A stretch of DNA of 64,000 nucleotides from Octopus vulgaris (taxonomy: Eukaryota). The DNA is taken from the NCBI GenBank assembly GCA_951406725.2, contig OX597817.1, positions 46,128,001 to 46,192,000 of the forward strand, given 5' to 3'. The stretch's first letter is position 1; every line of letters begins with the position of its first letter. Shown here piece after piece: positions 1 through 64,000 of the stretch. Made by a program: the position numbers and the translations under genes. Below the pieces are notes generated by a model that saw nothing but the letters and a program-made list of their open reading frames with translations, did no database searches and had not been told where the DNA came from.

Positions 1-80
1 CACCGCCCGGTCCAGGAATCGAAACCACAACTTTACGATCATGAGTCCAACACCCTAACCACTGAGTCACGCGTCTCCAC
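1..80 (-). mobile_element. tRNA-derived SINE head (family C), cut by window edge
   Basis: Reverse complement reads gacgcgtgactcagtggttagggtgttggactcatgatcg...tttcgattcc, with A-box-like and B-box-like motifs; homologous to 28155-28495 and 61950-62258. Confidence 0.7.
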
Positions 81-143
81 TAATTAAATTATACTACTGT
101 GTATTCTTTTACCCAAAACTAGGTGCTTATCAACACTCCCGCG

Positions 144-196
<53 letters not shown>

Positions 197-467
197 TTAA
201 TAAGGGTGAGGGAATTAGATACTAATTTAATAGTATATCTATTCAACACCAAGTGGCCTAGTGCTCCGAGAAACCTGGATTATTATAATATTTTATAATA
301 TATTATAATATTTTTACAAAATAAATATAAGAGAGTGGTCACTATATGGCTCACTCTAGCACCAGTTAATCCAAAAGGTTTCAACCACAAAAATACATGT
401 TTCCCATGAAAGTCAGTACGATTGTTAGCTCACACGGACAGGACAAATAAAAAATAACAAAAATACA

Positions 468-559
468 GATTATTTTGGGACAGTTGTTTCGCTATTAATG
501 AATTAAATGTAATTTTACTTACAAAAAAATCCACTTGTAGCTCGTCAGCCAAAACTATC
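468..559 (-). ncRNA. Type I hammerhead ribozyme, copy 1
   Basis: Minus strand: GAUAGUUUUGG-CUGACGA-GCUA...UAGC-GAAAC-AACU-GUC-CCAAAAUAAUC. The helix III loop is a variant (AACU), so it is not palindromic in this copy. Confidence 0.75.
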
Positions 560-1001
560 TGGATGAAATCCACTCAATCACACGCCAGATTTTACCATAA
601 CGATAAATACGCGTGTGGTTCAATTGATTACATCCGACGTTATAATTCAAATGCCCCAACTAACAGCGCGCCAAACTTTCACGGAAAACAAATACAGCAT
701 TTAGAAATAAATGCAGCATAATTATAATTAATTAATAAGGGTGAGAGAATTAGATACTAATTTAATAGTATATCTATTCAACACCAAGTGGCCTAGTGCT
801 CCGAGAAACCTGGATTATTATAATATTTTATAATATATTATAATATTTTTACAAAATAAATATAAGAGAGTGGTCACTATATGGCTCACTCTAGCACCAG
901 TTAATCCAAAAGGTTTCAACCACAAAAATACATGTTTCCCATGAAAGTCAGTACGATTGTTAGCTCACACGGACAGGCAAATAAAAAATAACAAAAATAC
1001 A

Positions 1002-1093
1002 GATTATTTTGGGACAATTGTTTCGCTATTAATGAATTAAATGTAATTTTACTTACAAAAAAATCCACTTGTAGCTCGTCAGCCAAAACTATC
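1002..1093 (-). ncRNA. Type I hammerhead ribozyme, copy 2
   Basis: Minus strand: full core CUGACGA/GAAA/GUC; helix I GAUAGUUUUGG:CCAAAAUAAUC; helix II GCUA:UAGC; palindromic minimal helix III ACAAUUGU. Confidence 0.85.
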
Positions 1094-1406
1094 TGGATGA
1101 AATCCACTCAATCACAAAAATATTATAATATATTATAAAATATTATAATAATCCAGGTTTCTCGGAGCACTAGACCACTTGGTGTTGAATAGATATACTA
1201 TTAAATTAGTATCTAATTCTCTCACCCTTATTAATTAATTATAATTATGCTGCATTTATTTGTAAATGCTGTATTTGTTTTCCGTGAAAGTTTGGCGCGC
1301 TGTTAGTTGGGGCATTTGAATTATAACGTCGGATGTAATCAATTGAACCACACGCGTATTTATCGTTATGGTAAAATCTGGCGTGTGATTGAGTGGATTT
1401 CATCCA

Positions 1407-1498
1407 GATAGTTTTGGCTGACGAGCTACAAGTGGATTTTTTTGTAAGTAAAATTACATTTAATTCATTAATAGCGAAACAATTGTCCCAAAATAATC
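1407..1498 (+). ncRNA. Type I hammerhead ribozyme, copy 3
   Basis: gatagttttgg (1407-1417), CTGACGA (1418-1424), gcta (1425-1428)...tagc (1472-1475), GAAAC aatt GTC (1476-1487), ccaaaataatc (1488-1498). Predicted cleavage after 1487. Confidence 0.85.
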
Positions 1499-1941
1499 TG
1501 TATTTTTGTTATTTTTTATTTGCCCTGTCCGTGTGAGCTAACAATCGTACTGACTTTCATGGGAAACATGTATTTTTGTGGTTGAAACCTTTTGGATTAA
1601 CTGGTGCTAGAGTGAGCCATATAGTGACCACTCTCTTATATTTATTTTGTAAAAATATTATAATATATTATAAAATATTATAATAATCCAGGTTTCTCGG
1701 AGCACTAGGCCACTTGGTGTTGAATAGATATACTATTAAATTAGTATCTAATTCTCTCACCCTTATTAATTAATTATAATTATGCTGCATTTATTTCTAA
1801 ATGCTGTATTTGTTTTCCGTGAAAGTTTGGCGCGCTGTTAGTTGGGGCATTTGAATTATAACGTCGGATGTAATCAATTGAACCACACGCGTATTTATCG
1901 TTATGGTAAAATCTGGCGTGTGATTGAGTGGATTTCATCCA

Positions 1942-2033
1942 GATAGTTTTGGCTGACGAGCTACAAGTGGATTTTTTTGTAAGTAAAATTACATTTAATT
2001 CATTAATAGCGAAACAATTGTCCCAAAATAATC
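1942..2033 (+). ncRNA. Type I hammerhead ribozyme, copy 4
   Basis: Same motif as copy 3, 535 nt downstream. Predicted cleavage after 2022. Confidence 0.85.
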
Positions 2034-2173
2034 TGTATTTTTGTTATTTTTTATTTGCCCTGTCCGTGTGAGCTAACAATCGTACTGACTTTCATGGGAA
2101 ACATGTATTTTTGTGGTTGAAACCTTTTGGATTAACTGGTGCTAGAGTGAGCCATATAGTGACCACTCTCTTA

Positions 2174-2223
<50 letters not shown>

Positions 2224-2457
2224 GAGTTAGCTTTAACCCTAAGCAAGAGAGTAGCGTCACAGATGAGGAAGAATTTGATACGAAATATGGCGCTTCACTT
2301 GCTAAGCGAGTTTTCTCCCTTGTCAATCAATAGATAAGTGCTTTTGTAAAATATTCTGTTCGTGGCTAAGAGTTGTTTTAACAGTTATTTCTACCACTTT
2401 TGGTGTTTACATTCACCCTTTGTCACTAGTGCCTTTTGGGCTTAAACTGCGACTAGC

Positions 2458-2462
<5 letters not shown>

Positions 2463-2499
<37 letters not shown>

Positions 2500-2731
2500 T
2501 ATATGTATATATGCATAAATGCACATATAAATGAATATATATACATGTATGTATATATATGTCTATGTGTATTTATTTATATATATATATATATGTTTAT
2601 ATGTATATATATATATAAATATATATATATATGTATGTTTATATGTATGTATATATATATGTTTATACGTATATGTATATATGTTTATATGTATGTATAT
2701 ATATATATATATATGTGTGTGTTTATATATT

Positions 2732-2778
<47 letters not shown>
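2463..2778. repeat. Compound (AAT)n/(TA)n/(TATG)n microsatellite
   Basis: Direct inspection; source of the spurious IY-rich ORFs. Confidence 0.95.
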
Positions 2779-2781
<3 letters not shown>

Positions 2782-3146
2782 CCGTTATCATTAGTATTAA
2801 TCAGGTAATAATAAGGTGGCCACCGTGTCTACACCGTTACAGGCACAATACATGGTACATTTAGATTCAATAGGGTATATAATACCACTTGTTAAAATCA
2901 GAACCAATGCTCCAAAAACCACCATAAACTCACGATTCAGATACACACGATCAATGCAATGAACATATGAGAAGTAGGTTTACCTTTATGCTAAATACAT
3001 CGGAAAGCAATGTATATATATATACATAGCCAGCTGGAGGAGGTGTCCTCCTTGGGCTACCAGCTACAGTAGCATCTACCCTTAGGGGTTAGCCACATTT
3101 AAGTGGAAAATATACTTCACGATATATATATATACATATATGTAAT

Positions 3147-3177
<31 letters not shown>

Positions 3178-5284
3178 CTGTGTCTGTGTGTCTGTGTGTG
3201 TATGTATTGATATGTATTTATATGTACTCAATACCGGAGTACACCATTCTTTAATACATTAGAACTGAAAGACACCAATTTTCAGTACCAGTGGTCACAC
3301 ATTTCCGATCATGAGCCAATTGTCCGATCCTGCTTTACCTTTGAAATATTTGCTGTTTGCATATACTTTTTGAAATATTATTTGAATGTTATGAAAAAAA
3401 ACGTTTATTTTGATGTTCTTTTGAAAGTTTGTCTCACAGATTTTGTTAATTTCCAGTTTGATCGAACACATTGATTAACGTGAAGGGAGAAATTTAATCG
3501 AAAGTGATAATTCCTTTTAAATAACTTTCATAATTCATACCAAATCAACTCGACGAAATAAATTATTCTAAATTTATAGAGTACATATCTTTTTTTCTCA
3601 TAATTGTGAACTGACATTGAATCTTCTTTTCAGTAGCATTCGACCACAATGATAGGATTGTCTTCCAAATAAATTTAATACTGATTTTCATGTATTATTA
3701 GTTAATATAAGCTTCTGACGGCGAGCATGTGAAAGATATTTTATTAAATACTAATGCTAAATATTGAATCTTACATATCACTTGTATTAGATATTACATG
3801 CTGTGTGTTTATTTATTGTAATATGATATCACATTCTTTTAAAATAAACCTTCTAATCTCTAGTTATCATTTTCGTATTAATGTTATGTAATTAGAGACA
3901 AAGGATTACACATCATTTCAAGTATAACTTTTACGCGGTGAGGGCATATTGAATAATAAAAATGGCGGTTTTGTTTATTATGTTTTGCTGTTCAGCCACT
4001 CAATAGACGCCGGATCACGCTTAAGTTCCATCTCTAAAAATAACTACGCTTATGCTTCCTGATCAGAATTCTATCAGATGTTATGACTGCAGATCATACT
4101 GCCAGTAGCCATTAATTATAAACTGAACAGCCAATATTTGGGGAAACAAAATACAAAAACTAATTTCCCATCGCTTATTTCGATACCAACGATTCTTTGT
4201 TAATATCCAGCTTTTGAAAATCATTTCCACTTCCTACTCTAGTTTCTCTTTTCTCTTTCCAGACCGGGTTTCCTGTTACACAGATATCGAAATCTGAATA
4301 GAATTTTAGAAAGCACTCTTTTATCGTAACTTCCAGATATTTTGCGGCATCGATCTGGCACCAATTTTATTATTTTTTTTTTTTTTGTACATTTTTCCAC
4401 CCATCAATAGCAGACACTTCAAACTAATTGCTTTCAGATTACAAAATCACATTGCACTAGATTTCTGAGGTGTTTTTTTTTTTTTTCGTAAAATCTTTTC
4501 TCAAGCACTTTATATGGATATTTAGAAGAGTTAATACTTATGTCACAAGTAAAGTACCGAAATCCAATAATTTGATATTGATGTGTTGCTGGAAGGAATA
4601 TTCCATATAACGTCCCCGAAAAGCTTAGCATTGCCGATAAATTAAAGATATAAAAAAATAACGCTTTTTTTCCTTGGATATGACACAACTCAGAGCTGTT
4701 ATTCTCGGTAGGCACGTTAAATCGTTAATACAGTCAATGATAAATAACCTAAAGTTAGATATTCACTTTAAATATGTTTGAATCATCGACATTTTAAAAA
4801 CAATCCTTCCAGCAAGAATGGAGATTCATAATAAGTTTAAATATGCAGTTTCGCTTATTTATAATCTTATTTTCGTTAAAAACACAGAAACGTGAATAAA
4901 AAAAATTACAAAAGCTAACATCAATATTATGAATACACAGATGAAGTCTGTTGGGAAATGTTTTTATAAGAAGAGCGAATTATCTATCTTGTAGGTTTAT
5001 CACCTCTAGCAAACAACACAGTGCAATAAGATTAAACAAAGATCAACTTGAAATACTTATGTCTAACGAGTATATTGATTGAGTGGAATTATGTATTCCT
5101 GGAGCTCATTCTACTTAAAAGCAGCTTAGTTGCTTATACTTTACAATACCTGTCGATTATAACCAAATTATTTGATTTCGGAATCGGCTGGATTCCGTTT
5201 TCTGAACAGAATTCTTCGACACTGACTATGGAATTTATTTGCCTCTACAATGGCATATACTTCAAATAAGCATTGCTTTCTTGG

Positions 5285-5965
5285 TTTTACCGTTTTGTCC
5301 ACAGATTCTGCACTTATCACTTTCTGATGTGCTGTCTATTCTGCATTTTATATAGTTAGTTTTTAGTGCTTGCTCTTAATCAGCGCAGATTAGAGCCAAC
5401 GTTTCCGATTTTAAATCACTTTCAGTCAGCCACAGCCATATCTCTGTCTGTCTCATCTTCAACATCCCTATGAAATTGACCATGCATATATTCTTTACCC
5501 ACCTATTTCCAGTTTCATTCGTTTTCAATGTCCTGTATACTGCTTTATCTTTGCAATCTTTCATCCTACACAACCCTGAGTTTCTTATTTCTAATAATAG
5601 CGGTTCTGTGGCATGTTTACATACCATGCTATGTTGTTTTCCTATGCTCTAATGATGTGTTTGCATCCAAGAAGTCTTTTTCCTGGTACATACAGTGTGT
5701 CTGTGTCACTTTTTGGATGGAGTGCCCCATATCTAGTTAGCAACTTCCTTGTCTTGATCTAAGCTGTTTAATTCGTCTACTGTCCATGTGATTAGCCCTG
5801 CTCCACATCTAAGGAGTGAAACCGCCCAAGTGTTGATAGCTTCGATCTTATTCAGTCCGTTTAATTTCGACTGAAGGATCAGTCTCAGTCTGCGCAAGTA
5901 CTTCTTAAACTTTTCTGTCATTTCTTTCTCCATCAATTTATCCATTTCCAAAATCCCAAAATACT
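5285..5965 (-). mobile_element. R4/Dong-like non-LTR retrotransposon remnant (RT C-terminus plus zinc knuckle), disrupted
   Basis: Minus-strand peptides KYLRRLRLILQSKLNGLNKIEAINTWAVSLLR, WLWLTESDLKSETLALICA and KTNYIKCRIDSTSESDKCRICGQ resemble recalled R4/Dong ORF motifs. Stops and frameshifts present; adjacent to (ATC)n(ATT)n at 5965-6027. Confidence 0.75.
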
Positions 5966-5979
5966 TATCATCATCATCA

Positions 5980-6028
<49 letters not shown>

Positions 6029-6683
6029 AGTGATATAGAGTAACAGTTATACCAATGTACAGAACAACTTTACTGAAAATTCATTACACCTGGCATCGTT
6101 AAAAAAACGCGTGAATCATTCTCCTTGCATGTTGTCGTGTTATTTTCTTTAAAAATTAGCGTAACGAGAAAGTTGTAAACAACTGAAATGATTTTTGTCA
6201 CCGTACTTCATACTGTTTACTTTGAAGTAAAAATGAACTATTCATGTATAGTTAGTACAAATTATATTGAAGTCACTGCTATTAGGCAACTACTTTCAAA
6301 ACAAATCCTGCTTTAGAAATAAAAGCGGTAAAAACTGTGTGACATCTCCATAAAATTCAAACCGACTCCATTCCAAGAATATTTAATAACTGAAAAGTGT
6401 TAGTTCAATTTCTTTTCTGTTTTTTTTTTTGTTTTTAATGTTTTACTAAAGACTTCATAATGTCCCATTAATAAACGGTAAAAAAAAATTCTAGTATTTC
6501 CTCTGCAGAATTTCATGCTGTTTTATTTTCTTTCTGTTTGAGAAAATTACTTCTACTTCTGATTCTGCGACCACTGGTGCTGCTGCAGCAAATAATATGC
6601 CACCGCAACCAACACCACCACCACCACTACTAATACTACTACTACTTCTACTGCTACTACTACTACTGCTGCTGCTGCTGTTG

Positions 6684-7040
6684 CAGGTGCTTTGTTTTGT
6701 CTTGGTATAAAAGATGGGCTAGAGCAAATATTCTGCTCAATACCAGAGATTTGCTTGTCACTTGCTTGACCTTAACCGGTTGAACATGTTCCTTAGTGGC
6801 TGACGATATGTGTATATCTGATGACAAGCAGATGCAGTGAGGGAGCATCACAGCCATGTGTTGTTTGGGATTCTTTGGGGCTTGGATAATTGAACTTTGG
6901 AGACTTCGTTTAATATCCTTAAACAACCCTTATTCATGGACCCTTTGACCGGGATGGGCTACTTGACCTGAAGAAAATTCTAGCTGGGCCACTCCTACTA
7001 CGTCAATCTTTTGTAAATTTTCGCTATGTATATACATAGC
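6684..7040. repeat. Interspersed repeat of unassigned class next to (CTA)n(CTG)n
   Basis: GC-richer block. Its last ~60-90 bp recur at 7178-7262 (direct) and at 9877-10506 (inverted, 8 times). Confidence 0.45.
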
Positions 7041-7047
7041 GAAAATT

Positions 7048-7122
<75 letters not shown>

Positions 7123-7276
7123 CAAAGTTGAGTTGTGGGGTATCGCACGAGTTGAATTATATACGAAAGAAGGTTTGACCGGGATGGGCTACTTGACCTG
7201 AAGAAAATTCTAGCTGGGCCACTCCTACTACGTCAATCTTTTGTAAATTTTCGCTATGTATATACATAGCGAAAAT

Positions 7277-7335
<59 letters not shown>

Positions 7336-7390
7336 CAAAGTTGAGTTGTGGGGTATCGCACGAGTTGAATTATATACGAAAGAAGGTTTG
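6947..7390. repeat. Tandem duplication of a ~230-bp junction unit containing a 36-bp perfect palindrome
   Basis: gaccgggatgggc...(TA)n...aaggtttga occurs twice, joined through tttga microhomology. Palindrome taaattttcgctatgtatatacatagcgaaaattta at 7014-7049 and 7244-7279. Confidence 0.85.
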
Positions 7391-8064
7391 AAAATGCAAT
7401 TTAAAAGATGTTTATTTACTTAACCGGTTTCACTCTTTGGAAAAAGATTGTCAAAAGTAACATAGAATATTATGATTTCAAAAAAGTTTTTTACATAATT
7501 GCCACATTGAATATTATGAATTCAAAAAAGTTTTTTACATAATTGTCACGTTACATGTATAAATATAGTGTTTGGTAACAGGGATATGTTAAGGGCATAA
7601 AGAAGTTCAACACTGTGATGAGAATATTTGGAAAAATTGGCAGAAAAGAATAAAAGAGATATATTATTGGAAATTTGGTTGCGTTAATTATTGGTTGTTG
7701 CAAATTGTCACATTACATGTATATATATACAGTCTTTGGTAAAAAAGGACATATTAAAGACATAAGGAGGTGCAATAGTATGGTGAGAATATTTGAAAAA
7801 TTGACAGAAAAAATTAAAATGAATATATTATACATCTCAGGGTCCGTACAGAATATTATGAATTGAAGGCGAGAGTTTGTTTTTACTGACCTGTTCGTTT
7901 TAGCAAAAATGTTGAATTGAGAGAAATGTACCCGTTTTGTTCTGTTTATGGCTTCCCTTCAAGCATCAATGATTTTGGGGTTATCATGAGGTGAGTATGT
8001 GTGTCTCTCTGCGTGTGTGTGAATAGATGTGTCTGTGTGCCCGTAGTATCTGGTCAGACGGCGT

Positions 8065-8948
8065 CTGTTTGTCACACACATACACACACACAACACACAC
8101 ACACATAATATACAAACACGCAACACACACACACAACACACACACATACAGAACACACACATGCACAACGCACACACATATATAATATACACACACAGCA
8201 CACAAATATAACATGTATTTATATATAATACACACACATATATAACACACACACACACAACACACACACAACACACGCACACATACATACATAATATAAA
8301 TATAACACAAATACACCTAGCACATATATACATACAATACACATACACAGCATATATATAATACACATACACAATATATACATACAATATACATACACAA
8401 TACATACATATAATATATATATATAGACAATGCATATACATATATACATATATACATATAAATAGTGTTTACATACACATACATAAATATACCACATATA
8501 CACACAATATACATACATACAATGTATACATATACACGTACGCATACATATAACATATATATACACACACATAACATACACATACACAATGCATACATAT
8601 ATATACATGCAATGTATATACATGTATTCATGCATATATAACACACCTACAATATACACATAATTGTACACATACATATACAATACACATACATACAATA
8701 TACATATACACAATGCACATGCAAATAATGCACATATTTATACACACACATATATGCATATATATATATATATAGATAGATAGATATATATATTCACACA
8801 CATACACACACATATATATAAAATTCACACACACACACACAAAATACATACCTATAGCGTACACACACAAATATATCTCTACATACCGCACACACACACA
8901 AAAACAATGTACTCACATATACACACATACCATGCATACACATACACA

Positions 8949-8987
<39 letters not shown>

Positions 8988-9150
8988 AAACAAATACACA
9001 TGTAAATACATACACACGCACACAATGCACACACACACACACACACAGTGCACACACACACACATATACACACGCACACACACACACACACAACGCGCAC
9101 ACGCACACACACACACACTACACTCACACACATACATAACCTACATATAT
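8065..9150. repeat. ~1.1-kb cryptic (CA)n/(TACA)n low-complexity tract
   Basis: Direct inspection; produces the CVY-rich ORFs. Confidence 0.9.
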
Positions 9151-9305
9151 ATAATGCATGCGTGTGCGTGCCGCGTATGTGTGCGATCAATGCCCGCTAG
9201 TGTGCCCTATGTGTGCCGATGCGCGCATGTGTCCGCCCGCACGATATGCTGCGAGTGTGCACGTGTCCCTGTGTGCTTGCTCTGGATGTGTTCCTAGGGG
9301 GTATG

Positions 9306-9854
9306 TTAGAGTATGTTTAGTTGTGGTCTGTATTTTTGAATAAGATTACTTTCCCTATTTATTCGAGTTTGGTCTGCGGTATTGTCCGAGCATTGGTATA
9401 GTGGGAAGACTAAGAATTTGGGGGACTTATTGTGTGCACAAAGGTCTAAGTGTCCACTTAGTGGTATCTGTCTTGTGGAGGGGTCCCTCAGTTGTTGTCG
9501 GTGAACTGTCATTCTTTCGCTGAGGGTAAGGCTCGTTTGCCCTATGTAGTCTTCGTGGAATCCTTCACACCTTATGACGTAGAGTAAATTTTTTGGTGCG
9601 CACGTGAAATTATTTTTTATAATGAATGTGTGTCCCGAGTGGAACTTGTACGTCGATCCCTCAATGAGGTGGATGCAAGTCCTGCAGTTGGGGCGACCAC
9701 ATTTTTTGATGGTGGGCGGTGGGTTTGTGTTGTGTAATTTTGCGTTGGTGAGGAGGTTTTTTAGGGATTTAGGTTGTCTCTTACTTTTTATTATTTTATG
9801 AGCTGCCAGTATTTTTTTCAGGCGTGGGTCTTGATTTAGTTGTGGAATGTTGTT
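9306..9854 (-). pseudogene. PLE GIY-YIG endonuclease domain with Cys-rich linker (open frame, 5'-truncated)
   Basis: KKCGRPNCRTC...FTCAPKNLLYVIRC...DYIGQTSLTLSERMTVHRQQ...RESNLIQKYRPQLN. The first 16 aa of the track ORF are microsatellite. Confidence 0.9.
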
Positions 9855-9876
9855 GTATATATATATATATATATAT

Positions 9877-10069
9877 AGCGAAAATTTACAAAAAATTGAC
9901 ATAGCAGGAGCGGCCCAGTCATAATTTTATTATATGTATATATACAGAGCGAAAATTTTCCCAAAAATTGACATAGCAGGAGAGGCCCAGTCAGAGTTTT
10001 ATTATATATATATATATATAACGATAATTTACAAAAAAATGACATAGCAGGAGCGGCCCAGTCAGAATT

Positions 10070-10152
<83 letters not shown>

Positions 10153-10506
10153 GCGAAAATTTACAAAAAATTGACATAGCAGGAAGCGGCCCAGTCAGAA
10201 TTTTATTATATATATATATATACATAGCGAAAATTTACAAAAAATTGACATAGCAGGAGCGGCCCAGTTAGAAGTTTACTATATATATATATATATATAC
10301 ATAGCGAAAATTTACAAAAAAATGACATAGCAGGAGCGGCCCAGTCAGAATTTTATTATATATATATATATATATACATAGCGAAAATTTACAAAAAAAA
10401 TTACAAATCAGGAGCGGCCCAGTCAGAATTTTATTATATATATAGCGAAAATTTACAAAAAATTGACATAGTAGGAGCGGCCCAGTTAGAATTTTCTTCA
10501 GGTCAA
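9877..10506. repeat. Eight ~58-bp units separated by (TA)n of variable length
   Basis: Unit tagcgaaaatttacaaaaaattgacatagcaggagcggcccagtcagaattttatt is the reverse complement of 6962-7030. Confidence 0.9.
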
Positions 10507-10524
10507 TATATATATATATACATA

Positions 10525-10690
10525 TATACGACGGGCTTCTTTCAGTTTCCGTCAACCGAATCCACTCACAAGTTTTTGGTCAGCCCTAGGCTATAGTAAA
10601 AGACACTTGCCCAAGGTGTCACGCAGTGGGACTGGACCCAGAGCCGTGTGGTTGTGAAGCACGCTGCTTAACACAGCCACGACTACGCCT
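10525..10690 (-). mobile_element. tRNA-derived SINE family A, 5' half
   Basis: Matches the head half of the full copies (e.g. 14489-14885) and stops at the internal (TA)n. Confidence 0.8.
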
Positions 10691-11777
10691 ATGTATGCAT
10701 ATATATATGTCATTTTCCACTTTTGTCTCAAGATTTCCTACCAATAGAGACAGACTCGGGTGCGAACCTAGATTCGAGGTATTTTAAGAACAACAACAAC
10801 AACAACAACAGGGTATTTGTGTTTGTATGTATGCATATGTGCAGATTTGTATGTTTTGTTTTATGCATATATTCTAATGCATATAGTTGCATATCTAGAC
10901 ATGCTATATATGAGCTTAACTGATAAACATCTGGAACTTTTGGAGATTTTTACCTACCTACCTACCTACTACCTACCTAATTACCACTCTAACAGTGTTG
11001 GATTTAATCTGTAATTTTCGAACCATCTTTCTCTCTACTGGTTTTGAGAAGCCTAATTTCGCGAGATTGATATTTAGGCAAAGTGTTACATATACCACTA
11101 TCCCTATCAATTATAGGTAATCGTCATAATCTGGATAGAATAGTTGTAAATTCCTGTATAGTTCAGCTTGTGGATGTATGTATGTATGTATGTATGTATG
11201 TATGACGGAATTCAGAACAATTTCTTTCTGCTAAAATCCTTAGTTAGCCCAGGGCTCTAGGAAAAATACACCACTAACGCGCTGCCCCGTGGATCAAAAC
11301 TCCTCCTCATGTCAATATTTTCTCATTTTTCGTTTCTTCTCGGCAAGACCTTCAAGCATGTTCTTCCAGTATGTGCTTCTAGCATCAAATGTCCTCATCT
11401 AACGACTATCTTTTTCAATTTTGTTTGCTGTATTCCTTTCTTTCCAGTCGCTTGCAATGTCAACAAGATATGGCCTTGCTTTGATGTTAACTATATTACT
11501 TTCGCTGAAATCTTTTTTTAAATTTTTTTATTTTCTGTTTTAGATACCGACAATGTATATTTCTGTTATTTACTTTCTGTAATTCTCAATAATGTTAATC
11601 CCTGCATCGTTTGAACAATTTTGTTTTGTTGCTTTCAAAAATCATTCTTTTTGTATGCAACCAGGTGGAATTGCTTTCTCTCTAACTAGTGTGGGGAAAG
11701 TAAGTCTATAAATAGTGTCACTTATCCTTCCACCGATATAGCAATGCTTATAAAATATTCGTGAATTTAATGTATAT

Positions 11778-12150
11778 CAAGAGCATTCAGAGAGCGCAAA
11801 CCTCCGTGAAGACAACACCAATGTCCTCTCATCGATTAGACGGAGATGATTTTTAAAATGAGAATATCTGAAATAAACTCGACTACTCTCGCAAAAGAAT
11901 ATTAAAAATGAACCCGACCGCTCTCAAAAATTAAATAAAAAAAGAAAAGCTGGAAAAATAATACAGAATACTTTTCTGGTACCGGATTGATCTCAAAATT
12001 TAATCGTGCCAGTCACGAGGCCAAACATCAGTAAATGTTTCATCCGAATCCATCCAGTGGTTCTTAAAATGCCACGTCCACTGACAAACAAACAAACAAA
12101 CGAACACAACTGAAAACAATACCTCCGAATTCACTAAGGCGGAGGTAATA
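11778..12150 (-). mobile_element. Helentron/HINE (DINE-1-like) non-autonomous element, copy 1
   Basis: Terminal hairpin tacctccg...cggaggta, internal (TTTG)n, subterminal acctccg repeat near the other end; homologous to 16359-16737. Confidence 0.6.
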
Positions 12151-12224
12151 AATATTCTACTGTCAAGTGTGGAAAAGTCTTTCAATTATTTGAAACGGAA
12201 TAGAAATACGTACACACGCAAGCT

Positions 12225-12265
<41 letters not shown>

Positions 12266-12826
12266 ATACACACACATACACACACACACACACACACTAA
12301 AGACAACAATGGATTTTGAAACACAACACTAGCATTGAAGTCTGAATTACGGTTCGCTTGGACATGAAAAACGGGAAAATAATGTTAGTCGTTCCCGTGG
12401 GTTTCGACGTATAAGTGTATGAAGGGAAGTTCAAGAGAGCAATAGAGAGAATAACAGAGACGACGTAGCTGCATCTATTTGCGATTGATGCGTGAATGCT
12501 TTTTGAGTCCTGGGATGGACTTTCCTCGGGTCGAAATGAGGACATTGATGATATTGATTTTGCCTGGGATTGGGCAAGTGTGTCTGCTGGTTACAGAATA
12601 TAGTTCTTATGGTCTCCACTCTACAGGGGAATACTTAGAATAGGACTATCCACTCTGTCTATATTTTCAAGTTAGCTATCTGTTCACCAATTCACTGGGG
12701 GGGGGCATTTCCCTTCCTACCCTCACAACTTTAAATGTGGATGAATAAATGTTAACATCAATTCAGACATTGGCACAGGTTCATTTTTACTTACAATGTG
12801 TTATGAAGGAATAATAATAATAATCG

Positions 12827-13036
12827 TTTCAAATTTTGCCACGAGAGCAGCCTATTGGAAGAGGGGATGAATCGATTACATTAACCCCAGTGTTTCATTC
12901 ACACTTAATTTATCGACCTCGAAAGGATGAAAGGCACAGTCGACCTTGACGGAATTTGAACTCAGAACGTAGCGACAGACGAAAGACCTCTAAGCATTTC
13001 ACCGACGTGCTAACTATTCTGCCATTTTGCCACCTT
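12827..13036 (-). mobile_element. tRNA-derived SINE family B, diverged
   Basis: Contains tcgacctcgaaaggatgaaaggc...ggaatttgaactcagaacg, shared with other family B copies. Confidence 0.75.
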
Positions 13037-13064
13037 AATAATGACAACAACAAGAATAATAATA

Positions 13065-13073
13065 ATAATGATG

Positions 13074-13148
<75 letters not shown>

Positions 13149-13200
13149 AAGAAGAAGAAGAAGAAGAAGAACAACAACAACAACAACAACAACAATAATA
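13065..13200. repeat. Compound triplet microsatellite (AAT)n(AAG)n(AAC)n
   Basis: Direct inspection; source of the poly-N/K and poly-L/F ORFs. Confidence 0.95.
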
Positions 13201-14488
13201 GTACTTTCTTTCTTGTGATCAAAGATTTGTCTTTGACGAAGTCGAAGTTGTTAAGGTACAAAGAACTCCATATGGAAGCAAGTAATATGGGAGGTCTGAT
13301 TGAAAAAACGGTAAACAGTGCGGAAGATATTGGTAAATATGAAAGATAACGCTTGCAACTTTGAATAGACTATAACAAATGCATTTACCAAAGACAAATG
13401 TGGTCTTATGTAAAAGATTCTATGCTAAATCACAGCAAACCTACAGAAAGAATAACCATTAAACAAACAACTACAACAATTCGTACACAGTTAATACTTC
13501 CTAGTGATAATAGAAAAAAGTATTGTTTCAAATGAATTCAGTTGAATAGAATACACGATCGAGGAAATTAGATAAAACATTAAAGCGATACAATTTACAC
13601 AATATAAAGGCAGACTGGAAATTAGTAGGATATCATACAACATCAGACAGAGAACCCCTTTATCAGGTACGTTAACCTCCTTTTAATAAATGACACGACC
13701 GCAAATATTTGGTATAGATATAACGGTTATGAAACCACTTATCCAATCTGCAAGTTGTGGTTGTAACAAATACTGCTGGTGTTGAAATAGAAATAAGACG
13801 ATATATGAGAGGAAAAGATAGGAAGCGAAATCTTACCAGAGGAAATTAATCCAAAGAACAAAAGTATCTGTATTACGTAAGGAGCAAGACATATAAAAAA
13901 ATACCATCCTAAACAAAAAAATGGAATGTTATACAGGAAACTGAAAATGAATGGCCGTCAGGGGAAAAGATGTATTTCCAAAAATGAAACCAAATATTTT
14001 ACCCATTCTAATGTTCTGAGAAAATAATCAAAATAATTATAAAGAATTTAACAGCAAAAATAATTAAAAAAAGAAATTTCTGGACAAATAGTACAAAGAT
14101 TATGGTTATGAGAAATGTGGGAACTGGAATAATTCCATGAATGAAATGAAACAAAAGCGTATAAAGATGAATCGAGTTTTAAAACGGAATGAAGAGATAT
14201 TAGGGAACAAGAAGGGAAAGCCATGGATTGTCATATCAGATGTAAAAACATTCTTGTCGTACGGGATGAAAAATCTACATGTATTCTTCAATATCATAGA
14301 ATTAAACGATTACACAAGTCAACACAGGCTTTCTGGCACATGGCTTATCAACGGTTTTTAGCTAATTTTGGTATGCTGGATCCAAATATGGCCTCCGATT
14401 TTCTCCATCACATCAGATTTTGGTGGTATAAAATATTTAATTTTGCTAGAAACAGCAATTTAATGTCCATAAAGAAAGAGTTAAACAT

Positions 14489-14633
14489 AGGCGTATGAGT
14501 TGCTGTGTGTTAAGTAGCTTGCTTACGAACCACCTGGTTCCGGGTTCAGTCACACTGCGTGACACTTTGGGCAAGTGTCTTCTACTATAGCCTCGGGACA
14601 ACCAAAGCATTGTGAGTGGATTTAGTAGACGTA

Positions 14634-14682
<49 letters not shown>

Positions 14683-14885
14683 ATGTTTGTATGTTTGGTA
14701 CCCACACATCGCTTGACAACCGATGCTGGTGTGTTTACGTCCCCTTAACTTAGTGGTTCGGCAAAAGAGACCGATGGAATAAGTACTAATCTTACAAAGA
14801 ATAAGTCCTGGGGTTGATTTGCTCGACTAAAGCCGGTGCTCCAGCATAGCCACAGTCAAATGACTGAAACAAATAAAAGAGTAAA
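14489..14885 (+). mobile_element. tRNA-derived SINE family A, near full length
   Basis: Head aggcgtatgagttgctgtgtg (A-box-like), ggttcagtc (B-box-like), internal (TA)n(TG)n, tail gactgaaacaaataaaagag. Confidence 0.85.
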
Positions 14886-15771
14886 GTGTTGAACGTATAT
14901 CAAAATTAGCATGACAAACCAGCCAAAATTTCTGCAAATAGTGGTGTAAAGGTAACATTCGATATGATCCAGGTAAATAAAGTTATGCACAGATGGCGCA
15001 AAAATGAGATATCATAGAACAAATCTTAGGTCAGTTTTGGAATCAGCTCTAAAAAATTAGTCTAAAACAGCTCTAAGATTTTATGCTAGAGAATAAAGTG
15101 TTTATTTTGTTGACCAGTGGTACACTACGATGTACATCATAATTACATGACTAACTGAATGCAGCAAATGCATGAGAAGCGAGTGGCACCCAAACCATAG
15201 CTCTTTACATGGTGTCCTAACTTTAACACGTTATAAAAACTCAGAGGAGTGTTATGGCTATTAATGATAAATCCTGGAGTTTAATTAAAAAATAAAGCAC
15301 TTCTAAAGCAAAATGGTATTTTGCAAACGATCTTGAAATGAAACATCATACTGAAGACTAAAATGCATGAAACTATCATGTAATTACGATTGCTAAAAGG
15401 ATCTTAGCTATGAGTTTTTTTTTCTGGTGAAACCATTTAAAAAGTTGTCTGAGGAACACATCATAACCCGAATTAAGAAGTTGTAAGAATGATCACTACA
15501 GGAAATGAATGAGGGGTCACTGTTCGAATAGGGTTGATTTTCCTTCAAGTGCAATAACTCCTAAAGCAAATAATACTCAAGGATTTTCTCTGTGTGGAAG
15601 ACAAGGTACGCTGAAGGTAATGAGAGAACTGCTACACAGTGTGCATTGTGTTACTAAGTAAATTTGCAAAGGATTCAGTTTTCGTAAATACGTGAAGAGC
15701 GATATGCTGGATAGGCATTAAAAGTAATTCGTGATGTTATGTGATAAACACAAACTTACAACAGAACAATG

Positions 15772-15986
15772 CTTTCTAATGTAGGCACAAGGCCTGAAAT
15801 TTAGTGAGGGAGGGGACTAGTCGATTACATCGGCTCCAGTGTTTCACTGGTACTTAATTTATCGATCCTGAAAGGATGAAAAGCAAAATCGACTTCGGCA
15901 GAAGTGGAACTCAGAGTGTAGCGGCGGACGAAGTGCCGCTAACCATTTTGTCCGGTGTGCTAACGATTCTGCGGGCTCGCCGCCTT
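15772..15986 (-). mobile_element. SINE family B
   Basis: Homology to the other family B copies, head included. Confidence 0.8.
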
Positions 15987-16358
15987 AATTTTACAGGAGA
16001 ATAATAACATCTGAAATAACAACAAAATGTGAAGATAATGTATATAGTATAATAGATAATACTGGAAACCAAACTTAAAATTACAAACAAAGAAAGTGCT
16101 ATGAATGAAATTTTCTACATGAGTAGTAGAATATATTTGTGAACACAGTGAACTAGGTCGAAAGCACAGGGTTAAAACTTAAGAGTAAATTCTTAATAAT
16201 TGCAGTCTCTTATCAATTAATACCCAACAGAATATATCGAATTAAAACTTCCCGGGAAGCCGTATACAAAAATTAAATGCATACAAAGTGGTGAATATGA
16301 CACAACAAATTAACCAGATTGTGTTTGGCATGCAGATTTAGACAGAAAACAAAAGAAA

Positions 16359-16737
16359 CAAGAGCGTCCAGCGAACGCAAACCTCCGCCAAAGCGATACT
16401 AATGTCATCTCAACGATTAGCTTGAGTTGATTTTTAAAATGAGAATATCTTAAATAAATTCGACTGCTCTCACAAACGAGAATGCTAAAACTGAACCCGA
16501 CCCCCTCTCAAAAATTAGGTAAAAAAAAAAAGAAAGAGAAAGAATCCAGAATCCTTGTCCGGTACCGGATCGATCCGCAAATCTAATCCGTTTGGGGAAA
16601 TTGCGAAGCCAAACATCCCCGAAAGATTCATCCGAATCTACGTAGCGGCTCTTGAGATATCTTGTCCACGCACAAACAAGCAAACAAACAATTACAACTG
16701 AAACAATACCTACGCCGTAGCGAAAGCGGAGGTAATT
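16359..16737 (-). mobile_element. Helentron/HINE-like element, copy 2
   Basis: Homologous to 11778-12150; subterminal acctccgcc, (TTTG)n, terminal hairpin. Confidence 0.6.
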
Positions 16738-17055
16738 ATAAACGAAACTATTCTAATATTGTGTAAAATAGACAGTACAACTATGGATATGGTAGAAACA
16801 TACACCATGGGTACTCTCAGAGAAAGACAAAATTACTTTGTTCGGGAATGAACTGATACCGTTGTTAAAATTATTTTCTGCAACTTCTCTAAATGGTATA
16901 TGAATTCGACGAAGAGTATATTTGTAAAACGAGCCACAATACCCAAGTTTATGACTAACTAGCAAACTTCCATGGTGACAGCATATCTACGATAACACAA
17001 GGCCAACATCTCAGATATCAAACGTATTCTAAGGACCAACATGCTATTTCAGCAC

Positions 17056-17446
17056 TCTCTTTTCCTTGTTTCAGTCATTTGACTGCGGCCATGCTGGAGC
17101 ATCGCTTTTAGTCGAGCTTTTAGTCAACCCCAGAGCTTATTCTTTGTAAGCCTAGTACTTATTCTATCGGTCTCTTTTGCCAAACCGCTAAGTTACGGGG
17201 ACGTAAACACACCAGCATCGGTTGTCAAGTGCTGTTAGGGGGACAAACACAGACACAGAAACACATATATGCATATGCATATATACGACGAGCTTCTTTC
17301 AGTTTCCGTCTACCAAATCCCTTCACAAGGCTTTGGTCAGCCCGAGGATATAGTAGAAGACACTTGCTCAAGTTGCCCCGCAGTAGGACTGAACCCGGAA
17401 CCATGTGGTTGGTAAGCAAGCTACTTACCACACAGCCACTCCTGAC
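17056..17446 (-). mobile_element. SINE family A
   Basis: Full-length reverse copy. Confidence 0.85.
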
Positions 17447-18042
17447 TTTTCTTCACTATGCAAGCACAGATACCCAATTTATTAGCGTGATTATTACTAA
17501 CGTATCTCGAACGCTCTTCCTGGTCTCCTTCCCGCCACCAAACACGCAATCACGAACACACCCTCACGCACATGATAGAACATTATTACTCAATTTCTCT
17601 CCGCCTGAGTGATTGGAAAAACTTTATTCATAATCATATCATCACATTCCAACACACAATTACCCTGTTTGTTTTTTTCCCCCCTTTTTCTCCTCTCCTT
17701 AAGTTGCTACAACGACTTTTGCGCATCTGAAACTATATACTGCATACCAATTCCCTCAAATCAAATCTAAGCCTATTGTGTCTAGAAATGCATACCAGAT
17801 ATTTAATCAATGTTTCCGATCAATTCTCCAAAGAACTGCGGCACTATTGATTCTACTCCCTGATATTGTTTCTCCTAGAGACATTAACTTAGAATATTAA
17901 GCACAACATCATCCGCATCAAATCCCGACCCACCAATGGATCCTGTATATAGTCGATCGAATAAATGAAAGAACTGCTTAAAATTTACACTATCAGTCTA
18001 AAAAGCGGAGGACACTTTGGGTAATACAATCACTTGCCACTC

Positions 18043-18293
18043 TTTTATTCTATTACTTGTTTCAGGCATATGACTGCGGCCATGCTGGAGCACCGCCTTT
18101 AGTCGAGCAAATCGCCCCCAGGACTTATTTTTTTGTAAGCCTAGTACTCATCCTATCGGTCTCTTTTGCCTAAGCGCTAAGTTACGGGGACGTAAACACA
18201 ACAACGTCTGTTGTCAAGTGCTGTTGGGGGACAAACACAGACACACAAACGTATACACATGCATACGTATATATACACATATATATATATGTA

Positions 18294-18358
<65 letters not shown>

Positions 18359-18578
18359 GTGTGTGTGTGTCGAAAATAAAATGAAGGAATTTTGTTCATT
18401 TGTCGTTCAACTCCATTCTTTCATTTATTTGTATTTAAAAAAACACACAAATTTCCACACGATAGCACGTGATCTCTGCTCTAGGCATGTAGCTTCAAAC
18501 GTGTTTTTCTGACGTGAATTTGCTACCCAGGTATCGGTTAACCGAATTATCCATAATAAGATAATTCATTCAACTACT

Positions 18579-18627
<49 letters not shown>

Positions 18628-18788
18628 TACGACGGGCTTCTTTTCAGTTTCCGTCTACCAAATCCACTCACAAGGTTTTCGTCGGCCCGACGCTATAGTA
18701 GAAGACACTTGCCCAAGGTGCCACGCAGTTGGACTGAACTCGGAACCATGTGGTTCGTAAGCAAACTACTTACCACACAGCCACTCCT
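18043..18788 (-). mobile_element. SINE family A split by a ~220-bp insert in its internal (TA)n
   Basis: 3' half at 18043-18260, 5' half at 18626-18788, unrelated sequence at 18370-18582 between two (TA)n runs. Confidence 0.8.
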
Positions 18789-21028
18789 CTTTAAAAAGCT
18801 ATTTGAAAAAAAAATAAAGCAACATAAATGCGGGCTGTAATATTTTGCAGTATAGGTTTAGCGGATTAAAGCTCCGCTGGCGTGAAATACCAACACAAGT
18901 TTGTGAGTGCCCACAGACATGGAAGTTGTGCATCTCAGTTGCAGAATAAGCGAAAGTGAACATCGATGAGGAGAGTACGGCAACGATGATGAAAGATTAG
19001 AGATTTAAGAGTGACAAGGGGTATCAATTTCGAAATGCAGATGTTTGACTAGAAAGGAAAATATCTAAATAAATGCCAATATAGAATTCACAAGCAAATC
19101 GCATTCCATCTGAATATTGGTTTCAAATTCTGGTACGAGACTAGCAATTCCGGGTGAGGGGTTAAGTCTATTACATTGCCTCCAGCATCGAACTAGTACT
19201 TAATTAATCGATTCCGAAAGAATGAAAGGTACAGACGAAGTTTTGTCACTGAACAGGTCACGGTTTCAAAGCGACGAAAATTTCTGGACACAAGTTAAAT
19301 TTAAATGTTAAAGTGAATCTAAGGGATTTTGTGAGTTTTTAAAGGACTTATAAATATCTTCCACATTGCAATTGTGGGGGAGAAGAGTGCAAAACAAGGT
19401 AAGTCCCCTAAACACGGCTGTTTCGTGTCCTAAACTTCATATGGCCAGTTACACAATTTTTATGGTGCATAAGTGACTGTGAACGTAGCGTCCAATAATA
19501 CAACACATCATAAGGTCCTGGGACCGAAACCACGGTTATCAATCCCTGAGTTCAACTCCCTGACCACTAGTTTACTCGCCTTAAGGGAAAGAGAAGCAGA
19601 AAGAAATAGATTTTATTGTTTCACTTACACGTTTCTGTTTTTGCCGTTAAATAAATATGAGTGAGCTGGTTTCATTTTTATCCACTATTCTCCGTGACCT
19701 GAGTCTAATTTTTATCTTTCCAATTGATACTAAAGCTTTATTGCCAACTACCTTATTGTTTAAATCTTATATTTCGTTCTGTGTATACATACTGGCGTTT
19801 GAGTTGTATCAATTACATTTTGTTAAAATGTCGGTTAACATACGTCAGTCGCTTCCTTGCCTGCTTGCTTTCTCGTATTGCTGATAAATCCGTGATAAAG
19901 TAGACTTGTTGTCGTAGCGTAACAGGATATCTGTTTTGAAATCCACTTAAGCTATCGAGCAAATCCTTCAATAAGCAAAAATGCCTAGGAACTCGTGACT
20001 GGGTGAATCTGTCAACTAGAAAAATATGTTATCTCATCACGTGGTGATAGATACAGAAACAATTCCTACTTACTAGAATGACTAACAGGCGGCTGTGACG
20101 TTGGTAATGTAGATGAGAACGAGAGGCAGTGATTTATTTTTCGTTATATTTTAGTAGTAGTTTTGTGCATTAATTCTTTTTTTCTAATATTTGATGGGTT
20201 TTTGTTTTTGTTTTTTTTTGCGAAGGAAATAAAGGAAGCGTTTAGATGCTGCTCTGTATTATTCGATCACGAAGAAATTGAAGTGACGAAGAATACTGAA
20301 GGATTGAGATGGCTGAAAAAAGTAAAAGATGATATATAGGTGATGAGGGGATTGGGGAGAAAGGGAGTCATAGAAACGAAGTGAATAATATTAGGTATCG
20401 GAAAACATTTCAAAATGTGAATAGATAGCATGAAGGACTCAAAGAAGAAGACGATGAACTCAAGAGAAAAAGAGAGGTGGATATAAGAAGGTAGATGTTA
20501 TAAGGAACAGAAGCAGAATGCTGATGAGGTGGAAGAAAAGTGTAAGAGATTTTTTATTCAACTTTAAAACTTGACAATGCATTTTGTTAATGATGATTTC
20601 GCGAACGGCATTCAAGAGTATGGAGGTGAAACAGTTAATCTAAGCAGCTTATGATATTTAAGCTTATTTTCTTCTACTTTTACCTTCAAAAACAGCTTTA
20701 TATTTTCTTCCTCTAGGATATAGGAAACAAGATGTTTACAAGCGGCGATTTAATCGGCTATCCAATGACTCCAGACATGTCGAGCATTTTACTGCTAGTC
20801 GATAATTCAAATGGTAGCCCGGCCAGATTTAATCTTACGGCTTGCAGTTGTAGAAAAAATTCTTGGTCCAATATATTGGAACAATCTTGAATTTAATCCG
20901 CCCAACGACGTCTTTGTTCAAAGATACCAATGATAGAAATCGCAACAAGAGGGAAAACGCATACATACGCATACATTCAAATGCATATATGAATTATGTA
21001 TATACATATTTACATGAATGTATATACA

Positions 21029-21110
<82 letters not shown>

Positions 21111-21295
21111 CATACATACATACATACCAACATATATTCTATTATTTTGTTTCCATTTCTAATGTATATATGTTTTATCATGGCTACCGAATAACTGTAA
21201 CATTTACAGATAAATTCCTCTATTTACATAATATCGAGGTCTCTTTCATTCTTTTTTTGTCTTACCATATATATATATATATATATGTATGTATA

Positions 21296-21330
<35 letters not shown>

Positions 21331-21337
21331 GTGTATA

Positions 21338-21441
<104 letters not shown>

Positions 21442-22324
21442 TGTATGTATTTATGTAAATATGGGTAACTGTATGTGTATATGTACATATATTAAATTGT
21501 ATGCATTCATCGGTCTATAGAGGCTGCCTTGATATGTAAGTTGGTGTTTTAAACCTGCTGCTAAAGGGAGAATATTATCTACGGCAAACCGCGGTGATAA
21601 ACGAACTTTTTACAGGTCAAATATGTCGCAGACATATATGAAATGATTTAAAATTGTTTAATTCATAACTCTGCTTTGGAGTGCCCAATACGAGTATGTA
21701 TGGGAGGAGTGGGAGTGAGTGTGTGTGTGTGTGTGTGTCATCTATAGATACGAGGTAACGTTTATAACCAAAGCATGCTATATAGATGTATATGTCTGCG
21801 ACAATTAAATATTTTGCCGCGTGTCAGAAAAGTTAAGTTGAAAATTCACTGAATTTGAATCTCTTCTATTCATGTGTGAAACTCTTTACTATACAATGAA
21901 TCAAGAAGAACAGCTTCAAGATATACTTGGAGATATAATAACAAATACTTTTGAAACTATATTTTAAAATGCATCTTTCAGAAGTATTCAGCAGAAATGC
22001 CCAGATAGCTTTATAAAGAAGACTTTAGAGCTATGTAAATAAATACAATATTGAGTAGACGTACGGAAGTTTAATAAATAGCCAGGGGCATATCTATTAA
22101 AGTTACTCTATACTGAGACAGAATTGTAATTCTAACAATAGTTTTCTTTGTCCCTGGTGTATAGAGTCCAGTTGAAATCGTATTTCTTAAATGTTCTTCC
22201 TGGTTAAAGAAGTCTATCTTTGTGTTCTCTAAATGTACCCCTCGTTCCTGAAACTCAGACTTGTCTCCATTTCATAACTATTTAATGTATACGACTGGAG
22301 CTGTTTCTACTTCAGTTACGCTAT

Positions 22325-22364
<40 letters not shown>

Positions 22365-22702
22365 CACACACACACACGCACACACACACATACATACACA
22401 CACATAGCTAGAGAAATGCATGTTCGTATATACAGACACATACAGACATTTACGAGTACGAATATATATGATAATTTAGTCGGGTCGGTGTCATTCTTTT
22501 CAAGAATTTGAATATCTCCACAAAGAACATTTACAGATGGAAGGGCACGATAGTGAGCAAAGAGGTAATTTTGTAATAATGTTAATTTTGACAGTGACTT
22601 CAAATTTTGCTTCTAGGGTTCGTCAACTAGTACTGGATAAAGACGTTAGTCTTAGATCAATCAATCTATCTATTTATTTATTTATTTATATATCAATAAA
22701 TC

Positions 22703-22753
<51 letters not shown>

Positions 22754-22771
22754 TGCGGGTATGTGTGTTAT

Positions 22772-24446
22772 CTCAAATTGCACCCGATTGTTGCAGGACC
22801 TGTATCTAGCACCCAAAAATTAAGCAACTTCTGGTCATAATTTTAAAATTATGTATATTGGCTCCCAGTTTCATCAGAGAGGACATGGACCTCTTAAGTC
22901 ATATCCCAGAACAGGCAGATAAAGAGATAGTAATAGTTAGCCTTTGATGTAATTAATCTCTACACAAATATTCCCCATATATATGGACTAGAAGCAGTAG
23001 AATTCTGGATAAATCAATGCCTACAGAGAATTCATCAGAAATTCTCCAAAGAATTTATACTTGATGGTTTACAGATAGTGCTGGAAAACAACTCCGTTTT
23101 CTTTGATAATCAATATTATCTACAAATACAAGGCACTACGATGGGGAAGAAAGTCGTACCAACATTTGCCACACTAGTTATGGGATAAGCAGAACAAATC
23201 TATACCCTCTCCAGAACTACTTTTGACCACCACTTTCAAACCTACCTTATAGGAAAAGATTCTTACATTTTGGGACCGAAATAAGGAGGACCTTTCAAAA
23301 TTTCTTAAATTAGTAAATAGCATACAAGTCTCAATATAATTCACTATGGAAATGAATAAAAATGAACTCCCCTTCTTGGACATCCTGATAATAATAAAAT
23401 GAGACACTTACAACTGACTTCTACTATAAAAACTCAGACACACACCACGATTTAGATTTTAGATCTAGCAGCCATTCCTATTCAAAAGGGAACGTACCAC
23501 TTAATATGGCAAACCGCATATGCTCAATAATCGCAGATACTGTTAAACGGAAGAAATGGCTGGCAAAACTTAATATATTTCTTCCTAACCAAAACTATCC
23601 TAACACGTTACTTCAACATGCTATAACTCAAGCAAATGAAAACCCGATCCCTACATTGCGGAGAAACACTCAGGCTAGGTGTGGAAATAAAAATTTAAAT
23701 ATTTCCTTTGTAGCAGCCCACAACCCTATAAAGCATAAGATTCTGAACTCAGCCAAACGATACCTCCTAATCAACAAATCTACTAAAAGTTTAAAAACCA
23801 CAAATTATCAACAGTCAATGACAACCACTTAATCTCACAAGATTCGTAACAAAGGTGAGATTCACACTTGAAAAAGAAACGATGTAAATAACCAAGTGTG
23901 GAGACCCTCGTTGTGGGACACGTTAATTAATGGAGCAAGGGTCAACCAAAAGACACAAAAATGGGAGGAATTAAAAGTGAATGCAAGCATAAATTGAAAA
24001 CCAAAAAAGACTTATCTACTGCATCTCATGCTCACAATGCAATGAAAAGTAGCTACATTGGGGAGACAGGAAAGAATGTGACCAGCCGTGTAAGTGTTCC
24101 TGAACAACAAATTAGGGATTCATCTCTTAGGAATGTCTCATGTAGTGAATATCTAGATAACCGTGCGAATGGAAAATTTTAAATATTCCCTTTTACAAAA
24201 TAAACGATGAAAATGTATTACTACGAAAGACAAATGAATAACTTATAAGAATTTTAAATAAGAAAACAAACCGAAAATAGCCCCCACTCCACACAATGTA
24301 CAACAAAGAATATTTAATGACTAAAAGCAAAAGTCGGAATATAAAACACACCAGAAAAAACTTCTCCAAAATGATCAGTAATATCGTCATTGAAGATATC
24401 ATTTTTTTTAAAGAATGATTTTTAAAAAATCAACTTTACAACTCAG
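22772..24446 (+). mobile_element. Decayed Penelope-like element (Neptune-like): RT, linker, GIY-YIG, 3' tail
   Basis: Frameshifted peptides HPIVAGPVSSTQKLS, PSFIREDMDLL, FDVINLYTNIP, YLQIQGTTMG, FTMEMNKNELPFLDIL, MANRICSII, KCGDPRCG, SYIGETGKNVTSR. Ends at (TA)n. Confidence 0.9.
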
Positions 24447-24512
24447 TATATATGTATACATATACAAATACACAAACACACGCACACATTTGCATACACA
24501 CACACATATGTC

Positions 24513-24559
<47 letters not shown>

Positions 24560-24673
24560 ATATTTCGGAATGGTCATATTGCCAGTTTAGCCAATAAAAA
24601 CACACGCACTATATATTTGGTGTTATTTTGCTTCAGTGATATTTATTTTTTACATTAATCTTAATCTTATTTC

Positions 24674-24718
24674 GGCCAAAGTTCTTTCGTCACACTCCTG
24701 TGACCGCATCAGTGGTCC
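24674..24718 (-). ncRNA. Degenerate minimal hammerhead-like motif in the PLE 3' tail
   Basis: GGACCA-CUGAUGC-G-GUCAC(AGGAGU)GUGAC-GAAA-GAACUU-UGGCC; the core deviates at A9. Confidence 0.45.
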
Positions 24719-25236
24719 TTTGTTTTCTTCTCACTTACTTGTGTCTCTCCTTACTAACCGTCAGCCATTTTGTATTTCTATTGTATGTCTTCATTTGCGC
24801 ATGCTTATATCTCTATGTGCGTCTATGTTTATTTAGTGTGTGGGGGGGATGTCTGTAATATTTGTATCTTCTGGTTATATACATTCTTGTAATTTGTATT
24901 TTGTTTTTGTTGTTGTTGCTTTTGTTCTAATTTTGTTCATGTGTTTACATCCACCCATTATTATCATTACATATGCTTGTATGTATGTATAACAACAATA
25001 TTAGTAATAATAATAATAAATCTAATCGAGAAAAAAAAAAAAAGAAAAAAAAAAAGAATATACATATACATATATATATATACATACATATACATATACA
25101 TATATATATATACATATATACACACACATATACACATATACATATACACATATATACACATATACATACACATAGATATTCATTTCTATTTCTTTAATTA
25201 CCTGTGTATTTATTATGTTTGCAGGATCCACTATTG

Positions 25237-25805
25237 TCATATGTTGTGGTGTGCGCTATTGCTCCATTCTAGTTTTCTATTCAGGCTAGGTTTATTTTCT
25301 ATTATATGTGTAGCTTCTGTAATTTGTCTAATTGTTGCATCTGTTCTATGTGTGGACAATATCTTAATCTCTATGTTATTGATTGATCCCCCGTGTTCTT
25401 GTTCGGCGTGTTGGTACAGAATCGATGAGCTTTTACCTTCCTTGAGTTGTCTCCAATGGTCATTCACCCGCTCACCAATGCTTCTTGCAGTTTCCCCTAC
25501 GTATGTTACTGTCTTGTTACTGCATCTTCCCTCTATACATCTTATACTATAGACCACATTTCTGGCTTTACAGTTCGTTTGTGGGCTAAATCTACATACA
25601 GTGCAATAGTTATCCGTACAGAGAGTTCTACTAAAAGGATAGGTTCTACCAATTATAGATCTGATAGGGTTGCCTGGCTTTTCAACAACCTTAATTCTTA
25701 GTTTAAGTTTATCTAGGGTCCTTCTAAAGCGGTACGCTAGTTCACCTCCAGGGGTGGTGTCAACGAACATGACACTCTGGTATTTATGGCTATCATACCA
25801 GAGTT
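25237..25805 (-). pseudogene. PLE linker and GIY-YIG endonuclease domain
   Basis: VVYSIRC...TYVGETARS...ITEATHI...PSLN in the ORF track. Confidence 0.9.
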
Positions 25806-26383
25806 GGCCTTCCTTATTTTCTTTTTTGTCCTTTCTATAGTGTTCCATGACTTGTTCCTATAGAGTGGGCAAATCCCATTCCTATCATTACATAATATAT
25901 TATCAAATTTCTTCATGGCTCCTTTGTATACTCTGATCCTTTCTTTATGGCTGTAACCTGAGAACTGCATGCGGTGAATGAAATACTGTATGTGTCTCTT
26001 TAATTCTGTAGGCTCGCACATGCGTGACACATTTCTCATTATTCTGACGAGGTCTGCCATCAAAATATTGAATTTGGCATTGCCCGCAATGGCTGAGTTC
26101 CGGTGGATCAGGTATTTTGAGGCCATAGGTTTTGCATAGTATGAATGAAGGATTTGGGTTTTATTTTTCACAATTTCTAGCCAGAGTTCAGTGTCTAGTA
26201 CTGGTAGTCTATGGTTGGGGTGTTTAGTGGGGTAGTCTATTGTGACCTTAATACTCTGGTGGATGGAGTTAGCTATTTGCTGGATGCTCTCCATAGTATT
26301 AGTTTCTATTACTATATCAACCGTACTCTCTTGTGGGGGTGCCTTTACTACTATATTGATATCATCAACAACATAGCGAGAAT
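25806..26383 (-). pseudogene. PLE reverse transcriptase C-terminal half/thumb
   Basis: ORF 25737-26294 plus the upstream YVVDD motif. Confidence 0.85.
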
Positions 26384-26422
26384 AAAGAATGCCTACTGCA
26401 GAAATCCATACTCGTAAACATG

Positions 26423-27662
26423 TACTCTCGCTATGTTGATGATATCAATATAGTAGTAAAGGCACCCCCACAAGAGAGTACGGTTGATATAGTAATAGAA
26501 ACTAATACTATGGAGAGCATCCAGCAAATAGCTAACTCCATCCACCAGAGTATTAAGGTCACAATATTAGCCCACAAACGAACTGTAAAGCCAGAAATGT
26601 GGTCTATAGTATAAGATGTATAGAGGGAAGATGCAGTAACAAGACAGTAACATACGTAGGGGAAACTGCAAGAAGCATTGGAGAGCGGGTGAATGAACAT
26701 TGGAGATAACTCAAGGAAGGTAAAAGCTCATCGATTCTGTACCAACACGCCGAACAAGAACACGGGGGATCAATCAATAACATAGAGATTAAGATATTGT
26801 CCACACATAGAACAGATGCAACAATTAGACAAATTACAGAAGCTACACATATAATAGAAAATAAACCTAGCCTGAATAGAAAACTAGAATGGAGCAATAG
26901 CGCACACCACAACATATGACAATAGTGGATCCTGCAAACATAATAAATACACAGGTAATTAAAGAAATAGAAATGAATATCTATGTGTATGTATATGTGT
27001 ATATATGTGTATATGTATATGTGTATATGTGTGTGTATATATGTATATATATATATGTATATGTATATGTATGTATATATATATATGTATATGTATATTC
27101 TTTTTTTTTTCTTTTTTTATTTTTTTTTTCTCGATTAGATTTATTATTATTATTACTAATATTGTTGTTATACATACATACAAGCATATGTAATGATAAT
27201 AATGGGTGGATGTAAACACATGAACAAAATTAGAACAAAAGCAACAACAACAAAAACAAAATACAAATTACAAGAATGTATATAACCAGAAGATACAAAT
27301 ATTACAGACATCCCCCCCCACACACTAAATAAACATAGACGCACATAGAGATATAAGCATGCGCAAATGAAGACATACAATAGAAATACAAAATGGCTGA
27401 CGGTTAGTAAGGAGAGACACAAGTAAGTGAGAAGAAAACAAAGGACCACTGATGCGGTCACAGGAGTGTGACGAAAGAACTTTGGCCGAAATAAGATTAA
27501 GATTAATGTAAAAAATAAATATCACTGAAGCAAAATAACACCAAATATATAGTGCGTGTGTTTTTATTGGCTAAACTGTCAATATGACCATTCCGAAATA
27601 TAACAATATCTGTTTCAACACACGACTTCACATAAAAAATCTTGCACAACAAATATTTAAAC

Positions 27663-27667
<5 letters not shown>
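26423..27667 (+). mobile_element. Inverted, internally deleted copy of the same Naiad-like PLE (right arm)
   Basis: YSRYVDD intact, then a ~650-bp deletion (junction at 26566/26567), a nonsense TAA in the GIY-YIG region, and a 3' tail ~60 bp longer than in the left arm. Confidence 0.9.
27443..27487 (+). ncRNA. Degenerate minimal hammerhead-like motif (mirror of 24674-24718)
   Basis: Same sequence in the inverted arm. Confidence 0.45.
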
Positions 27668-27725
<58 letters not shown>

Positions 27726-28025
27726 CACGCGCGCTAGAAAAAGAGCGATGCAATGACAAACAAACAAATAAACTGCTTGGGTTTGATATACAAAATCTCT
27801 ATAAATTTATACATCTAAAGAGCGAGAGTGCAAAAACTGATATGTCTCCATTTCTGCTTGCCTAGATTAATCATATAGCCACTAGTTACCCCGCGAATTT
27901 GTTCCTTGCTAAAAGTTTCGGTTTAACTCCAAACCGTTTGAGCGCTACGAAGTGTTTACTATGTGGAGATCCTCCAGATCTCATTTGTTGAATCTCTCTC
28001 TGTCTCTCTCTCCCTCTCTCTCTCT

Positions 28026-28090
<65 letters not shown>

Positions 28091-28091
28091 C

Positions 28092-28131
<40 letters not shown>

Positions 28132-28154
28132 CACTCTCTATGTATGTGTGTGTG

Positions 28155-28495
28155 TGTGAAGGCGCATGGCTGAGTGGTTTAAGCGCCGAGCTTACGATCG
28201 TGATATTGTGAGCTCGAATCACCGGGCTGCGTATTGTGTTCTTCAGTAAGACACTTTATTTTAAGTTGCTCCAGTTCCGTCAGCTATAGAAACGTGTTGC
28301 GACGTCACAGGTGCCAAGCTGTATCGGTCGTTTTGCATTTTGCTTGGATAACACTCGTGAGGTAGAGTGGTGAGGCCAGTATGCATGGGCGACTGCTAGT
28401 CTTCCATAAACAACCTTGCCAGGCTTGTGCCTAGGGGGCGGGGGGTAACTTTCTAGGAGCAAACCCATGGTCAGTCATGACCGAAGGGGTTCTCG
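28155..28495 (+). mobile_element. SINE family C, near full length
   Basis: tRNA-like head ggcgcatggctgagtggtttaag...gagctcgaatc; body homologous to 61950-62258. Confidence 0.75.
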
Positions 28496-28519
28496 GCATA
28501 TATATATATATATATATAT

Positions 28520-28600
28520 TTAAAATAAGGGTGAGAAATTAGATATTAATTTAATTAACATCGATTTCACAGCAGTGGTCTAACATAAAAAAAACTGAAG
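28520..28600 (-). repeat. Solo terminal fragment related to the end of the 535-bp monomer
   Basis: taagggtgagaaattagatattaatttaa versus taagggtgagagaattagatactaatttaa in the array; both abut (TA)n. Confidence 0.55.
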
Positions 28601-28626
28601 GTTTAGTAAAACTGTATTATATATAT

Positions 28627-28812
28627 ATTAGAGGGAAACCACTATGGGGACACCCATATGCTAGAAATAGATCCGCTACGGTCTCACCACTAAGAAATGT
28701 TCTCAAGAAAAATTTAGCAAAACAACCAAAACGTAATTGAGCAAGACAAAAGAAAAAGTAATAAAAATATGGATTATTCGTATACATATGGGTGTCTACA
28801 TAGTGGTTTCCC

Positions 28813-28818
<6 letters not shown>
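28627..28818. mobile_element. MITE-like element (~190 bp) with ~34-bp terminal inverted repeats, within (TA)n
   Basis: attagagggaaaccactatggggacacccatatg ... catatgggtgtctacatagtggtttccctctaat (2 mismatches). Confidence 0.75.
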
Positions 28819-28891
<73 letters not shown>

Positions 28892-29446
28892 CATATATAT
28901 ATATATATATATAGTGAGAGAGAGAGAGAGAGAGAGATGTAAGCATACACATATACACACACATAATCACACACATATATATATACGCACACACCAATGA
29001 ATATATGTGATGGATGATGGATATATTTGACAAGATGTTTTATTATATATCTACATGTATAGAGTTTGCAGTAGTTTGTGTTTGACAAATGAGATCATGT
29101 GAAATATAGTGTTAAAAGTTTTCAAGTTGCAGAGGCAAAACAGAAATGAAGACACACATGTGCCAACACGTTCACCTTTGGTAGCCATATATGCTGAAAC
29201 GGTTTCAAAAATGTAGTGCTACAGCAACTAACTTATCACCGATATTTATACCAAAGTACTATCACTAAATTTAACATCGCTGACTATAATGGTATATGTG
29301 TGATTTAAATGGCTATCATTGTCTCTTCAAATTTTAATCGTATACACACGAGCACAGTACACAGTCTAACAAGCAGACCACACAGACTCACACACACACA
29401 TATAAGTGTGTGTGTATGTATATAGACATTTACAGACATATATACA

Positions 29447-29490
<44 letters not shown>

Positions 29491-29658
29491 CATATATATG
29501 TACATATACACAAAGATTATGCGTGTATATACACGTATATAGTGTTGGTATATATAGTGTTGGTACGTAAAAGTCTCGTTACAGGAAAATATGCTACATT
29601 TATGAATGCGTATGTGCATGCGGAATGCAATATATGCATATATATATATATATGTATG

Positions 29659-29714
<56 letters not shown>

Positions 29715-30021
29715 TATGTATACATATATATAAATATATATATATATATGTATATATAATATATATATATATAATATTCATATATGTATATATAATATAC
29801 ATATATGTGCGCGCGTGTGTGGGCATGTGTGTATATCTACGTAAGCAAACGCAATTTATATATTCATATAGCCATAGTTACCAACGTTCGTACACACAAC
29901 ACATTTCTCCATTGATGAGAATTTTACGTATCGTCAGGATATAAAATATTTATCTTTTCTCTTACGTCATTCGTCGAGAAATTGTTTTTCCAACATCTCT
30001 CACTCACACACTCTCTCTCTC

Positions 30022-30094
<73 letters not shown>

Positions 30095-30710
30095 TTTCTC
30101 TTTTCTATCTACCGCTATATATCTACCTTTCCCTAGCTATATCTTCCTTTGTATATTCGTACATTTCCCTCTTTCTCTTTTTCTCACTCCTATTTCGCAT
30201 GGAATTAACAACATTATCTCTGGGATTATTACTTCGATACTTTAAAGTCATCGCATCTGTTGTATTCTTTCTACTGCGCAGGAATCAATTTTGCTTCGTG
30301 TACTTTAGAAAATCCGTGATTACACTTCTACACATATACAGCGACCGTATCAGACATCGCGCTGATTATGAAGATACTTAAATACGCAAACGCACAGAGA
30401 TGCATGCATACACAGATAATTATAATAAACCTGTACGTTCATACATGAAAGCCAACATATACATATACGCATATATTTTTACAGGTACATGCAGACACAC
30501 ACACACACACACATGTATGTATGCGTATACGTACGTATAGTGAACCTGCCTATACATACATTACCTTGTGTATTCGTTCATGAATGATTTTAACATCCTA
30601 GCATCGAGCCATTAATGCGTAAGAAAAACATATTACGACTATATTCATTATACGTATTCATGAGTAGAGTATTCTTTGTAAACACATGCATATATCCGTA
30701 TATATACACA

Positions 30711-30765
<55 letters not shown>

Positions 30766-30799
30766 TATATATATATATATAAATATATGTATATATATG

Positions 30800-30860
<61 letters not shown>

Positions 30861-30861
30861 G

Positions 30862-30913
<52 letters not shown>

Positions 30914-31012
30914 TATGTATATATATGTATATACATATATATATGTATATACATGTATATACATATATATATATATGTATATATATATGTTTATATATAT
31001 ATATATATATGC

Positions 31013-31051
<39 letters not shown>

Positions 31052-31403
31052 CACATATATACATGTACATGTATAAATATGAATATAATTGAATATATGT
31101 ATGTGTGCCTATGTTGCGTATATAAGAATGCGTATCTCATTCTATTAGTTCAATGTATGCGTATTAAAAGGCACACTTAAAAAAACATTGCATTAGATTT
31201 GCATTTTAGCTCACAGATATTAAATCTGTGATCCGGCAGAAAACCACTCTCAGCTAAAACATAGTGCTAAGTTACAAATGTGTACCACAAACGCGTTAAG
31301 TTCGTGCATTGAATAACGCTTTTTGATTTTATTTCTTTCTTCATGTAAAAGAAAATCGCCTTTTTACTAAGATTTTACATTCTGTCAATAACATAAAGTC
31401 CTG

Positions 31404-31501
<98 letters not shown>

Positions 31502-31839
31502 GGTTCTCTATTTCCTTTGGTGTGATTGTGCTGAGTTAGCAGGATATATTGTGTGTCACATTTAGTTCACTCTAAATAAGCAAAGAAACCATTGATGTAG
31601 GCATTTTTCGGATCAAAAATTTACGATGTGACTTTCAGACTTCAAAATATATGAGTTTGGTTAGTTTACGTTGTAGTCTTTAGATTATTAACAAGCTTCA
31701 GTAATATGCACGTGTGTTTGTTTAGCTCAAATATTATTTATTACCCCGACGACTAGTTTGTGTGTCGGTTTAATCCTTGCTTCAATTAACTGCCACCAAC
31801 CAAAGTTTTTCTGGTATATTTTAAACATGATAACATTAC

Positions 31840-32251
31840 CTATTTCTTTACTAAAGGGGCTAAACACAGAAAGGACAAACAAGGACAGACAAACAGATTA
31901 AGTCGATTATATCAACCCCAGTGCGTAAATGGTACTTATTTAATCGACCCCGAAAGGATGAAAGGCAAAATCGACCTAGGCGGAATTTGAACTCAGAACG
32001 TAACGGTAGACGAAATACCTATTTCTTTACTACCCACAAGGGGGTAAACACAGGGGGGACAAACAAGGACATACAACCGGATTAAGACGATCATATCGAT
32101 CCCAGTGCGTAACTGGTACTTATTTAATCGACCCCGAAGGGATGAAAGACAAAGTCGACCTCGGCGGGATTTGAACACAGAACGTAGCGGCAGAGGAAAT
32201 ACCGCTAAATATTTTGCCCGGCATGCTAACGATTCCGCCAGCTCGCTGCCT
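31840..32251 (-). mobile_element. Dimeric SINE family B (full unit plus head-truncated unit)
   Basis: Two bodies and tails joined at gaaatacc|tatttctttac near 32012-32030. Confidence 0.85.
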
Positions 32252-33290
32252 TACATGATAACATTACTACATATGTTTTCTTTTCACTTAAACAGTTCAA
32301 CGGGATTTGAGGGATGTTTAGTAATTGTTTTTAGTAGATTGAAAAAAAGTTAGTATATCAATGATTCCTCTTAACGTAGCATTGACAATGAAAAACTAGC
32401 TAGACAGAAAATGTTCAGCTGTTAACATTCACTTCATTGTTGAAGTGCTGGTACATTATTACCAGAAACTATTTTTGTACGACGTATTATTTCACTTAAT
32501 ATATTTGGCGCTGTAATCTAATCGTTGTCCATTTGCCTATCGCTGTTTAGGCATTGATTAAATAACAACTAGTCAAGTACTTACCCACCAGAAATCGCTT
32601 ATAAATGTCAAAATCGTCTCGCGAGCAGCAAAAGTCAGATATTAATAGAAGAAAATACGACACATCTGGCTTGTTTATGCGCTAACTTGATGATTTTTTG
32701 ATAATATAATTTAATTCACAAGACATCTTCTAGACGGATTTATTGTTTATCATCTAATACGTAAGAATTGCGTTATTCAAATTAATTATGAAATCAATAA
32801 GGTATTGTATAACGATATAGATAAGGAAAATTATAAATATAAATATCCCTTATCTAATATTCCCTTAGAAATACATGACCTAACAGTTGTCACTAAAAGT
32901 TGTTCATCTTCCTTGATTAAGCTTCAATCTCTACCTCTAGCGATTTCTCTGCTCTTCACCACTTCTTTTCTCTCTCTCTCGTTTCCCCTCGGTAGCAATT
33001 TCACGATCCTATTTCTCCTTTCAACTGCTATGTTTTCAATTGACCGACCCCAATGTTTGTTTTGTCTGTCCTCGTATCGTCCCCTCATTTTCAAAACCAT
33101 ATGGTTACTAAATAAATTTACTGGTTCAGTCACACTGCTCCTGGCTCTCGCTTTCCATTCTACCTTAAACCCTGGACTCGCATTGTTTTCCCAGCTTTCG
33201 TTCTTTTCTTGACTCTATCCTTTCATCTCTCCACTTTGCTTTCTAGTCATATAGAACGCCATTCTCCATTGCGTTACTTTTACATGTCTG

Positions 33291-33518
33291 TTTCTTTATT
33301 ACCCACAAGGGGCTAAACATAGAGGGGACAAACAAGGACAGACAAAAGAATTAAGTCGATTGCATCGACCCAGTGCGTAACTGGTACGTAATTTATCGAC
33401 CCCGAAAGGATGAAAGGCAAAGTCGTATCGGCGGAATTTGAACTCAGAACGTAACGGCAGACGAAATACGGCTACGCATTTCGCCCGGCGTACTAACGTT
33501 TCTACCGGCTCGCCGCCT
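33291..33518 (-). mobile_element. SINE family B, monomer
   Basis: Full-length homology to the other copies. Confidence 0.85.
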
Positions 33519-33814
33519 TTGTTACTTTTACATGTCTTGTAATGTCGTCTCAGAACTGTGCAGCTTTATTTTCTTTGTATATGTATATTTACACCAACTA
33601 CCTGAGGAGTGTTTGCCTTCATCAACGTCCCTCACGTACGCTATGTGTTCCCAGCAGATTTTTACTATTCGCGCCACCAAAATGAACAAATTATCGTCAG
33701 GGATGCGAAATTTCGATGAATTTAACGAAGGTAAAATGCGATGTGAAAAATCTCTCTAGTAAGAAACATAGTTTTGAAAAGAATATATCTATCTTTGATT
33801 TTTTATCATTTATT

Positions 33815-34000
33815 TGTTTTCGTCACTAGACTGCGGCCATGCTGGGGCACCATCTTGAAGAATATCTAGTCGGAGGAATGTTTTTTTTTTTAACCTGGTA
33901 ATTATTCTATTGTTTATTTTCGAAGAACAATTACATTACAGGGCCGTGAACACACCAACACCGGTTGTCAAATGATGGTAGGAGACAAAAACAGATACAA
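33815..34000 (-). mobile_element. SINE family A, diverged 3' half
   Basis: gactgcggccatgctggggcacc...ccaacaccggttgtcaa. Confidence 0.65.
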
Positions 34001-34205
34001 AGACACAAAGAGGCGCGCTCGCACACACAGATGCTCACATATGTAGATATATAATTGCATATCCACTTATAAGTTTGTAATATATTTGTTAAAATGGTAC
34101 CAGCAGGTGGCAGTAGTGTGTGTGTGTATACGTATGCGTGTGTGTGTTTGTGCATTTGTGTTTAAACATCGTGTGAATACTTATATTTACATACATATAC
34201 TAATA

Positions 34206-34257
<52 letters not shown>

Positions 34258-34310
34258 GAGCGGGAGACAGACAGACAAAACACACACACACATATATACA
34301 TAGTCATATA

Positions 34311-35165
34311 CCGGGTGGGTGGAAAATAACTAGGCATTAAAAATTGCTTATAGAATTTTTAGTATCAATGAAGTCATGACAAAACATTTTTTAAACGCAA
34401 CACTAATGGGATTATTTTATTTTTCTTACTGACATATTTCTTATTTGTTATTTTCCAGACGGCCGGTCGCTCGACTGTTCAGGTGCCAGCTAAGATAGCA
34501 GCACGCTATCAAGTGTGAAACTCAGTTGTTTTGTTTCAGAGGTGGTGGCGTGAATGGAAATTTTTGTATGCGAGACTACGGCCGGAGACAATAAAAAGTT
34601 GTCACGCAAAACTGATGACTACGGGTTCTGTGAACGATACAAGAAGCGACCGCCTAGTTGAAACAGTGCGGAAAATGCTTAATCGCAACCCACAAAAATC
34701 AACACTGCAAGCAGCTCGTGAAAGTGGACTAACAAGACACACACATAAAGAATCGAAATTTCGTCCGTGGAAATCTTATTACGTATAGGAGCTAAAATCT
34801 GGAGAATGTGAGCGCAGAAGTCCAGAAATTCAAGAATTGCAGATCTCACTCCATGTGATCTTTACCTGTGGGGCTACACAAAAGAGGTGTACAAGACAAA
34901 ATCTCGTACACGGAAGGATTTGGAGACACGGATTCATGAGGTTTTTAATGATGTCGCATACGACTTCCTTCAGAAGGTTGTTCACTCCATCTCTGGCCGT
35001 TTGTGGAAACTGGTTTGGCGCCACCGGTGCTTACGTTAAAATCTGAAGATTCACTCTCATTGCCCCATGTAATAAAGAACCTATATCGTTTGTTTCTATA
35101 AATTTGTAAAAGAAATATGGATTTTACTACTAATTTGTTAATGCCTATTTACTTTTCACCCACCT

Positions 35166-35167
<2 letters not shown>
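34311..35167 (+). mobile_element. Internally deleted Tc1/mariner-superfamily transposon
   Basis: TA-flanked imperfect ~30-bp TIRs (ccgggtgggtggaaaataactaggcattaa / ttaatgcctatttacttttcacccaccttg). N-terminal HTH-like peptide TIKSCHAKLMTTGSVND..NPQKSTLQAARESG and C-terminal DLTPCDLYLW; most of the catalytic domain is missing. Confidence 0.8.
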
Positions 35168-35253
<86 letters not shown>

Positions 35254-35314
35254 TGTGTGTGTGCTTGACAAATGACTGAACAAGTTAAAGAATGAAATAA
35301 TATATATATACATA

Positions 35315-35407
<93 letters not shown>

Positions 35408-35411
<4 letters not shown>

Positions 35412-35480
35412 GGAAAGTTTCCGAAAATAAACAAAAGACAAGGCAGCTGGTGTACAAACAAACAGATGTATTAGTATACA
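35408..35480 (-). repeat. 3'-terminal fragment of the same tail family as 51500-51690
   Basis: Reverse complement actaatacatctgtttgtttgtacacc...ttgtcttttg resembles 51625-51690; (TA)n-flanked. Confidence 0.5.
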
Positions 35481-35927
35481 TATATGTGTGTGTATATATA
35501 TATATTTATATATATATGCATATATTTATATATATATATGCATGTATTTATATATATATATATATATACACGTACTCATGAGTACGTACACTTACACACG
35601 TATATATGAATATATGAAAGCAAGTATACGTTTTTATGCGTGTGTTGTATATATATGTGTGTATGTGTGTGTTTGTGTGCGTGTATGTGTGTGTGCGTGC
35701 TTGTCGTAAATGGCATGTACAAGAGTATTATAATTTTCTTTTTCTTTTTTTCCTCTTTTTTTCTTTTCCCTTTTTCTTTTTTTGAAATGCATTTCTACGG
35801 GCAGTAGCTGTCAGTAAGAATGTTTTGTTGTAGCAATTTATGAAAGTCTGATAGTAAATATCTAATATAAATTGGATAACTAACAAATTGTAGGTAGACA
35901 CTGAGAAAGTGAAGGAAAAAAAGCAGA

Positions 35928-35969
<42 letters not shown>

Positions 35970-36558
35970 AGAGAGGTGGGAAGGAAGGTTGACTGAGGCG
36001 GCGTTATAATAACTAAAAGACACTTTTCCATTTAAATATCTCTCCAAATCTGCTCAATCAAAACTTTTCATCACCGAGAAGGAAGCGTATTATGTCGCTA
36101 ACTTCTTTCCTTCTTTCTTTTCCGTCTGGCCTTTCTCCCAGTTAATCTCTTTCGTTATCACTTACCTCTTTCGGCCTGTCTCTATTTCCTCCCTTCCTTC
36201 CTTCCTTCTTTCTTTCTGTCTGCCGAACGTCCTTTCTTCCTTCTCATCATTATTTTTTTCTATCGCTCATTTGTGTTTTTTTTTTCTAGTTCTTCCCTTC
36301 CATTGTCATTTTCTTTGTCGACTTAAATTTTTTCTGTTTCTTGTTTTTTATTATTATATTTGTCGCTTAATTAATTTGGTATCTTAATCATATTTTCTCC
36401 ATTTCTACTTGGCTTCTCCTTTCTTCCTTCTTGTCTTTCATTCATTCAATGTTACCTTCTTTCTGCCTTAATATGGTTCTTCTACATTTTCCTTCTCTCC
36501 CTATTACAGCTTCTAGTTTTCTCTCACTTGTTCACTCGTTCCTCTGTTTGTTGGTAAA

Positions 36559-36956
36559 CTACCAGTAATGTCCGGCGTTGCTCGGGTTTGTTTCGACCCT
36601 TTAGAATTGGAATTTTTAAAAAGTAAAAATTCTGCATTATCTAGCTTGATATTCTCTTTATGTGGACATTTTACCGGTTGAAATACACCGAAAAAGGGTG
36701 ACACAGCAGTCAAAAAATCGTAAAAATAGGGATTTCTATACAAAAAAAACCGCACCTTTTTGACGTCAATACTTTTTGGTGTTAACATAGTCCGATTTGA
36801 ATTTTTTCTTCTACGGAATGAAGAGCATGCCTACCTCTATCATACTCTCAATTTTGGTCAACTTGCGCTGCAGGATCTCGGAGGAGATAGTGTTAGTTGA
36901 AGGGTACCAAACCTGCCACACACACACAGACAACTTCACCTTTATATATAGAGAGA
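36559..36956 (-). mobile_element. Non-autonomous Helitron
   Basis: Minus strand starts TC(TCTATATAT), has the subterminal hairpin CCCGAGCAACGCCGG and ends in GTAG (a mutated CTAG). Confidence 0.65.
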
Positions 36957-37052
36957 TTACATGTCTTACATCTAAATCTGTAGCCATCAAAACAGAAAAA
37001 TAGAACACACTTTTGCACGGATACACAGGTATATGTAACAAATATATGGTTT

Positions 37053-37085
<33 letters not shown>

Positions 37086-37105
37086 TATGTATATATGTAT
37101 ATGTT

Positions 37106-37162
<57 letters not shown>

Positions 37163-37791
37163 GTATGTATGTATTTATGCACATGCGTGTATTTACCTCC
37201 GTTTGTATCATTGTCTATATGAACCAGTATGTATGTGCGTATGTATGAGTTTATATATGTAGATATAAACTCAAACACGCACACATGCATGTATATATGT
37301 ATGTATTATGAATAGAAGCAAAAACAATCTCTGCGTATAATCTTAAAATCATTTCTGTATCCAAGTAATATACAAACCTTACATGTAGATATAGATATAT
37401 ATACAAACACGAACACACATCTAGTTAGAGTTGATGAAGGCCTATCTCGCGATTGTAATTACTTCTGTCAAAAAAGTCTCATCTGACGTGTTTGGGAAAT
37501 GTTTGGTTAGGCTAGGTGCCAGTCTTGCAGACGGAATGGAACATTATAATGGTTTACATAAGTAAAGAGCATCTATTTCGGCTTCTAGTTTAAATTTATG
37601 CGTTTGCCCCTCTGTTAGTCCATCTTTCACACCAATTTGTTGTCTAGTAACGTTCTCCATTATTTTGCTCATTATACAGTCATAACCTCTATCTTTCTAT
37701 ATATCTGGCTATCTGCCTATCTCTGCACTTTTCTAGTTATCTTTCTATATAATTATATATCTGTCTATTTATCTATCAGTCTATCAATTTT

Positions 37792-37876
<85 letters not shown>

Positions 37877-37878
37877 AA

Positions 37879-37918
<40 letters not shown>

Positions 37919-38199
37919 CATACATATATGTATATATGTGTATGCATATGTGTACGTATGTATATTTATACACACACATACATATATGAATACATACATA
38001 TAGATATAAATGCAACTATCTCTGGTATGCTTCCATAGGCATATGCACACACGTACACACGAATGCACATAAACGCACACACATGCTCACTCACATAGCG
38101 ACACGCATACATGTATGTATATCATGAGAAGTGTACCTAGTTATTAGAGCAAATTTTCTTAATTTTCTGAGAAAATAGGTAGGTCTGCGATTACAGTAT

Positions 38200-38580
38200 G
38201 TCAAGCTAGAATAGAAATTTCATCGCTGGGTACCTATTGTTATATAATTCTCTTGTAGATTTTGTTTTTCTTGTTCTTGCTGCTTAACTTCAGCTCATCT
38301 CTATTTAAACAGATCTGTAATAGAATATATTCTATCGATGGTGAACCGTTATTCTATAATGATCCTGCATTTTATAGAACATATCTCTAAAGACGTTATC
38401 CAATCTGGGGTTTTCTCCGTAAGTTAGCCACAAAAGAGACACCAAATATACAATGTTCCATTTTTGGAATGTAGCTAACATAGACAAATTCACCTTTGGA
38501 ACTTGAGAAAAAATTTATATGGTCCTTTCATTTACGAATCAGATTGGTCAATTTCTCTTTCTGGAAGTCCCTGATTCTCC
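38200..38580 (-). mobile_element. Very decayed PLE GIY-YIG fragment
   Basis: Minus-strand KGPYKF...LYIWCLFCG followed by a frameshifted YGE-like segment. Confidence 0.35.
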
Positions 38581-38596
38581 TTTAAGTATTTACTGT

Positions 38597-38775
38597 TACG
38601 GTGCTTAGCGGTATTTCCTCCGTTTTTTCTTTCTAATTTCATATTTCTCCGAGGTCGGCTTTGCCTTTCATCCTTTTGGTATCAATAAAATAAGTACCAG
38701 CTGAGCACTTGGGTCGTTATAATCGACTTACCCGCTCCCCAGAATTTGCTGGCGTTGTGCCAAAACTTGAAAGCA
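38597..38775 (+). mobile_element. SINE family B, partial and diverged
   Basis: gcttagcggtatttc...gctttgcctttcatcc...taagtaccag. Confidence 0.65.
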
Positions 38776-38811
38776 GTATGTAAATATATACGTAATGTCA
38801 TATTGATATGG

Positions 38812-38852
<41 letters not shown>

Positions 38853-38979
38853 CATACACAGACATATAAATTTATATTTCTAGATATAAATGGACATACA
38901 TATTTGTGTATGTACATATGTCTATGTGTCCGTTGTTCGTATGTTTGTATCTGACACACACACACACACACACACACAT

Positions 38980-39049
<70 letters not shown>

Positions 39050-40289
39050 TTGCTTACATAAACAGTACACATATAGAAATGTACATACTTTATATATCTG
39101 GTGTAATTAAGAGCAATAATAGTCTAGACGATGTTTAACTTAATAATGCCATGTTGTTAATGACTGTTATTCCTGAAAATAAGCGTCCTCGTGTTGTTAT
39201 GCAGGAAATTGATTTTTGTCAAAATGGCTGCTTGTTTCATCAGCTAATATTTGTAGATATTTTCCCATATATACAGTTTAACAATGTACCTTCATTAAAT
39301 TTTTGTTTTGATTCTCTTTTGTTCTTATTATAATCGTGAGAAAAAATATTTGCAAATGTAATCACTATTGTACCTTAAGGAACATACAATCGTTTGCCTC
39401 GAATGGTATTTTATAATTTTATAGACTTTATAAATTTCTTCTGTCTTTTCTATAGGTATTCCCATGACCATTGCCCTGATGACCTTTAAATATATCACTG
39501 CTTTTCTTCCCAGACGCATCGTATTTCTGTCGGTAATAATTTCTTTTATTTAAATAGCGTCTTTCCTCGAACTGACCCTTTCTGGAACACTCTACCACCA
39601 TCTTGTTTTCCCCTCGTCAATGATGTTTAGTCATTTAAGGTTTCTATCAATCGACACATTTTGAATTTCTAAGCGCCTTCTACTTCTCTCTCGTGCCTTA
39701 CGCTACAGTGGCAACGAGCCTTGTTTTGGGACAGAATTATACGAAAGAATTCGAGCATTTTTCATTAAACAATTATTGTAAAACGATATCCTGGTGCTGC
39801 TGTTATCCTGGTGATGATTATTTTCAGTTTAATTCATGGCTTCCACTGTGTTTAATTCCAGTCACTGTATGTGCCGGATAATGATATTTAATGTCTTATT
39901 ATTTAATGAACCGTAGTGTCTATTATGTAAAATGTCAAGTTGTTTGCTTTCCGAGGAATATGCAATACTGCTTCCTAAATGAGGAGCTGGCCAAACGAAA
40001 ATAGCAAACCAAACAGAATCCAAGCATATGATGACAACATAGAGTAAAATTTGATGAGCAAAACTATTCGTTGAGGTTTTCCATAATTTACGATACATGG
40101 CGATGTATTGCGCCTTAAGGGACTCAACTAAACTATCCTGTCGTTATATAATCGCTGAAGAGGACTAAAAAGCCCGAAATATACCTGTACTTGTCATTTT
40201 CCATATCACAAGCAATACACATTTCCCATCGTATGACTTTGATCATTGATCAATTTAAATTTAGATTATTCTACATTTTGTACAATGGT

Positions 40290-40514
40290 AAGAATTGTAC
40301 ATTATTTACATTATTTACAATTGACGCATATTTGTCCTCATTTTGTTTGTTGTTAACACAACGTTTCGGCTGATATACCCTCCGGGCTTCATCGGGGAAA
40401 CTTTGAACCTAGGTTCTTATTCCTAAGGTATTTTTCGATGTTGTTGTTATTATTATTATTATTATTATTGTTGTTGTTTTTGTTGTTGTTGTTGTTGTTG
40501 TTGTTATTGTTGCT

Positions 40515-40550
<36 letters not shown>

Positions 40551-40634
40551 GTTATTATTCAGGTCACTGTCTGGAATCGAACTCGGAATCTTGGGGTTAG
40601 TAGCCCGCACTCTTAACTACTATGCCACATGCCC
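40290..40634 (-). mobile_element. tRNA-headed SINE with (AAT/AAC)n linker and a hammerhead-like 3' tail
   Basis: Head at 40634-40558 with A box (40617-40627) and B box (40574-40582), microsatellite 40440-40557, HHR-like motif 40355-40395. Confidence 0.65.
40355..40395 (-). ncRNA. Degenerate minimal hammerhead ribozyme
   Basis: CCGAUGA-A-GCCCG(GAGGGUAUAU)CAGCC-GAAACGUU-GUGUU. GAAACGUU is intact, the core has U4>C, helix II is partly broken and the helix I 5' strand is missing. Confidence 0.45.
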
Positions 40635-40704
40635 GTGGCGTAGTGGTAAAAGCGCGGGCTACTAACCGCAAGATTCCGAGTTCGATTCCAGACAGTGACC
40701 TGAA
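40635..40704 (+). mobile_element. Inverted duplicate of the tRNA-like SINE head
   Basis: A box TGGCGTAGTGG (40636-40646), B box GTTCGATTC (40680-40688), followed by (AAT)n; directly abuts the minus-strand head. Confidence 0.85.
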
Positions 40705-41223
40705 TAATAATAACAATAATAATAATGATAATAATAATAAATAATAATCATAATAATATGGAATGCATACATTGTTTTACTTTTATGCATTACTAGTATA
40801 TGTCTGTGTAGAGCACAGTCTTTTTATGTGTATCTATTCTTATTAAGCTCCCTTTTGTTTTGGAATAAATAGACATAATAGAATGTCTACTGACTGATGT
40901 ATGTCATTTTTGTATTCCCTTCATTTTATTTTTGATGTATAAATTAAGGGTAAACCACGTTTTACGCCCGCCCATATATCGCAATCGATGAACTCTTAAA
41001 ATAAACAAATAAATACAGGTAATGCCGTGTTCAGTTATTAAAGACTGTCATTTATTCTTTAAAATTGGAGACCTATTCAAACTTAATAATGTACAATATC
41101 GTTCATCTTTCTTCTATGACATCAGCGCTACCTTAGATTGAAGAGGGAAAATTATTCGTGTTTAAATATAGAGGTCTTATATAACTGAAGCATGTCTACA
41201 GGTGTCGACCGTACTTGTGAATA

Positions 41224-41913
41224 CAGTGATCCCTCGTTTATCGCGGTAGATTGGTTCCGAGACCGGCCGCGATAACTGAATTTCCGCGAAGTAGTGACAC
41301 CATATTTACAGTATTTATTTAACATGTATTTGGACTTTTAGAACCCTCCTTGTATTATTAACAACCCACCCATTACAGTAGTCTATCAATAACAAGGACA
41401 CTTGTTAAGCAATAACACTTTAGATTTTTAAAAAATAAAGATTGTTACTGTACTCAACACAAAGAAGCTGAAGTAAAAAATCTGAATGATGATGTTGATG
41501 AATTTGCTGCGCAGTAGAAATGATGATGATGAAGCTGGTGGCAGTGTCTTTCCTGGGCGAGAGAGAGACAAGGGAAGATGCCTCAGATCTAAGACAAGGG
41601 AAGATGCTGCGGATCTGAGCATCGGTCAAAGCACCAATCACAGGCCAGATTACAAAATAGAAAGCTGTGATTCGTCGTCTCTTTCCATTGTACCAATCAC
41701 ATTTGGTTTTAATTTCAAATACCCCTGTATATGCTTTTTTGCTATTTTACGCTTATTTTATTTTTTTCTAGACTAGGAGATAATATTTATTATTAATATT
41801 TTAATGGATTTAATGAAAAATTTTAGGTGTTCATATATATATATATATATATTTTAAATCCGCGAAGTCGTGAATCCGCGATAGTTGAACCGCGAAATAG
41901 CGAGGGATCACTG
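41224..41913. mobile_element. pogo/Tigger-like non-autonomous DNA transposon (690 bp)
   Basis: TA|CAGTGATCCCTCG ... CGAGGGATCACTG|TA; subterminal repeated CCGCGA motifs. Confidence 0.85.
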
Positions 41914-42465
41914 TATGTTTAAAAATATATTATTCATTGACCTAAGTTTCCTGCACCGTTTAAGCAAATTCTAATTAGATTGTTGAAATGAAATTAAAGA
42001 TGTCTTTATTATATTAAATTTATTGTAAATATTATCAACAGATAGAAAACAAATATAATATCGATCAGTGCACCCAGTTCACTTATCTCTATTCCTCTCA
42101 TAATATTCTATTTTCTGGATTCTCTACTTCTCTCTTATCCTGAAATATGGATACGGTACATCAGTTGACTAAACAATGTTATGACTACGTTACACACAAT
42201 ATTTTCTTGTTTAATATTCAAACAAAATGATATAGAGAATTGAAAGTCAGTTTATTTCTGGATTTTAATAAATGTGTGTGTCTGTTATCTGTGATCAAGG
42301 AATATTGGTCTTTGTAGAAGAAACTTTTCAACATCGTACATTTGATTACTGCTTCCGTTTTCTCAATGAAAAGTATGTTATAAAACCTCTCAAGACTTAT
42401 CGCTATGCACGTCGTGTAATATATGAGAAGATATTTCTCAACTGCCTGGTTTATTTTCTCTATTC

Positions 42466-42881
42466 CTATTTCTTGATTGCCCACAAGGGGCTAAATATAG
42501 AGGCGACAAACAAGGACAGACAAACGGATTAAGTCGATTATATCGACCCCAATGCGTAAATGGTACTTATTTAATCGACCCCGAAAGGATGAAAGGCAAA
42601 GTCGACCTCGGCGGAATTTGAACTCAGAACGTAGCGGCAGTCGAAATACCTATTTGTTTACTATCCACAAGGGGCTAAACACAGAGGGGACAAACAAGGA
42701 CAGACAAACGGATTAAGTCGATTACATCGACCCCAGTGCGTAACTGGTACTTATTTAATCAACCTCGAAAGGATGAACGGCAAAGTTGACCTCGGCGGAA
42801 TTTGAACTCAGAGCGTAGCGGCAGACGAAATACCGCTAAGCATTTCGCCCGGCGTGCTAACGTTTCTGCCAGCTCGCCGCT
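42466..42881 (-). mobile_element. Dimeric SINE family B
   Basis: Same architecture and junction (gaaatacc|tatttgtttac near 42643-42660) as 31840-32251. Confidence 0.85.
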
Positions 42882-44059
42882 TTGTTTTCTCTATTCTTAA
42901 ATAGTATTCGACCTAGGCGAGAAGCCACTTCTAAAAATCCCCGAACAACTGAAAGATATGTTTTTAGAATGCGAAAAGAGCATCCTCAGTTTAAAGGCAT
43001 TGAGAACGTGGAATCTGATTTTATCAACACGATGAAAAAAATGTAGAAACTACAAACATTTCTTTAGATGACTTTCAAAATCACACAAGGAAAACAAAAA
43101 AATATTGGGTACTAGATGAAACAAACTTTCCTGAACTCCTATAAGATAAGGTTACTAAAACATACATAGGTACGATATCTACAATCTACAAAATAATAAA
43201 TACAAGAGAATTTTTCAATGTCTCCACAGAGAAATTCGATGGCATCGATGCCTGCGAACTAATTATGCGTTTGTGTCAGACATCCTCAATAAACGCACTA
43301 TAATAATTAACGATTATATTTCAAGCGAATTTCATTGGATATATTCAGAATATTGTCAGAAATAATTAACAAATATATTTATACAATATACTCAGAAATA
43401 ATTGACGGTTATATTAATTTTATAATCCAGGAAAATACAGCCCAGTTGAATTGAATTATTCTATAATATATCTACACAAAATATTCTGTGTATTAATACA
43501 TGTGAATTCCTATCACCCGTATGTATTTAGTAAATGTTCAGCTGAGTACAAGAGTACTAAAATTGACAGTTACATTTTTATAGATAGATATTTAAAAAAA
43601 AAGGAAACCAGCGATTTGTCTGGAAACAACGGAAATGTATAAAGTTAATTAAAAATATTAAGTATATATTATAGAAGTTTTTCCACAAGCTTATCGATTT
43701 GTTAGGCCGGAACTTATCCAGATTTTTATGGAATTTAAGCGACTAACACTACAATACTGCAGTGAATACGACGTCAGTGCGTCGAAAACATTTAAATGCT
43801 AGCTATTCTAGTCCTCAAAATAATGTAGGGTGAACTGGAGCTGCATCAAATGAAATGTTTTGCATAGAATAAGAAAAAATGCGCTGTCCTTTTTGTAAAT
43901 CGAAACTGAATACCTATGGCCTTAAACTGAATATTCAAATCACTCAATTGCGCAACCCTAAGAAGTGCGCTACTACATGAAAAGATGGATAACTCCTATA
44001 AATGACTGTTTCATTAAATTTACATCTGAAGATACAGGCAGATCTTTTATCGCTTATGT

Positions 44060-44430
44060 TTTACTTGTTTCAATCATTAGACTGCGACCAAGCTGGGGCA
44101 CCGCCTTGAAGAGATTTTAGCATTTATTTTCTGAAGCCTGGTTCTTATCCTATCGGAATCTTGTGTCGAATGACGTGGACGTAAACACAGCAATACCAGT
44201 TGACAAGCCGTGGTGTGGGGGGACACAGGCAAAAACATACACATACATACACACACAGATATTCATATACATATTTATGTACATGTGTGTGTTTGTGTAT
44301 GCGATGGACTTACTTCAGTTTCCGTCTTCTAAATCCACTCACAAAAATTTGGCTGGCATGAGCCTATAGTAGAAGATACTGGCCCAAATTGTCACATTAT
44401 TGGGCTGAAGCCTGAACCATGCGCTTAACA
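44060..44430 (-). mobile_element. SINE family A, diverged
   Basis: Body and tail motifs recognisable. Confidence 0.7.
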
Positions 44431-45324
44431 AAGAACCATATTCAACGAAACAATTATACTGGTAGTTATTTTAACTCTTTCAGTATTATTTATACCCATC
44501 AAATTGATAAAGTTTTACAATCCTTTTTAAAACCTTTTCTACTTTGGATCGCTTTTAATATAAAATAAACCCCACCATTGGTAATTTCCTAGTCTTTACG
44601 TTAACATATCCGACTCTTTTTACAATTCTTATCGCAAATTCAATAAACTTTTAAAATATGCAAATATAAAAATTCTAACTAGACCTAGTATATTACGAAC
44701 GACAGGTGCAAGAATATTTTGTCTTATACATCTGATGTTTTCAAGTAACCAACTAAAACTTCCAAATAAGATCTTCCAACTAAGATGTTTTCAAATAAGC
44801 AAATAAGATTTCAAACTGAGATCTTTTCACCAGTTATGTATTTCCGAGAATATTAATCGCATCAGTGAAAATAACAACAAACTTTTAATTACTGAAATAG
44901 GAAAAGTAAACCAATTACATGCAGTACGTCGTTCAATTTAACAGCCACTATATCTAAAAACATTTTTTAATGTATAGGAAGAAACAATTCTTCGCTACAG
45001 TGCAAACATTTCGAGAAGAGAAATACTATCGAAATATCTTATTCTACTACTCCGAAAATTTCGAAAACAGAACCACTATCAAAACCCCTTACTCTCTTAC
45101 ACTGAAGTTATGATAATGTCATGCACAATGGGACGTCGAACTAGTATTTTTCCACTAAACTTTGATTTAACAATAACCGTACATAACAGTAAATGATCAA
45201 AAATATTGGCCTTAACACTAATCCGTTTTAATTCAGCTACGATTGTAATGTCCATACATCGTGAAACTATATCTGTAGAATGCTACTTCACTATCCATCT
45301 ACATTTGATATCGGGAGTATAAAA

Positions 45325-45645
45325 TTAACATGGTTCGAATTTCAGTTCCACTGTGTGGCACCTTGTGCAGGTGTCGTCTAGTATGCCCACAGGCCGACCA
45401 TAGCCTTGTAAGTGGATTTGGATGGCGGAAACTGAAAATATCTGTGTGATTGTGTGTTTGTGTGCATCTATATGCATGTCTCTGATTTGTCTGCCACCAA
45501 TACTTGATAACCAGTGTTGGTCTGTTTGCATCCTGTTAACTTAGCGATTCCATAAACCGAGATCGATGCAATAAGTACCAAATTTAAGAGTAAATACTGG
45601 GGTCGATTTTTCCACTAAAGCGTTCAAGGCAGTGCTCAAACGTGG
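45325..45645 (+). mobile_element. SINE family A, diverged
   Basis: gttccactgtgtggcaccttg...gtggatttgg...aagtacc. Confidence 0.7.
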
Positions 45646-45854
45646 CAGCAGGCTTATGATTGAAATAAGTAAAAGATAAAAGCTACTATCTATGGCAGAG
45701 CTTTCTCTAACCTGAAATATTTCACAAACAAATACAATACTTGAAAGCCAAGAAGTGTATGCCAAATGTCTTATAATAACTAAGCAATTTCAAAGAATTT
45801 GATTTCGTCCACAAGATATCTTTAAGTTATGAAACATTACAAGTCATTAACATA

Positions 45855-46014
45855 CGTGCAGTTGTGGCTGTGTAGGAAGAAGCTAACCATATGGTTCAGA
45901 GTTCAGGTTCACTGCGGAGCACCATGGGCAAGAATCTTCAAATAAAATATAGCAGGGCCGCCGACCAAAGCCTTTTGAGTAGATTTGATAGATGGAAACT
46001 GAAAGAAACGTCTA

Positions 46015-46082
<68 letters not shown>

Positions 46083-46275
46083 TGGTCCGTACGCTACGAC
46101 ATCACAACCGGTGTTGGTGTGTTTACCTCCCTGTAATCTAACGGTTCGGCAAATGATACGGTTAGACTAAGTACCAGGCTTAAAATATAAATAATGGGGT
46201 CGATTCCGTCCACAAAAATTCTTCAAAACGGTACCACAGCATGGCCACAGTCTAACCAACTGAAAGAAGTAAATG
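45855..46275 (+). mobile_element. SINE family A
   Basis: Head, internal (TA)n(TG)n and tail present. Confidence 0.75.
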
Positions 46276-47574
46276 ATAACAGATATAAGAGTGTGCCGGA
46301 ACACGTAAAATAACCCAGTCTCTCTCATCTATTGTGTAACCATTACAGATAGAAACACAGTTGGATACCCAACACGAATACTTATCTCGCTTAACATATT
46401 GTTAATGTTTTACCATAGCTATGACAACATGTTTTGCGATCCATTACATGCACTATAAATATTAACTTTTTTGCCACACACCTCTTCAAATTCTACAAGC
46501 AATTCTTCAAGACACTCACCGAGACCAAACCTATTATTCCATCTCATCCTGCTCTTATCCTCTACGTAAATATGCTTAGTAGCATCAGCTTTTTTAACTC
46601 AATAATCAATAATTTGTTTTATGTCGATTGACTGCACAAATTTACTTTTATATGCGTTTTTCTTTTTGTTTTTTATCATTATAAGAGTTTTCTGTTCGAG
46701 TTAATTTTCCATTGTTCTATTTATTTTAATCTTTATTCTCAGTATAATTCATTACGTATCCATGTTCACATTTAGTTTTTAATGTAGAATACTCTCAATT
46801 ATTATTACGTATATTATTTAGTACACACATACACACACCGCACCAAACCGATTTTTGCATCTCTTATCAGTATACATACATGTAAGCAGGTGTGTGTATT
46901 GAGGGCATATGTAGGCGAGTATGTGTGCATATATTAACATATATATGGTCTCTGCATATAAATACATATGTACGTGTGTACAAGTGTACATGTGAGTAGG
47001 TGTAGGAGTGTCTGTCAATATATACGTACGAAGGAGTTAGTATGTGAATGATTGAAATGTGTGTATTATGTATGTGTTTAGGCTTGTGTACGTTAGAGTA
47101 TGTGTATACTTCTGCTGATATATCCATGTAGGAATGTATGTATATAAGTATGAATACGATTATTAATATACATTTTGCCTTATATACACACACACACATA
47201 CACACACGCACTAGCAATGTGCATTCTTACGTAGTAGTATTATACATACATAAATGCATACGTACATTCATACAGTCAAGCTTATAAGCAGGTGTATATC
47301 TTAATGTATATGCTCATGTATAATTTATATTTACATTAAAGTCTCTTCAAACGTTGGCATTTATGCAAATTATAGATCATACACGATTCTACCTTTTTTC
47401 TTGTAACAATTTATTTTATTTTTCTCGAAGTGTACTCTAATCGTTCCTTATTTATAATAACATTTCTCTATAATGAAACATTCCTATTTGTATACGACTT
47501 AACTGGACTTTTGTTAGATATTTATATTCATAGACATTCCAGTATTTGTATCTGCTACTCTCTTTGCTCTCTTT

Positions 47575-47794
47575 TACATATTTAATTGTTTCAGTCATTT
47601 GACTGAGGCCATGCTGGAGCATCGCCTTTAGTCGAGCAAATCGACCCCAGGATTTATTCTTTGTAAGCTTAGTATTTATTCTATCGCTGTCTTTTGCCGA
47701 ACTGCTAGGTTACGGGGACGCAAACACACTAGCATCGGTTGTCATGCGATGTTGAGGGACAAACACAGGCGCACACACACACACACATACATAA

Positions 47795-47856
<62 letters not shown>

Positions 47857-48038
47857 GTATATATATATATGTATATACGACAGGCTTGTTTTAGTTTCCG
47901 TCTACCAAATACACTCACAAGGCTTTGGTCAGCCCGAGGCTATAGCAGAAGACACTTGCCCAAGGTGCCACGCAGTGGGACTGAACCTGGAGCCATGTGG
48001 TTGGTATGCAACCTTCTTACTACACATCCACTCCTTCG
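47575..48038 (-). mobile_element. SINE family A
   Basis: Full-length reverse copy with an expanded internal microsatellite. Confidence 0.85.
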
Positions 48039-49645
48039 CCTTTGTATTTCCTGTTTCCTTCCTACCTTTATTTATCTATCTCTCTACTTTTCGTTATCGT
48101 TCTATTTTTCTTTCACAAAGAACTATGTATGGGTTGATGCACATGTGTGAGCAAAACCTTGGATCCTCATTTGCTGTGGGGAAATGCATACTATTTTTAT
48201 ATTTATCTTTTTATATATCGTGATTGTCTGTGTTTCTTGGGATCCGCACAAGCGATGTGCCAGGTCATTCTTTTTTAAGTTCTCTTTCTCAGTCTGCCTC
48301 GCTTTCTTTCCCCCTTTCAGGACTTCTTGAATAATAGTGGTCTTGTTATATGACCCTACCGTCACAACTTCTTCATCGTTGTGAGATCTTTGAGTACGCT
48401 CAGTTCGATGCTTGATGATTTTACTAACACGCTTATCCCTTGTGTAGTCCAAGTTTCAAGTGCTGAAGATGGTGCGATACCGTCTTATATCTAATGCCTG
48501 CGATCCCTACAGTGAGTGTCATACATATCTCATATGCCTACATGAAGACAGAAAGTACCAGAAGATATGGCAGTCTTTTATTTTTTGTCGATAGTGACGC
48601 TTTTTATCTCTACATATTGGTTTCGTTGCTGTTTAGTTCATTTAATGCAGTCGTTATCTGTGCAATTCTTGCAAGGATTTCATAACATGACAGTTAACAA
48701 TTGCTCCCATGAATTTTAAATTCGTACTTAAATTTATTTTTAAATCCTTTAATTCATTGTATACTTATTTAAACTTTTTGTTACCTCACCAATAATTATA
48801 ACGTGGTAAACAAAGTTCACTTAATATTAAGAAAGTTCCATAATCCTCTCCGTCATTCTCCCTTCCAAATGTCTTGTCTAATGATTAAAATTATTTACGA
48901 TATCTCGTTTCACCATCCACACTTATTCTAATTAGTACCCGGAAGACTTAACTAGTTTTAAATATTTCTGTCACTTTTCGGTTACTATCAAATTGTGCAT
49001 ATCATAAATTTATAATATAACATATTCTATTACCTTTACTTAATAATAATGTCCAATAATTTACATAATTTTCTTTGCAGTCACGCACTATTTTATTCGT
49101 TCCTGTTTCAAAACCATAAAATCACTATTTACATGCATGTGCGTAATTATAGAAAGGATTTCATACTAGTAGACTTCCTGTTGTTAAACTAAGACAGTCT
49201 TAACTATAACATCCTGAATTGTTGGTATTTATCTATGAATTACAACTATATGTCTAAATATTAGATGAGATGCCCACATCAGGCAACTGAAGGACAACAG
49301 ATGAAGAATCAGCGTGACGGAATTATAACAAGACAATGGAAAAGAGTAAGAGGCCGACCAAAGACTATCCAGAGACAGATAACAGTGGAAGAAATCCAGG
49401 GTGGGGTACTTCTTCAGGGAGGAAGATCTATTTCAGGTTGAGGATTTAGAATTCTATCTCCGGTTCCTAATTCTAATAAATTATTTTCTTTATTGTAGGT
49501 TATCGATGTTTACCTCCAAAATAAATATCACATCTAAGGGGATTTAATTTTACTCGACCTCATTCCTAAGAAGTTTTTTTTCGTTGAATTTGCAGATTAA
49601 TGTATATATTTCAGCAATAATTTCAACATTTTTTTACAAGCATTA

Positions 49646-49825
49646 CCATCATAGGACTACCTACACGCTAGATAAGACAGTTAAATTCCAAACCAGTATT
49701 ATGAATAAAATTTCGAATGGAATGAAAAATAAAAACTTTTACCAACTAACACCTGGACCAATGGTTTCAGACTTTTTTTAGCAAATAAAATAATTTTCTA
49801 GGGGAAGACTTCATCAGCAGGTACA
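49646..49825 (-). mobile_element. ~220-bp hammerhead-bearing dispersed repeat, copy A (partial)
   Basis: Homologous to 50375-50590 and 55679-55897. Confidence 0.8.
49751..49822 (-). ncRNA. Type I hammerhead ribozyme, family 2 copy A
   Basis: ACCUG-CUGAUGA-AGUC...GUCU-GAAACCAUUGGUC-CAGGU; core intact, one U.U mismatch in helix II. Confidence 0.75.
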
Positions 49826-50035
49826 TAAGTTTTTACGAAACATTCTATAAGGCTGAAAGATAAATAATAATATAAGAATTACCTAATTCATATCAATATT
49901 TGTCACAATTTCTTTCCACTAACCAGCGCATATACCAAAATATATGTAACTGTATGTCCGCATGGCAACATAGTATTTCTGTAAGTCCATTTACATTTCA
50001 CCCCACACAAAAACACACAAACACATACATTATGA

Positions 50036-50083
<48 letters not shown>

Positions 50084-50317
50084 ATATAAGGAAAATAAGA
50101 CGAGGTAGAGAAAATGGTAAAATAATTTTATCGTGAAGAACATTTTAGTACTGGTTTCAGTGTTAGCAACATTTTCATGAGTAAAACATGAAAAAAAATA
50201 AAACAATTCCATTGTGGAAAATTTGAATAAAATATTTTTTTTTATATTTCCCTAGTTTTTAAAAGTAAGAGACATTTTCCTTTTTTCAGTCTGTCATTGT
50301 CTCTTTTTTTATTCGTG

Positions 50318-50374
<57 letters not shown>

Positions 50375-50377
<3 letters not shown>

Positions 50378-50590
50378 TGTACATTTAAACACAAAAGAGG
50401 TATCCATCATAGGACTACCTACTCGCTAGATAAGACAGTTAAATTCCAAACCAGTATTATAAATAAAATTTCGAATGTAATGAAAAATAAAAACTTTTAC
50501 CATCTAACTCCTGGACCAATGGTTTCAGACTTTTTTTAGCAAATAAAATAATTTTCTAGGCGAAGACTTCATCAGCAGGTACAGATTAAA
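50375..50590 (-). mobile_element. ~220-bp hammerhead-bearing dispersed repeat, copy B
   Basis: Complete unit flanked by (TA)n on both sides. Confidence 0.85.
50510..50579 (-). ncRNA. Type I hammerhead ribozyme, family 2 copy B
   Basis: CCUG-CUGAUGA-AGUC...GUCU-GAAACCAUUGGUC-CAGG. Confidence 0.75.
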
Positions 50591-50752
50591 TATATATACA
50601 CGTGTATGTATAGTTAATTTAAGGCGTACCTTCTGAAGATATCTGAAAAATCAGAATGTAAAGGCATCAAAATCAAACTTCTCAGTTACTCTTATGAAAG
50701 CTCTGCCGATTATGCCAACCAGTGACAGCCCAATGAATTGCAGACACTCTCA

Positions 50753-50817
<65 letters not shown>

Positions 50818-51499
50818 ACACACACATACATACATACATACACACACACATACATACATACATACACACAGACACACATTTGCTTCAAATATAAGGACAC
50901 AATTTTTGAAATTGCGTATTAAAATTACCTTTAAAAAGGAAATTATAGATACAGTTTAAAAGAAGGGCAAAAGAAAATAATTTCTTTGCCAGTATACTGA
51001 AATAGACGCTAAATTGTCTCACCATATTAAAATATTTTCACTATTATTATTTACACAAGTGTCGAAAATGAGGAAGCAAGCCAACAGAAATTCATAAAAA
51101 TTTTGTTGTTCCTGTATCGGCCCGATTTCTGGATTAATCTGAATGGATGTTTCCTTCATCATCGAGGAACACTTAAAATGAAAATAAATGGAATCTTTAC
51201 ACATACCCACGGAAAAGCAGATGCAATGACGTGAATACGTATAAGTACCCCAAATATATCCAAATAAAACTATTTTTAGCAAGCCTCGACACGCGTGCAA
51301 CAAGTCAGGAATAGTACGTGAGTGGTTAACCTATCCCAAAGTGAATGGGAATTGATTCACTTCAAATATAAGAATGAGAAAAAGAAAAAATTCATAAATC
51401 ACTACTGATAATTTTCTTTCTGTAAATTTTCTTCCTATCGTTTATACACCTATCTTTGTCTATTGTTTTTCTGTAAATTCCAACTATATATATATATAT

Positions 51500-51690
51500 A
51501 TGGGGCGGGCACTGAACTCTACACGTTTTTTTATTCTCTTTCTATTTATTTCATCTTATTCCTTTCTGTCCAAGAGCTTATGCTCGAAATGTAAAAGGCT
51601 TTTTCACTTTCCCAAGTGTCAAACTAATACACTTTCTTGTTGTTCATACACCTGTCTTCGTCTTTTGCTTTTCTATAAATTTCAACTATA
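51500..51690 (+). mobile_element. PLE-type 3' tail with a relic hammerhead, between (TA)n runs
   Basis: CCUUU-CUGUCCA-A-GAGC(UUAU)GCUC-GAAAUGUA-AAAGG at 51561-51598. Helices I and II pair perfectly but the core is mutated. The terminal motif is repeated just upstream (51450-51486). Confidence 0.55.
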
Positions 51691-53792
51691 TATATATATA
51701 TATATACATATATAAATAAATTCATTATAGACTTAACATGACAATCTTGGAATTTTGGGGGCATAGATATGTAGGACTGAGCTTTATGCTCTTGTGCTTC
51801 ATTATTGTGAGGTGAACAATATTTACAATATATGTGTACTCACACAGAGGCATATATCTCCTTACTTTAAAATATTGTCTGGACAGACGTGTATTTAGTT
51901 CATAATATTTTCTGGAAAATTTTTCAAATATTAGTTTTCTTAAAATTTTGAAATGAGACGTCAATTTATTATGCTAGTAAAAAAAAAAAACAGAAGACAG
52001 GTAAATGTGGAAAAGTATGTGTATTTTCGAAGAAGGAGTAGATGAATAACGTACGCACTGCAGTTTACTTTATACATCAAGAATAAAGTATAAAAATATA
52101 TCAAGTAAAAATGTAAGTCGAGAATAAATATAAAATGTCGTAAGTAAAATTATAAAGCAGGTGTAAATATAAAATATATCATGTAAAAGTATTTATGAAA
52201 TATACTTATGAAATATATCGAGCAAAAGAATATATAAAGTATAAAAAATATATGAAGTGTATATGAAGTATGTATAAATAAAAGATATATCAAAGTAAAC
52301 ATCATGGCTGACTTGAAATACCGAGACAAAAACGATATAGTTTTTTTAAAGCAAGAAAAAAAATATTTCATTTTAAAAGCACGTGTATTTCAAGGAAACA
52401 CACGTATAGGTGACGTATGAGCATTTAATTAGAAGCAACATAAAAACACATTGATTTTTTTTTCAATGTAATGATGTGTAAGTGTCACTAATACTTTCAT
52501 TGTAAAAGCATGAGTATTATGAGAAAAAAATCTTGCGGTAACATAAAGGGAGAAATGCAAAATGTTAAAAAAAAATATGTAATTAATTTACATTTTAAAG
52601 ACTACCCATTTCAGTTGTTTGTATTAGAAAGAGTATAGAAGAAAGAAAATTTCTGTCCACCCAACGAAAAAGCTGGGAAGCTTCAAAGATATGCTGCGGT
52701 GTAGTAACAAAAATGTTTGAAAATTAAATTTAAAAAGATGTTTATACCAAAATGGCCATCTGAGTTGCTTGAAACAGTAGAATAAAAATATAAATGCACT
52801 ACAAGCGTGCCACAAGAGAGAGGTATTCTAAAATTACAGAAAAATTACACTGGAAATATCTCTTCGAATTGGCAGTACTTATGATCAATCTATAGCGTCC
52901 ATCACGGTGGAGAAGTGGAGGATGTTGTGCTCAAACCACGGCGAGCCATGGCCCAAATGCTGCCAAAATATTGTACTCATCTAGACGTACCTATAGTGCC
53001 AGTCGTGTAAGCCACAAGAATGTTTACGTATATCAATGATTTATGTCATGATGGAATTTGAACTTATACTAATCGGGCAGAAGAAAATTACACAATTACT
53101 CCTAATATTGTTGTAGTTCAGACAATTCGCCACCTTAGATTGATATCATCGATCACGAAAGTACCAGTTGAAAATATAACCATCACAGCTTTTCCTCGCA
53201 GTGTTAAAGAAACTAGAAGAAATACCACGAGAATAGGAATACTGGAGGAGGACAGAATTTCCTCTCTGAAACTCACTTTTTAACGTAGTCTTCCGCCTGA
53301 CACTTTGTAGATATATTTAGTACATTTATAGTAACATTCAAAATATCACGAATTTTAGCCTCTCCCCCCCCCCCATCGAATTAATCTACACAAGCTAGAC
53401 TTGTTATGATTTCGACATATAAAGACGATGCGACTCTTGTTTTTCTTTCACTTCTTTTTTCCTTTCTTTATCAATTTCTATTCACCTTTCGTCTCCTCGT
53501 TCCAAGTTTCGCATCAACCTTTTCGTTTTTTCTTGTGTTTTCTCATAGTCATGCACCCTAATTTTTCTAACAAGACCGAACATGTGTATTGAGCTCCAAC
53601 TATTCCTTGAAGACACAATGCACGTTGCACAAACATGCATAGTAGTTCATTTAGATATTAAATAATACTTATCTCTCACTGGATGGAGAGCGTTATTTGT
53701 TGATGCTACCTAAAAAAGGACAGGAAACTACGTATTAACATAGATACATATATATAATAGATTATTATACATACATATATATATGATACATG

Positions 53793-53851
<59 letters not shown>

Positions 53852-54162
53852 GTACATATTTCGTTTTGGGATTTGGTTTGCAAGATTCTTTCTATGAGTT
53901 CGTGTGTTGAAGCATATTCTGTTGTGTCTGGGGAGAGTCATTTTCTTTTTGTGCCTTATGATGTAACACACTCACCGGTAAAATTTCCACTTTTTTCTTA
54001 TTTTTATTATCCTAAAGAATCAAAACTATTGAAAAAAGGTTGCAAGACGCAACGAAAATTTTAGGACAATGAAAATATGAAAAAAGTGAAAATTTTACCG
54101 GTGAGTGTGTTACATCATAAGGTACAAAAAGAAAATGACTCTCCCCAGACACAACAGAATAT
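53852..54162. repeat. ~103-bp inverted repeat with ~43-bp spacer, PLE-tail-like
   Basis: Arms at 53914-54016 and 54060-54162; TA-rich flanks. The left extension shares ttcaacacacga...aatcttgca with 27614-27646. Confidence 0.8.
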
Positions 54163-54284
54163 ATATACATACATACCCATTATTCATTTTTAACATAAAA
54201 TAGGACATTTTCGATTTTGGTTACACATTAATTGTTACAGTCATTGACAATATTTTACATATAGCACAGCAGTAGGCTGGTGGG

Positions 54285-54470
54285 GTCAGTAACATTCCAG
54301 GCAAAATACTTGCCTGAGTATACGTTCTGACTTCAACTTTCACCGAGTTCGACGTAGCCGTTCATCATTTTGGGGTCGAGAGAGTAAATACCATTTGAGC
54401 ACTGGTTTCGAAGTAATCGATTTACGCCCTCTCGCAGAATTTCTGGCCTTGTACCAAAACTAGACACCAT
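54285..54470 (+). mobile_element. SINE family B, diverged
   Basis: cgttctgacttcaac...gagttcgac...ggggtcga. Confidence 0.6.
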
Positions 54471-54617
54471 TATTTTACATATATGTAAAATTCAAAATGG
54501 CCAATATTTGATCTCACCAGAGCTGTTAATCGTTTTTGGACGGATATGCTTGATGTTTTATGTTGAAATAATTTGGAAATGTATATTTCACAACAAGTAT
54601 ATGTGATATATCGCGAC

Positions 54618-54669
<52 letters not shown>

Positions 54670-54680
54670 GTGTGTGCGTG

Positions 54681-54730
<50 letters not shown>

Positions 54731-54970
54731 ATTCTACATGCATTAATTTAGGAAAGAGACGTGCTGTAAGATAATAGCATGCATTATACTTTCTCTGTTG
54801 TGAATTAGAATTTCACACTTCGTTTATTTTTTCACTGTATATACATACGACTCAAAAGCAAATGATTTATTTGAACATTAACTGAGCGCATTTGGTTAAA
54901 AATATTGCCCTAATATGAATTCGGTAATTATTATTCATGCTTTAACCTATGTTACATACATATATATATG

Positions 54971-55033
<63 letters not shown>

Positions 55034-55075
55034 ATGTGTGTGTGTATGTATATATATAAATGTGTATATATATGC

Positions 55076-55130
<55 letters not shown>

Positions 55131-55678
55131 TTATATATATATATACGTATATATATATACGTATATATACAGAGAGAGAGAAAGAGAGAGACAGAGAGAT
55201 AGGTAGATAGATAGATACATAGATAGATAGATAGATATATATGTATACATATATAAATATAAGGCAAACGAAAATGTATGTCATTGTTGCATAATTCAAA
55301 TAGCTGAGACGTTACTGACCAAATGTGCTGGAGACATGCTCATATAAATCACTTGATTTCAGAGTGTGAATCTTTAAAGTGTAACATTTAAGGGAAAATG
55401 GTAAATTATAATTCATGCAGAGAACATATATCTCAACGATCTTCTCTGGCAACAAGTCCAGCCTGTAGAGAAATTTCTGTTTCAAGAAATACGTCTCACC
55501 TCAGGCAGTGTACAAAATGACTCAAGCCATATGTGTTCACAAATTAACAATGATATATATATATATATATATATACATATAATATCAAAGGGTTATCTGA
55601 AATATTAGAAATTTCCATTACCAGTGGCCTAGCGAGTAAAGAATTTAGTCAATAGACTATATACTATTCATATAAATA

Positions 55679-55897
55679 CAGTGTACATTTAAACACAAAA
55701 GAGATATCCATCATAGGACTGCCTATACGCTAGAGAAGACAGTTAAATTCCAAACCACTACTAGGGATAAAATTTCGAATGGAATGAAAAATAAAATCTT
55801 TCATCATCTAACTCCTGGAACAATGGTTTCAGACTTTTTAGCAAATAAAATAATTTGCTAGACAAAGTCTTCTTCAGCAGGTACACCTTAGATTAAA
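55679..55897 (-). mobile_element. ~220-bp hammerhead-bearing dispersed repeat, copy C
   Basis: Boundaries almost the same as copy B. Confidence 0.85.
55814..55881 (-). ncRNA. Type I hammerhead ribozyme, family 2 copy C
   Basis: CCUG-CUGAAGA-AGACUUU..UAGCAAAU(UAUUUU)AUUUGCUA..AAAGUCU-GAAACCAUUGUUC-CAGG. Helix II pairs well; helix III has a G>U change. Confidence 0.7.
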
Positions 55898-56820
55898 TAT
55901 ATATATATACAAAATGGTGATATTTGAAACATCCTTACCTTTCCGGTATGTGGGCGGTTTATATGACCAAATCTTATATTGCATATATTACTAGTTATAA
56001 ACTACGGAACAAATGTAGGTGAAATAGGGATTTTACACTGAATTATGTCACTAGTAATACTACACCATATAAAATTTACTTACCACCTATATAAAAAACA
56101 GACTGGATTATGAAAAATCTATGTAGAGCACTAAGCATAATAGTGGCTGTTATTTACTTGTACATTTAATTGTACACAAAATTTCTAATTTAACTTATTC
56201 CCTACTGAATATAGATCAACAATAACTCGGATCCTTACTGAAAATGTACCTAGTTCCTAGTAAACGACCACAGTTCCTAGTAAACGACTACTAATCAACA
56301 CTTATTTATACATATTGGATATATTTTGCGAATTATAATGACTAATTTTTGTTGTATTAATTTAGGTCAAGTTGGTTTGGTTCAGCACTCTTACAAACAC
56401 TCAGTTATATATTAAGTAAGTAGAGTGTCATCTGGGATCCTATTTCCTGCAAATGAGGTGATGGCATAAGATATGCCGCGTATTGTATAGTAAGCGACTG
56501 GTTTTGCTCCTGAAAACTTTGATATCGTAGGGATGGTATCCTGAAATACGTCGCATCCGGATATGCAAACCTGGCTGATTTCTTTCAAAAAGTGATACGC
56601 CCAGATAAAAAGATTAATCCCACCAGTGTATTGATATTTTGCTTACATAACCTGGAAGGGTGAAAGATAAATTTTACCTCGGTATTCGAGTACAGAATTA
56701 AGAGCGTTGGAATGATTAATGCAAAGGAGACAATCCGTTCTATTAATCATCCGAGTAACTTGCCTCTTTAGGAATCTAAATACTGCACGAAAAATTGTTC
56801 TTTGGTTTTATCTTCGAATA

Positions 56821-57070
56821 TTGGGTTGGTGCATAAATATTGCGGCTTATTTTCTATAAATTTTATTCAACAAAAATAATAACAATATTTAGCAACAGCA
56901 TCTCTAATTGACAGTTTGACCGTCTGCCAAGCAAATGGGAAGCAGTAATTGAAGTAGATGGTGAATATGCTCCGGAATAATCATTTACAGATGTTTTTGT
57001 TACATGATGTTATTGTTTTTGTTGAATAATATGTGTTGAAAAAAGCCGCAATAATTATGCACCAACCCAT
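56821..57070 (+). mobile_element. Mariner-derived MITE with a transposase C-terminal remnant
   Basis: TIRs ttgggttggtgcataaatattgcggctt / aagccgcaataattatgcaccaacccat; peptide FDRLPSKWEAVIEVDGEYAPE* at 56915-56980. Confidence 0.85.
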
Positions 57071-58376
57071 TTACTGCTATATTAAGATCACAATGTTAAA
57101 AGTTTAAAACGTCTAAACATATTTGAAGAATTACCACTAATAGGATTAAAATATCTTAGAATTATTAATCTCGTATTTAGAGACGGAATCGCTTCATAAT
57201 GACATCTATACTATGATCCAATATGCTTGATCACTCTTCGTCAATTTACATCTTGCATTTGAAGGACGTAAAATTCAATACCTTTAGTAAAGAAAGAAAT
57301 ATATGAACCGTGACCGCTTTGCTAAGGTCTTCGGTTCAATAAATTTATGTCATGGGACGCTGAGAGCAGACGATGTGTCTTGGGAACTTCATTCCCCGTT
57401 ACTGCAGTTGATATGGTCAAACTATTGTGTGCCCATTGTACTTGGGTTTCAAACGCAACTGGCAATCCATTCAGAAGGGTATCTAGTACTCTCAGATTAA
57501 TTTTCTAGAAATTCTGTATAAATGCTCTCATCAATCGCCTCTAGGCTTGAAGGTGACTCTATTGATCTTTTGCATATTTCAGCTTACGAGCTGTGCCCAT
57601 ACTGGAGCAACATAGCAATAGCTGTTCCTGATTCGAATCTAGTCTACTACCTTGTGCGTCATACATGAATATAACACCTAATAAGGATCGAAAAGAAAAC
57701 TAATTGATACAATATTAAACTAATTGATAACAATATTAAACAATATTATCGTCATCGAAACAAAGATTAACAGCCTGACAATTAATTGTTAATCGTGTCG
57801 TAATTTCAGTCAGTAGTGATAATCTGATAAATATTAGAAGCCAAAGTGACAGATTTTATTTCTGAGGCGAAATATATGGAGATTAGACATTGCAGCATTA
57901 TCTTTCCTAAGAAATAATTTAAGCAAGGAGAAATATACGCAAATTGCATAGTAGGAATTTGTACCGAAACCATGGTTGTTAACTACAGTTTTATGATCCC
58001 TCAGCAATCCTCTAATTTGTATGCGACTGGGTATGGATGTCTTGACTTCTCTTAAGGGCATAAGTGTCTGCATGTGGCTGCATCGGCAAATCAGATTGTA
58101 AATATCAGTGACTTCATGTTATGCGTGTTATATATACGTTTGACACGTTTGATAGGTTTCGGCCATTATTGGCCCAGGCCATGTCTAACTTAATAGCACC
58201 ACCTGGTGAGGTATATAGGTGAGGTATTGATATTTTCTTGTAGTTAACCATACGAGAGAAAGCAATCACTAGAGGTTAGCTATTCTAAGGGAGATAATCA
58301 TTTTTAAATCAGGATTAGAAATTAGAATTCTAAATCGAACAGCAACGAAGAAGATACACAGAATATAATATTCAAT

Positions 58377-58600
58377 AAGGCAGTGAGCTAGCAGAATCGT
58401 TAGCATGCCGGACTGGTATTTCGTCTGCCGTTACGTTCTGAGTTCAAATTCCGCCGAGGTCGACTTTGCCTTTCATCCTTTCGGAGTCGATAAATTAAGT
58501 ACCAGTTACGAACTGGATTCGATGTAATCGACTTAATCCCTTTGTCTGTCCTCGTTTGTCCCCTCTATGTTTAGCCCCTTGTGGGCAATAAAGAAATAAG
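58377..58600 (+). mobile_element. SINE family B with a short deletion in the head
   Basis: Close match to the family B body and tail. Confidence 0.85.
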
Positions 58601-58749
58601 AATATAATATTCAGTTTTTGCCCTCTCACTCATTGCAAACAACTTAGCATTTCTAGTCGCATTCCATTATATATTGCACGAATTAATTCTTATTTGGAAT
58701 CGTCGTGCGATACACAGCGAAAACAGTATTTTACCGAAAAAAGAATTAC

Positions 58750-59163
58750 TCTCTTTACTCTTTTACTTGATTCAGTAATTTGACAGTGGCCATGATGGAG
58801 CACCGCCTTTAGTCGAGCAAATCGACCCCATGACTTATTCTTTGTAAGCCTACTACTTATTCTATCAGACTCTTTTGCCGAACTGCTAAGTTACGGGGAC
58901 GGGAACACACTAGCATCGGTTGTCAAGCTATGATGGGGGGACAAACACAGACACAAACATATACATACACACATACATATACCTATATATACATATATAC
59001 GACAGGATTCTTGCAGTTTCCGTCTACCAAATCCACTCACAAGGCTTTGGTCGGCCCGAGGTTATGGCAGAAGACACTTGCCCAAGGTGCCACGCATTGG
59101 GACTGAACCCGGAACCATGTGATTAGTAAGCAAGCTACCTACCACACAGCCACTCCTACGCCT
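58750..59163 (-). mobile_element. SINE family A
   Basis: Full-length reverse copy. Confidence 0.85.
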
Positions 59164-59784
59164 AATTTTATAGAAATTACAAAAATTAATTCGTCCAAGT
59201 AATCTCCTCCTTTTTTGAAGCTTGTTAAAATTTGCCGATTTTTTTTTTTATTCATTATGAAGTAACTAAAAGAAATTATCAATTCTTTAGAATATGATTG
59301 TCTATGAAATGATAGAGAGATAATGTAGTAAATTAAAATCTGGATCGTGCCTGACATGTTTAAACAAATGGTGAGTTTTTGTCCCACAAACACAACAAAG
59401 CTTATTGTTTATCCGTTAGCTTGTCTGATTGGCAACAAGATTTGACGCGGTGCTCTCGCAGTACGTTACGTAGTTGAACATAAATTTTCTCAATTAGAGT
59501 CCGTCGGTTGAAGTACCTATCGGCCCATTTCATTATTTCTTTCTACGACTACCTAACTCCACATCTTCCCTGTCTGTCTCTCTCACTCTCTTTCTCACTT
59601 TCTTTATGTCTCCCCTCTACCCCCTCTCTTTCTCTGCGTAATGACAAAAGGCTTTTGTCACCGGAAATTCAATAGAAAAAAAATGATGCTCAATTATTCC
59701 GATTGCTTGGTTTCCAAATCTATCAGATTTGTATTTGATACAAAACTTTGAATTAAACCCAGGCCAACTCACCCATACGTATCT

Positions 59785-59826
<42 letters not shown>

Positions 59827-59874
59827 ATATATACAGACACAAACACACACATATATATATACACACAAAAATGG

Positions 59875-59905
<31 letters not shown>

Positions 59906-61949
59906 TATATATATATATACATACACACATGGATGGATATATATATATATATGCACACACGCACATATATATTTGTATGTTTGCATACTTGTAAGTGAGT
60001 GTTTTTTTTTATATATGCTGTGTGTCTGTATGTCTCGGGTTTAAGAAGCTTGCTTTGGAACTACACCGTTTCCAGTAGAGTTCCATAGTGCCGGATCTTG
60101 AGAAAATGTCTTCTGATATAGCCAGAAGCAGACCATTGGATTGTAAATGAATTTGGCAAATGAAGACCGTGTGGAAGTCCGTCATTCGTGCGCGCGCATG
60201 TGTTTCGACTAAACGTGGCAATGCTGTGATCCTTTATAGCTGCAGTCCAATAACTAGAAATGTAGAACATAAAAGGTATTTTGAGCAGGGTGACAGGAAT
60301 TAATGTTTGTGAGGAACACTGCACTAACCAAACTTGACAAATTCAACTCCCTAGTGTTTTTTTTAATTTTTCTCAACACGGAATTTTTTTTCAATTCTCT
60401 TTTCTGTCTTTGGTCGATATTATTTCTCACTTTGGGAATACCCCTGCAAATTGATGCCGCAGAAACAATTATTTATTTATTGTCTCAGATGAACTTAAGC
60501 TGTACAGCTTTACGACCTGATGTCTAAATTAATTGTTATCGAGAATTAACGCTTTACATTACGTAGGGAACATGTCACAAGGTTTAAAAAGATAAGATTT
60601 TCATCTTAGAGTCTAGTTGTGAGTTTTCTCACAAAACGAAGGTCGGAGATCTTATTATTGTTGCCCTCGCTACATGTCTACCATAATCCAGTCTGACTAT
60701 GATACAAACAGTCCCCGGTCATGACTATAGAGATTTTGTTCTTACATAATATATCTATGACTACAATATTTCATGAGCATTCTCTTGTAATAAACTAACA
60801 CGATTTTGATGAAGATCTGGCTTCTATTTCCATAGATTAAACCACCTTAATGGCTTCTAAAGCCTAACATTATGTTGAAATGTCATGTATACATTTACAC
60901 CCGTGTACACATATATGCATGCATATACACTATTATGCTTTTCTATAAACGATTGAAGTAAATCGGAACTTCTTTTGAAACAAGTTATTTCAATTTCTTG
61001 TTGAAGACGATGAAGATGATGTTCAGTCGAGCTTGACGGTAAAATAGCAAAATAATTTTTGTTAAATAACGATGCTAAATAAGGAAAGAAATGTGTGTTT
61101 ACGGATAATGACACCGAATGAGACTGATAATTTACGGATAATGAGCCTGAATAATGAGACTTTGTAGGAATGACTTCAGATGCGTGGTTATAGAGGTTGT
61201 GTGTACTTTCGGAGTTGAAAATTTTCAGATATTTATAAGAGTGTTGTACTAGTGGGAAAGACTTGGAGCAGTAAAGGTATTACTGTAGTGTGTATGACCT
61301 TTGTATTAGTTCTTTTGTTTCTTTTTTCAATATCTTTCGTACTTAAGGAAGTGAAGGAGTTTGTATGCCGCTCAAGAATTTGGACTTGGCAGCGATTCGA
61401 GGGCCACCTCCTAGTGGTGTCGGGCGTCAACGAAGAGCCCTCGACTACAACAAGACGACCAAAGTTATTCTTCTTTTTTTCTTTCCAAAGTCTGGGGTCT
61501 CCCGCCCCTAAGCCCTAGACCATCACCTAATCACCCTTACCCGTCTTGTTGCTTAACAACAACAACAGATGTTTGGAGGTACACAGACCAAGTACTTTCG
61601 CACACCGAGATTGATTTTTGGCGTTATAATGTGTCAGCTCTTATTTTTTCTCGGTCAACCGAAGATTGTTGAGTCACGAAATAGCGTGGGTGGCAACTGG
61701 GTCGAATCTTAGATGTACTCGTAATTCAAAGAGAGTCTTGTCACACACTATACTATGCTGATTCTGCCGGACAGTTTATCAATGGTACATGGATCCCTAG
61801 AATACCCAGTCAGTTGCAAAAATTATTCAATGGGTATGCATTTGAGTTGCCGAATCAAGTGAATTCTCATCGTCGGAATCAATGAGTATCCATTTTGCCC
61901 TCCCATGTATGAGATTCATATTCCAATGCTGAGATCCACTTCGGTCATG

Positions 61950-62258
61950 ACTGACCATGGGATTGCACCTAGAAAGTTACCCTCCGAGGCACAAGTCCGG
62001 GCAAGGTTGTTTACGGAAGACCAGCACTTGCCCATAAATACCAGCCTCCCATCTCCACGCCACCGATGTTATCAAAGGGAAAGGGAAAGGCCGATCCAGT
62101 TTGGCACCTGTGACACCGCAACTATTTTTACAGCTGAGTGAACTGGAGCAACGTGAAATAAAATGTCTTGCTCAAGAACACAACACGCAACCTGGTCCGG
62201 GATTCGAAGTCACAACCTCACGATCGTAAGCTCTAACTACTGAGCCATGGGCCTTCAC
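61950..62258 (-). mobile_element. SINE family C
   Basis: Reverse copy homologous to 28155-28495 and 1-80. Confidence 0.75.
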
Positions 62259-62289
62259 CATATTTCAATACGGTACACTTTTTGGTATA

Positions 62290-62745
62290 TTAAATTCCAC
62301 CGATATGCGCTTTGCCTTTCATCCTTTCGGGATCGATGAAATAAGCACCAGTCATGAAATTGGGTCGATGTGATCGATAAATATCATTCCCCGAATATTC
62401 CAGGCCTTGTGCCTATGGTAGAAAAAACTAAGAGTATTCATACTAGTAGATGAACAACCAACAGCGTCCTGCAAGATGCAGACTTGATATGCAAATATAT
62501 GTGTGTATGTGCGTGTGTGTGTATGCATGTATACACTTATGTGCATGTATGTACTTATATATGCGAGTGTGTGTACGAAGGTGGTTATATGACAGAATCA
62601 TTAGCTGGGCGGTAAAATACTTAGCAATATTTATACCGGTATGTAACGTTCTGAGTTCAAAATTCATCGAGGTCGATTTTGCATGTTATACTTTATGGGT
62701 CTATAAAATAATTAGCGATTGAACACTGGGGTCATTGTAGTCAAT
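62290..62745 (+). mobile_element. Two partial, diverged SINE family B fragments
   Basis: gctttgcctttcatcctttcggg at ~62310 and cgttctgagttcaaa...gaggtcga at ~62650. Confidence 0.6.
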
Positions 62746-62756
62746 TCCCTGCTTTT

Positions 62757-62978
62757 ATACTTTTACTCTTTTAGTTGTTACAGTCATTTGACTGCGGCCA
62801 TGCTAGAGCACCGCCTTTAGTCGAGGAAATCAAACCCAGGACTTACTCTTTGTAAGCCTAGTACTTATTCTGTCGGTCTCTTTTGCCAAACCGCTAGGTT
62901 ACGGGGACGCAAACACACCAGCAGCGGTTGTCAAGCGATGTTGGTGGTGACAAACACAGACACACAAACATATACATA

Positions 62979-63041
<63 letters not shown>

Positions 63042-63211
63042 TATATACGACGGGCTTCTCCCAGTTTCGGTCTACCAAATCCACTCACAAGGCTTTGGTC
63101 GGCCCGAATCTATAGTAGAAGACATTTGCCCAAGGTGCCATGCAGTGGGACTGAACCCGGAACCATGTTGTTGGTAAGCCAGCTACTTACCATACAGCCA
63201 CTCCTACGCCT
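62757..63211 (-). mobile_element. SINE family A
   Basis: Full-length reverse copy with internal (TA)n. Confidence 0.85.
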
Positions 63212-64000
63212 ATCACAAAAATTACAAAAAAACAAAGATTTTTTCTTTTACTAAAATTTCGAACAATTACGTATATCGGTGTATGCGCATGTGTGTGCAT
63301 GCTCTGTGTGTGTGTGGGGGGGTGCATGAGAGAAAGAGAGAAAAGGACAGAGAGAGAGGGAGAGAAAAGACAGCCACAAACAGACAGACAGTTACATAGT
63401 AGGACAATGGTTGAGGGAAGTGAAGCATTATATTGTTAACATATGGGTGCATGTCGTTAGATTTCTGAGCAGCTAAGTAATTAAAGTAGAGAAAATCTTG
63501 TTTGGATGCGTTGTACCGCAATAAGACACAATGAGATTCTAAATCCTCTCTGGTGTAATAGATAATCGTTACATGATAGCTTTGAGCAAGGAGATTACCG
63601 ATTGGCTGTAATAAGTGATTTAGTGAACAAGCAGAGTGTTTTGTCCTGCCATGTATGGTCATAGAATTAACTGAGGTAAAAGGCAACCCAATTGCTTTGC
63701 GGAAGGTCAAAGAACATTAGTGTGTAATAAGAACCACGAAGAATCGCTCCAGTAAAAGTGGTGGGGATTGAGAATTACAAAAACAGCTCGTTCACTACAT
63801 TACTCTCCATAACTGTTGAAATGTTTCGAAATGAATCACATATTCTCATATTCTTTTATTCCTATATTCATATGGTCTAAGTCAGCAAGAGATTTTTAGG
63901 ATTTCAGTGGACATGAAAACTTAAGCAATCACGTACAAGTGCCGAGGAGCAAGAGATTTTGTTCATAAAAAGAACTCAGAGATGAACGAAATAACAGGTT

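What the first reader, a model, noticed from the sequence alone, without database searches (positions are those of the whole stretch)
191..2178. Young 535-bp retrozyme-like array with one hammerhead ribozyme per monomer (candidate circular RNA element)
Seen: an ORF-less 535-bp unit is repeated ~3.7 times with only a few differences. Each unit has a complete type I hammerhead core (CUGACGA, GAAA, GUC) with an 11-bp helix I (one mismatch, one wobble), spaced exactly one monomer apart; predicted cleavage after 1487 and 2022. Established: tandem hammerhead-bearing repeats in animals (non-LTR retrozymes, newt satellite 2, schistosome Sm-alpha) are transcribed, self-cleave to monomers, can circularise, and are thought to use PLE machinery. 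Inference: a read-through transcript would release a 535-nt RNA. That is longer than the roughly 170-400 nt I recall for metazoan retrozymes, and I do not recall a cephalopod example. I cannot verify novelty.
Basis: partly seen in the sequence, partly recalled or inferred. Interest (0 to 1): 0.92.

Follow-up and report, generated by a model that had tools for sequence, protein, structure and literature searches.

The report
Head-to-head hammerhead retrozyme insertion
A protein-less 535-base repeat carrying a self-cutting (hammerhead) RNA motif sits in a TA microsatellite as two blocks facing away from each other, the typical footprint of Penelope-like retrotransposon integration; it is a new example of a known kind of element (an animal retrozyme), not a new kind.

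Summary
The 535-bp repeat and its hammerhead motifs are real, but the array is not a plain direct tandem. It is two head-to-head blocks joined at base 1116. The left block (188-1116) is on the minus strand with 1.74 units; the right block (1116-2180) is on the plus strand with 1.99 units. Each block's 3' end abuts the same split (TA)n microsatellite, and the host flanks are unique. There are four complete type I hammerheads, two per strand. They are the only ones in the 64 kb, and chance expectation is 0.003-0.015 per window. Each has a full catalytic core, helix I of 6 bp extendable to 13, helix II of 4 bp plus a long extension, and a 2-bp helix III capped by a palindromic AAUU loop (ACAAUUGU), the dimer-capable metazoan architecture. 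Rfam models do not detect them. The monomer is ORF-less, 32% GC and strongly self-paired (z -6.6). A partial tandem, an inverted 5'-truncated copy and a (TA)n target are the published hallmarks of Penelope-like element (PLE) integration, and three PLE fragments lie in the same window. Best reading: a young non-LTR retrozyme copied from a multimeric or circular RNA by PLE machinery. A 535-nt unit is within the published range (51-972 bp). Cleavage, circular RNA, genome-wide copy number and host species are untested.

The parts
147..191 (.). Left half of the target (AT)n microsatellite (22.5 repeats). It overlaps the element end by about 4 nt of TA microhomology.
   Evidence: TRF; sequence
188..1116 (-). 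Left block, ribozyme-sense on the minus strand: monomer positions 432-535 (1116-1013), 1-535 (1012-479; 1-nt deletion at position 36, T>C at 531) and 1-291 (478-188). The 5'-truncated end is at the centre and the 3' end lies against (AT)n.
   Evidence: BLAST map; inverted repeats; copy differences
1000..1095 (-). Hammerhead A (minus strand): core CUGACGA 1082-1076, C17 at 1013, predicted cleavage between 1013 and 1012.
   Evidence: Descriptor scans
466..561 (-). Hammerhead B (minus strand): C3 at 548, C17 at 479, predicted cleavage between 479 and 478. Loop 3 is AACU instead of AAUU, which breaks the palindrome; the core is intact.
   Evidence: duplex energies
1116..1116 (.). Head-to-head junction. 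Minus-strand monomer position 432 is joined to plus-strand position 164 with a 1-nt overlap. The join is asymmetric, so it is not a simple fold-back.
1116..2180 (+). Right block, ribozyme-sense on the plus strand: monomer positions 164-535 (1116-1487), 1-535 (1488-2022) and 1-158 (2023-2180), which is two units minus 5 nt. The 3' end runs into (TA)n through the TA-like 'ttatatttat'.
1405..1500 (+). Hammerhead C (plus strand). Helix I pairs 1405-1417 with 1488-1500. Core CUGACGA is 1418-1424. The helix II base pairs 1425-1428 with 1472-1475 and carries a 43-nt structured extension. GAA is 1476-1478. Helix III is A1479-U1486 and C1480-G1485 with loop AAUU. C17 is 1487.
1940..2035 (+). Hammerhead D (plus strand), identical to C; C17 at 2022.
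1488..2022 (+). The one plus-strand monomer bounded by two ribozymes (535 nt). It is 32% GC. The predicted RNA is 68% paired, with MFE -153.9 kcal/mol against -110.8 +/- 6.5 for dinucleotide shuffles.
2172..2219 (.). Right half of the target (TA)n microsatellite (24 repeats).
   Evidence: TRF
28512..28612 (-). Diverged, 5'-truncated relative of the monomer, covering positions ~190-291. It ends at the same '...ctcacccttatt' 3' position directly against another (TA)n tract.
   Evidence: Local alignment score 116 against a shuffle mean of 47 and maximum of 69; sequence; hairpin retained

Best explanation
This is a young insertion of a non-autonomous, hammerhead-bearing retroelement (a metazoan non-LTR retrozyme) made by the integration machinery of a Penelope-like element (PLE). 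Shown: the anatomy. Two blocks of a 535-bp ORF-less unit lie head-to-head inside one (TA)n microsatellite. Each block is longer than one unit, is 5'-truncated at a different point in the centre (positions 432 and 164), and has its RNA-sense 3' end outward against the TA tract. Each unit junction carries a complete type I hammerhead. Inferred mechanism: a GIY-YIG endonuclease of a (TA)n-targeting PLE nicked both strands of the microsatellite. Each 3'-OH then primed reverse transcription on an AU-rich stretch of retrozyme RNA (3' ends at positions 291 and ~158, both with TA microhomology). Because each cDNA spans 1.7-2 units, the template was either an uncleaved multimeric transcript or a circular monomer copied by rolling-circle reverse transcription. 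The two cDNAs were then joined at 1116. Inferred life cycle: sense transcripts self-cleave after GUC (1487/2022 on +, 1013/479 on -), probably helped by pairing of two ribozymes through the 8-nt palindrome ACAAUUGU. [quoted passage not shown]
For: Geometry: inverted blocks, junction at 1116; unique flanks; TA tracts at 147-191 and 2172-2219. Youth and a single source: only 6 private differences and no block-specific variants. Ribozyme: all invariant core positions are present, with G10.1-C11.1, A15.1-U16.1 and C17. Helix I has 6 bp then an irregularity, helix II has 4 bp then an internal loop, and helix III has 2 bp plus a palindromic tetraloop. This is the 'canonical metazoan type I' layout in Cervera & de la Pena 2014 (PMC4209133). 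Chance is 0.015 and 0.003 per 64 kb. RNAfold recovers helices I and II with z -5.9. The helix III self-duplex is -7.8 kcal/mol. Retrozyme traits: no ORF, 32% GC, and a strongly self-paired monomer with z -6.6. These match Cervera & de la Pena 2020 (PMC7229834) and the review PMC7761336. [quoted passage not shown] (TA)n targets are reported for Naiad and for nearly all families of the hammerhead-bearing Hydra clade, and the Cys-rich EN linker (as in Neptune) is hypothesised to mediate such bias (PMC8557442). PLEs are present locally: GIY-YIG ORFs with a C-x4-C-x2-C linker plus RT pieces. Independent example: external locus L001 has two 5'-truncated PLE copies head-to-head with unique flanks, a minimal hammerhead at each outer 3' end, and an AT-rich microsatellite at one end. 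A second, diverged family member in the window ends at the same 3' position against (TA)n. That shows dispersal and a recurrent 3' junction.
Against: No Rfam hammerhead model matches, even at E<=10. This is plausibly due to the 43-nt helix II extension, and Rfam also missed the textbook minimal PLE hammerheads in L001 and L002. It still means there is no model-based support. No homologous copies from other loci or genomes were found, so there is no covariation evidence for the ribozyme. The four copies count as one observation. The hammerhead-consistent fold lies 5.6 kcal/mol above the MFE, which pairs core nucleotides GACGA with UUGUC. Loop-loop tertiary contacts cannot be assessed. The two blocks have different 3' ends (positions 291 and ~158), which a single defined linear template would not give. 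No similarity was found between the monomer and the PLE copies in the window or in L001/L002, so the autonomous partner is unidentified. The 30-40-bp PLE 'tail' was not recognised. Cleavage, transcription and circular RNA are all untested.
Confidence: 0.75

Rival explanations
1. The inversion is an assembly or sequencing artefact (a chimeric or fold-back long read), and the real locus is a simple direct tandem of about 2-4 units.
For: The same window has a near-perfect 3-kb palindrome (24552-27609) in which about 480 bp of non-repeat host flank on each side is inverted at 100% identity. This looks like a fold-back artefact or a true inverted duplication, so this assembly does contain suspicious palindromes.
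Against: The 1116 junction is asymmetric (position 432 joined to 164), not X followed by its own reverse complement. The host flanks of the array are unique and not inverted. Both outer ends lie in one microsatellite. The same head-to-head architecture with unique flanks occurs for a PLE in an unrelated assembly (L001) and is described as typical of PLEs.
Confidence: 0.08
2. It is an ordinary minisatellite or inverted duplication whose hammerhead-like motif is a chance match with no catalytic role.
For: No Rfam hit. No covariation data. A competing non-catalytic fold is more stable by 5.6 kcal/mol. With a relaxed descriptor, a genome of several gigabases would hold many chance motifs, extrapolating from 0.015 per 64 kb.
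Against: The motif meets every core and helix requirement, including the palindromic loop 3; chance is 0.003 per 64 kb, and 0 of 300 simulations with helix I >= 6 bp. It sits exactly once per unit in an ORF-less, AT-rich, highly self-paired tandem unit. That unit is inserted in (TA)n with the PLE signature. These are independent features, and the retrozyme model predicts all of them.
Confidence: 0.07
3. The repeat is only the pseudo-LTR or terminal portion of an ordinary full-length autonomous PLE, with no independent amplification.
For: PLE pseudo-LTRs carry hammerheads and arise from partial tandems. PLE fragments are abundant in the window. Vertebrate retrozymes are sister to PLE pLTRs.
Against: Complete 535->1 unit junctions occur four times with a 535-bp period, and there is no ORF between ribozymes. 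A PLE partial tandem would have a period of several kb. There is no sequence similarity to the PLE copies in the window or in L001/L002. The ribozyme has the canonical type I form (2-bp helix III plus tetraloop), not the minimal form found at the 3' ends of the related PLEs. A separate diverged fragment exists at 28.5 kb.
Confidence: 0.05
4. The locus functions mainly as a long inverted repeat. Read-through transcription gives a ~930-bp double-stranded hairpin RNA that feeds small-RNA (siRNA/piRNA) silencing of the family. This is compatible with a retrozyme origin.
For: The arms are 99-100% complementary over >900 nt. Rfam's only significant hits in the region are hairpin-type miRNA models that match the palindrome (MIR6217, E 7e-06, far below its gathering score).
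Against: There is no evidence of transcription or small RNAs. The hairpin follows from the PLE insertion geometry and needs no selection. The miRNA-model hits are generic long-hairpin or AT-repeat matches.
Confidence: 0.05

Closest known systems
Metazoan non-LTR retrozymes (coral, mussel and axolotl repeats with type I hammerheads; Cervera & de la Pena 2020, PMC7229834; Li, Clavereau & Pollet 2026 preprint, 10.64898/2026.07.22.740005)
   Same: Head-to-tail repeats of a few hundred bp with one type I hammerhead per unit. No ORF, LTR, PBS or PPT. Low GC (32%). Strongly self-paired monomer RNA. Co-occurrence with PLEs. Unit length inside the reported 51-972 bp range.
   Different: Helix II carries a 43-nt structured extension beyond its 4-bp base, so Rfam models fail. 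The insertion is two inverted blocks in a (TA)n tract, a layout that neither retrozyme paper mentions in my term searches. Expression and circular RNA are unknown here. No cephalopod case turned up in the searchable literature, and the host was not verified.
Newt satellite 2 / axolotl HHR_Amex1-2 and other dimer-dependent type I hammerheads (Forster et al. 1988, as cited in PMC4209133 and PMC7761336)
   Same: A weak helix III (1-2 bp) capped by a palindromic tetraloop, so two ribozymes in a tandem transcript can form an extended helix III. Here ACAAUUGU gives 8 bp at -7.8 kcal/mol.
   Different: A 535-bp unit against ~330-350 bp. Helix I is much longer (13 positions) and helix II is extended. 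Dimer dependence is only predicted.
Penelope-like elements with pseudo-LTR hammerheads and microsatellite targeting (Neptune, Hydra and Naiad clades; Craig et al. 2021, PMC8557442; Cervera & de la Pena 2014, PMC4209133)
   Same: The insertion architecture (partial tandem, adjacent inverted 5'-truncated copy, variable 5' truncation), the (TA)n target, and a hammerhead in the repeated part. The same geometry is seen directly in external locus L001.
   Different: No RT or GIY-YIG ORF, and a 535-bp period instead of about 3 kb. The ribozyme is of the canonical rather than the minimal type. There is no detectable sequence similarity to the PLE copies examined.
L1 twin-priming inversions (recalled from memory: Ostertag & Kazazian 2001; not checked here)
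   Same: Both nicked target strands prime reverse transcription, giving inverted segments joined internally with little microhomology.
   Different: In twin priming the two segments cover different parts of one RNA. Here both blocks contain the same sequence more than once, and each exceeds one unit.

Membership tests
Hammerhead ribozyme, type I (canonical metazoan form) | Invariant core: C3 U4 G5 A6 N7 G8 A9, G12 A13 A14, the A15.1-U16.1 pair, and H17 (not G) before the cleavage site | tested here: met
   CUGACGA 1418-1424, GAA 1476-1478, A1479-U1486, C1487. The same is found in all four copies.
Hammerhead ribozyme, type I (canonical metazoan form) | Three helices around the core, with helix I open and helices II and III closed (type I topology), and a G10.1-C11.1 pair | tested here: met
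   Helix I has 13 positions (11 WC, 1 GU, 1 mismatch). The helix II base is GCUA/UAGC and is closed by a structured hairpin. Helix III is closed by AAUU.
Hammerhead ribozyme, type I (canonical metazoan form) | Short helix III (1-2 bp) capped by a small palindromic loop that allows a dimeric ribozyme (PMC4209133) | tested here: met
   ACAAUUGU is a perfect 8-nt palindrome with a self-duplex of -7.8 kcal/mol. One copy (C17 at 479) has AACU.
Hammerhead ribozyme, type I (canonical metazoan form) | Match to a curated covariance model (Rfam hammerhead families) | tested here: not met
   No hammerhead hit at gathering score or at E<=10 on 1-2400. The same search missed textbook minimal PLE hammerheads in L001 and L002, so its sensitivity for such variants is poor.
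Hammerhead ribozyme, type I (canonical metazoan form) | Covariation in the helices across homologues | not testable with these tools
   No homologous ribozyme copies outside the array were found. The four local copies are near-identical.
Hammerhead ribozyme, type I (canonical metazoan form) | Site-specific Mg2+-dependent self-cleavage | not testable with these tools
   Needs in vitro transcription. The thermodynamic model shows a competing fold 5.6 kcal/mol more stable than the hammerhead-consistent one.
Metazoan non-LTR retrozyme | [quoted passage not shown] | tested here: met
   535-bp period and four complete unit junctions, each with a hammerhead. This meets the 2026 preprint's 'active' definition (a hammerhead in all repeats) within each block.
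Metazoan non-LTR retrozyme | Non-coding, with low GC (<45-50%) | tested here: met
   The longest open stretch is 87 codons and has no homologue. GC is 32%.
Metazoan non-LTR retrozyme | Monomer RNA predicted to be stable and highly self-paired | tested here: met
   MFE -153.9 kcal/mol, z -6.6, 68% paired. The antisense strand also has z -5.4, so the strand asymmetry is mostly compositional.
Metazoan non-LTR retrozyme | Dispersed multi-copy family in the genome | tested here: inconclusive
   One diverged, truncated relative lies 26 kb away. The source genome could not be searched.
Metazoan non-LTR retrozyme | Expressed as linear and circular monomer RNAs | not testable with these tools
   No transcript data are available.
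Metazoan non-LTR retrozyme | Co-occurrence with PLEs in the same genome | tested here: met
   At least three PLE fragments are in the window: Pfam GIY-YIG at 9306-9902 and 25237-25848, and RT motifs at 22937-23185 and 25740-26444.
PLE-type integration product | Partial tandem plus an immediately adjacent inverted 5'-truncated copy (PMC8557442) | tested here: met
   Left block on the minus strand and right block on the plus strand, with different 5' truncation points meeting at 1116.
PLE-type integration product | Insertion into a microsatellite, (TA)n for the Naiad and Hydra clades | tested here: met
   (AT)22 at 147-191 and (TA)24 at 2172-2219 flank the element, and the outer flanks are unique. 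The 28.5-kb relative also abuts (TA)n.
PLE-type integration product | Encodes RT and a GIY-YIG endonuclease (autonomous PLE) | tested here: not met
   There is no ORF in the unit. It is therefore filed as non-autonomous, not as a PLE.
PLE-type integration product | A 30-40-bp 'tail' extension at one end | tested here: inconclusive
   No tail was recognisable. The ends dissolve into TA microhomology.

The most novel reading that the evidence does not exclude
This locus preserves the product of a PLE-type, double-strand-primed reverse transcription of a circular (or multimeric) hammerhead RNA into a (TA)n target. There are two cDNAs of 1.7 and 2.0 units with different, AU-rich priming sites (positions 291 and ~158), joined head-to-head. 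If this is general for the family, it would be direct structural evidence for two things. First, that animal retrozymes are integrated by (TA)n-targeting GIY-YIG PLE machinery. Second, that priming can start at internal AU-rich sites, as expected for a circular template rather than a linear RNA with a fixed 3' end. It would also define a retrozyme lineage with an extended helix II that current covariance models miss.
Probability: 0.35. Interest if true: 0.6.

Novelty: new member of a known kind. Interest (0 to 1): 0.45.

Why it matters
It is still inferred rather than shown which machinery mobilises animal retrozymes. The inference rests on co-occurrence with PLEs and on pLTR phylogeny. A young, barely mutated insertion combines a canonical type I hammerhead repeat with the PLE-specific insertion footprint: an inverted 5'-truncated copy and a (TA)n target. 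That gives a concrete, testable link between the two. If more insertions of the family can be collected, they would allow a test of circular against linear templates. The locus also shows that hammerheads with long helix II extensions escape Rfam-based annotation. Beyond that, it is an expected kind of element in an invertebrate genome that carries PLEs.

Tried and rejected
1. Rfam at gathering score on the whole window and at E<=10 on 1-2400 gave no hammerhead. The only hits were hairpin and AT-repeat miRNA models well below their thresholds, which I treated as artefacts of the palindrome and the TA tracts.
2. TRF cannot see the 535-bp period because its limit here is 500.
3. I looked for external copies four ways: two metagenome pattern scans, a viral-contig scan, an exact look-up of the 52-aa spurious ORF, and a protein word search with the 87-codon open stretch. 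All were empty, and no eukaryotic DNA collection is searchable by nucleotide.
4. I first read the sense/antisense folding asymmetry (-150.7 against -110.8 kcal/mol) as evidence for strand-specific RNA selection. I dropped this when dinucleotide-shuffle z-scores proved similar, at -6.6 and -5.4.
5. A relaxed minimal-hammerhead scan of the window's own PLE fragments found none. BLAST of the monomer against those PLEs and against L001/L002 found no similarity, so no autonomous partner was identified.
6. The host organism was not established. PLE relatives (46-57% identity) lie on unnamed ENA contigs.
7. The 'TAAGGGTGAG' at the left element end resembles 'TAAGGTGAG' in the right flank (family D2). 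I considered it as a target-site duplication and set it aside as a probable chance match.
8. A hairpin at monomer positions ~235-267 is retained in the diverged 28.5-kb fragment, possibly with one C-G to U-A change. With only two sequences and an indel, this is too weak to count.
Full report
**What is in the sequence**

Between two halves of a TA microsatellite lies 1,993 bp (188-2180) made of one 535-bp unit. The microsatellite halves are (AT)22.5 at 147-191 and (TA)24 at 2172-2219. I define the monomer as 1488-2022, starting after the predicted cleavage site.

BLAST of the monomer against the window and the repeat finder show that the array is not one direct tandem. It is two blocks in opposite orientation.

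- Right block (1116-2180, + strand): monomer positions 164-535, 1-535 and 1-158. This is two units minus 5 nt.
- Left block (188-1116, - strand): monomer positions 432-535, 1-535 and 1-291, or 1.74 units.

The blocks meet head-to-head at base 1116 with a 1-nt overlap. Their RNA-sense 3' ends point outward and merge into the TA tracts through short TA-like microhomology. DNA outside the TA tracts is unique and not inverted.

The copies differ by six private changes only, five substitutions and one 1-nt deletion. No variant distinguishes one block from the other. So this is one young event from one template sequence. TRF did not list the repeat because its period limit in this tool is 500.

**The ribozyme**

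Each unit junction carries a complete type I hammerhead. For the copy at 1405-1500:

| Element | Coordinates and content |
|---|---|
| Helix I | 1405-1417 pairs with 1488-1500 (11 Watson-Crick pairs, one G-U, one A-A) |
| Core | CUGACGA at 1418-1424 |
| Helix II | Begins GCUA/UAGC (G10.1-C11.1), continues after a 2x2 internal loop into a long imperfect hairpin |
| GAA | 1476-1478 |
| Helix III | A1479-U1486 and C1480-G1485, closed by AAUU |
| C17 | 1487 |

The irregularities fall where the canonical metazoan design has its loops, after 6 bp in helix I and after 4 bp in helix II. Helix III is the short stem with a palindromic loop that Cervera & de la Pena 2014 describe as typical and dimer-prone (PMC4209133). 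ACAAUUGU is a perfect palindrome, and two ribozymes could form an 8-bp helix III at -7.8 kcal/mol.

My descriptor scans find exactly four such motifs in the 64 kb, all in the array. C17 lies at 1487 and 2022 on the + strand and at 1013 and 479 on the - strand. Composition-matched random sequence gives 0.015 per window. It gives 0.003 per window when a palindromic helix III is required, and none in 300 simulations with helix I >= 6 bp as well. The copy at 479 has AACU in loop 3.

RNAfold recovers helices I and II (z -5.9). It also prefers to pair GACGA with UUGUC, which puts the hammerhead-consistent fold 5.6 kcal/mol above the MFE.

Rfam gives no hammerhead hit at gathering score or at E<=10. 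I take this as absence of support rather than as refutation, for two reasons. The 43-nt helix II extension is foreign to the models. The same search also missed two textbook minimal PLE hammerheads in external loci.

**The unit as an RNA**

The monomer has no ORF. The longest open stretch is 87 codons and has no homologue in 5.8 billion proteins. It is 32% GC and predicted to be 68% paired. Its MFE is -153.9 kcal/mol against -110.8 +/- 6.5 for dinucleotide shuffles (z -6.6). The antisense strand is also more structured than its shuffles (z -5.4). The raw energy gap between the strands is therefore mostly compositional, and I do not use it as evidence.

**Context and comparison with PLE biology**

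The window holds at least three PLE fragments:

- RT and GIY-YIG pieces at 22937-24179 (+).
- RT thumb and GIY-YIG at 25240-26444 (-).
- GIY-YIG at 9309-9926 (-).

Both intact endonuclease ORFs have a C-x4-C-x2-C motif upstream of the GIY-YIG domain.

Craig et al. 2021 (PMC8557442) make several relevant statements:

- Naiad elements prefer (TA)n, and the same Cys-rich linker was earlier hypothesised to give Neptune elements a microsatellite bias.
- The Hydra clade, found also in molluscs, has canonical hammerheads.
- Almost all Hydra families insert into (TA)n.

An external relative of the window's PLE shows the geometry directly. This is L001, on an unnamed 4.5-Mb ENA contig. Two 5'-truncated copies lie head-to-head with arms of about 1.3 kb and a 15-nt spacer. 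The flanks are unique, each outer 3' end carries a minimal hammerhead, and one end runs into an AT-rich microsatellite.

The array has this same footprint with a 535-bp non-coding unit in place of a 3-kb coding one.

A second, diverged and 5'-truncated member of the family lies at about 28512-28612 (-). It ends at the same '...ctcacccttatt' position (monomer ~291) directly against another (TA)n tract. So the family is dispersed and this 3' junction recurs.

**Mechanism**

Shown: the anatomy described above.

Inferred integration:
1. A PLE endonuclease nicked both strands of the (TA)n tract.
2. Each 3'-OH primed reverse transcription on AU-rich stretches of the retrozyme RNA, at positions 291 and ~158.
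3. The two cDNAs grew toward each other and were joined at 1116.

Each cDNA exceeds one unit, so the template was either an uncleaved multimer or a circular monomer copied by rolling circle. The latter is the model proposed for retrozymes (PMC7761336). The two different 3' start points fit internal priming on a circle or a multimer better than a linear RNA with one fixed end.

Inferred life cycle: sense transcripts cleave after GUC, probably aided by dimerisation. They release a 535-nt RNA (1488-2022) or a 534-nt RNA (1012-479), which a host ligase can circularise, as shown experimentally for coral, mussel and axolotl elements (PMC7229834).

A transcript crossing the whole locus would instead fold into a hairpin of about 930 bp. 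That is a possible source of small RNAs, but it needs no selection to exist.

**Rivals**

- Assembly fold-back. This was worth considering because the window contains a near-perfect palindrome at 24552-27609 that includes inverted host flanks. The 1116 junction, however, is asymmetric and the array's flanks are unique.
- Chance motif in a satellite. This is unlikely given the descriptor statistics and four independent retrozyme or PLE features.
- Pseudo-LTR of a full-length PLE. The 535-bp period without any ORF excludes this for the present locus.

**Novelty**

Non-LTR retrozymes are known across metazoans, including a mollusc. The link to PLEs was proposed in 2020 and supported phylogenetically in 2026. 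Unit lengths of 51-972 bp are reported, so 535 nt is not exceptional.

In the searchable literature, only four papers hold both 'hammerhead ribozyme' and 'cephalopod' (two listed, neither reporting a cephalopod retrozyme), and the combined retrozyme-plus-cephalopod-terms query was not conclusive. I could not verify that the window is cephalopod.

What the locus adds is a clean example of a retrozyme insertion carrying the PLE-specific footprint and a (TA)n target. My term searches of the two retrozyme papers turned up no mention of these features in retrozyme insertions. It also shows a hammerhead variant with an extended helix II that escapes Rfam.

I rate it a new member of a known kind and moderately interesting.

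Noticed in passing
window 24552-27609: A near-perfect 3-kb palindrome centred near 26402. Arms 24552-25589 and 26567-27609 are 99-100% complementary. They include a PLE 3' part, an (ATATAC)n tract and about 480 bp of non-repeat host flank on each side. The left arm has an extra 25590-26237. Because the flanks are inverted too, this is either a real inverted duplication or an assembly fold-back, not a simple PLE insertion.
   Followed up: partly
window 9309-9926(-), 22937-24179(+), 25240-26444(-): Three Penelope-like element fragments. The GIY-YIG endonuclease ORFs are supported by Pfam PF01541 and carry a C-x4-C-x2-C linker; RT motif pieces are also present. All end at or near microsatellites: (AC)n, (TA)n and (ATATAC)n. 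No hammerhead was detected in these copies.
   Followed up: partly
L001 6603-9320 and L002 9751-9782 (unnamed ENA eukaryotic contigs): Relatives of the window's PLE carry textbook minimal hammerheads right at the ORF 3' end: CUGAnGA plus one extra nucleotide, a 6-bp GC-rich helix II, GAAA and an AU palindrome. In L001 two copies lie head-to-head with a 15-nt spacer. Rfam did not report these ribozymes at E<=0.1.
   Followed up: yes
window 28625-28815: A MITE-like fold-back element of about 190 bp with terminal inverted repeats (TAGAGGGAAACCACTATG...). It is inserted in a (TA)n tract next to the truncated retrozyme relative.
   Followed up: no
window 1-80(-), 28190-28500(-), and many others (e.g. 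14449-14826, 17124-17609, 47632-48147, 62821-63251): Numerous copies of a tRNA-derived SINE, usually adjacent to microsatellites. They show up as the recurring translated motif '...RLPNPLTRLWSARGYSRRHLPKVPRSGTEPG...'.
   Followed up: no
window 31854-32203 and 42481-42834; 10129-10495: Two 1.9-copy tandems of a 184-bp unit at two loci 10 kb apart (87-92% matches), and a 77-bp tandem of 4.1 copies next to (TA)n. None carries a hammerhead motif by my descriptors.
   Followed up: no
window 779-1187: The Rfam MIR6217 model matches at E 7e-06 (37 bits against a gathering score of 110). This is only because the head-to-head junction forms a long hairpin. It is a false family assignment that an automated annotation could make.
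   Followed up: yes

What the first reader, a model, noticed from the sequence alone, without database searches (positions are those of the whole stretch)
40290..40757. tRNA-headed SINE with a hammerhead-like Penelope-type tail and an inverted head duplication
Seen: a Pol III-type head (A and B boxes) on the minus strand runs through (AAT/AAC)n into CCGAUGA-A-helix II-GAAACGUU. No run of four or more T occurs on that strand until 40167-40171, so a Pol III transcript could include the motif. A second ~70-bp head copy, missing its first 6 nt, abuts the first in opposite orientation with no spacer, forming a long hairpin and two divergent promoters. Established: SINEs normally borrow a LINE 3' tail; GAAACGUU-type minimal hammerheads are typical of PLE tails; Sm-alpha is a precedent for Pol III plus hammerhead. 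Inference: this may be a SINE mobilised by a Penelope-like element, with the inverted 5' duplicate as the PLE signature. The ribozyme in this copy is mutated.
Basis: partly seen in the sequence, partly recalled or inferred. Interest (0 to 1): 0.75.

Follow-up and report, generated by a model that had tools for sequence, protein, structure and literature searches.

The report
Decayed SINE copy with hammerhead tail
This is a worn copy of a very abundant short mobile element: a Pol III promoter head joined through an AAT repeat to a tail that, in intact copies, encodes a minimal hammerhead ribozyme motif; the family inserts with the inverted and tandem signature of Penelope-like retroelements, so it probably uses that machinery, although the enzyme-coding partner was not found.

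Summary
On the minus strand, 40639-40560 is a head with A and B boxes. It is followed by (AAT/AAC)n at 40559-40439 and a ~145-nt tail at 40438-40296. A second head (40636-40702, plus strand) abuts the first head to head, and the inverted repeat runs on into its own (AAT)n.

The family consensus restores CUGAUGA, helix I, helix II, the extra base after A9, G10.1-C11.1 and a loop-less ACGU helix III, which is the Penelope-type "min-HHR". The 39-nt core occurs 1,218 times exactly and 14,853 times with up to 3 mismatches (controls 0). Head and tail are linked in 26 of 28 head-selected loci.

Whole two-armed units are flanked by 9-16-bp target-site duplications. Exactly one arm carries a ~35-nt extension (28 of 30 units, never both). 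Head-less units also form tandem arrays flanked by a duplication.

The neighbouring R2-superfamily (Dong/R4-like) LINE does not own the tail: only 1 of 20 unbiased LINE 3' ends has it. None of 40 Penelope 3' flanks carries the tail either, so the partner is unidentified. The window copy is dead: a 9-nt deletion removes helix I and C3-U4.

Verdict: a new variant of known kinds, of moderate to high interest.

The parts
40703..40758 (+). (AAT)n tract of the inverted arm. It ends in unrelated flank and no tail follows.
   Evidence: Tandem Repeats Finder, period 3; part of inverted repeat I1; no tail match by blastn.
40636..40702 (+). Inverted, 5'-truncated head copy. The A box is 40636-40646 and the B box is 40679-40689.
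   Evidence: 87% identical to the forward head.
40560..40639 (-). Forward head with Pol III type-2 promoter-like boxes. The A box is 40627-40617 (one mismatch) and the B box is 40583-40573. It starts GCCACGGGCAT, the family's 5' end minus one C.
40439..40559 (-). Internal (AAT)n/(AAC)n microsatellite joining head and tail.
   Evidence: The same tract is present in all 29 aligned family copies.
40296..40438 (-). Tail, 89% identical to family consensus positions 1-154.
   Evidence: blastn against the consensus; alignment.
40355..40397 (-). Remnant of the minimal hammerhead motif. A 9-nt deletion (AAGACACCT) between 40394 and 40393 removes the 5' strand of helix I and core bases C3 and U4. Helix II GGCTGG has become GCCCGG. 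GAAA is at 40367-40364. The cleavage-site equivalent lies between 40360 and 40359.
   Evidence: Alignment to the consensus; my descriptor does not fire on this copy; no Rfam hit.
40262..40295 (-). Possible decayed copy of the ~35-nt terminal extension (weak similarity, AAATGTAGAAT versus AAATATAGAAC).
   Evidence: Alignment. Uncertain.

Best explanation
The feature is one decayed, non-functional copy of an abundant composite SINE of this 2.8-Gb animal genome. I infer that the genome is an octopus; I did not verify this.

An intact unit has four parts:
- an ~80-nt head with Pol III A and B boxes;
- an internal (AAT)n tract;
- a ~150-nt tail containing a Penelope-type minimal hammerhead motif: helix I GACAC/GUGUU, CUGAUGA, an unpaired A, helix II GGCUGG/UCAGCC, GAAA, a loop-less palindromic ACGU helix III, and cleavage site GUU|G;
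- an optional ~35-nt terminal extension.

Shown here:
- The whole unit is what transposes. Target-site duplications of 9-16 bp flank it.
- Insertions normally carry an inverted second copy that starts from the tail's 3' end and is 5'-truncated to a variable degree.
- Exactly one of the two arms bears the extension.
- Head-less units also occur as head-to-tail arrays inside a single target-site duplication.

Inferred: this combination (hammerhead motif, inverted 5'-truncated copy, one-sided 30-40-bp extension, partial tandems) is the published signature of Penelope-like elements and their non-autonomous 'retrozyme' derivatives. The SINE is therefore most likely copied in trans by a Penelope-like reverse transcriptase/GIY-YIG endonuclease.

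In this model the Pol III head supplies transcription. The tail supplies two alternative cDNA start sites, the (GUAAAUAAU)2 repeat and the end of the extension. The hammerhead acts in RNA dimers or multimers, either to process multimers or as a recognition or dimerisation element.

In the window copy the two heads would act as divergent promoters. The ribozyme motif is destroyed, and the inverted arm was primed inside the microsatellite.
For: Motif:
- The consensus of 29 copies shows every min-HHR feature.
- The minimum-free-energy fold of the consensus contains helices I and II.
- My descriptor gives 20 hits in family tails and 0 hits in 25.5 Mb of shuffled sequence.
- The 39-nt core occurs 1,218 times exactly and 14,853 times with up to 3 mismatches; reversed controls give 0.
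- The defining features are taken from PMC4209133.

Linkage:
- 26 of 28 head-selected loci have the tail downstream.
- Heads are not preceded by (AAT)n, so they are not nested insertions in the repeat.

Single insertion unit:
- 18 of 32 two-armed units have direct repeats of at least 9 bp at the outer tail ends, against 2 of 160 shifted controls.

One-sided extension:
- 28 of 30 units have exactly one extension and 0 have two.
- 'Single' heads carry 13-110 nt of inverted tail end upstream.

Tandems:
- L123 holds 8.5 units of 215 bp plus an inverted partial copy, inside a 12-13-bp duplication.
- The junction from extension into (AAT)n occurs at 56 places in at least 30 loci, control 0.

Penelope hallmarks as published: PMC8557442.

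Penelope machinery is present and looks young:
- There are 5,955 GIY-YIG first-look candidates, and at least 16 copies lie in intact 781-aa frames.

A second, unrelated hammerhead-bearing repeat in the same window (183-2180) shows the same inverted plus tandem layout.
Against: - No RT-encoding element with this tail was found. Forty GIY-YIG 3' flanks (about 1.5 kb each) show no similarity to it.
- Only one of those 40 flanks has a canonical min-HHR by my descriptor.
- Pattern tests find no recurrent non-SINE context for the tail start or for the hammerhead.
- No Rfam hammerhead model matches intact copies. This is expected for a loop-less helix III, but it means the call rests on a hand-built descriptor.
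- Thermodynamic z-scores are unremarkable.
- Copies decay uniformly, so there is no evidence of selection or covariation within the family.
- Retroposed copies retain the sequence 3' of the predicted cleavage site, so the template RNA was not cleaved there.
- A common subfamily has a 3-nt deletion at the cleavage site.
- The short-form 3' end, a 9-nt tandem repeat, also resembles the ends of stringent CR1/L2-type LINEs.
- Target sites show no microsatellite bias.
Confidence: 0.6

Rival explanations
1. This is an ordinary SINE-LINE partnership. The tail is the 3' end of a conventional non-LTR LINE, for example a CR1/L2-like 'stringent' element ending in short tandem repeats. That LINE's reverse transcriptase mobilises the SINE, and the hammerhead-like motif is a passenger or relic.
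For: - The short form ends in (GTAAATAAT)2GTA with copy-number variation among copies, like slippage at L2-type ends.
- Duplications of 9-16 bp fit APE-type target-primed reverse transcription.
- No Penelope element with the tail was found.
Against: - No LINE body other than nested (TAA)n-ended elements precedes the tail in 29 tail-selected loci.
- The tail start and the hammerhead never occur in a recurrent alternative context genome-wide.
- The literature consulted states that inverted 5'-truncated copies, one-sided extensions and arrays flanked by a duplication are not seen with LINE target-primed reverse transcription (PMC8557442).
- A chance origin of the full motif is negligible.
Confidence: 0.2
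2. The tail belongs to the R2-superfamily (Dong/R4-like) LINE seen next to it. The SINE borrows that LINE's (TAA)n plus tail.
For: - In L061, L012, L062 (LINE-A) and L040, L053 (LINE-B), the LINE's C-terminal coding region and 3' UTR are followed by (AAT)n plus tail.
- Relatives have RT plus a CCHC finger plus an RPD..D..K domain and match R2 structures.
- The LINE and the SINE share (AAT)n.
Against: - In an unbiased sample, 19 of 20 LINE-A 3' ends finish in (AAT)n followed by unrelated flank, and only 1 has the tail.
- Two LINE families with unrelated 3' UTRs, and a third element X, all carry the same consensus tail. All are flanked upstream by (AAT)n or the SINE head (L012, L048, L062). They are therefore nested in the SINE's microsatellite.
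- The SINE's target-site duplications lie outside the tail.
Confidence: 0.04
3. The head-to-head arrangement and the hammerhead resemblance are coincidences: two independent SINE insertions, or a local rearrangement, plus a chance motif.
For: - The window copy itself has no detectable target-site duplication.
- Its motif is broken.
- Rfam finds nothing.
Against: - The same head-to-head junction recurs in at least 14 other loci.
- Two-armed units are bounded by duplications far more often than controls.
- The motif is intact in the consensus and in thousands of copies.
- The descriptor gives 0 hits in 25.5 Mb of shuffled sequence.
Confidence: 0.01
4. The two-armed units are foldback or MITE-like DNA transposons whose terminal inverted repeats are the tails. 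The heads and microsatellite are internal cargo.
For: Long inverted arms with a central junction, and short direct repeats at both ends.
Against: - Duplication length varies from 9 to 16 bp.
- The arms are systematically asymmetric: one has the extension and the other is variably 5'-truncated down to 13 nt.
- Many single-armed copies and head-to-tail arrays exist.
- There is 1-3 nt of microhomology at the junctions. All of this fits reverse transcription, not cut-and-paste.
Confidence: 0.03

Closest known systems
Minimal hammerhead motifs (min-HHR) in the pseudo-LTRs of Penelope-like elements (Cervera & De la Pena 2014, PMC4209133)
   Same: - Type-I topology with CUGAUGA and GAAA boxes.
- An unpaired base between A9 and G10.1, and a G10.1-C11.1 pair.
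- Short helix I (5 bp) and longer helix II (6 bp).
- A palindromic 15.2-16.2 with no helix III loop, implying action as a dimer.
- Thousands of dispersed copies, most of them not inside a full element.
   Different: The motif sits in the tail of a Pol III-headed SINE, downstream of an internal (AAT)n. No Penelope ORF with the same sequence was found in 40 sampled 3' flanks. Cleavage is untested.
Insertion architecture of Penelope-like elements (Craig et al. 2021, PMC8557442)
   Same: - An inverted 5'-truncated copy abutting the 5' end.
- A 30-40-bp extension at only one end of the unit.
- Partial or multicopy head-to-tail tandems.
- Frequent 5' truncation.
   Different: The unit is about 0.35 kb and non-coding, with an internal Pol III promoter. 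No microsatellite target bias was seen for the SINE, although the second hammerhead repeat at window 183-2180 does sit in (TA)n.
Animal non-LTR retrozymes (tandem hammerhead repeats of ~170-400 nt; proposed to be non-autonomous Penelope derivatives, bioRxiv 10.64898/2026.07.22.740005)
   Same: Head-less units of ~190-215 bp, each with a hammerhead motif, occur in head-to-tail arrays (L123 and at least 5 other small arrays).
   Different: Most copies are dispersed single or inverted units, not arrays. They carry a Pol III head. Circular RNA was not examined.
Sm-alpha / Sj-alpha SINE-like retroposons of schistosomes (Ferbeyre et al. 1998; Laha et al. 2000, as summarised in PMC6765202)
   Same: A Pol III promoter combined with a hammerhead motif in one short, very abundant retroposon. 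Tandem copies occur.
   Different: Sm-alpha has a canonical hammerhead with loop-loop contacts and proven cleavage. Here the motif is the minimal, dimer-type variant. The head and the ribozyme are separated by a microsatellite, and inverted duplicates dominate.
Dong/R4-type (R2-superfamily) LINEs that end in and target (TAA)n
   Same: They share the (AAT)n repeat with the SINE and lie physically adjacent to its tail in several loci.
   Different: The tail is absent from 19 of 20 LINE 3' ends. These LINEs are nested guests in the SINE's microsatellite, not its partner.

Membership tests
SINE (Pol III type-2 promoter, tRNA-related) | Internal A box and B box at tRNA-like spacing | tested here: met
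   In the consensus, TGGCGTAGTGG matches 11 of 11 positions and AGTTCGATTCC matches 10 of 11, with 33 nt between them. The composite occurs only at this feature in the window and 0 times in 50 shuffles.
SINE (Pol III type-2 promoter, tRNA-related) | Recognisable descent from a tRNA (cloverleaf) | tested here: not met
   ARAGORN finds nothing on the window, the consensus or with relaxed settings. The Rfam tRNA model is silent at E<=10 on the window copy and on a good copy.
SINE (Pol III type-2 promoter, tRNA-related) | Short, non-coding, highly repeated, dispersed, flanked by target-site duplications | tested here: met
   At least 14,853 tail cores. Duplications of 9-16 bp in 18 of 32 units against 1.25% of controls.
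SINE (Pol III type-2 promoter, tRNA-related) | 3' region shared with an autonomous partner | tested here: inconclusive
   Not shared with the Dong/R4-like LINE (1 of 20). Not found in 40 Penelope 3' flanks. Other LINE clades were not sampled.
Penelope-type minimal hammerhead (min-HHR) | Catalytic boxes CUGANGA and GAAA in type-I order | tested here: met
   Met in the family consensus and in 1,218 exact genomic copies. Not met in the window copy, where C3 and U4 are deleted.
Penelope-type minimal hammerhead (min-HHR) | [quoted passage not shown] | tested here: met
   CUGAUGA-A-GGCUGG...UCAGCC-GAAA. The feature list is from PMC4209133.
Penelope-type minimal hammerhead (min-HHR) | Helix I of 4-5 bp and a long helix II | tested here: met
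   GACAC/GUGUU is 5 bp including one G-U pair. GGCUGG/UCAGCC is 6 bp. Both are present in the minimum-free-energy fold of the consensus.
Penelope-type minimal hammerhead (min-HHR) | Palindromic 15.2-16.2 with no or minimal helix III (dimer type) | tested here: met
   GAA-ACGU-U|G. The descriptor requires a palindrome.
Penelope-type minimal hammerhead (min-HHR) | Compensatory changes among family variants | tested here: inconclusive
   There is a single homogeneous family with uniform ~92% per-site identity. Only CpG sites are lower.
Penelope-type minimal hammerhead (min-HHR) | Self-cleavage, as a dimer or multimer | not testable with these tools
   Needs in vitro transcription and cleavage assays.
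Rfam hammerhead families (RF00163, RF00008, RF02275-7) | Score at or above the gathering threshold | tested here: not met
   No hammerhead hit on intact copies even at E<=10. This is expected, because those models require a helix III hairpin.
Penelope-like element (non-autonomous derivative) | Inverted 5'-truncated copy adjacent to the 5' end | tested here: met
   Found in at least 32 units among about 58 loci. The inverted arm runs from 13 nt to nearly full length and always starts from the tail end.
Penelope-like element (non-autonomous derivative) | 30-40-bp extension at one end of the unit only | tested here: met
   28 of 30 two-armed units have exactly one extension, 0 have two and 2 have none.
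Penelope-like element (non-autonomous derivative) | Partial or multicopy head-to-tail tandems (pseudo-LTR formation) | tested here: met
   L123 holds 8.5 units within one duplication. There are 56 junctions in at least 30 loci, control 0. This is a minority arrangement.
Penelope-like element (non-autonomous derivative) | 3' sequence shared with an element encoding RT plus GIY-YIG | tested here: not met
   0 of 40 sampled GIY-YIG 3' flanks. This is about 40 of 5,955 first-look candidates, so absence is not shown.
Dong/R4-like LINE partner | The tail is present at the LINE's own 3' ends | tested here: not met
   1 of 20.
Sm-alpha-type SINE | Canonical hammerhead with helix III hairpin and loop-loop contacts | tested here: not met
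   No helix III loop, and no Rfam Hammerhead_1/3 match.

The most novel reading that the evidence does not exclude
A major SINE family of this (probably octopus) genome is a chimera: a Pol III head fused to a retrozyme-like Penelope module. The module is (AAT)n, a dimer-type hammerhead and two cDNA start sites. The family is propagated by a Penelope-like RT/GIY-YIG enzyme.

Hammerhead-mediated pairing of two RNAs, or multimeric or circular RNA, would then explain why single integration events yield inverted duplicates with one extension or multi-unit tandem arrays.

I found no description of such a SINE class in the literature searched. If correct, it would tie a large share of a cephalopod genome's 'unclassified SINEs' to Penelope machinery.
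Probability: 0.4. Interest if true: 0.8.

Novelty: new variant of a known kind. Interest (0 to 1): 0.62.

Why it matters
SINEs are normally explained as parasites of LINEs through a shared 3' tail. Here the tail carries the ribozyme motif and the integration scars of Penelope-like elements. Those elements' transposition mechanism is still poorly understood, and their non-autonomous derivatives (retrozymes) have only recently been recognised.

This family offers thousands of small, alignable insertion events. They include inverted duplicates, one-sided extensions and arrays flanked by a single target-site duplication. Such events record how this class of reverse transcriptase starts, switches and finishes cDNA synthesis.

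If confirmed, the family would also:
- classify a large block of 'unclassified SINEs' reported for octopus genomes;
- give a second animal precedent, after schistosome Sm-alpha, for Pol III promoter plus hammerhead retroposons;
- provide a natural test of what minimal hammerheads do in vivo.

The family's internal (AAT)n also acts as a landing pad for (TAA)n-specific LINEs. This misleads automated SINE-LINE partner calls.

Tried and rejected
- Rfam scans of the region, the whole window and 12 family loci found no hammerhead or tRNA hit.
- ARAGORN on the window and on the head consensus found nothing.
- The weak Rfam HH9 hit at 40136-40205 (plus strand, E=1.6) has mispaired helices and lies outside the element. 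I treat it as chance.
- I first thought the tail belonged to the RT-bearing element upstream of it in L061. That element proved to be an R2-superfamily LINE. The unbiased 20-locus sample then rejected it as owner of the tail.
- The idea that the head is a (TAA)n-targeted SINE nested in a 'tail element' was rejected, because heads are never preceded by (AAT)n.
- The idea that the tail is a later insertion into (AAT)n was rejected. No (AAT)n follows the tail, and the target-site duplications lie outside it.
- The partner search used 40 GIY-YIG 3' flanks, compared by blastn and by Smith-Waterman with shuffles. It was negative.
- Three pattern screens looked for the tail or the hammerhead in a different recurrent context. 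They returned only heterogeneous deletion or truncation junctions.
- A covariation test was not possible, because the family is homogeneous.
- Single-copy folding of L033 did not show the hammerhead, because that copy has a helix II mutation. The consensus does show it.
I did not try to read them another way.
Full report
**1. What is at the coordinates**

Read on the minus strand, the region is laid out as follows.
- (ATT)n lies at 40758-40703.
- A reverse-complemented head lies at 40702-40636.
- A forward head lies at 40639-40560.
- (AAT/AAC)n lies at 40559-40439.
- A unique tail of about 145 nt lies at 40438-40296.

The tail contains CCCC-GAUGA-A-GCCCGG...UCAGCC-GAAACGUU-GUGUU.

The inverted repeat has 94-nt arms that are 94% complementary, and it includes the microsatellite. 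The composite pattern of A box, 25-45 nt, B box occurs only twice in the 64-kb window, both times here, and never in 50 shuffles. The first T run of four or more on the minus strand after the head is 40171-40167.

ARAGORN and the Rfam tRNA model do not recognise the head, either in the window or in better copies. No Rfam hammerhead model matches the motif. 'tRNA-derived' rests only on the promoter boxes.

**2. It is a family, and the consensus restores the ribozyme motif**

The window belongs to a 2.80-Gb assembly of 227 contigs. I infer an octopus from the genome size, the roughly 30 chromosome-scale contigs and the repeat content, but I did not verify this.

Both head and tail are highly repeated, with 2,033 and 2,514 first-look candidates.

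An alignment of 29 tails gives a 185-nt consensus. It reads, in order: GACAC, CUGAUGA, A, GGCUGG, an 8-nt loop, UCAGCC, GAA, ACGU, U|GUGUU.

These are all the features that Cervera & De la Pena list for the minimal hammerheads of Penelope-like elements (PMC4209133):
- the two catalytic boxes;
- an unpaired base after A9;
- a G10.1-C11.1 pair;
- helix I of 4-5 bp and a longer helix II;
- a palindromic 15.2-16.2 with no helix III loop, which implies action as a dimer.

The minimum-free-energy fold of the consensus contains helices I and II.

Genome-wide, the 39-nt core occurs 1,218 times exactly and 14,853 times with up to 3 mismatches. Reversed controls give 0.

The window copy differs from the consensus by a 9-nt deletion that removes the 5' strand of helix I and bases C3-U4, and by two helix II substitutions. 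It is dead.

Copies decay uniformly at about 92% per site, lower at CpG. The family therefore offers no covariation test. Rfam models stay silent on intact copies, as expected for a loop-less helix III.

**3. Head and tail travel together, as one unit with a peculiar shape**

In 26 of 28 loci selected only for the head, the tail lies downstream. Heads are not preceded by (AAT)n, so they are not nested insertions into a microsatellite.

The usual layout is a large palindrome: reverse-complemented tail, (ATT)n, reverse-complemented head | head, (AAT)n, tail.

In 18 of 32 such units, direct repeats of 9-16 bp sit exactly at the outer ends of the two tails. Only 2 of 160 shifted controls show this. 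The whole palindrome is therefore one insertion.

The two arms are not equal.
- One arm ends at (GTAAATAAT)2GTA, near tail position 145-158.
- The other arm continues for about 35 nt to ...ATATAGAACTGTA.
- Among 30 distinct units, 28 have exactly one such extension, 2 have none and none has two.

Heads that looked single carry, directly upstream, 13-110 nt of inverted tail that always starts from the extension's end. The inverted arm is therefore a 3'-anchored, variably 5'-truncated second copy. In most cases it is the arm that bears the extension.

The window copy has the recurrent junction CTAC|GCC(C)ACGGGC, which is shared with at least 14 other loci. Its inverted arm begins within the microsatellite and has no tail. 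I could find no target-site duplication for it.

**4. Tandem arrays**

A pattern screen exposed a locus, L123, with 8.5 head-to-tail, head-less units of 215 bp. Each unit is (AAT)n, tail, extension. There the extension is simply the linker into the next unit's (AAT)n.

The array is preceded by an inverted, extension-bearing partial copy. Its last unit ends in the short form. The whole 1.9-kb structure lies inside a 12-13-bp duplication.

The junction from extension into (AAT)n occurs at 56 places with at most one mismatch, control 0. These fall in at least 30 loci, including several small arrays with 188-220-bp spacing.

**5. Comparison with published hallmarks**

Craig et al. (PMC8557442) describe Penelope-like insertions as follows:
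- heavily 5'-truncated;
- organised in partial tandems;
- often with an inverted 5'-truncated copy abutting the 5' end;
- with a 30-40-bp extension at only one end.

They state that these features are not seen in LINE target-primed reverse transcription.

All four features, plus the hammerhead motif, are met here. [quoted passage not shown] The head-less arrays fit that description.

**6. The LINE red herring**

In several tail-selected loci, an RT-bearing element lies directly upstream of (AAT)n plus tail.
- Its protein has RVT_1 and a CCHC finger, and LINE-type RT motifs with an RPD..D..K C-terminal domain.
- Full-length relatives of about 1,130-1,200 aa have no APE and no GIY-YIG domain.
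- The best solved relatives are R2 proteins, whose restriction-like endonuclease region aligns.

This is a Dong/R4-like LINE ending in (TAA)n. A second family, LINE-B, has an unrelated 3' UTR, and a further element X also ends in (AAT)n. Both show the same adjacency to the tail.

I then took 20 LINE-A 3' ends chosen without regard to the tail. Only 1 is followed by the tail, and 19 end in (AAT)n plus unrelated flank.

In L012 and L048 the guest element sits between the SINE head's (AAT)n and the tail. These (TAA)n-specific elements are therefore nested in the SINE's internal microsatellite.

**7. The partner was not found**

The genome is rich in GIY-YIG-coding sequence. There are 5,955 first-look candidates, 148 of 150 scored are over Pfam's cut-off, and at least 16 lie in intact 781-aa frames.

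I fetched about 1.5 kb 3' of 40 such domains. All are C-terminal, as shown by the positions of the stop codons. None resembles the tail, by blastn or by Smith-Waterman against shuffles. Only one carries a canonical min-HHR by my descriptor.

Pattern screens show that the tail start and the hammerhead essentially never occur in another recurrent context. If a coding partner shares the tail, it therefore also has a microsatellite upstream, or it is rare.

A subfamily with a 3-nt deletion at the cleavage site is common. The units of the L123 array belong to it or carry other core changes.

Literature searches found no description of a Pol III-headed SINE with a Penelope-type tail, in octopus or elsewhere. 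A 2026 repeat annotation of Octopus vulgaris lists most SINEs as unclassified. It reports active Dong-R4 and Penelope families and does not mention hammerheads.

**8. Mechanism (inference)**

- The head drives Pol III transcription through (AAU)n and the tail into the flank.
- A Penelope-type RT/endonuclease starts cDNA at one of two sites in the tail.
- A second priming event from the opposite target strand, on the same or a paired RNA, gives the inverted arm. This explains why one arm starts at the extension's end and the other at the 9-nt repeat.
- Multimeric or circular head-less RNA gives arrays.
- The hammerhead, which can only form its helix III between two copies, may resolve multimers, or may serve as the dimerisation or recognition element.

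None of these steps was observed directly.

The main weaknesses are the missing partner, the untested catalysis, and the fact that integrated copies retain the sequence 3' of the cleavage site.

**9. Verdict**

The window feature is an ordinary, decayed member of its family. The family itself is an unusual and apparently undescribed combination of known parts.

Noticed in passing
window 183-2180: A second, unrelated hammerhead-bearing repeat. Two 535-bp units lie in inverted orientation (183-1116), followed by two in forward orientation (1116-2180). The arms are 99% complementary, and the whole structure is flanked by (TA)n on both sides. My descriptor finds GUUUUGG-CUGACGA-...-GAAA-CAAUUG-UC|CCAAAAU at 1410-1494 (+), 1945-2029 (+) and 1006-1090 (-). 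This is a young tandem-plus-inverted, Penelope/retrozyme-like structure in a (TA)n target. Rfam gives no hit.
   Followed up: partly
window 40136-40205 (+): A weak Rfam Hammerhead_HH9 match (15.7 bits, gathering score 52, E=1.6) lies just outside the element. It has CUGAAGAG and CGAAA boxes but mispaired helices. I judge it a chance match.
   Followed up: partly
L012:1590-2741; L048; L061; L062; L040; L053: (TAA)n-ended retroelements sit nested inside the SINE's internal (AAT)n tract, between head and tail. They are two Dong/R4-like R2-superfamily LINE families and an unclassified element X ending ...CTCTCACTC(AAT)n. The SINE's microsatellite acts as a landing pad for them. This can mislead SINE-LINE partner assignment.
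   Followed up: yes
L123 (G000:C2:2733700-2736500): A 1.9-kb array lies inside one 12-13-bp target-site duplication. It consists of an inverted partial copy followed by 8.5 head-less tail units of 215 bp. All its units carry changes at or near the hammerhead cleavage site: either a 3-nt deletion, or C11.1-to-U together with G1.1-to-A. It is possible that arrays arise from units that cannot self-cleave, but this is a single example.
   Followed up: partly
genome-wide: A subfamily of the tail has a 3-nt deletion at the predicted cleavage site (GAAACGUGUUAAC instead of GAAACGUUGUGUUAAC). It accounts for most of 744 exact pattern matches. By the canonical rule this puts G at position 17, which should inactivate the motif.
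   Followed up: no
genome-wide; L063 = G000:C4:116253200-116255000: A Penelope-like family looks young. At least 16 copies have the GIY-YIG domain in an uninterrupted 781-aa frame with identical scores. Its 3' region has repeated GATTGGTCA...TGATGACGTC modules and no canonical min-HHR by my descriptor.
   Followed up: partly
family tail consensus positions 24-35 (window 40415-40404, minus strand): A self-complementary 12-mer, GAACCUAGGUUC, lies about 20 nt upstream of the hammerhead. It is a perfect palindrome in the T variant, which the window copy carries, and has a central mismatch in the commoner C variant. It could help two RNAs pair. This was not tested.
   Followed up: no
L100:456-541 and 1553-1638: An inverted pair of a third hammerhead type (UUGG-CUGAUGA-long helix II-GAAA-CGAUCG-UA|CCAA) lies next to a Penelope 3' flank.
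   Followed up: no
window 5295-5966 (-): A degraded fragment of another R2-superfamily-like LINE reverse transcriptase, about 30% identical to relative P0011 by tblastn.
   Followed up: no
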